20,000 nt of DNA, taken from an uncultured virus (IMG/VR IMGVR_UViG_3300020042_003594) (lineage: Duplodnaviria > Heunggongvirae > Uroviricota > Caudoviricetes). The translations under genes were made by a program, and so were the position numbers. Location of the stretch: the IMG/VR virus record IMGVR_UViG_3300020042_003594. The stretch is one strand, 5' to 3'. The notes beneath the pieces were generated by a model. It was not told the origin of the DNA, did no database searches, and worked only from the letters and a program-made list of their open reading frames with translations. Positions 1 to 20,000 of the stretch are shown one piece after another (the first letter of the stretch is position 1; each line of letters starts with the position of its first letter).

Positions 1-126
1 AACTTTTTCAGCTAATAGTTTTAAGTTTGCTATATCTGTCTCTGTAGGGTTGTTAGGCATATCTTTACGAAGAGCAGTTTCACTCTTTGTCATTTCATGT
101 AAAGAAAAGTTTGCTGTAAGATTCAT
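1..126 (-). CDS. Endolysin, peptidase M15A-type (5' part only; runs off the window)
   Basis: Hand translation from ATG at 126 gives MNLTANFSLHEMTKSETALRKDMPNNPTETDIANLKLLAEKV, typical of phage M15A peptidase N-termini. The ATG overlaps the holin stop (ATGA). Not in the ORF track. Confidence 0.8.
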   Translation of the reverse strand, partial: MNLTANFSLHEMTKSETALRKDMPNNPTETDIANLKLLAEKV

Positions 127-539
127 TTCTTAGCTTTCATATCCATAATTTTTTCTAAGGTACGACCACCAAAATAAAAGCTCATTACTAACATACCCCA
201 TTGGCCTAATAAAGTAACATATACTTCATTGGCATCTAACTTAAATGCGCTCATCATTGCAAATACAAAGTATCCAATAAAAATAGCAACTAACGTCATG
301 GGTCTGATGTTCTTAGATAACCGAGAGTCTGACGCCATATCTGAGTTTAGTCTTTCAGTCAGATTATTTTGTTCTGTTTTATACAATTCAGTGTCATTAG
401 CCATCTTAGCTAACTCACCGTCCTGAGCCATCTTAGCTAAGTCTAATTGTGCTTTAGCTTTAGCTTCAGGGTCTGGAATAAGTTTATCAATTAGCTTACC
501 ACCAACTTCTAATAGTGCTGTGAGAGGAAACATGCTCAA
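123..539 (-). CDS. Holin of 3TMs (GTA-type) family
   Basis: Motifs KLIDKLIPDPEAKAKAQL, SKNIRP and hydrophobic segments ending FYFGGRTLEKI; lies directly upstream of the endolysin. The true start may be 533 (MFPL). Confidence 0.85.
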   Translation of the reverse strand: MSMFPLTALLEVGGKLIDKLIPDPEAKAKAQLDLAKMAQDGELAKMANDTELYKTEQNNLTERLNSDMASDSRLSKNIRPMTLVAIFIGYFVFAMMSAFKLDANEVYVTLLGQWGMLVMSFYFGGRTLEKIMDMKAKK

Positions 540-1039
540 CCTTTCTGAAAACTACAATTACCGGCACACTGTTCAAGTATCTCAATTGAGAAATAACCAA
601 TAGCACCTACCATAATAAAAAATACAAGCCCTAGTAGAATGAGTTCAATGAGTTCATCTATTTCTTTTTTACGTTTTGCAGCAGCCTCTCTCTCACGCCG
701 TGCGTCATGTGCTGCTTCTTTATCAATACTTGCTGCACGAGCTACAATCTTAGCCCACACATCCATTTTATTACTTTGGAAGAACAGCATTTTTACTTCT
801 TCTTCAAAAGCTCTGGCTTGTTCAATTGCAAGTTCTAGTTCAATAGCTTTTCCCATAGAACTACCACTAAACTTGCCTTGCTTAGACTGGCTAACCACTT
901 TAATGGCATCAGCTTTAGCTGAAAAAAACTTACCTAAGACAGGGCCAAGACTTTCTACGTCCTGTACGGTCTTAGCTGCTGTCTTAACTAACTTAACTGC
1001 TGTTTGTATAGCAGCTAACGCTGTGAATGGATCAATCAT
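536..1039 (-). CDS. Hypothetical lysis-module protein, helical with a C-terminal transmembrane segment
   Basis: 167 aa ORF coupled to both neighbours; hydrophobic LIELILLGLVFFIMVGAIGYF near the C-terminus. Confidence 0.75.
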   Translation of the reverse strand: MIDPFTALAAIQTAVKLVKTAAKTVQDVESLGPVLGKFFSAKADAIKVVSQSKQGKFSGSSMGKAIELELAIEQARAFEEEVKMLFFQSNKMDVWAKIVARAASIDKEAAHDARREREAAAKRKKEIDELIELILLGLVFFIMVGAIGYFSIEILEQCAGNCSFQKG

Positions 1040-1173
1040 TTTTTAATCTCCTTGTCAGGCTGTTTAACCCATGTGATACACCAGACATGTTGTCTATTGG
1101 GAGACCATCCCCACCTCTTACATACATATACCGGAGCATATATAGCAGGAGGTGGAGGGGGTAACGCATCCAT
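1036..1173 (-). CDS. Small Pro/Trp/Cys-rich protein (45 aa)
   Basis: Hand translation MDALPPPPPAIYAPVYVCKRWGWSPNRQHVWCITWVKQPDKEIKK. Start overlaps the upstream stop (TAATG) and stop overlaps the downstream start (ATGA), filling the gap exactly. Confidence 0.7.
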   Translation of the reverse strand: MDALPPPPPAIYAPVYVCKRWGWSPNRQHVWCITWVKQPDKEIKK

Positions 1174-1400
1174 TAATTACTCTTAAAGTCTTGAATAAAA
1201 ATAGCTATAGCAGCTATTAACCCACCAATCCAGAGTAAAGGTTTAGCCAATTTACTTAAAGTTTCTAATACTTTAAATGCACCTTGAGCAGCATTAAAAG
1301 CTTCTGTAACATCTTTAGTACTGTTGCTTAGATTATCTACTTTACCTTCAACAGCTACAAGTCTGTCATATATTTCTTTATGTGTTATCTCTTCACTCAT
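1173..1400 (-). CDS. Small coiled-coil plus single C-terminal TM protein (holin/XhlA-like architecture)
   Basis: 75 aa; AAGGA SD upstream; IYDRLVAVEGKVDNL heptads followed by PLLWIGGLIAAIAIFI. Confidence 0.7.
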   Translation of the reverse strand: MSEEITHKEIYDRLVAVEGKVDNLSNSTKDVTEAFNAAQGAFKVLETLSKLAKPLLWIGGLIAAIAIFIQDFKSN

Positions 1401-1416
1401 TGGGTTCCTTTATATA

Positions 1417-1563
1417 TTAAGTTGTGTTGTCAGCAGGTTCGGGCGTGTTGCCCTCTGCCAGCCACTTCAAGTACTCTTGGTAGTCTGTGTTGGCTGGGTC
1501 GAAAGGGATGCAAGCGCCGTCCGTTGTGCGAATGACGGTATTTGTGTTTGTTAATTTGTACAT
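1417..1563 (-). CDS. Small tail-fibre partner/assembly-like protein (48 aa), paralog A
   Basis: Hand translation [51 protein letters not shown] immediately follows the upstream TAA. The IPFDPxNTDY..YLxWLAEGN motif is shared with 3188..3346. Confidence 0.8.
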
Positions 1564-2661
1564 TTATAGCTCCGCTGATGCTGCGTATTGGGCTTCAACA
1601 AATGCAACCACCCAAGCAGCGCCAGCGTTTGCAATGCCACGACACCCTGAAGTTCCAATACTGTCAAAGGTTGCAGTTGTAGTCCCTGATGCACCGTTAC
1701 GCCCGTAATTAAAAAGACCGGATGTGCCGTCATTTGCGTACCCCGTTACAGTTGGTGCTGCACGCTTTTCAACTTTCCAGCGTATTGGTAAAAGCATGTT
1801 ATTGCTTTGATTAGTTGATCCAGCCATAGTCCAAAAACCAGTTGTTGTATTTGTTCCGGGCGCAGTACCAGTGTCGTAGGTTTTCTCATAATACCGCTGG
1901 CACTGGATAAGCTGCCGTCCGTAGTCAATGAACTCAAAGCTGGTGGCGTTACTTCCGCGCTCCAGTTGTACTCCAGTGATGTAGAAGGTTGCGCCGTTTG
2001 TTGCAATAATGTTGGTCTGACCTATAGCGCCAAAATATTGAGCAGATGCCCAAGCGCCAGCAGTTCCTAAGTGGTCAGTTCCAGCACCTAACGACCAACC
2101 AATTTGCATACCGATTCCGTTTGTCGCACCTAACCATGTACCAGCCGTAGGCCCAGCAATAGTGACTGTTTTGTTTTCCCAAGTATTAGCAACAGAAATA
2201 CTGTATGAAAATGGGTAACTGTAATTAGCAGCAGAGTTGTAAATAAACCCGCCAAAAGTGCCTGTTAAGCTAGAACGAACCCAAAAGCTAAGAGTTACAG
2301 TTTGAGCCGCCGCAGTCCCCCACCCAAGGTCGGCGGTATTAAAAGCCTCAATTCTTTGGGCTATGTAATATCTTTGGGTAACTCCAATAGAGGCGTCTGC
2401 TGTTGTTACTGTATTTTGTAGAGAATTGTTAAAACCTGTTGGCGCATTTGTAGACTGAGACATAGTAAAGATGCCATCAGTAGATTGACCACTAGCCCAC
2501 CACCTGTCGGTACAAAATGTCTGACTTGTTGAATTCACCGTAACAACCGCCCCAGCGTTCCTCTGGTCAATCACCATCGCGCCGTTGATGATGCGGTTCT
2601 TGAAGCCGTTGTACTGGGCTTGGGTGTCCAGCATCCCTGCGTTTACTGTTGTGAGTGTCAT
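1564..2661 (-). CDS. Tail fibre / receptor-binding-like protein, paralog A
   Basis: 365 aa, Thr/Gly/Asn/aromatic-rich; KNRIING..DQRNAG and FYITGVQLE.G..ATSFE..YG..L..CQRYY motifs typical of phage fibre beta-sandwich modules. Confidence 0.7.
   Translation of the reverse strand: MTLTTVNAGMLDTQAQYNGFKNRIINGAMVIDQRNAGAVVTVNSTSQTFCTDRWWASGQSTDGIFTMSQSTNAPTGFNNSLQNTVTTADASIGVTQRYYIAQRIEAFNTADLGWGTAAAQTVTLSFWVRSSLTGTFGGFIYNSAANYSYPFSYSISVANTWENKTVTIAGPTAGTWLGATNGIGMQIGWSLGAGTDHLGTAGAWASAQYFGAIGQTNIIATNGATFYITGVQLERGSNATSFEFIDYGRQLIQCQRYYEKTYDTGTAPGTNTTTGFWTMAGSTNQSNNMLLPIRWKVEKRAAPTVTGYANDGTSGLFNYGRNGASGTTTATFDSIGTSGCRGIANAGAAWVVAFVEAQYAASAEL
1900..1995. repeat. 96-bp direct repeat, copy 1 (copy 2 at 3677..3772)
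   Basis: Manual alignment gives 93/96 identical; encodes GATFYITGVQLERGSNATSFEFIDYGRQLIQC in both fibre paralogs. Confidence 0.9.
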
Positions 2662-2663
2662 GT

Positions 2664-3191
2664 TTATTCCCAGAGAATGTTGATGGTTCCGGCGTCAAAG
2701 GTGTCTGTGCCGTTTACTGTGGTGATGCGGATGCGGTCTAGTGTTGCCCCAAGAGACTTACTTCCGCTTGTAAACATCGTATACCCCGGCTGCGCGCCAA
2801 GATTAGCAAACCCACCAAACCCAACCCAAGTGTTGTTATTAAAGAGAATAAAAGATACCGAGCCAGATTTATTATCACCAGCAGCGTTATGAAAAATGCC
2901 AAATCCAGTAGTAATAGCAGCTCCTGAATTTCCAGGGCCATTGTATGACCAAGCTGCGTTATAGCTAGTTGCTTGTATGCCAGAAGATGTACCAAGCTGA
3001 ATTTGCATATTAGATGTGCCATTTGTTGACACTTGGTCAAACATGACCGTAACCCGTTTTGCCCAAGACGGAATGCCAGTAAAGTCAATGCTGGTTCCGC
3101 TGGTAGATGCCACCGCTGTCCCAGAAATAAGCAAACTGCCTGTTGCGCTGGCGTTTGATCCCACTGCCGCAAGGTTTACTGTTCGTGTCAT
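2664..3191 (-). CDS. Putative tail fibre-associated virion protein
   Basis: 175 aa; SGTAVASTSGTSIDFTGIPSWAKRVTVMF...LDRIRITTVNGTDTFDAGTINILWE, a recurring phage tail accessory domain; coupled to its neighbours. Confidence 0.65.
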   Translation of the reverse strand: MTRTVNLAAVGSNASATGSLLISGTAVASTSGTSIDFTGIPSWAKRVTVMFDQVSTNGTSNMQIQLGTSSGIQATSYNAAWSYNGPGNSGAAITTGFGIFHNAAGDNKSGSVSFILFNNNTWVGFGGFANLGAQPGYTMFTSGSKSLGATLDRIRITTVNGTDTFDAGTINILWE

Positions 3192-3346
3192 TCTGCTGCC
3201 TCCGGTTGGTTGCCTTCAGCAAGCCATGCTAGATAGGCGATGTAGTCTGTGTTGTCGGGGTCGAAGGGGATGCTGATATTTTGCCCGACAATTGTTACGG
3301 CAACAACATCACCAAACGAGCCTTTTTGTAATTTATATTGAGTCAT
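3188..3346 (-). CDS. Small tail-fibre partner/assembly-like protein (52 aa), paralog B
   Basis: Hand translation MTQYKLQKGSFGDVVAVTIVGQNISIPFDPDNTDYIAYLAWLAEGNQPEAAE; coupled on both sides; paralog of 1417..1563. Confidence 0.8.
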   Translation of the reverse strand: MTQYKLQKGSFGDVVAVTIVGQNISIPFDPDNTDYIAYLAWLAEGNQPEAAE

Positions 3347-4966
3347 TTATAGCTCCGCTGAAAGTTGTAGACGCGCTGTTGTGGTGTTGTTTGCAACAAC
3401 AGTTACTGGCCGATATGTTGTTAATCCGCTTGCCACTCCATAAATTGCATTAATTACTTTTGTGCTTGGTTGGTCAACAGTTATCGAAGTTACTGCGGTC
3501 ACATTAACGCCATCAAATAATCCCCAAGTACTAGAAGCCGAACTTGTCAAAGAAGGCGCTGTTCGCATTTCAACGGGTAAAAATGTTATACATGGAGCGG
3601 CTGTAGCGGAAGAACATGTTCCTGTAGCAAGACGCTCATAACTAGTAACTCCTCCGTAACTAATAAAATACCTGTAGCACTGGATCAACTGCCGTCCGTA
3701 GTCAATGAACTCAAAGCTGGTGGCGTTACTTCCGCGCTCCAGTTGTACTCCAGTAATGTAGAAGGTTGCGCCTGTGGTTACTTTTCCATGTGTTTGACCA
3801 CTTGCACCATACGAGTTTGTTGAAACCCAAGCATTGTTACTTGCGGTGCATACATCATCGTGAGCATCAAGAGTAAAGCGCAACTCTAAGCCAATGCCGT
3901 TTGTGTAGTTCCATGTGCCGCCAGACGCTGTAAGCGGTATTGTCAGTGTAATTTGCTGCCATGTGTTTGCTGCTGTGACTGTGTAAGTAGTCGCGTAAGA
4001 GCGATCAACAGCATTGGTGGCGACCAAAGAATACGTGCCAGAGTTTGAAAAATACGTCCAAAAAGATATCGTCACACTTGACTGGCTTCTCAGTGCATCA
4101 GCAATGTTAAATCCCTCAATCACATGACGATACATCATGTAAGCGCCTCCGCTGGCCCCTAGCGTTTGCCCTGTCGTTGCGGTTAAATACGCGGAATTAC
4201 CGTACCCCGTTGGTGCAGTGGTAGATTGCTGGCAGTTAAAAACAGCGGTTATCCCAAGACCAGCGCGTTGGTACGAAAAGCGGTCTGCAATAAAAGTGTT
4301 GTTTCCAATACCCGTTTGCAACGCACCAGCGTTCCTCTGATCCACAACCATGTTCCCGTTGATGATGCGGTTCTTCATGCCTGTGAAGCCCGACACTGCT
4401 GCGCCGTTGATGGTCACTGCGCTGTTGAATGTCGTAGACCCCGTTACTGTGCCGCCTGTCAGTGGGAGGGCGTTGGTCAGCGAAGTCAGGGTGTAGTATT
4501 CAATCGTGACCAGATCACCCGCAGTGGCTGCGCTTGCCAGAGTGATTGTTGTGCCGTTGGTAGCTGTGAAGTCAGCGTTGCCCAGCCTTGCACCGTTGCG
4601 GAACACCTGTACGAAGCCGGGGGTGTAGCTGCCAGCCGAAGCAAACACAGTCTGTCCAGCCGTGGCGGTCAGGTCAGTTGAACTCAGGAACGCAGTGTTG
4701 CCCGGTGAGGACGAGCCAATCACTGGCAGACCTAAGTACAGCACAGCAATGTTGTTTGTCCCTGTGGGCGGGGCTGGGCTGAACGTCAGGGTTGTGCCAA
4801 CGACGGAGTACAGGTTGGGGTTCTGCACCACGCCACTGATGGCGACAACGATAGAGGTTGCACTCGCTGGAGCGTATGTCAGCGTGAAAGAAGTGGTTGT
4901 GCCGTTACCAGTGAACTGGTCAAACGGAAACGCTGCTGTGGTTGGCTCCGCGCCGATGTAGCTCAT
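3347..4966 (-). CDS. Tail fibre / receptor-binding-like protein, paralog B, with two extra N-terminal beta domains
   Basis: 539 aa; N-terminal MSYIG..FTGNGTTTSFTL and TATAGQTVF..VFRNG modules, then the same KNRIING/FYITGVQLE module as 1564..2661; both proteins end SAEL. Confidence 0.7.
   Translation of the reverse strand: MSYIGAEPTTAAFPFDQFTGNGTTTSFTLTYAPASATSIVVAISGVVQNPNLYSVVGTTLTFSPAPPTGTNNIAVLYLGLPVIGSSSPGNTAFLSSTDLTATAGQTVFASAGSYTPGFVQVFRNGARLGNADFTATNGTTITLASAATAGDLVTIEYYTLTSLTNALPLTGGTVTGSTTFNSAVTINGAAVSGFTGMKNRIINGNMVVDQRNAGALQTGIGNNTFIADRFSYQRAGLGITAVFNCQQSTTAPTGYGNSAYLTATTGQTLGASGGAYMMYRHVIEGFNIADALRSQSSVTISFWTYFSNSGTYSLVATNAVDRSYATTYTVTAANTWQQITLTIPLTASGGTWNYTNGIGLELRFTLDAHDDVCTASNNAWVSTNSYGASGQTHGKVTTGATFYITGVQLERGSNATSFEFIDYGRQLIQCYRYFISYGGVTSYERLATGTCSSATAAPCITFLPVEMRTAPSLTSSASSTWGLFDGVNVTAVTSITVDQPSTKVINAIYGVASGLTTYRPVTVVANNTTTARLQLSAEL
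3677..3772. repeat. 96-bp direct repeat, copy 2 (copy 1 at 1900..1995)
   Basis: 93/96 identical by manual alignment. Confidence 0.9.
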
Positions 4967-5217
4967 GGTGTTTCCCGGTTGGCTTGTGCGGCTTGGTAGG
5001 CTGCTACAACTTCATCTGTCCAAGCTGCGTTGCAGATCGCCACCACGTTGGCAGGCTGACCTGTGAGGTCTTGTGCTGGTGTCAGGCTGGTTCGGTGGTA
5101 GGTCTGAGCAATCTGGTCGCCATCCTTGAGGATGCGTGTAGCCTCGCGGTACAGCACAGTGCCGTTCTCAGTGACGGTGATCTGGTCGATGACTTTAGAT
5201 TCGGTGAATGTTGGCAT
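4963..5217 (-). CDS. Small tail accessory partner protein
   Basis: 84 aa; IDQITVTENG..REAT.I.KDG..IAQTYHR..ICNAAWT motif; AAGGA SD; follows the LDDYEEGTWTP protein. Confidence 0.7.
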   Translation of the reverse strand: MPTFTESKVIDQITVTENGTVLYREATRILKDGDQIAQTYHRTSLTPAQDLTGQPANVVAICNAAWTDEVVAAYQAAQANRETP

Positions 5218-5227
5218 GGGTTTCCTT

Positions 5228-5731
5228 TTATGAAGTGATGTAAGTTATAGAACCTTGCCAGCCATAAGAGTTTGTAACAGCAGTTGAGTTGTCGTATTTA
5301 CGAACATCCGCTGTAACAGTGTTACCAACTGCTGCAATTTGGTATATTGCTCCCGTTACTTGTATTTCCCTTGCCGCGCCGCACGCTTGCTGGTTAGCGT
5401 TTATGGAGGTAAATGGAAAGCCGCCAATAGTGCCTATAGCGGTAACTGTCCCACCAGTGATAATTGCTTTAAAAGTTAAAGTTACTTGATTGCCTATTTT
5501 TATATAACTACCAAAAACACTTTGTGAGGTAATTGTTCCAGTTACGGGAGCAAGCGCAGGCGTCCAAGTTCCCTCCTCATAATCATCCAGCGTGTTTGCG
5601 TTGGCTGATGGGACTGCTGTTGCGGGGAACGTGATCTGACCACCCGTCAGGTTGATGGTGGGTATCGTTTGCTGGCCGCTAAAAGTCAACCCGCTGTTCA
5701 GGCTGTCGCTGTCAATTTTACTGAGTGGCAT
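5228..5731 (-). CDS. Short tail fibre-like protein (ANTLDDYEEGTWTP type)
   Basis: 167 aa; LDDYEEGTWTP..GSYIKIGNQVTL..GGFPFT, a motif common in phage fibre C-terminal domains. Confidence 0.65.
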   Translation of the reverse strand: MPLSKIDSDSLNSGLTFSGQQTIPTINLTGGQITFPATAVPSANANTLDDYEEGTWTPALAPVTGTITSQSVFGSYIKIGNQVTLTFKAIITGGTVTAIGTIGGFPFTSINANQQACGAAREIQVTGAIYQIAAVGNTVTADVRKYDNSTAVTNSYGWQGSITYITS

Positions 5732-5969
5732 TATTGTTCTCCAGCGCGGTGATGATTGTCTTCAGCGCAGCCACATCACCAGCAGCGTCAACAGCAGTCT
5801 GCATTTCAGCGTACTTGGTACGGATAGCAGCACGGGCAGCTTCAGCGGCTGCGGCCTCTGACGGGATGGTGGCCTTTGTATCCAGTGGGGCAAACTCAGC
5901 AGCACGGGCTGTCCTACGCGCATCATGCGTGATTGCTTTCGCTTTGGTGATGTCGATTACGATGCCCAT
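5718..5969 (-). CDS. Small helical tail accessory protein
   Basis: MGIVIDITKAKAITHDARRTARAAEFAPLD...; the start at 5969 (AGAGGAG upstream) is preferred over 5975; Ala-rich and helical. Confidence 0.7.
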   Translation of the reverse strand: MGIVIDITKAKAITHDARRTARAAEFAPLDTKATIPSEAAAAEAARAAIRTKYAEMQTAVDAAGDVAALKTIITALENNNATQ

Positions 5970-6133
5970 GTCCATGCTCCTCTGAATGTGCGGTCTGTTG
6001 GAATGTCTGCAACATCCACAATGGCGTATTCAGCGCCCTCTGGAATGTCTTTCATGCAGGCTTCAATGGTGTCTGCGGGGATGATGACGGCTACGCCGCC
6101 GTCTGCTGTTTTGTAAATGATTCTTGAGTTCAT
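5957..6133 (-). CDS. Small tail accessory protein (58 aa)
   Basis: Hand translation MNSRIIYKTADGGVAVIIPADTIEACMKDIPEGAEYAIVDVADIPTDRTFRGAWTWAS; TAAGG SD upstream; fills the 5975-6143 gap. Confidence 0.75.
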   Translation of the reverse strand: MNSRIIYKTADGGVAVIIPADTIEACMKDIPEGAEYAIVDVADIPTDRTFRGAWTWAS

Positions 6134-6142
6134 TGGGTTACC

Positions 6143-6886
6143 TTATCTAAAAACTGCAACAGCTACTACATCCATATCTTCTGCCCCGCCTGTGCTATTG
6201 CACCACAACCTACATGAAGATGTAGCTAAATTCGTGTCATAACGAATATTTACAACTTTTCCATTTGTACTACTTGCCGCCGCTGTAGGTTTTATTGTTG
6301 CAACTAAAGTATAATTTGCATCAGGCATCGCAGTAGTGAAATTCACTGTGTAATCGCCAGTGCCGTTATCCGTGATGCTTGACACATTCCCGCTAGCACG
6401 AATAATTGTTGCAAGGGTACAGTTTCCGCTTGTGGTTTGTGATGTTGCGGAGGTAACCACAAATATGTTTGCGCTAGTTACGGATGTGACAGTAAATGCC
6501 TCTGCGCTTGCTGCGCCAGTTTGAAATGTTATATAAATAGACTGTCCTTGAGAAAGTCCGTGGCTTGTGACGGTAACAGTTATTGCCGTTCCTGACTGAC
6601 TGTAAGTTCCAGTTAGCGCCCCCGCACCATTGAAGTTCACCCATGCTCGGCAAGCGTACAGGGGGGCAGTGCCGGATACAGTAGCAAACTGTGCCGAGTC
6701 AATGTTTGGCGTTGTCAGTGTAGGGCTGGTCAGCGTCTTATTGGTTAGCGTCTGAGTCGCAGCAATACCCGCCACTGTGTCAGTCACATCAGGCAGCGTC
6801 AGCGTCCTGTCGGTGTTTGTGACGGGTGCTAAAAGGGTGACAGTACCCGTGCCGGTAGCGCCTCCTTGTACGGCTAATAAACTCAT
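6143..6886 (-). CDS. Tail fibre-like protein with an inserted TSHGL beta domain
   Basis: 247 aa; TLTLPD / TQTLTNKTLTSP stalk motifs and an ACRAWVNFNG...NVSSITDNGTGDYTVNF..AMPDANY head domain. Confidence 0.65.
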   Translation of the reverse strand: MSLLAVQGGATGTGTVTLLAPVTNTDRTLTLPDVTDTVAGIAATQTLTNKTLTSPTLTTPNIDSAQFATVSGTAPLYACRAWVNFNGAGALTGTYSQSGTAITVTVTSHGLSQGQSIYITFQTGAASAEAFTVTSVTSANIFVVTSATSQTTSGNCTLATIIRASGNVSSITDNGTGDYTVNFTTAMPDANYTLVATIKPTAAASSTNGKVVNIRYDTNLATSSCRLWCNSTGGAEDMDVVAVAVFR

Positions 6887-6919
6887 GCTGTTGCTCCTTG
6901 GGTGTTCATTTCATTTTCC

Positions 6920-7975
6920 TTAACAGGCCATCAGCACACAAGGCACACAGTAAGAGCCGTCTGCGTAGGTGCAAGTGACATGGGTTGATGTGACCTTGGC
7001 AACAGTCTTAGACCGCACGATGTCATCACCTTGTGGCTTGGCAGTGCCATTACCAGCAGACATGAGTAGATCACCACGGGCAACAGTTGTGCCTTGAGCA
7101 ATCCGGATAATCATGTCGCCCGTCATTGCCATGTTGATCTCGTCTACATTGTGCTGGTCATCATGCGTCCAATTGACAAACACACCAGCGACATTTGCAT
7201 CGCCTTCAACATCCGACACCTTGACCTTGTTTAACTGTTCGTTGTCAACAGGGTTGCCATCAGCGTCTGTGTAGACATTCATTTCATCAAGGTTTGACAG
7301 CACAGTGCCTTTGACAAGCGTATCGTCTTTAGCCGTTGTGGTCTGCGCCCAGCGTGACAAGTGACCGCCGTTGTAAGAGACTGTTGTGCCTGATACAGAA
7401 ATCGTGCCTTCGACTGTTCCCGCTTGGGTAAAAGTTACTAAAGTTCCATCGTTGCCAATTCGACTTACGATAAGTGCGTCTTCTTCGTTTGCCGTAAACA
7501 ATCCTCTGCCTGCTGTCGTAATAATGCACCCAACGACAGTCTCCCCTCCTACAACTGTTGTCTTCGCCACCAGAAAGTTGCCGCTAGAGTCGATACGGGC
7601 GCGTTCTGTGCCGTTTTGCGTAAATGCAAGAACCCCCGAGGCGCCATCTACATTTAACGCAAAGGTGTTTACACTAGGGTGGTAAAAGCCCCCTCTTGAC
7701 CTGTTGCTCGTTGTACCACCATCTGTAATCAAACTAAAACCTTGGCTTGGAGATGTAACGCACAGTGTTGCGTTGTCGTAAGAAGATGTTTGCCCAATTA
7801 GCAATCTGCCGCTGGCATCAAACCTAGCGGCCTCAACACCGCCTTCAGCGAAGCCAATGGTGTCAGCAGCGGGGAAGAAGATGCCTGTGTTGGCATCAGT
7901 GCCTCTGATCGCTGGTGCGGCTGCTGTGCCGTCAACATCAGAAAGGCCGTTTGTGCCGTCTAGAATTAAACTCAT
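6920..7975 (-). CDS. Tail fibre/spike with a putative C-terminal intramolecular-chaperone-like domain
   Basis: 351 aa; GIFFPAADTIGF and ERARIDSSGNFLV fibre repeats; C-terminal GGHLSRW..GDLLMSAGNGTAKPQ..CVLMAC domain. Confidence 0.6.
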   Translation of the reverse strand: MSLILDGTNGLSDVDGTAAAPAIRGTDANTGIFFPAADTIGFAEGGVEAARFDASGRLLIGQTSSYDNATLCVTSPSQGFSLITDGGTTSNRSRGGFYHPSVNTFALNVDGASGVLAFTQNGTERARIDSSGNFLVAKTTVVGGETVVGCIITTAGRGLFTANEEDALIVSRIGNDGTLVTFTQAGTVEGTISVSGTTVSYNGGHLSRWAQTTTAKDDTLVKGTVLSNLDEMNVYTDADGNPVDNEQLNKVKVSDVEGDANVAGVFVNWTHDDQHNVDEINMAMTGDMIIRIAQGTTVARGDLLMSAGNGTAKPQGDDIVRSKTVAKVTSTHVTCTYADGSYCVPCVLMAC

Positions 7976-7987
7976 AATTGTTTCCTT

Positions 7988-8971
7988 TCAAACAACAGCC
8001 CAGCGAGAGCCGCTGGAAACTGTGACTGTGATGCCTGAGTTGATAGTGATGGGGCCAGAGGACATTGCGTTGTTTGTTGCGGCAATGGTGTAATTCTCTG
8101 CCACCGTCTGGCTGTTCACCACAATCCCGTTTGAAGCCACAAGCACTGTTGACTGAAACTCGCCCGTAGACGGCTTGTACAAGAGCTTGGCATTGCTGGT
8201 GTTGACTGTCAAGGCCGTGCCGCTTGTTGCACTTGCCATCAGCGGGTAGATGTTTGTCGCTGTGCTGGTGTCGTTGACGATTGCAGAGCCGCCCACAGAA
8301 GCCCAACCTGCGCCCGTGTAGCCCTCAAACTCACCCGTGGTAGTGTTGAACCTTAGCTTGCCCGTAACGCCCGTGGGTCGCTCTCCTGTCGTTCCCTTGG
8401 AAATCTGCACAGCACCTGTAGATGTGAAGGCTGAGTCTGCTGTGGCCGTGAGGACGGTGACTGTGGTTGTTGTCGCCGCCAAAGTGGTGACTGTGGCTGC
8501 TGCGGGGGTTGCGGCTCCTATCACAGTGCCGTCAATAGCACCCCCGTTGATGTCTACAAAGTCAAACATCTGGATGACGTTGGTGCCGTCTACATACAAG
8601 TGCGCCTTGCGCCCGTTGGGCACCGTGATGCCCGTCCCGCCCGAGGTCTTGACCGTGATGCTCTGAGCGCCGCTGGTGTTGTTCTGAACAATGTACTGCT
8701 TCTCGATGGTGGGCACCACCAACTCACGGGTAACCGTCAGACTGCCCGTAGACGTAGCGTTGAGGACCAAAGCTCGCGCCGTCTGAAGCGCAACTGTGTT
8801 GCTCAGGCTGATGGTCAGGTTGGCGTCAGAGGTAAAAACGGGGTTGCCTAAACCAACAAGGGCCTGCTCGATGGCTGTGCCAATGTTGTCGTTGGTCGTA
8901 GTGCCCCAAGAGCCTGCTTGCTCACCTGTGCCGATTAGTTCAAATTTAAGGTCTGAATACGTGCTTGCCAT
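7988..8971 (-). CDS. Tail/baseplate-proximal fibre protein
   Basis: 327 aa; MASTYSDLKFELIGTGEQAGSWG N-terminus, GTTGERP..GKLRFNTTTGEFEGY module and C-terminal NAMSSGPITINSGITVTVSSGSRWAVV. Confidence 0.65.
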   Translation of the reverse strand: MASTYSDLKFELIGTGEQAGSWGTTTNDNIGTAIEQALVGLGNPVFTSDANLTISLSNTVALQTARALVLNATSTGSLTVTRELVVPTIEKQYIVQNNTSGAQSITVKTSGGTGITVPNGRKAHLYVDGTNVIQMFDFVDINGGAIDGTVIGAATPAAATVTTLAATTTTVTVLTATADSAFTSTGAVQISKGTTGERPTGVTGKLRFNTTTGEFEGYTGAGWASVGGSAIVNDTSTATNIYPLMASATSGTALTVNTSNAKLLYKPSTGEFQSTVLVASNGIVVNSQTVAENYTIAATNNAMSSGPITINSGITVTVSSGSRWAVV

Positions 8972-9028
8972 GTTTTTCCCTTACGTTCGAGTTATTTTCG
9001 CAGATTTACGCATGGTGGGCAACTGCCG

Positions 9029-9487
9029 TTAAACGACAACCCATCGACTACCGCTAGGAACTGTAACTGTGATACTCGAATTAATAGTGACTGGCCCTGC
9101 GCTCATGGCGTTGTTTCCTGCCGTAATAGTTGAGCTAACAGCAACCGTTGCGGAGTTTTCAACGTAACCTTGGCCTCCAATTACGGCGCGTTCTGACGGA
9201 TAGGTAACAAAGACGTCTTTTGTCCCGGCGCTAAAGTTGACCGCTGATCCACTATTAGACGATGACAACACCACTGTTCGGGCTAGGGTTGTGCCTGACG
9301 AAGCGTAAGTGCCAATCCCGACTTCCCACTCAGATGTGGTTTGACCCGCAATGGTGTAGTAGGTGGTGTTGGCGTCGCCAACTGCCGCAAACGACTGGAA
9401 CCCCGTTGATGCGCCCAGAAGCGTTACTGTTCCAGTACCTGTCGTGGTGGTTGTTTCTTTTACCCGGTCTGCAAGTACGAGAGCCAT
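9029..9487 (-). CDS. Tail virion protein
   Basis: 152 aa; MALVLADRVKETTTTTGTGT..WEVGIGTY..KDVFVTYP conserved phage module; C-terminus paralogous to that of 7988..8971. Confidence 0.65.
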   Translation of the reverse strand: MALVLADRVKETTTTTGTGTVTLLGASTGFQSFAAVGDANTTYYTIAGQTTSEWEVGIGTYASSGTTLARTVVLSSSNSGSAVNFSAGTKDVFVTYPSERAVIGGQGYVENSATVAVSSTITAGNNAMSAGPVTINSSITVTVPSGSRWVVV

Positions 9488-9495
9488 ATGTATCC

Positions 9496-10341
9496 TTAAT
9501 CCGTCTCAACCAACGACCAGTCAGCCGTTTCTGCGTTATTTACCAGCGCCCAGTTGGGTGTTTGAGAATCGTTGACATTTTGCCAGTTTGCGGTCTGACT
9601 GTCATTTACCAAAATCCAGTAAACGGCGATTACAGTTCCAGCCGCGCCCGAGGCTTGCACCCCAGACAGCGCAAAAGACTCTGTAAACCCAACCGACCCA
9701 GCGGTTCCAATTGCCAAATTTCCAGTCAGCGCAACTGTCTTGCTGTGGGTTATCGTCCCCGCAAAACCTGAAGCCGCCACTCCTGTAAGAGCAACGGTGA
9801 GAGAAGGTGCTACTGTGCCAACTGATCCTATAGCCTCATCGCCGGATGTTGCGTCCGACTCGTTGTAGATCATCGTCCCAACAAAACCGGAAGCCTCTAC
9901 ACCTGACAACGCAAGCGCTGTATCCCCGCGAGAAACCGTACCAACAGCCCCAGATACAGACACGCCAGTCAGGGCAAGAGAGTTTGCTGCCTCAACGGAA
10001 CCAACACCCCCTAAAGCCTCTACCCCCGACAGAGCAACAGTGCTTGAGCCTGCTACAGAATCAACAGCCCCAGACGCTGACACACCAGTCAGAGCAACTG
10101 TCAAGGCCGCAGTAACTGATCCAACAAAACCGGAGGCCGCAACACCCGACAGAGCAACGCTGCTTGCGCCTGTTACAGAATCAACACTTCCCGACGCTGA
10201 CACACCCGTGAGGGCAAAAGACTCTGTTAGTTCAACTGATCCAACATTCCCAGACGCAGACACGCCCGTCAGGGCAACTATGACTATGTTTTCGCCAAGA
10301 GCCGCAAATGGGGCCTGTGCAAATGCGGATATACCAAACAT
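9496..10341 (-). CDS. Repeat-containing virion protein (about 11 x 20-aa repeats)
   Basis: 281 aa; repeats of AL(T/S)GVxAxGxVGxV and a C-terminal Trp every 11 residues. Confidence 0.7.
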   Translation of the reverse strand: MFGISAFAQAPFAALGENIVIVALTGVSASGNVGSVELTESFALTGVSASGSVDSVTGASSVALSGVAASGFVGSVTAALTVALTGVSASGAVDSVAGSSTVALSGVEALGGVGSVEAANSLALTGVSVSGAVGTVSRGDTALALSGVEASGFVGTMIYNESDATSGDEAIGSVGTVAPSLTVALTGVAASGFAGTITHSKTVALTGNLAIGTAGSVGFTESFALSGVQASGAAGTVIAVYWILVNDSQTANWQNVNDSQTPNWALVNNAETADWSLVETD

Positions 10342-10364
10342 GGTCTACGGCTTGCGCCGCCTCC
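10342..10364 (-). promoter_or_regulatory. SD plus GNRA hairpin immediately before the start codon (possible split RBS)
   Basis: Minus strand reads GGAG-GCGGC-GCAA-GCCGT-AGACC-ATG. Confidence 0.45.
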
Positions 10365-10366
10365 GC

Positions 10367-10858
10367 TTAGGTTGTTGCCAAGCGAATTAACGCCGCTGCG
10401 GTTGTGTTGGCAGGCATCGTCAATGTAAAAGTACCAGCCGTGATGGTTTGAGAACCAAAAGTGTGTACGCTGATCGCCTTGTTGCTCTGGGTTGAGTTGT
10501 ACAACAATACAGCATCAAATGCGGTTGCCAGTGTTACAGAGGTGTAAACGATTGAAGCTGAAGGCGTGAAGAACGCCACACCAGCAGTTGCCGAAGTGTT
10601 GGTTGAAGTTGGAGCCGTAGCATTTGTTACCGTCACGCCGCCAGCGACATAGCCTGTACCAGAGACCTCATTTGAAGCTGAGTAAGCCGTGGTAGCTGCA
10701 TTGACCGTTGCCGTAGTCAAGTACAGCGCCGCTTTAAGCGTGTCTGTAGTCGGGGCGGTCAAACTGGTACGTGAAACAAGTGTTGCAGCGCCGAGTTGGT
10801 GCTCGCCAAGCATAAGCTGGCTCATAAACGAAGTGCACATTGATTGGGTGTTTGCCAT
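10367..10858 (-). CDS. Virion structural protein, paralog of 11065..11481
   Basis: 163 aa; TSF..DTLKAALY..TTAY..EVSGTGY.AGG..YNSTQSNKAI..FGS..ALIR. Confidence 0.7.
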   Translation of the reverse strand: MANTQSMCTSFMSQLMLGEHQLGAATLVSRTSLTAPTTDTLKAALYLTTATVNAATTAYSASNEVSGTGYVAGGVTVTNATAPTSTNTSATAGVAFFTPSASIVYTSVTLATAFDAVLLYNSTQSNKAISVHTFGSQTITAGTFTLTMPANTTAAALIRLATT

Positions 10859-10867
10859 GATAGTTCC

Positions 10868-11056
10868 TTAAAAAGATGCCACTGAGCTAGCGAGCGTTAC
10901 GGTTTTCTTCAAAGTAACATGCGCGGAGCGGTGGACAAGCTCTCCGTCCAACCAGTACTCAACCCACGTAGTGGTTTCGTTGTCATTATCGACTGTACCT
11001 TCCCGCTTTTCAAGCAGAGAATCGTCCATGTCGCCTTTGGTCGTGGTTACAAGCAT
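10868..11056 (-). CDS. Small conserved phage protein
   Basis: 62 aa; TTKGDMDDSLLEKREG..WVEYWLDGELVHRSAHV; TAAGGA SD. Confidence 0.7.
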   Translation of the reverse strand: MLVTTTKGDMDDSLLEKREGTVDNDNETTTWVEYWLDGELVHRSAHVTLKKTVTLASSVASF

Positions 11057-11064
11057 GTTGGTCC

Positions 11065-11481
11065 TTATGAAATGCGGATTAACGCGGATGACACTGTATT
11101 AGACGGCATCTCGACAACAAAGGTGGTGGTCGCCACCTTGTCAGAACCAAAGTCCAATATAGCAATTGCTTTGTTGCTCTTGGTGACGTTGTAGATTAAC
11201 GCGCCTCGGGCTGTGAAGTTAGCGGGGTTCCATGTGGGGTTGGCAAAATCTACAAAGGCTGTGGTGCCAGAGGTCTGAACCGTAACGCCCGTCAACACAT
11301 TGCCCCCGGCTGTGTAGCCAGTACCAGATGTTTCGCCTGTTGCCGTGTAAACAGTGGTGTCCGCACCGAGATTGGCTGTCGCCAAATACAAGGCCATCTT
11401 CAATGTGTCCGTTTCAAGATCGTGTACACCCAGCAAAATATCTTGCTTAAAGCTTGTGGTGAGTGTCTGGTCAAATGCCAT
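11065..11481 (-). CDS. Virion structural protein, paralog of 10367..10858
   Basis: 138 aa; TTSFKQDILLGVHD..DTLKMALY..SGTGYTAGG..ARGALIYN..NKAIAILDFGSDK. Confidence 0.7.
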   Translation of the reverse strand: MAFDQTLTTSFKQDILLGVHDLETDTLKMALYLATANLGADTTVYTATGETSGTGYTAGGNVLTGVTVQTSGTTAFVDFANPTWNPANFTARGALIYNVTKSNKAIAILDFGSDKVATTTFVVEMPSNTVSSALIRIS

Positions 11482-11482
11482 A

Positions 11483-12169
11483 TCAGATCACCTTCTGCTT
11501 GTATTGACCGTCCCGATACGCATCACCGCGCTCAAGACCATCACCAAGTCGCTTGGCCTGTGCCAGAGCTTCTGTGTACTTGCCGTTGTACAGGGCAACC
11601 ATATCGGCCTCACCCTTCATAAATGTAATCGCCTCTACCAGCGAGCCGTACAGGAGCACAGGATCGTAGTTGTCGCCCAGCCAAGATGTTCCTGCTGTAA
11701 CAATGGAAGTCGGATAGTAGAAGTAATGCAGCTCTACGTAATACGCAGCATCAGGCGTTGGACCGAGGATAAGTGATAGCTCAGTGGTAATCGCTGAATT
11801 CAGGATTGTCGGGCCAAACAAAGCGTAGTATTTTGGCTCGCCCGTGTCATTTGGGCTTGGGTAAGCCTGCCGGATAAAGTTTACGTCTTTGTTGAGCAAG
11901 TACTCATACGTGCCAGTGTCTAAGTTTGCACCGACAACACCTGTCACCAAGGCCAACGAAAACACCGACAAGAAATCGTTTGGCAAAGACACGTACTTGT
12001 TGTTCGTCGTTATCAATGAGTACTGATTCTTGCGAAGTGCGGGGAACTGAACAGTGTTAAAAATGCGTTCTTCGGCCTGCTGCACAAACACCGAAATGTT
12101 GTCTATGAAGTCTTGGTCGAAGTTCTGCGTGTAATCGCAGATCGCATCTGTTAACTGGGTGTAGTTCAC
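11483..12169 (-). CDS. Putative head-tail adaptor / tail tubular protein A-like
   Basis: 228 aa; MNYTQL..I.DY..FVQQAEERI..LPNDFL..GPTPD..ELHYFYYP..LLYGSLVEA, an adaptor-type motif set in the head-tail junction position. Confidence 0.6.
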   Translation of the reverse strand: MNYTQLTDAICDYTQNFDQDFIDNISVFVQQAEERIFNTVQFPALRKNQYSLITTNNKYVSLPNDFLSVFSLALVTGVVGANLDTGTYEYLLNKDVNFIRQAYPSPNDTGEPKYYALFGPTILNSAITTELSLILGPTPDAAYYVELHYFYYPTSIVTAGTSWLGDNYDPVLLYGSLVEAITFMKGEADMVALYNGKYTEALAQAKRLGDGLERGDAYRDGQYKQKVI

Positions 12170-12369
12170 GCCATTGGTCCCCGTGCAGTGCGACCCTTAG
12201 TGGCTGCGCCATTACCACGGGTCACTATGCCTGTGGTCTTTGTGGGCTTGTAGTCGTTACTGCGGTTGTTGCCGACAGACACGTTTAAATCTTTCATGTA
12301 CTTCTGGTTGTCCGAAGGCGGAAGTACCGCCTGTGTCGGGGCGGGTCTGGTTTTGTACGATACTGCCAT
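12166..12369 (-). CDS. Small basic protein
   Basis: 67 aa ending TRGNGAATKGRTARGPMA; AAGGAG SD. Confidence 0.7.
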   Translation of the reverse strand: MAVSYKTRPAPTQAVLPPSDNQKYMKDLNVSVGNNRSNDYKPTKTTGIVTRGNGAATKGRTARGPMA

Positions 12370-12379
12370 TTCTGACTCC

Positions 12380-12769
12380 TTATGTTACTGAAACTGTTAC
12401 TTGCCCTACCGCTGTCGTCATGACCAAATTGTTCGGTGTCATTAACTCGGTAAAGAAACTTGACCCGCCAACTGGATTGTAGCCCCACTGGATGTCCCGG
12501 CTACCCCCGGTATTGAACCCTGCCGTGTTTACACCTGCCTCTACATACGTTGAGTCCCTGCGCGGGTTTCTTACGGCCTGCGGGTCATCTACGGGATACA
12601 TGCCCAACTGTAGCTGCGGCTGGTCCGGGTCGTAGCAGGACGGGCAGACCAACGTGTTTTTAATCTTTGTCTTGACAACTTCTTTACGCAGGTTGGTCAG
12701 CTTAAACTGAAAACCACACCTGTCGCAGATGGCAATGCTGTTTTTGCCTGATGCAAAACGATTGCCCAT
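12380..12769 (-). CDS. CxxC-CxxC (putative zinc ribbon) head-tail region protein
   Basis: 129 aa with CDRC and CPSC; coupled to the upstream gene. Confidence 0.7.
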   Translation of the reverse strand: MGNRFASGKNSIAICDRCGFQFKLTNLRKEVVKTKIKNTLVCPSCYDPDQPQLQLGMYPVDDPQAVRNPRRDSTYVEAGVNTAGFNTGGSRDIQWGYNPVGGSSFFTELMTPNNLVMTTAVGQVTVSVT

Positions 12770-13702
12770 TTAAGTACTGCTTCCAATGAACATCTGGCGC
12801 GGCACAAACCGAACAGACGCCTTCTCACGGTCCTCATCCGAAGCCAGTTGCCACGCCTCATCGTACTGCTGTTTGAGCACGCCCAGACGTTCAAGGCCAC
12901 CGGGCACCTTTATAGCCAAGTAATAGGCCAGCCCCGCCACCATGCAAGGCACGAACCGGAAGGGCACGTCCATGACGTTGACACCACCACCGGCATCCTG
13001 CGTACGGCGCAGACGCCAGTAAACCAGTGTGTAGGTCTGCGAGCCATCCGGCGTTGGCCAGACAGTGACGGCTGGCAACTGCTCCAAGAACACGGCTGTG
13101 CCCGTAGTGTGAGAAGCTGCGGTGGTGTTGTTCTGAGCGCGGAAACAGTTATTTAGGGTATTCCCTGATATGTAGCTGTAGTTGATGGTCTCGTTGTCAA
13201 TTTTTATAAAACCGGAAGCTGGCAGGCCCACAGTAGAACTGAGGGTGAGTGTTGTAGCCGTTGCGGTAATAGTGCCACTCAACGTCAGGCCCGTAGGCGA
13301 GCTTTGTGCGTTGTACCGCTGAATCCAGATTTGGATAGGCCGCGCCTGTTGAATCTTGTTTGGAATCGTGGCGTAGGTTGATACGCTGATCCGGGTGATC
13401 GTCAAGTCTGCCTGTGTAGACGCCGTGTTAGCACCAGTGCGGATAACGTGCTCAAGCAAGTCAACGGTGTCTGACGGCAGGGCGTAAGTGTTTTGCCCCT
13501 GCACCAAAGTAATGGAGCCTTGCTCAAACGTCCACATGTTCACGCCACGGTTGGCCCAGTCAGCAAACAGCAGGTTCAGCGACCGGCGGGCAGTCCGCAA
13601 GTCGTACCCCGTACGCATCTCGCTACCAACGCGCTCAAACGCTTCCTCGACCAGATCAGTTAGGTCAAGGTTAAAGGCTGCTGTGCCAGAGGTGGTTGCC
13701 AT
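12770..13702 (-). CDS. Putative head completion / adaptor protein
   Basis: 310 aa; FNLDL.DLVEEAFER..TARRSLNLLFADWANRG..WPTPD..AGLAYYLA..YDEAW; head-tail module position. Confidence 0.6.
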   Translation of the reverse strand: MATTSGTAAFNLDLTDLVEEAFERVGSEMRTGYDLRTARRSLNLLFADWANRGVNMWTFEQGSITLVQGQNTYALPSDTVDLLEHVIRTGANTASTQADLTITRISVSTYATIPNKIQQARPIQIWIQRYNAQSSPTGLTLSGTITATATTLTLSSTVGLPASGFIKIDNETINYSYISGNTLNNCFRAQNNTTAASHTTGTAVFLEQLPAVTVWPTPDGSQTYTLVYWRLRRTQDAGGGVNVMDVPFRFVPCMVAGLAYYLAIKVPGGLERLGVLKQQYDEAWQLASDEDREKASVRFVPRQMFIGSST

Positions 13703-14043
13703 TATCTAAACCCTGCTGTTTTCTTTGCAATACGTTTGGGCTGTGCTACGAACTGTTTTCCGGCGGCTTTTCCTGCTCGCTTGGCTTTGGTCGTCGCAGC
13801 GTACTCAGCAGGGCTGAGACTTTTAATCGCAGCTTTTGGAAGATATCGCTCACCTGTTTCAGAAGATTTTTTACCACTTTTGGTTCCCCAGTCTTGTTTG
13901 CCCCAGTCTTTGAGAGACTGTTGCGGTTTAGCCAAGCCGCCTGTTGCCATCTTCTTCTTTCCAGCGCAATGAGCTTTCTCTGAGAACCCTTTTGGGGCAT
14001 CACAATTGATTGCCTTCTTGCGCTTATCAGACCATTTAGTCAC
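13702..14043 (-). CDS. Lys-rich protein resembling the C-terminal half of DUF5872-type proteins
   Basis: Probable GTG start at 14043 overlapping the upstream gene end (the track start 14115 overlaps more deeply); QQSLKDWGKQDWGTKSG..ERYLPKAAIKSLSPAEY..KQFVAQP. Confidence 0.65.
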   Translation of the reverse strand: MTKWSDKRKKAINCDAPKGFSEKAHCAGKKKMATGGLAKPQQSLKDWGKQDWGTKSGKKSSETGERYLPKAAIKSLSPAEYAATTKAKRAGKAAGKQFVAQPKRIAKKTAGFR

Positions 14044-14326
14044 GGTACCCGCCGCCAGCTTTTTTGTAACGCTGTGCCACCATTTGTGCTTTTCTCGCGC
14101 TCCATTGTCCAGCACCTGTGCCAGCGGTGGCTTCGGCCTTTACGGCGTTGAAGATGCGCTTACGCAGTTCTGGCTTGGTGTAGTTCCCCGCAGCGTTGAC
14201 CTTAGACTTGACCTTACCACCCTTGGCAAACAAGTCAACCTTGTTCGGATCATCCTTGCGGGTGATCTTCTTGCCCTTGGGCATTTTGCTGGGGGCAATG
14301 TCCCCCATGCCACGGCTGGCCATCAT
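14036..14326 (-). CDS. Lys-rich protein resembling the N-terminal half of DUF5872-type proteins
   Basis: 96 aa; NYTKPELRKRI..GQWSARKAQ..YKKAGGGY. Confidence 0.7.
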   Translation of the reverse strand: MMASRGMGDIAPSKMPKGKKITRKDDPNKVDLFAKGGKVKSKVNAAGNYTKPELRKRIFNAVKAEATAGTGAGQWSARKAQMVAQRYKKAGGGYRD

Positions 14327-14767
14327 TTAGCAGACCTTGCCTTTGGTCTTGCCACGCTGGGCAATACCGTCAGCACGTCTAGAAGCCGAAGAAGTCATGC
14401 CGCCGGAAGCCATCTTCTTGACTTTGCCGCCGCGCTTCATGCTCATGTCAGAAACGTCTTTGTTCTCGTAGTTGGTGTTGGTGCCGGGACGAGTAACGTC
14501 AGACAGTTTGGAAGAGCTGCGGGGGCCGTACGAACGATTTAGCTTGTCCATCTTGGCTTCTTCGTCAGGATTACGGCCAAGGCTGCGCCGAGCACTTGCG
14601 GACTCGTCACGGGTCATGGTCACGCCCATCTCTTCGCCCAACTCTGATTTAGTTGACGTTTTTGGTTTTGCCAAGTCAGTCGTGTACTTTTTACCGTTAA
14701 AAGTAAAAGTTTTATCGCCTGAAGCACGGGCTTCACGGAACGCTTTTCCAAATGTACTGGTAGCCAT
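14327..14767 (-). CDS. Basic low-complexity protein with MxxGG motifs
   Basis: 146 aa; N-terminal TFGKAFREAR..KTFTFNGKKYTT module, then MKRGG, MASGG and RADGIAQRGKTKG. Confidence 0.7.
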   Translation of the reverse strand: MATSTFGKAFREARASGDKTFTFNGKKYTTDLAKPKTSTKSELGEEMGVTMTRDESASARRSLGRNPDEEAKMDKLNRSYGPRSSSKLSDVTRPGTNTNYENKDVSDMSMKRGGKVKKMASGGMTSSASRRADGIAQRGKTKGKVC

Positions 14768-14777
14768 AATCAGTTCC

Positions 14778-15098
14778 TTAGTAGGTTCTGCCGCCGGATT
14801 TCATCTTAATCATCGTGCCCTTGGTTTTACCCTTGGATGCGATGCCGTCGCGGCTGGGGGCGGCAGTCTTAACAGCGCCCATCGAGGTCATACCGCCGCC
14901 AGCCAGACCTTTGTGGGCCTTGGATGCTGGTTTGGCTGCGTGCTTGGCCAGTGCTGCGGGCATGCCGCCTTTTTTCATCTTGCCTACGCCGTCGCCAACA
15001 AAAGCGGGTTTGCCGTCTTTCATGGGCATAGCGCCGCCGCTGGCCATCATCTTGGTTTTCATTGCGCCGCCGCTGGCCATCATTTTGGATTTCATCAT
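14778..15098 (-). CDS. Met/Lys/Gly-rich protein with five [ML]xxGG motifs
   Basis: 106 aa; MASGG x2, MKKGG, LAGGG, MKSGG and RDGIASKGKTKG; AGGA SD; overlaps the upstream stop. Confidence 0.75.
   Translation of the reverse strand: MMKSKMMASGGAMKTKMMASGGAMPMKDGKPAFVGDGVGKMKKGGMPAALAKHAAKPASKAHKGLAGGGMTSMGAVKTAAPSRDGIASKGKTKGTMIKMKSGGRTY
15031..15095. repeat. 33-bp-period tandem duplication encoding MK(S/T)KMMASGGA twice
   Basis: 15031..15062 versus 15064..15095 has 2 mismatches in 32 nt. Confidence 0.85.
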
Positions 15099-15763
15099 TT
15101 TTCCTGCTCCTGATAAAGGTTGTTAAACGTCTGCTCCGCATCCATGTACGAGTCGTCTTGCTCTGCACAGTGAATCCACTGGTTTGGCCTGAAATCAGGC
15201 GCTCCCTGTCCAGTTTGCCAATAGGCTGGACTTGTTACCCGGACTCGGTTGTTGGGCAGCGCCACAACATTTCCGGTCCACTTACCTGCGTCAGTAAGTA
15301 TCAAGACATGACTTTGTTTGTGCTGTGACGGGTCTTCCGACACGTCGCTCTCAGCGTAGTCTACAGTGAACAAGTACCTGCCGGTGTGAAACTCACCGCC
15401 AATCTTGCAAAGCCAAGGAGACGGCTTGGCCCTTTCCAAACTAATAATGGTGTGGTTGTACGAGTTGCAATCCCAAGGCTGCGACAGGTGGTTGAGCATG
15501 CGCTCCGGCCATTCCTTCAAGGGAATGTCCCCCACCAACGCAGCAAGCGGCATCCTTGCCCACATTGCACCACCGTGTACGTTTTCCTCACCCTCGGCCT
15601 CAAGGCCCGTAAAAATCATCTGAAAACTCAAGCTACGGTCCGGGATGGTCGTCACTGCAACCGCCAAACCGTGAATGTACTCACCTTGGTACTTCTGGTG
15701 AGCATTCGTGAATTCTTTGCGCACCCAGCATTTGAAGTACGGGATGTTGCTTGTCAGGTACAT
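15095..15763 (-). CDS. Conserved phage protein of unknown function
   Basis: 222 aa, Trp/His-rich and globular (GGAMWARMP, QPWDC, YLFTVDY, QHKQSHVL, ALPNNR); coupled on both sides. Confidence 0.75.
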   Translation of the reverse strand: MYLTSNIPYFKCWVRKEFTNAHQKYQGEYIHGLAVAVTTIPDRSLSFQMIFTGLEAEGEENVHGGAMWARMPLAALVGDIPLKEWPERMLNHLSQPWDCNSYNHTIISLERAKPSPWLCKIGGEFHTGRYLFTVDYAESDVSEDPSQHKQSHVLILTDAGKWTGNVVALPNNRVRVTSPAYWQTGQGAPDFRPNQWIHCAEQDDSYMDAEQTFNNLYQEQEK

Positions 15764-16011
15764 TACTTACCGCCTGCATACCAGTTAACAAGCTGAACTA
15801 AACTCGCGCCTACGACGCTGCTTGCCCCGCCAACCAACATCAAAACCTTCCAGCCACCGCGAGCCTCGGACAGTGTTTTGTCAATGGCTGTCAGCGTTGC
15901 CTGCATGGCCTTCATGTTCTCCAGCATCTTGTCCATGTCATCTTGCAAGTGCTTGATGTCGGACGCGTGCGTAGCAAGTTCACGGGCTGTTTGGATAGCG
16001 TCTTCTGTCAT
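15763..16011 (-). CDS. Coiled-coil plus C-terminal TM small membrane protein
   Basis: 82 aa; heptad region then GGWKVLMLVGGASSVVGASLVQLV. Confidence 0.7.
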   Translation of the reverse strand: MTEDAIQTARELATHASDIKHLQDDMDKMLENMKAMQATLTAIDKTLSEARGGWKVLMLVGGASSVVGASLVQLVNWYAGGK

Positions 16012-16012
16012 G

Positions 16013-16270
16013 TCAGCACTTCCATCTCTTTAGAGCCGCCGCCTTGCGGGTGGGCTGGCCTTTTTCGTCTTTCATCGGGCCGGGCATCCCTGACATCCGT
16101 GCGCAGAACGAATCCTTGCGCTTGCCGCCTTGTGGCTGCGGGGCTTTAAGGTTGCTGCCCGTAGCTGCGTTGTACTTGGCACGGCCTTTGGCAGTCAAGC
16201 CCGCCCCCTTGGAGATCGGCAGCTTTTCGCCACGACCAACCGAGAGAACCGGGCCTTTTTTCTTAGCCAT
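16013..16270 (-). CDS. Small basic protein (DUF6321-like)
   Basis: 85 aa; GLTAKGRAKYN..NLKAP..RKDSFCARMSG..ALKRWKC. The family name is from recall and unverified. Confidence 0.65.
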   Translation of the reverse strand: MAKKKGPVLSVGRGEKLPISKGAGLTAKGRAKYNAATGSNLKAPQPQGGKRKDSFCARMSGMPGPMKDEKGQPTRKAAALKRWKC

Positions 16271-16784
16271 AATAGATTTGCGCCGCGCCGATATTGGTCA
16301 TCAACGCATAGATCCCCTTGACGGCTACAACGCCTTCGCCCGGAATAACAGGCGCGTTGCTGAAGGTATCTGTGACGTCAACTTCGTAGGTAATTAGCCA
16401 TCGACTGCCACCAGAAACGTAAGCAGCCGATGGGCTACCGCTAACGGTGCCTGTGTTGATATCCGTAATCGAGAAAGAATTGGCGTCTATTCTGGTAATA
16501 GAATAATTACCATCTGTTGCCGATACGCCACCGCTAGAATTAAAATGAATACCAATAACATCTCCAGTCACAAGACCATGAGATGTTTTACTTACGGTTA
16601 CTGTAGTCGTTGATCGTCCATAAGTAACACTTGAAGTAACTGGAGCGGTTGTAGTGTCAAACAGCACTAAAGTACCGTCTGTGCCGGAACCGTACCAAGA
16701 AATACCTTTTACACGGTTACGCCCAAGAACAAAAAAACCGCTTTGGTTTAAATGACCTTGTCTTACGTCATATTGCATCGTCAT
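16263..16784 (-). CDS. Putative head decoration/minor virion protein with a TSHGL beta domain
   Basis: 173 aa; MQYDV..RVKG..IPGEGV..IYYG frame interrupted by a TVTVSKTSHGL domain. Confidence 0.6.
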   Translation of the reverse strand: MTMQYDVRQGHLNQSGFFVLGRNRVKGISWYGSGTDGTLVLFDTTTAPVTSSVTYGRSTTTVTVSKTSHGLVTGDVIGIHFNSSGGVSATDGNYSITRIDANSFSITDINTGTVSGSPSAAYVSGGSRWLITYEVDVTDTFSNAPVIPGEGVVAVKGIYALMTNIGAAQIYYG

Positions 16785-16938
16785 GTTCTTGCTCCGGTTC
16801 TGGTGCGTCTAGCCTGTTTATGAGCATCTTGTACGCTTGGATCGTGGCTTGAGCCTGAGTCAAAAAGATTTGAGCTTTCTGCGCTTCAGTCTCAAGGTCA
16901 CGTATCTCAGATTCCAAGAATTCCTTGGTAATCTGCAT
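16768..16938 (-). CDS. Small coiled-coil protein (56 aa)
   Basis: Hand translation MQITKEFLESEIRDLETEAQKAQIFLTQAQATIQAYKMLINRLDAPEPEQEHDDAI; TAATG coupling to the upstream gene. Confidence 0.7.
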   Translation of the reverse strand: MQITKEFLESEIRDLETEAQKAQIFLTQAQATIQAYKMLINRLDAPEPEQEHDDAI

Positions 16939-17537
16939 TATGCAAAGGTCGAGTACGCAGGAACGTAGTACGCGGTGCCGCCAATCATCACTTTAATTGC
17001 TTTGGCTACAGTGGTAACACTGGTTGCCGTAGGCGCAACCGTGGCGGCAGGGCCAGTAGCAATATTGATCAGATTCTGAACTTCACCGGTCTGGGTGCCG
17101 CTATCTGTCACACGGATAAACGAGGACGTTGAGCCAAGTGTGACGTTGGTGCTGTAGTCGGTATCTAACTGAAGAACAGCCAGCGTACCGCCGGGGGTTG
17201 TTGCAGTTCCACCCAAAGTTGCACGGATTGCGTTAGCCGCACCAGAAATAGTGCCCGTGGTGTTGATTGAGGTGGAGATATGTGCGCCGTTAATTGTTCC
17301 AGCAGCGGCTGCGCCTGCGCCAGTCACAACAGAGAAAGCACGAAGCGTTTCGCCCGAACCTGTAGAAGTAAAGGTCAATCGGTTGTACGACAGGCGTGTA
17401 TCGCCAGTAGTGGCTGAAGTCGTAGCAAATGCAGCATTGACGTTTTGCGCTGTAGTTACTGAAAGAGGAGAAGCGGAAGTGCCCGTGTCAAAGCCGTTGT
17501 TAGATACGACTGGGCCGGAGAACGTGGTGGTTGCCAT
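16938..17537 (-). CDS. Putative head fibre/decoration protein
   Basis: 199 aa, Thr/Gly/Ala-rich; MATTTFSGPV N-terminus and IKVMIGGTAYYVP C-terminus; first gene after the capsid gene. Confidence 0.6.
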   Translation of the reverse strand: MATTTFSGPVVSNNGFDTGTSASPLSVTTAQNVNAAFATTSATTGDTRLSYNRLTFTSTGSGETLRAFSVVTGAGAAAAGTINGAHISTSINTTGTISGAANAIRATLGGTATTPGGTLAVLQLDTDYSTNVTLGSTSSFIRVTDSGTQTGEVQNLINIATGPAATVAPTATSVTTVAKAIKVMIGGTAYYVPAYSTFA

Positions 17538-17542
17538 GATAT

Positions 17543-17618
17543 GTTCCTTACATGCAAGTTAGGCGTATCAGTCTGCATGTCGTCAGCCGGGACTGTCTGA
17601 TACACCGGAAAGCCCGGA
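17543..17618 (-). ncRNA. Two-hairpin kissing-loop/pseudoknot RNA element downstream of the capsid gene (probably Mu-gpT-DE-like)
   Basis: CCGGG/CCCGG stem, ACATGCA/TGCATGT stem and 10-bp loop-loop complementarity GGTGTATCAG/CTGATACGCC; ends at the AAGGA SD. The position matches that described for the Mu-gpT-DE motif; no covariance search was run. Confidence 0.7.
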
Positions 17619-17626
17619 ATGTCTGC

Positions 17627-17655
17627 AATATACACCAAAAGAAAAGGGGGCACAA
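17627..17655 (-). promoter_or_regulatory. Possible sigma70-type promoter overlapping the terminator
   Basis: TTGTGC-17 nt-TATATT; +1 would fall just before the RNA element. Confidence 0.4.
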
Positions 17656-17663
17656 GGCCCCCT
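17636..17663 (-). terminator. Rho-independent terminator after the major capsid gene
   Basis: AGGGGGC-CTTGT-GCCCCCT followed by TTTCTTTT, about 15 nt after the MCP stop. Confidence 0.85.
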
Positions 17664-17677
17664 CTCCCATAGTTCCC

Positions 17678-18610
17678 TTACGCGGCGCCGGGTGATCCGA
17701 AGATGCCCAGTGGGTCAGAGAAGCCAAAGCTGTAACGCTCACGGGCTTTGTAACGGACGTTGCCGGTGTCGAAATCACCATCCATGGAGGTCGTCATCGC
17801 AGCACGCTCGAAGTGCTTCAAACCGTTAGGAACGTCTGTGGTCAAGAACCAAGCATTCGGATCGGTCAGATAGTGGTTCACGGTGTAACCAGCAGAGATG
17901 GTGCCCATTGACTTCAACGCGTTGATGTCGTTGTCAGCGGTAGCAACACGCAGTTCGGTGTCCAGCAAACGCTTTGCCACGAACATCAAATTTGGTGGGA
18001 TCACCAGTTTGACGGGCTTGGAAGCGATCAACAGACCACGCTCATCCACCCAAGCAGCGATCTGAATGGTTGCGGCTTCCAAAGAAGTCTCATTCAAATC
18101 AGAGGGTGTAGATGGGGTGTTGTTGTTTACACCGCCGCCAACCAGCGGATGACCGACCAAGACGGCAGAAGCGTTGTAGCCGAACAGAGACACGCCGTCA
18201 CCGCCGAGGGCAGTACCGGAGAAACCTGTATTCAGAACAGCAGCAGCTTTGACCTGCTTGGTGTAAGCCATACCGCGAGCCAGAGCCTTGGTGTAACGGG
18301 CAGACAAACTGTCGTACAGATTGTCTTCCACTGCTTCTTCAGTGATGGAGAAGCCCAGAGCAATGGTCTCGTGGGTGTAGCGTGCAGTAAAGGCTTCCTG
18401 CGCATTGTCAAAAGCGATGGCAGAGCCCTCGTTCTTAACAGGTGCAGCGCCAAAACCGGACAGCTTGGTCTCTTCTTCGAACGAACGCTCAGAAGATTCT
18501 GTTTCGTACAGTTCTTTGTGCTCTTCGCCGTAGCGAGCGTACTCCAAACCAAACAGTGCGTTCAAACCCGGGAGGAGTTCTTTAAGTAGTTGTGCGCGTG
18601 AAATTGCCAT
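17678..18610 (-). CDS. Major capsid protein (Mu gpT-like, HK97 fold)
   Basis: 310 aa; MAISRAQLLKELLPGLNALFG..SFEEE..GFG.APVKNEG..ARYTHETIALGFSITEEA..RERYSFG.SDP; AAGGAG SD; followed by a terminator. Confidence 0.9.
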   Translation of the reverse strand: MAISRAQLLKELLPGLNALFGLEYARYGEEHKELYETESSERSFEEETKLSGFGAAPVKNEGSAIAFDNAQEAFTARYTHETIALGFSITEEAVEDNLYDSLSARYTKALARGMAYTKQVKAAAVLNTGFSGTALGGDGVSLFGYNASAVLVGHPLVGGGVNNNTPSTPSDLNETSLEAATIQIAAWVDERGLLIASKPVKLVIPPNLMFVAKRLLDTELRVATADNDINALKSMGTISAGYTVNHYLTDPNAWFLTTDVPNGLKHFERAAMTTSMDGDFDTGNVRYKARERYSFGFSDPLGIFGSPGAA

Positions 18611-18621
18611 GATTTAACTCC

Positions 18622-19239
18622 TTACAGGCCGACGTTGTTTGAATACGAGTGGGCACTGGGGTTGAACTTAACCAACACATCAGTGAACGCATCGCCAATT
18701 GCTGAGAAGCCTGCAACCTCAACGAAGCCCACAATACGGAAAGCCGCAGCACCCGCCTGCACACTAGCCGATAAAGAGCTAGTTGAGTTACCAGTTGTGG
18801 TGGAACCAGTGCTGGTACTCTGTACCGCAGTAAAGAAAGTGTTGGTGCCCAAAACTGTTTGAGCGCCGGAACCACTTAGCTGCGCTTGGAACGCAACGCT
18901 TGGGTCAGTAATAACCTTGGCTGTTACCACGCCGGTTGTGCCGGAAGGGTAATACTGCGCGTTAATTACCTGACCTTGTGCATTGACGTACTGACAACCG
19001 ACGAAAACGCCGATTGCACCAACGCCGTTGCCGCCAAGGTTGTTGGTCGTAATGTCGGCACCGGTGGCGGTGGAGATGGCTAGATAGCCGTCCGCGCCAA
19101 TAATGACAACTTGACCGTAGAAAATGTTGGTGCCCTCACCAGCGGGATCAATCAGAAAAGTCTGAGTTGCACCGGCATAGGGCATGCCATCAACGCGATT
19201 AATGGGACGTAGCCCATATGGGGAAGCTGTAGATGCCAT
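18622..19239 (-). CDS. Putative capsid cement/minor head protein
   Basis: 205 aa; PYGLRPI..IFYGQVV..IGVFVGCQY..DP motifs; immediately upstream of the MCP; AAGGAG SD. Confidence 0.65.
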   Translation of the reverse strand: MASTASPYGLRPINRVDGMPYAGATQTFLIDPAGEGTNIFYGQVVIIGADGYLAISTATGADITTNNLGGNGVGAIGVFVGCQYVNAQGQVINAQYYPSGTTGVVTAKVITDPSVAFQAQLSGSGAQTVLGTNTFFTAVQSTSTGSTTTGNSTSSLSASVQAGAAAFRIVGFVEVAGFSAIGDAFTDVLVKFNPSAHSYSNNVGL

Positions 19240-19253
19240 TTAAGGACTCCTTG

Positions 19254-19709
19254 TTACTTAGAACCTGAACCAAATCCGCCACGAGTTGTCGATGACTTTC
19301 GGTCAGCAAACAACGGCATGCGCGGGTCATTATTTCTCATAAAACTGTTGTCCACAGAGGTCATCTGGTTTGCAGCTTGTTGGTCGTAATACTCATTCCG
19401 TGCCTGTACGCGATTAATAGCCTGCTTGCAAAGCATAAGGCCACCTGTCTCAACATTTCCGGTCTTAGCACTACCCTCTAGAAGCAACTCCGGATGGTCT
19501 GCCGCCTTCACTGGTTCCCAGCCTTCGCGCATCATTTTTGACACATGCGTAGGTTGCGCCTGCCCATTGATACTTGTCATGATGTAACGGTATTTGTAGT
19601 TGGCGTCGGGAAGCGGATCGGGCAAAGCACTCGATGGTGTATACACAAAACGAGTTGTTCTTGCGCGTGAGTCGAGTTCACGGGGACTTCGGTTTATAGT
19701 TTCAGCCAT
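19254..19709 (-). CDS. Conserved head-module protein of unknown function
   Basis: 151 aa; YRYI..REGWEPVKA.DHPE..GGLMLCK..RNEYY..DPRMP; lies between the scaffold and head genes. Confidence 0.7.
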   Translation of the reverse strand: MAETINRSPRELDSRARTTRFVYTPSSALPDPLPDANYKYRYIMTSINGQAQPTHVSKMMREGWEPVKAADHPELLLEGSAKTGNVETGGLMLCKQAINRVQARNEYYDQQAANQMTSVDNSFMRNNDPRMPLFADRKSSTTRGGFGSGSK

Positions 19710-19998
19710 TTAATTTCTCCAATTTTGCTACTTCGTTTGCATACTGCTGCGGGGTAAGGCCGTATTTCTTCGCCAACGCTACCTGCGTGGGTGTCAGTTG
19801 TACTTTTCTTGCGCCCGTAGAGCGATTTGCCGGGGCGACAACCGAAGTTGGCCTTTTTGGGGAATCCGTTACCTTACGCTCTTCAGCATCGCCAAAGACT
19901 TCAGGAAACGTAGACTTTACGCGAGCGTCAATCCGCTCGAAATACTCACTGCTGCGGGGATCGACCCCGTTATTGACTAGTTTCTGGTGCAGCCCTAG
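19702..19998 (-). CDS. Scaffolding protein, C-terminal part (5' end outside the window)
   Basis: Open frame LGLHQKLVNNGVDPRSSEYFERID..VVAPANRSTGARKVQLTPTQVALAKKYGLTPQQYANEVAKL ending at TGA 19702; terminal helix-turn-helix typical of scaffolds. Confidence 0.75.
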   Translation of the reverse strand, partial: LGLHQKLVNNGVDPRSSEYFERIDARVKSTFPEVFGDAEERKVTDSPKRPTSVVAPANRSTGARKVQLTPTQVALAKKYGLTPQQYANEVAKLEKLNG

Positions 19999-20000
19999 TG

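What the first reader, a model, noticed from the sequence alone, without database searches (positions are those of the whole stretch)
17543..17618. Kissing-loop RNA between the capsid terminator and the ribosome-binding site of the next head gene
Seen: minus-strand hairpin 1 (CCGGG 17617-17613 / CCCGG 17591-17587) and hairpin 2 (ACATGCA 17580-17574 / TGCATGT 17556-17550) are joined by a short CTGACG linker. Their loops carry a 10-bp complementary pair (GGTGTATCAG 17606-17597 / CTGATACGCC 17571-17562, one G-U). The last stem ends exactly at the AAGGA SD of the 199-aa gene. Known: a motif of unknown function, Mu-gpT-DE, was described downstream of Mu gpT-like capsid genes in metagenomes. Inference: a translational switch or protein-binding RNA setting the decoration-to-capsid ratio, or a structural small RNA; loop-loop pairing could also occur between molecules, as in phi29 pRNA.
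Basis: partly seen in the sequence, partly recalled or inferred. Interest (0 to 1): 0.8.

Follow-up and report, generated by a model that had tools for sequence, protein, structure and literature searches.

The report
Kissing-hairpin mRNA leader after phage capsid gene
A folded RNA of about 80 bases, two hairpins whose loops pair with each other, starts the messenger of the gene after the major capsid gene in a large group of lake and ocean phages; no RNA catalogue lists it and its role is not yet known.

Summary
The three helices are real. In 73 distinct relatives, 88% of pair cells are standard pairs, against 28-46% when partners are slid. 19 of 22 pairs change on both sides, including 9 of 10 in the loop-loop helix. 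A second set agrees.

The motif occurs once in the window and in 76 of 80 related phage loci. It is also found in Pelagibacter phage HTVC023P.

It is not the tail of the capsid transcript. A conserved sigma-70-type -10 box ends 6-12 nt before hairpin 1, so the fold should begin within about 3 nt of the 5' end of a new transcript. It ends at the Shine-Dalgarno sequence. It stays with the downstream gene when nuclease genes are inserted after the capsid gene.

That gene encodes a protein with a conserved 16-residue N-terminus and at least 14 unrelated C-terminal types. It is probably a capsid decoration or cement protein.

Rfam 15 has no match, and Mu-gpT-DE (RF03012) fails.

My best reading is a cis-acting 5' leader that sets mRNA stability and ribosome access. 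A protein-bound operator, a riboswitch or an RNase III site are not excluded. No start site or function was measured.

The parts
17678..18610 (-). major capsid protein gene (310 aa), the upstream neighbour
   Evidence: PHROG phrog_371 major head protein, E 2.7e-18. Pfam Phage_capsid_4 50.3 bits and Mu-like_gpT 23.3 bits.
17636..17668 (-). intrinsic terminator of the capsid transcript (12-pair stem, loop CCTTGTG, then TTTTCTTTT)
   Evidence: Strongest terminator-like site in the 20-kb window. A terminator precedes the motif in most relatives.
17650..17655 (-). weak -35-like hexamer TTGTGC inside the terminator loop and 3' stem, 17 nt before the -10 box
   Evidence: Sequence. TTGTGC is the commonest -35 candidate, in 20 of the 60 loci that have a good -10. 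It matches TTGACA at only 3 of 6 positions. Inference.
17627..17632 (-). -10 box TATATT of the promoter for the leader
   Evidence: 60 of 75 relatives have a -10 (at least 4 of 6, with A2 and T6) ending 6-12 nt before H1, against 7 of 300 control positions. Loci with an inserted ORF carry full TTGACA-16/17-TAnAAn promoters.
17620..17620 (-). predicted transcription start (7 nt after the -10 box), 3 nt before H1
   Evidence: Inference from the usual -10 to +1 spacing. Not mapped.
17535..17619 (-). whole motif as matched by the covariance model (leader through the start codon)
   Evidence: 90.7 bits, E 3.4e-27. The next best hit in the window scores 7.0 bits.
17613..17617 (-). H1 5' arm CCGGG
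   Evidence: 4 of 5 pairs change on both sides (CCGGG, CTAGG, CTGGG, CTCGG and CCAAG types).
17587..17591 (-). H1 3' arm CCCGG
17597..17606 (-). loop-loop helix P3, 5' arm GGTGTATCAG, in the H1 loop
   Evidence: 9 of 10 and 8 of 10 pairs change on both sides. Median contiguous length is 10 bp.
17562..17571 (-). loop-loop helix P3, 3' arm CTGATACGCC, in the H2 loop
17581..17586 (-). conserved linker CTGACG (consensus GC-W-GAC)
   Evidence: The linker C34 and A37 are invariant columns; its G36 and C38 are nearly invariant. Median linker length is 6 nt.
17592..17596 (-). conserved unpaired ACAGT after P3 (part of GAC-W-G)
   Evidence: A24 and G27 are invariant, C25 nearly so.
17574..17580 (-). 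H2 5' arm ACATGCA
   Evidence: 6 of 7 pairs change on both sides. The innermost pair is not conserved.
17550..17556 (-). H2 3' arm TGCATGT
17545..17549 (-). Shine-Dalgarno AAGGA, directly after H2
   Evidence: The distance from the H2 end to the ATG has a median of 11 nt in 74 relatives.
16938..17537 (-). downstream gene (199 aa), probable capsid decoration or cement protein with conserved N-terminus MAxTTFSGPV
   Evidence: The homologous position in phage DSL-LC04 is annotated 'cement protein'. No Pfam, PHROG or PDB match.

Best explanation
The element is the structured 5' leader of the mRNA for the gene after the major capsid gene. That gene probably encodes a fast-evolving capsid decoration or cement protein.

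Shown:
- Two hairpins (H1 about 5-6 bp, H2 about 6 bp) and a roughly 10-bp helix between their loops are all maintained by compensatory changes, on the sense strand.
- The fold ends at or overlaps the Shine-Dalgarno sequence.
- The motif stays with the downstream gene when other genes are inserted after the capsid gene.

Inferred from conserved promoter boxes:
- The capsid transcript stops at its terminator.
- A sigma-70-type promoter restarts transcription so that H1 begins 0-3 nt from the new 5' end.

Inferred mechanism:
- As the RNA emerges, H1 forms first.
- The 3' arm of the loop-loop helix then pairs into the H1 loop, and H2 closes last.
- The cap acts in cis. It shields the 5' end from 5'-end-dependent decay and fixes the geometry and accessibility of the adjacent ribosome-binding site.
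- The result is a set, high output of a virion protein needed in many copies, whichever C-terminal module the gene carries.
For: Structure: (covariation against shuffled and slid controls). The loop-loop helix was not in the model used to align. G-U outnumbers A-C 74 to 11 in that helix.

One copy per genome, on the capsid strand.

Promoter: 60 of 75 relatives have a -10 box ending 6-12 nt (mode 8-10) before H1, against 7 of 300 control positions. Loci with an inserted ORF show full TTGACA-16/17-TAnAAn promoters directly before H1. The same layout of terminator, TATAAT, 7 nt, H1 is seen in Pelagibacter phage HTVC023P.

Link to the downstream gene: in 57 of 74 loci the motif starts 29-185 nt after the capsid stop. 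In 17 of 74 an inserted ORF lies between them (gap 696-1292 nt), and the motif with its promoter still abuts the MAxTTFSGPV gene.

SD adjacency: the distance from the H2 end to the ATG has a median of 11 nt. The SD overlaps the H2 3' arm in several lineages.

No terminator follows H2.

Metatranscriptome contigs of 4 runs from 4 studies contain the region. This shows presence only.
Against: - No transcription start, half-life or translation measurement exists.
- In the window itself the -35 is poor (TTGTGC). The simple sigma-70 scan did not call a promoter here.
- Two RNA-library contigs run from the capsid gene's 3' end through the motif. Read-through transcripts, or DNA in those libraries, may therefore also carry it.
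- One relative (L036) has no recognisable -10.
- A plain 5' stabiliser would need only H1. The conserved loop-loop helix and the invariant or nearly invariant unpaired bases (GAC-W-G, GC-W-GAC, GA) suggest a specific 3D fold or a partner that this reading does not name.
- Modelled SD accessibility does not change with the fold: 0.52 against 0.56, p = 0.06.
- The SD position relative to H2 varies from inside the helix to about 6 nt away.
Confidence: 0.5

Rival explanations
1. Protein-bound translational operator. The kissing fold is recognised by a phage protein, either the decoration/cement protein itself or free capsid protein. The bound protein blocks or traps the 30S subunit at the adjacent SD. 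Synthesis is thereby tied to the pool of unassembled protein. This resembles S15 on the rpsO pseudoknot or gp32 on its leader pseudoknot.
For: Unpaired bases at the junctions are conserved. The SD abuts or overlaps H2. As nested alternatives, the two-hairpin form and the long-range helix are nearly isoenergetic in the window, -13.0 against -13.4 kcal/mol, as in the rpsO double-hairpin/pseudoknot operator (abstract of PMC3985624, listing). The T4 gene 32 precedent is quoted in PMC10690425 (passage).
Against: The C-terminal parts of the downstream proteins fall into 14 unrelated clusters while the RNA core stays the same. If the gene product is the binder, only the shared 16-residue N-terminus could do it. 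No RNA-binding domain was found in any neighbour. The energy balance between the two forms is not kept across relatives: the difference has sd 7 kcal/mol, on a noisy alignment.
Confidence: 0.2
2. Riboswitch-like sensor. The kissing fold forms a pocket for a small ligand or ion, and binding stabilises H2 and so reduces access to the SD.
For: The junction nucleotides are conserved, the fold is a compact pseudoknot, and the SD lies at or partly inside a helix of the fold. Translational riboswitches often hold the SD in a pseudoknot helix (recalled).
Against: No match to any of the 4227 Rfam families. The downstream gene is a structural gene with no metabolic link. In the commonest type the SD is outside the fold. 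The conserved bases relax in the AT-rich pelagiphage copies.
Confidence: 0.07
3. RNase III (or other double-strand nuclease) processing site. H1, the loop-loop helix and H2 stacked end to end give about 22 bp of near-continuous duplex. Cleavage there would create the mature 5' end of the decoration-gene mRNA.
For: The helices sum to about 21-22 bp. H2 continues into the loop-loop helix with only 1-3 unpaired bases between them. RNase III cuts kissing antisense complexes and T7 intergenic hairpins (recalled).
Against: The element has its own promoter right at its 5' edge, so no processing is needed to make an end. There is no sequence evidence for a cleavage site.
Confidence: 0.07
4. Processive antitermination RNA, like HK022 put or a nut site. 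The nascent two-hairpin RNA stays with RNA polymerase, alone or with a phage factor, and lets it read through the late genes.
For: Two hairpins lie directly after a promoter at the head of a long same-strand gene block.
Against: No strong terminator-like site is predicted downstream in the window. The tight, conserved contact with the SD is unexplained. put RNA has no loop-loop helix (recalled).
Confidence: 0.04
5. Trans-acting or multimerising RNA. The two complementary loops pair between molecules, hand in hand as in phi29 pRNA, to build an RNA assembly used in head assembly or packaging.
For: The two loops carry 10 complementary bases. A 10-bp intramolecular kissing helix is sterically tight, with 4-6 nt linkers.
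Against: There is no terminator or defined 3' end, and the RNA runs into the SD and ORF. Both arms sit on one molecule about 25 nt apart, which favours pairing within the molecule. No link to terminase or portal genes was seen.
Confidence: 0.03

Closest known systems
Mu-gpT-DE motif (Rfam RF03012)
   Same: The capsid protein here also scores as Mu gpT-like.
   Different: The covariance model does not match. It is not among the E<=10 hits on 17300-17900. 0 of 5 related phage records score over its 49-bit cut-off; the best is 12.4 bits, and no hit lies at the motif. The model has 53 positions, against 84 here.
E. coli rpsO (ribosomal protein S15) translational operator
   Same: It is a leader that can form either two hairpins or a pseudoknot next to the ribosome-binding site (abstract of PMC3985624, seen in the listing).
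   Different: There is no sequence relation and no known binding protein here. Here all three helices covary and can in principle coexist as a kissing complex, and the fold sits at the very 5' end.
Phage T4 gene 32 leader pseudoknot
   Same: It is a phage mRNA with a pseudoknot at the 5' side of the leader, used for autogenous translational control (passage of PMC10690425).
   Different: The T4 element is a small H-type pseudoknot followed by an unstructured A/U-rich tract. No such tract, and no ssDNA-binding protein gene, is present here.
5'-terminal stem-loop mRNA stabilisers (for example the E. coli ompA leader; recalled, not checked here)
   Same: A hairpin lies within a few nucleotides of the 5' end of a highly expressed mRNA.
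   Different: Those need only one hairpin. Here a second hairpin, a 10-bp loop-loop helix and conserved junction bases are also kept.
phi29 pRNA (recalled)
   Same: A phage RNA with two complementary loops.
   Different: pRNA is a stand-alone RNA of about 120-174 nt whose 4-nt loops pair between molecules at the packaging motor. This element is an mRNA leader with a 10-bp complement.
Kissing-loop leaders before decoration genes in marine T4-like phages
   Same: According to those notes, they share the genomic position (after the capsid gene, before a decoration-like gene), have two loops that pair, and are absent from Rfam.
   Different: They come from other phage lineages and are longer (about 105-120 nt).

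Membership tests
Mu-gpT-DE (RF03012) | Match to the Rfam covariance model at or above its gathering score (49 bits) | tested here: not met
   not among the 8 hits at E<=10 on 17300-17900; 0 of 5 related records over the cut-off; the best is 12.4 bits, and no hit lies at the motif (motif place in G005).
Mu-gpT-DE (RF03012) | Lies downstream of a Mu gpT-like major head gene | tested here: met
   PF10124 Mu-like_gpT at 23.3 bits (cut-off 20.1) on the 310-aa protein whose stop lies 58 nt (17677-17620) before the model's match to the motif (17619-17535).
Any Rfam 15 family (4227 models) | Match at the gathering score | tested here: not met
   0 matches in the window and 0 in 20 related loci, 96,469 bases.
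Intramolecular kissing hairpins / double pseudoknot | Two hairpins plus a helix between their loops, each kept by compensatory changes | tested here: met
   H1 4 of 5, loop-loop helix 9 of 10, H2 6 of 7 pairs changed on both sides; 3 of 5, 8 of 10, 6 of 7.
Intramolecular kissing hairpins / double pseudoknot | All three helices form at the same time in one molecule | not testable with these tools
   Covariation fits coexistence or alternation equally. Linker lengths (medians 6, 5, 3 and 5 nt) are tight but plausible. Probing or a solved structure is needed.
5'-terminal mRNA stabiliser | Stem-loop within about 0-4 nt of the transcript's 5' end | tested here: inconclusive
   The -10 box ends 6-12 nt before H1 in 60 of 75 relatives, which predicts a 0-3 nt overhang. 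No 5' end was mapped, and RNA contigs cannot show ends.
Riboswitch | Expression platform: a terminator, or an SD held in a helix of the fold | tested here: inconclusive
   No terminator follows H2. The SD is outside H2 in the window but inside or overlapping the H2 3' arm in some lineages.
Riboswitch | Specific ligand binding | not testable with these tools
   In-line probing is needed.
Intrinsic terminator | G+C-rich hairpin followed by a run of U | tested here: not met
   H1 is followed by CUGACG and H2 by AAGGAAC. The real terminator is the separate hairpin at 17668-17640.
phi29 pRNA-like packaging RNA | Stand-alone small RNA with defined ends | tested here: not met
   The motif runs without a terminator into the SD and a 199-codon ORF.
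put/nut-type antitermination RNA | Terminators downstream in the same transcription unit that must be read through | tested here: inconclusive
   The consensus scan finds only weak terminator-like sites downstream on the minus strand. No transcription assay was possible.

The most novel reading that the evidence does not exclude
The kissing-hairpin leader is an assembly-feedback operator. Free decoration or capsid protein, through the only part all versions share (the 16-residue N-terminus) or through the capsid protein, recognises the three-helix fold and its GAC-bearing junctions. Binding throttles translation, so decoration protein is made in step with capsids. Together with the earlier notes of similar leaders in T4-like marine phages, this would define a recurrent, possibly convergent class of 'kissing-loop leaders of capsid-decoration genes' across unrelated phage lineages.
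Probability: 0.18. Interest if true: 0.8.

Novelty: new member of a known kind. Interest (0 to 1): 0.62.

Why it matters
The motif is one of the better supported unannotated phage RNA structures.
- All three helices covary.
- It is present in at least 120 IMG/VR contigs for one sequence subtype alone.
- It lies beside a capsid gene family with at least 598 hits.
- It occurs in phages whose records name the SAR11 bacterium Pelagibacter as host.

It also shows a clear gene-expression layout: terminator, then promoter, then a structured 5' end, then the SD. That layout sits in front of a virion-surface protein whose body is swapped freely while the promoter, the leader and the first 16 codons are kept.

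If the fold controls stability or translation, it is a compact, portable expression element from abundant aquatic phages. If it binds a protein or ligand, it would be a new regulatory RNA class linking capsid assembly to gene expression. A 10-bp loop-loop helix inside one small RNA is also of structural interest.

Tried and rejected
- **Nested MFE folding of 151 nt.** z = -1.23. It cannot represent the pseudoknot and is not informative.
- **Hammerhead-like core.** The linker CUGACGA resembles CUGANGA by eye. Rejected: most relatives have CAGAC, and no ribozyme family matches.
- **Upstream ORF in the leader.** The AUG in H2 is not conserved (ACAUAC, UAGUAG and AUGCAA types), and the changes are compensatory, not codon-like.
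- **Fold of the 199-aa protein.** The AlphaFold2 model from a 17-row alignment had mean pLDDT 45.1 and was unusable, so no fold search was run. PDB sequence search gave nothing below E 0.8. In the ESM Atlas the nearest named cluster is Phage_cement_2 at 0.78, a lead only. tblastn against GenBank phages gave no match.
- **Balance of two conformers as a sign of a switch.** The difference has sd 7.0 kcal/mol, and 23 of 72 rows fall within 2 kcal/mol. The column-based energies are noisy, so this is inconclusive.
- **SD-opening or 'insulator' effect.** Modelled unpaired probability of -13..+3 is 0.52 without the fold and 0.56 with it (30 higher, 23 lower of 67; p = 0.06). No support either way.
- **Expression data.** All 24 RNA runs found hold only small shares (at most 0.14) and are kept as contigs. 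Laying 4 of them shows relatives of the region in RNA libraries but no ends, strand or level. Uncovered or low-depth bins are not evidence.
- **Host from genomes.** The core pattern hits at least 120 stretches in bacterial and archaeal genomes. Only 2 of the 80 fetched are strong model matches, plus 2 weak ones at 19 bits. The two strong ones are a contig in a Verrucomicrobia MAG and a contig of a Gammaproteobacteria assembly, and may be phage contigs binned with those genomes. No host was inferred.
- **Prior description.** See the searches named in the full report. The catalogue of over 10,000 unnamed viral RNA candidates (PMC10690425) could not be checked. Six contig numbers were absent from the text that could be searched, but supplement files 1, 2 and 4 could not be read.
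- **blastn of the leader against GenBank phages.** No match.
- **Weak model hit inside G002 (16.6-16.7 bits).** It lies in apparent coding sequence with mispaired stems and is treated as false.
Full report
**The observation**

- The 310-aa capsid gene stops at 17680-17678.
- A strong terminator follows: stem 17668-17640, then a U-run. It is the best terminator-like site in the window.
- H1 is CCGGG 17617-13 paired with CCCGG 17591-87.
- The linker is CTGACG.
- H2 is ACATGCA 17580-74 paired with TGCATGT 17556-50.
- The loop arms are GGTGTATCAG 17606-17597 and CTGATACGCC 17571-62.
- Then come AAGGA 17549-45 and ATG 17537-35.

For this single sequence, 2 of 3000 shuffles of the 83-nt leader give the same architecture with a loop-loop helix of at least 9 bp. 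Ordinary nested folding is blind to the structure (z = -1.23).

**Relatives and covariation**

The capsid protein has very many relatives in IMG/VR. The 220 nt after the capsid stop already showed the same two hairpins, with different letters in all three helices.

I aligned 45 instances (A1) and built a covariance model on H1+H2 only (R1).
- In the window it hits once, at 17535-17619 minus, with 90.7 bits. The next best hit scores 7.0 bits.
- In the loci it hits 74 of 80, once each, always on the capsid-gene strand.
- Of the six misses, L046 and L077 carry divergent copies. They score 14.5 and 16.9 bits, and all three helices are visible in the sequence.
- L028, L040 and L056 end 696, 405 and 238 nt after the capsid stop, inside an inserted ORF.
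- L070 has no copy within 2.5 kb.
- So 76 of 80 loci have the motif, 3 cannot be judged, and 1 lacks it.

On the model-made alignment (73 distinct rows) I counted the three helices, with the loop-loop helix written as a pseudoknot.
- 88.0% of 1541 cells are standard pairs, against 28.3-45.8% when the 3' partners are slid by 1-3 columns.
- 19 of 22 pairs change on both sides.
- The covariation score is 0.590, against at most 0.127 for slid partners. 0 of 500 shuffles reach it.
- By helix: H1 is 89.9% paired (4 of 5 pairs with double changes), the loop-loop helix 89.9% (9 of 10), and H2 84.1% (6 of 7).
- The innermost H2 pair is not conserved.

The loop-loop helix was not part of the model, so its support does not come from fitting. 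A second set gives the same picture: 92.2% paired, 17 of 22 pairs, and 94.6% in the loop-loop helix. It was fetched by a 16-base core pattern plus a few GenBank and MAG copies, has 75 distinct rows, and partly overlaps the first set.

In the loop-loop helix G-U outnumbers A-C 74 to 11, which fits an RNA of the gene strand. In H1/H2 the count is 7 to 27, but there most non-pairs are alignment shifts and the non-conserved innermost pair.

A per-sequence parse of 74 instances gives these medians: H1 5.5 bp, H2 6 bp, loop-loop helix 10 bp, linker 6 nt, H2 end to ATG 11 nt. A handful of divergent rows were mis-parsed.

**What surrounds it**

The 60 nt before each copy show a sigma-70-type promoter.
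- 60 of 75 copies have a -10 hexamer (at least 4 of 6 matches, with A2 and T6; TATATT in 41) ending 6-12 nt before H1. The counts by distance are 5, 8, 15, 14, 13, 4 and 1.
- Only 7 of 300 control positions inside the preceding genes have one.
- Thirteen more copies carry TATAAA, TACAAA or similar hexamers that my strict rule excluded (by eye). L036 has none.
- Where an ORF is inserted after the capsid gene, the motif is preceded by full promoters such as TTGACA-17-TACAAA (L004, L025, L044, L066 and L073).

In the window the -10 is TATATT at 17632-17627. A usual start 7 nt later (about 17620) leaves 3 nt before H1. The window's -35 is only TTGTGC (17655-17650), inside the terminator loop, and the simple promoter scan did not call this site. 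The start site is therefore an inference, not an observation.

The motif belongs to the downstream gene.
- In 57 of 74 loci it begins 29-185 nt after the capsid stop.
- In 17 of 74 the gap is 696-1292 nt and holds an extra ORF. These include GIY-YIG and endonuclease VII nucleases and a methyltransferase; several have no Pfam match.
- Even then the promoter and motif still sit directly before a gene that starts MAxTTFSGPVxSxNGF.

The 67 downstream proteins of at least 60 aa share only that N-terminus. From residue 23 onward they fall into 14 clusters, with lengths of 62-248 aa. 57 of the 58 scanned have no Pfam match; the other has only matches below Pfam's cut-offs. The window's 199-aa protein has 3631 metagenomic homologs, all unnamed, and no PHROG, Pfam or PDB match. 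Its AlphaFold model was unusable (pLDDT 45).

In the metagenome-assembled phage DSL-LC04 (title of PMC10611076, listing), the motif scores 42.8 bits and precedes the gene its authors annotate as 'cement protein'. I therefore call the gene a probable decoration or cement protein, from position and that annotation only.

**Range**

Among GenBank phages with a related capsid protein (19 records), I fetched the region around the capsid gene in 8 records and scanned it.
- Pelagibacter phage HTVC023P has a clear copy: 50.1 bits, E 3.6e-14, directly between capsid gp40 and gp41. The layout is terminator, TATAAT, 7 nt, H1.
- HTVC027P scores 11.1 bits. Its loop arms UACAUAG/CUAUGUA are visible, and the copy lies before gp62.
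- Phage 023Pt_psg01 has arms UAAAUAUAA/UUAUAUUUA by eye. The model missed it.
- Both of those carry AT-rich versions in which the SD (AGGAG) overlaps the H2 3' arm.
- No copy was found in Pag-Yong1, CRP-902 or Caulobacter phage GB2A. Alcaligenes phage QDWS535 gave only a 9.7-bit hit.

Four (near-)complete related genomes each have one copy; a second, 16.7-bit match in G002 lies in apparent coding sequence and was set aside. One sequence subtype alone occurs in at least 120 IMG/VR contigs, and 78 of the 80 fetched match the model, 77 of them at 44 bits or more.

**Comparison with known families**

Rfam 15 gives no match at gathering score in the window or in 20 loci. At E<=10 on 17300-17900 the 8 hits are noise. 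The best is a 19.9-bit match of the terminator to ctRNA_p42d. The only hit on the motif is a 15.6-bit CRISPR-repeat match on the other strand.

Mu-gpT-DE (RF03012; accession from a passage of PMC7657543) scores at most 12.4 bits in 5 related records, and never at the motif. The element is thus not Mu-gpT-DE, although the capsid protein is weakly Mu gpT-like.

**Literature**

Full-text searches returned no description of this element (titles and abstract starts of the listings only):
- 'Mu-gpT-DE';
- major capsid protein + bacteriophage + kissing loop + translational;
- structured RNA + bacteriophage + covariation + novel RNA motifs + metagenom;
- capsid decoration + phage + pseudoknot + untranslated region + translational repression;
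- 'DSL-LC04'.

The IMG/VR-based catalogue of more than 10,000 unnamed candidates (PMC10690425; passages, one supplement sheet head and two searches seen) may contain it. Its alignment files could not be read, so I cannot say.

Two earlier notes of this scan report kissing-loop leaders before decoration-like genes in marine T4-like phages. I could not compare sequences with them.

**How it most likely works**

Shown: a three-helix RNA on the sense strand, one per genome, tied to the downstream gene and ending at its SD.

Inferred: it is the first structure of a transcript that starts 0-3 nt before H1.

My preferred mechanism (about 0.5) is a constitutive cis-acting leader. The capsid mRNA ends in a stable terminator hairpin, and transcription restarts at once. 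The new mRNA is capped by a compact kissing-hairpin fold. That fold protects the 5' end from 5'-end-dependent decay and holds the ribosome-binding site in a fixed context, whatever C-terminal module follows.

Three points argue that this is not the whole story:
- A stabiliser needs only one hairpin.
- Junction bases are invariant or nearly so: GAC-W-G after the 5' arm, GC-W-GAC in the linker, and GA before the 3' arm.
- The SD ranges from 6 nt beyond H2 to inside it.

These features fit a partner or a specific tertiary fold. The main rival (about 0.2) is therefore a protein-bound operator of the rpsO or gene-32 kind. A riboswitch, an RNase III site, a put/nut-like antiterminator and a pRNA-like multimer follow at lower odds.

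In the window the two-hairpin form (-13.0 kcal/mol) and the long-range helix alone (-13.4) are isoenergetic as nested alternatives. A switch between forms cannot be excluded. The balance is not kept across relatives, on a noisy measure, and modelled SD accessibility is unchanged by the fold.

**Expression data**

RNA-library contigs of 4 runs from 4 studies contain relatives of the motif. Two contigs bridge the capsid gene's 3' end and the motif. Contigs give no ends, strand or level.

**Verdict**

It is a new RNA family of a known general kind, a structured cis-acting leader of a phage late gene, with an unusual long intramolecular loop-loop helix. Its function is open and is directly testable in HTVC023P or with reporter constructs.

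Noticed in passing
L004, L014, L022, L025, L029, L034, L041, L044, L048, L060-L062, L066, L073, L074, L081, L082 (between the capsid stop and the motif): The junction after the capsid gene is an insertion hot spot. 17 of 74 loci carry an extra ORF there. Those with a Pfam match over its cut-off are a GIY-YIG nuclease (L004), an endonuclease VII (L044) and a methyltransferase (L062); L022 and L081 have only sub-threshold LEM-3-like GIY-YIG matches, and several others have no Pfam match. Caulobacter phage GB2A has an annotated homing endonuclease at the same place.
   Followed up: partly
window 17650-17655 (minus) and the matching place in relatives: When the terminator directly abuts the promoter, its loop reads CCTTGTGCC. 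This puts TTGTGC exactly 17 nt before the -10 box, so terminator and promoter may overlap. Loci with a CTTCGG-type terminator loop instead have a separate TTGCGT or TTGCAT -35 further downstream.
   Followed up: partly
window 16938-17537 (minus) and downstream genes of L003-L082: The gene after the motif is modular. Its first 16 or so residues, MAxTTFSGPVxSxNGF, are conserved, and its C-terminal bodies fall into 14 unrelated clusters of 62-248 aa. The promoter, the leader and the first codons look like a conserved cassette in front of swappable domains.
   Followed up: partly
L088 3903-4010 (Planktothrix phage Pag-Yong1, between the major and 'minor capsid protein' genes): There is no model match. 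The gap holds two G+C-rich hairpins (CCGAGCCC/GGGCTCGG and GACCCGGGG/CCCCGGGTC) whose loops share a 5-bp complement (GACGG/CCGTC), and the first loop contains GACTGAC. It may be a reshaped relative. This was seen by eye only, with no variation available to test it.
   Followed up: no
window 10850-10872 (minus); G001:7746-7769: A second gene start reuses nearly the same ribosome-binding region, TAAGGAACTATCATGGCAAAC, without the leader.
   Followed up: no
L265 (contig in a Verrucomicrobia MAG, 40.8 kb) and L289 (contig of a Gammaproteobacteria assembly, 12.1 kb): Two contigs filed under bacterial genomes carry strong copies of the motif (75.6 and 68.9 bits). They are probably phage contigs binned or co-assembled with those genomes and give no reliable host signal.
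   Followed up: partly
window 15095-15763 (minus) and 16013-16270 (minus): A 222-aa protein matches PHROG 3704, annotated ferredoxin and classed as a moron or auxiliary metabolic gene (E 9e-31). An 85-aa protein matches DUF6321 (83 bits). Both lie downstream in the same gene block.
   Followed up: no
L338 3865-4164 (Alcaligenes phage vB_Af_QDWS535): A 300-nt unannotated gap two genes after the capsid gene holds a weak model hit (9.7 bits) with the GCAGACG linker but no clear loop-loop helix.
   Followed up: no
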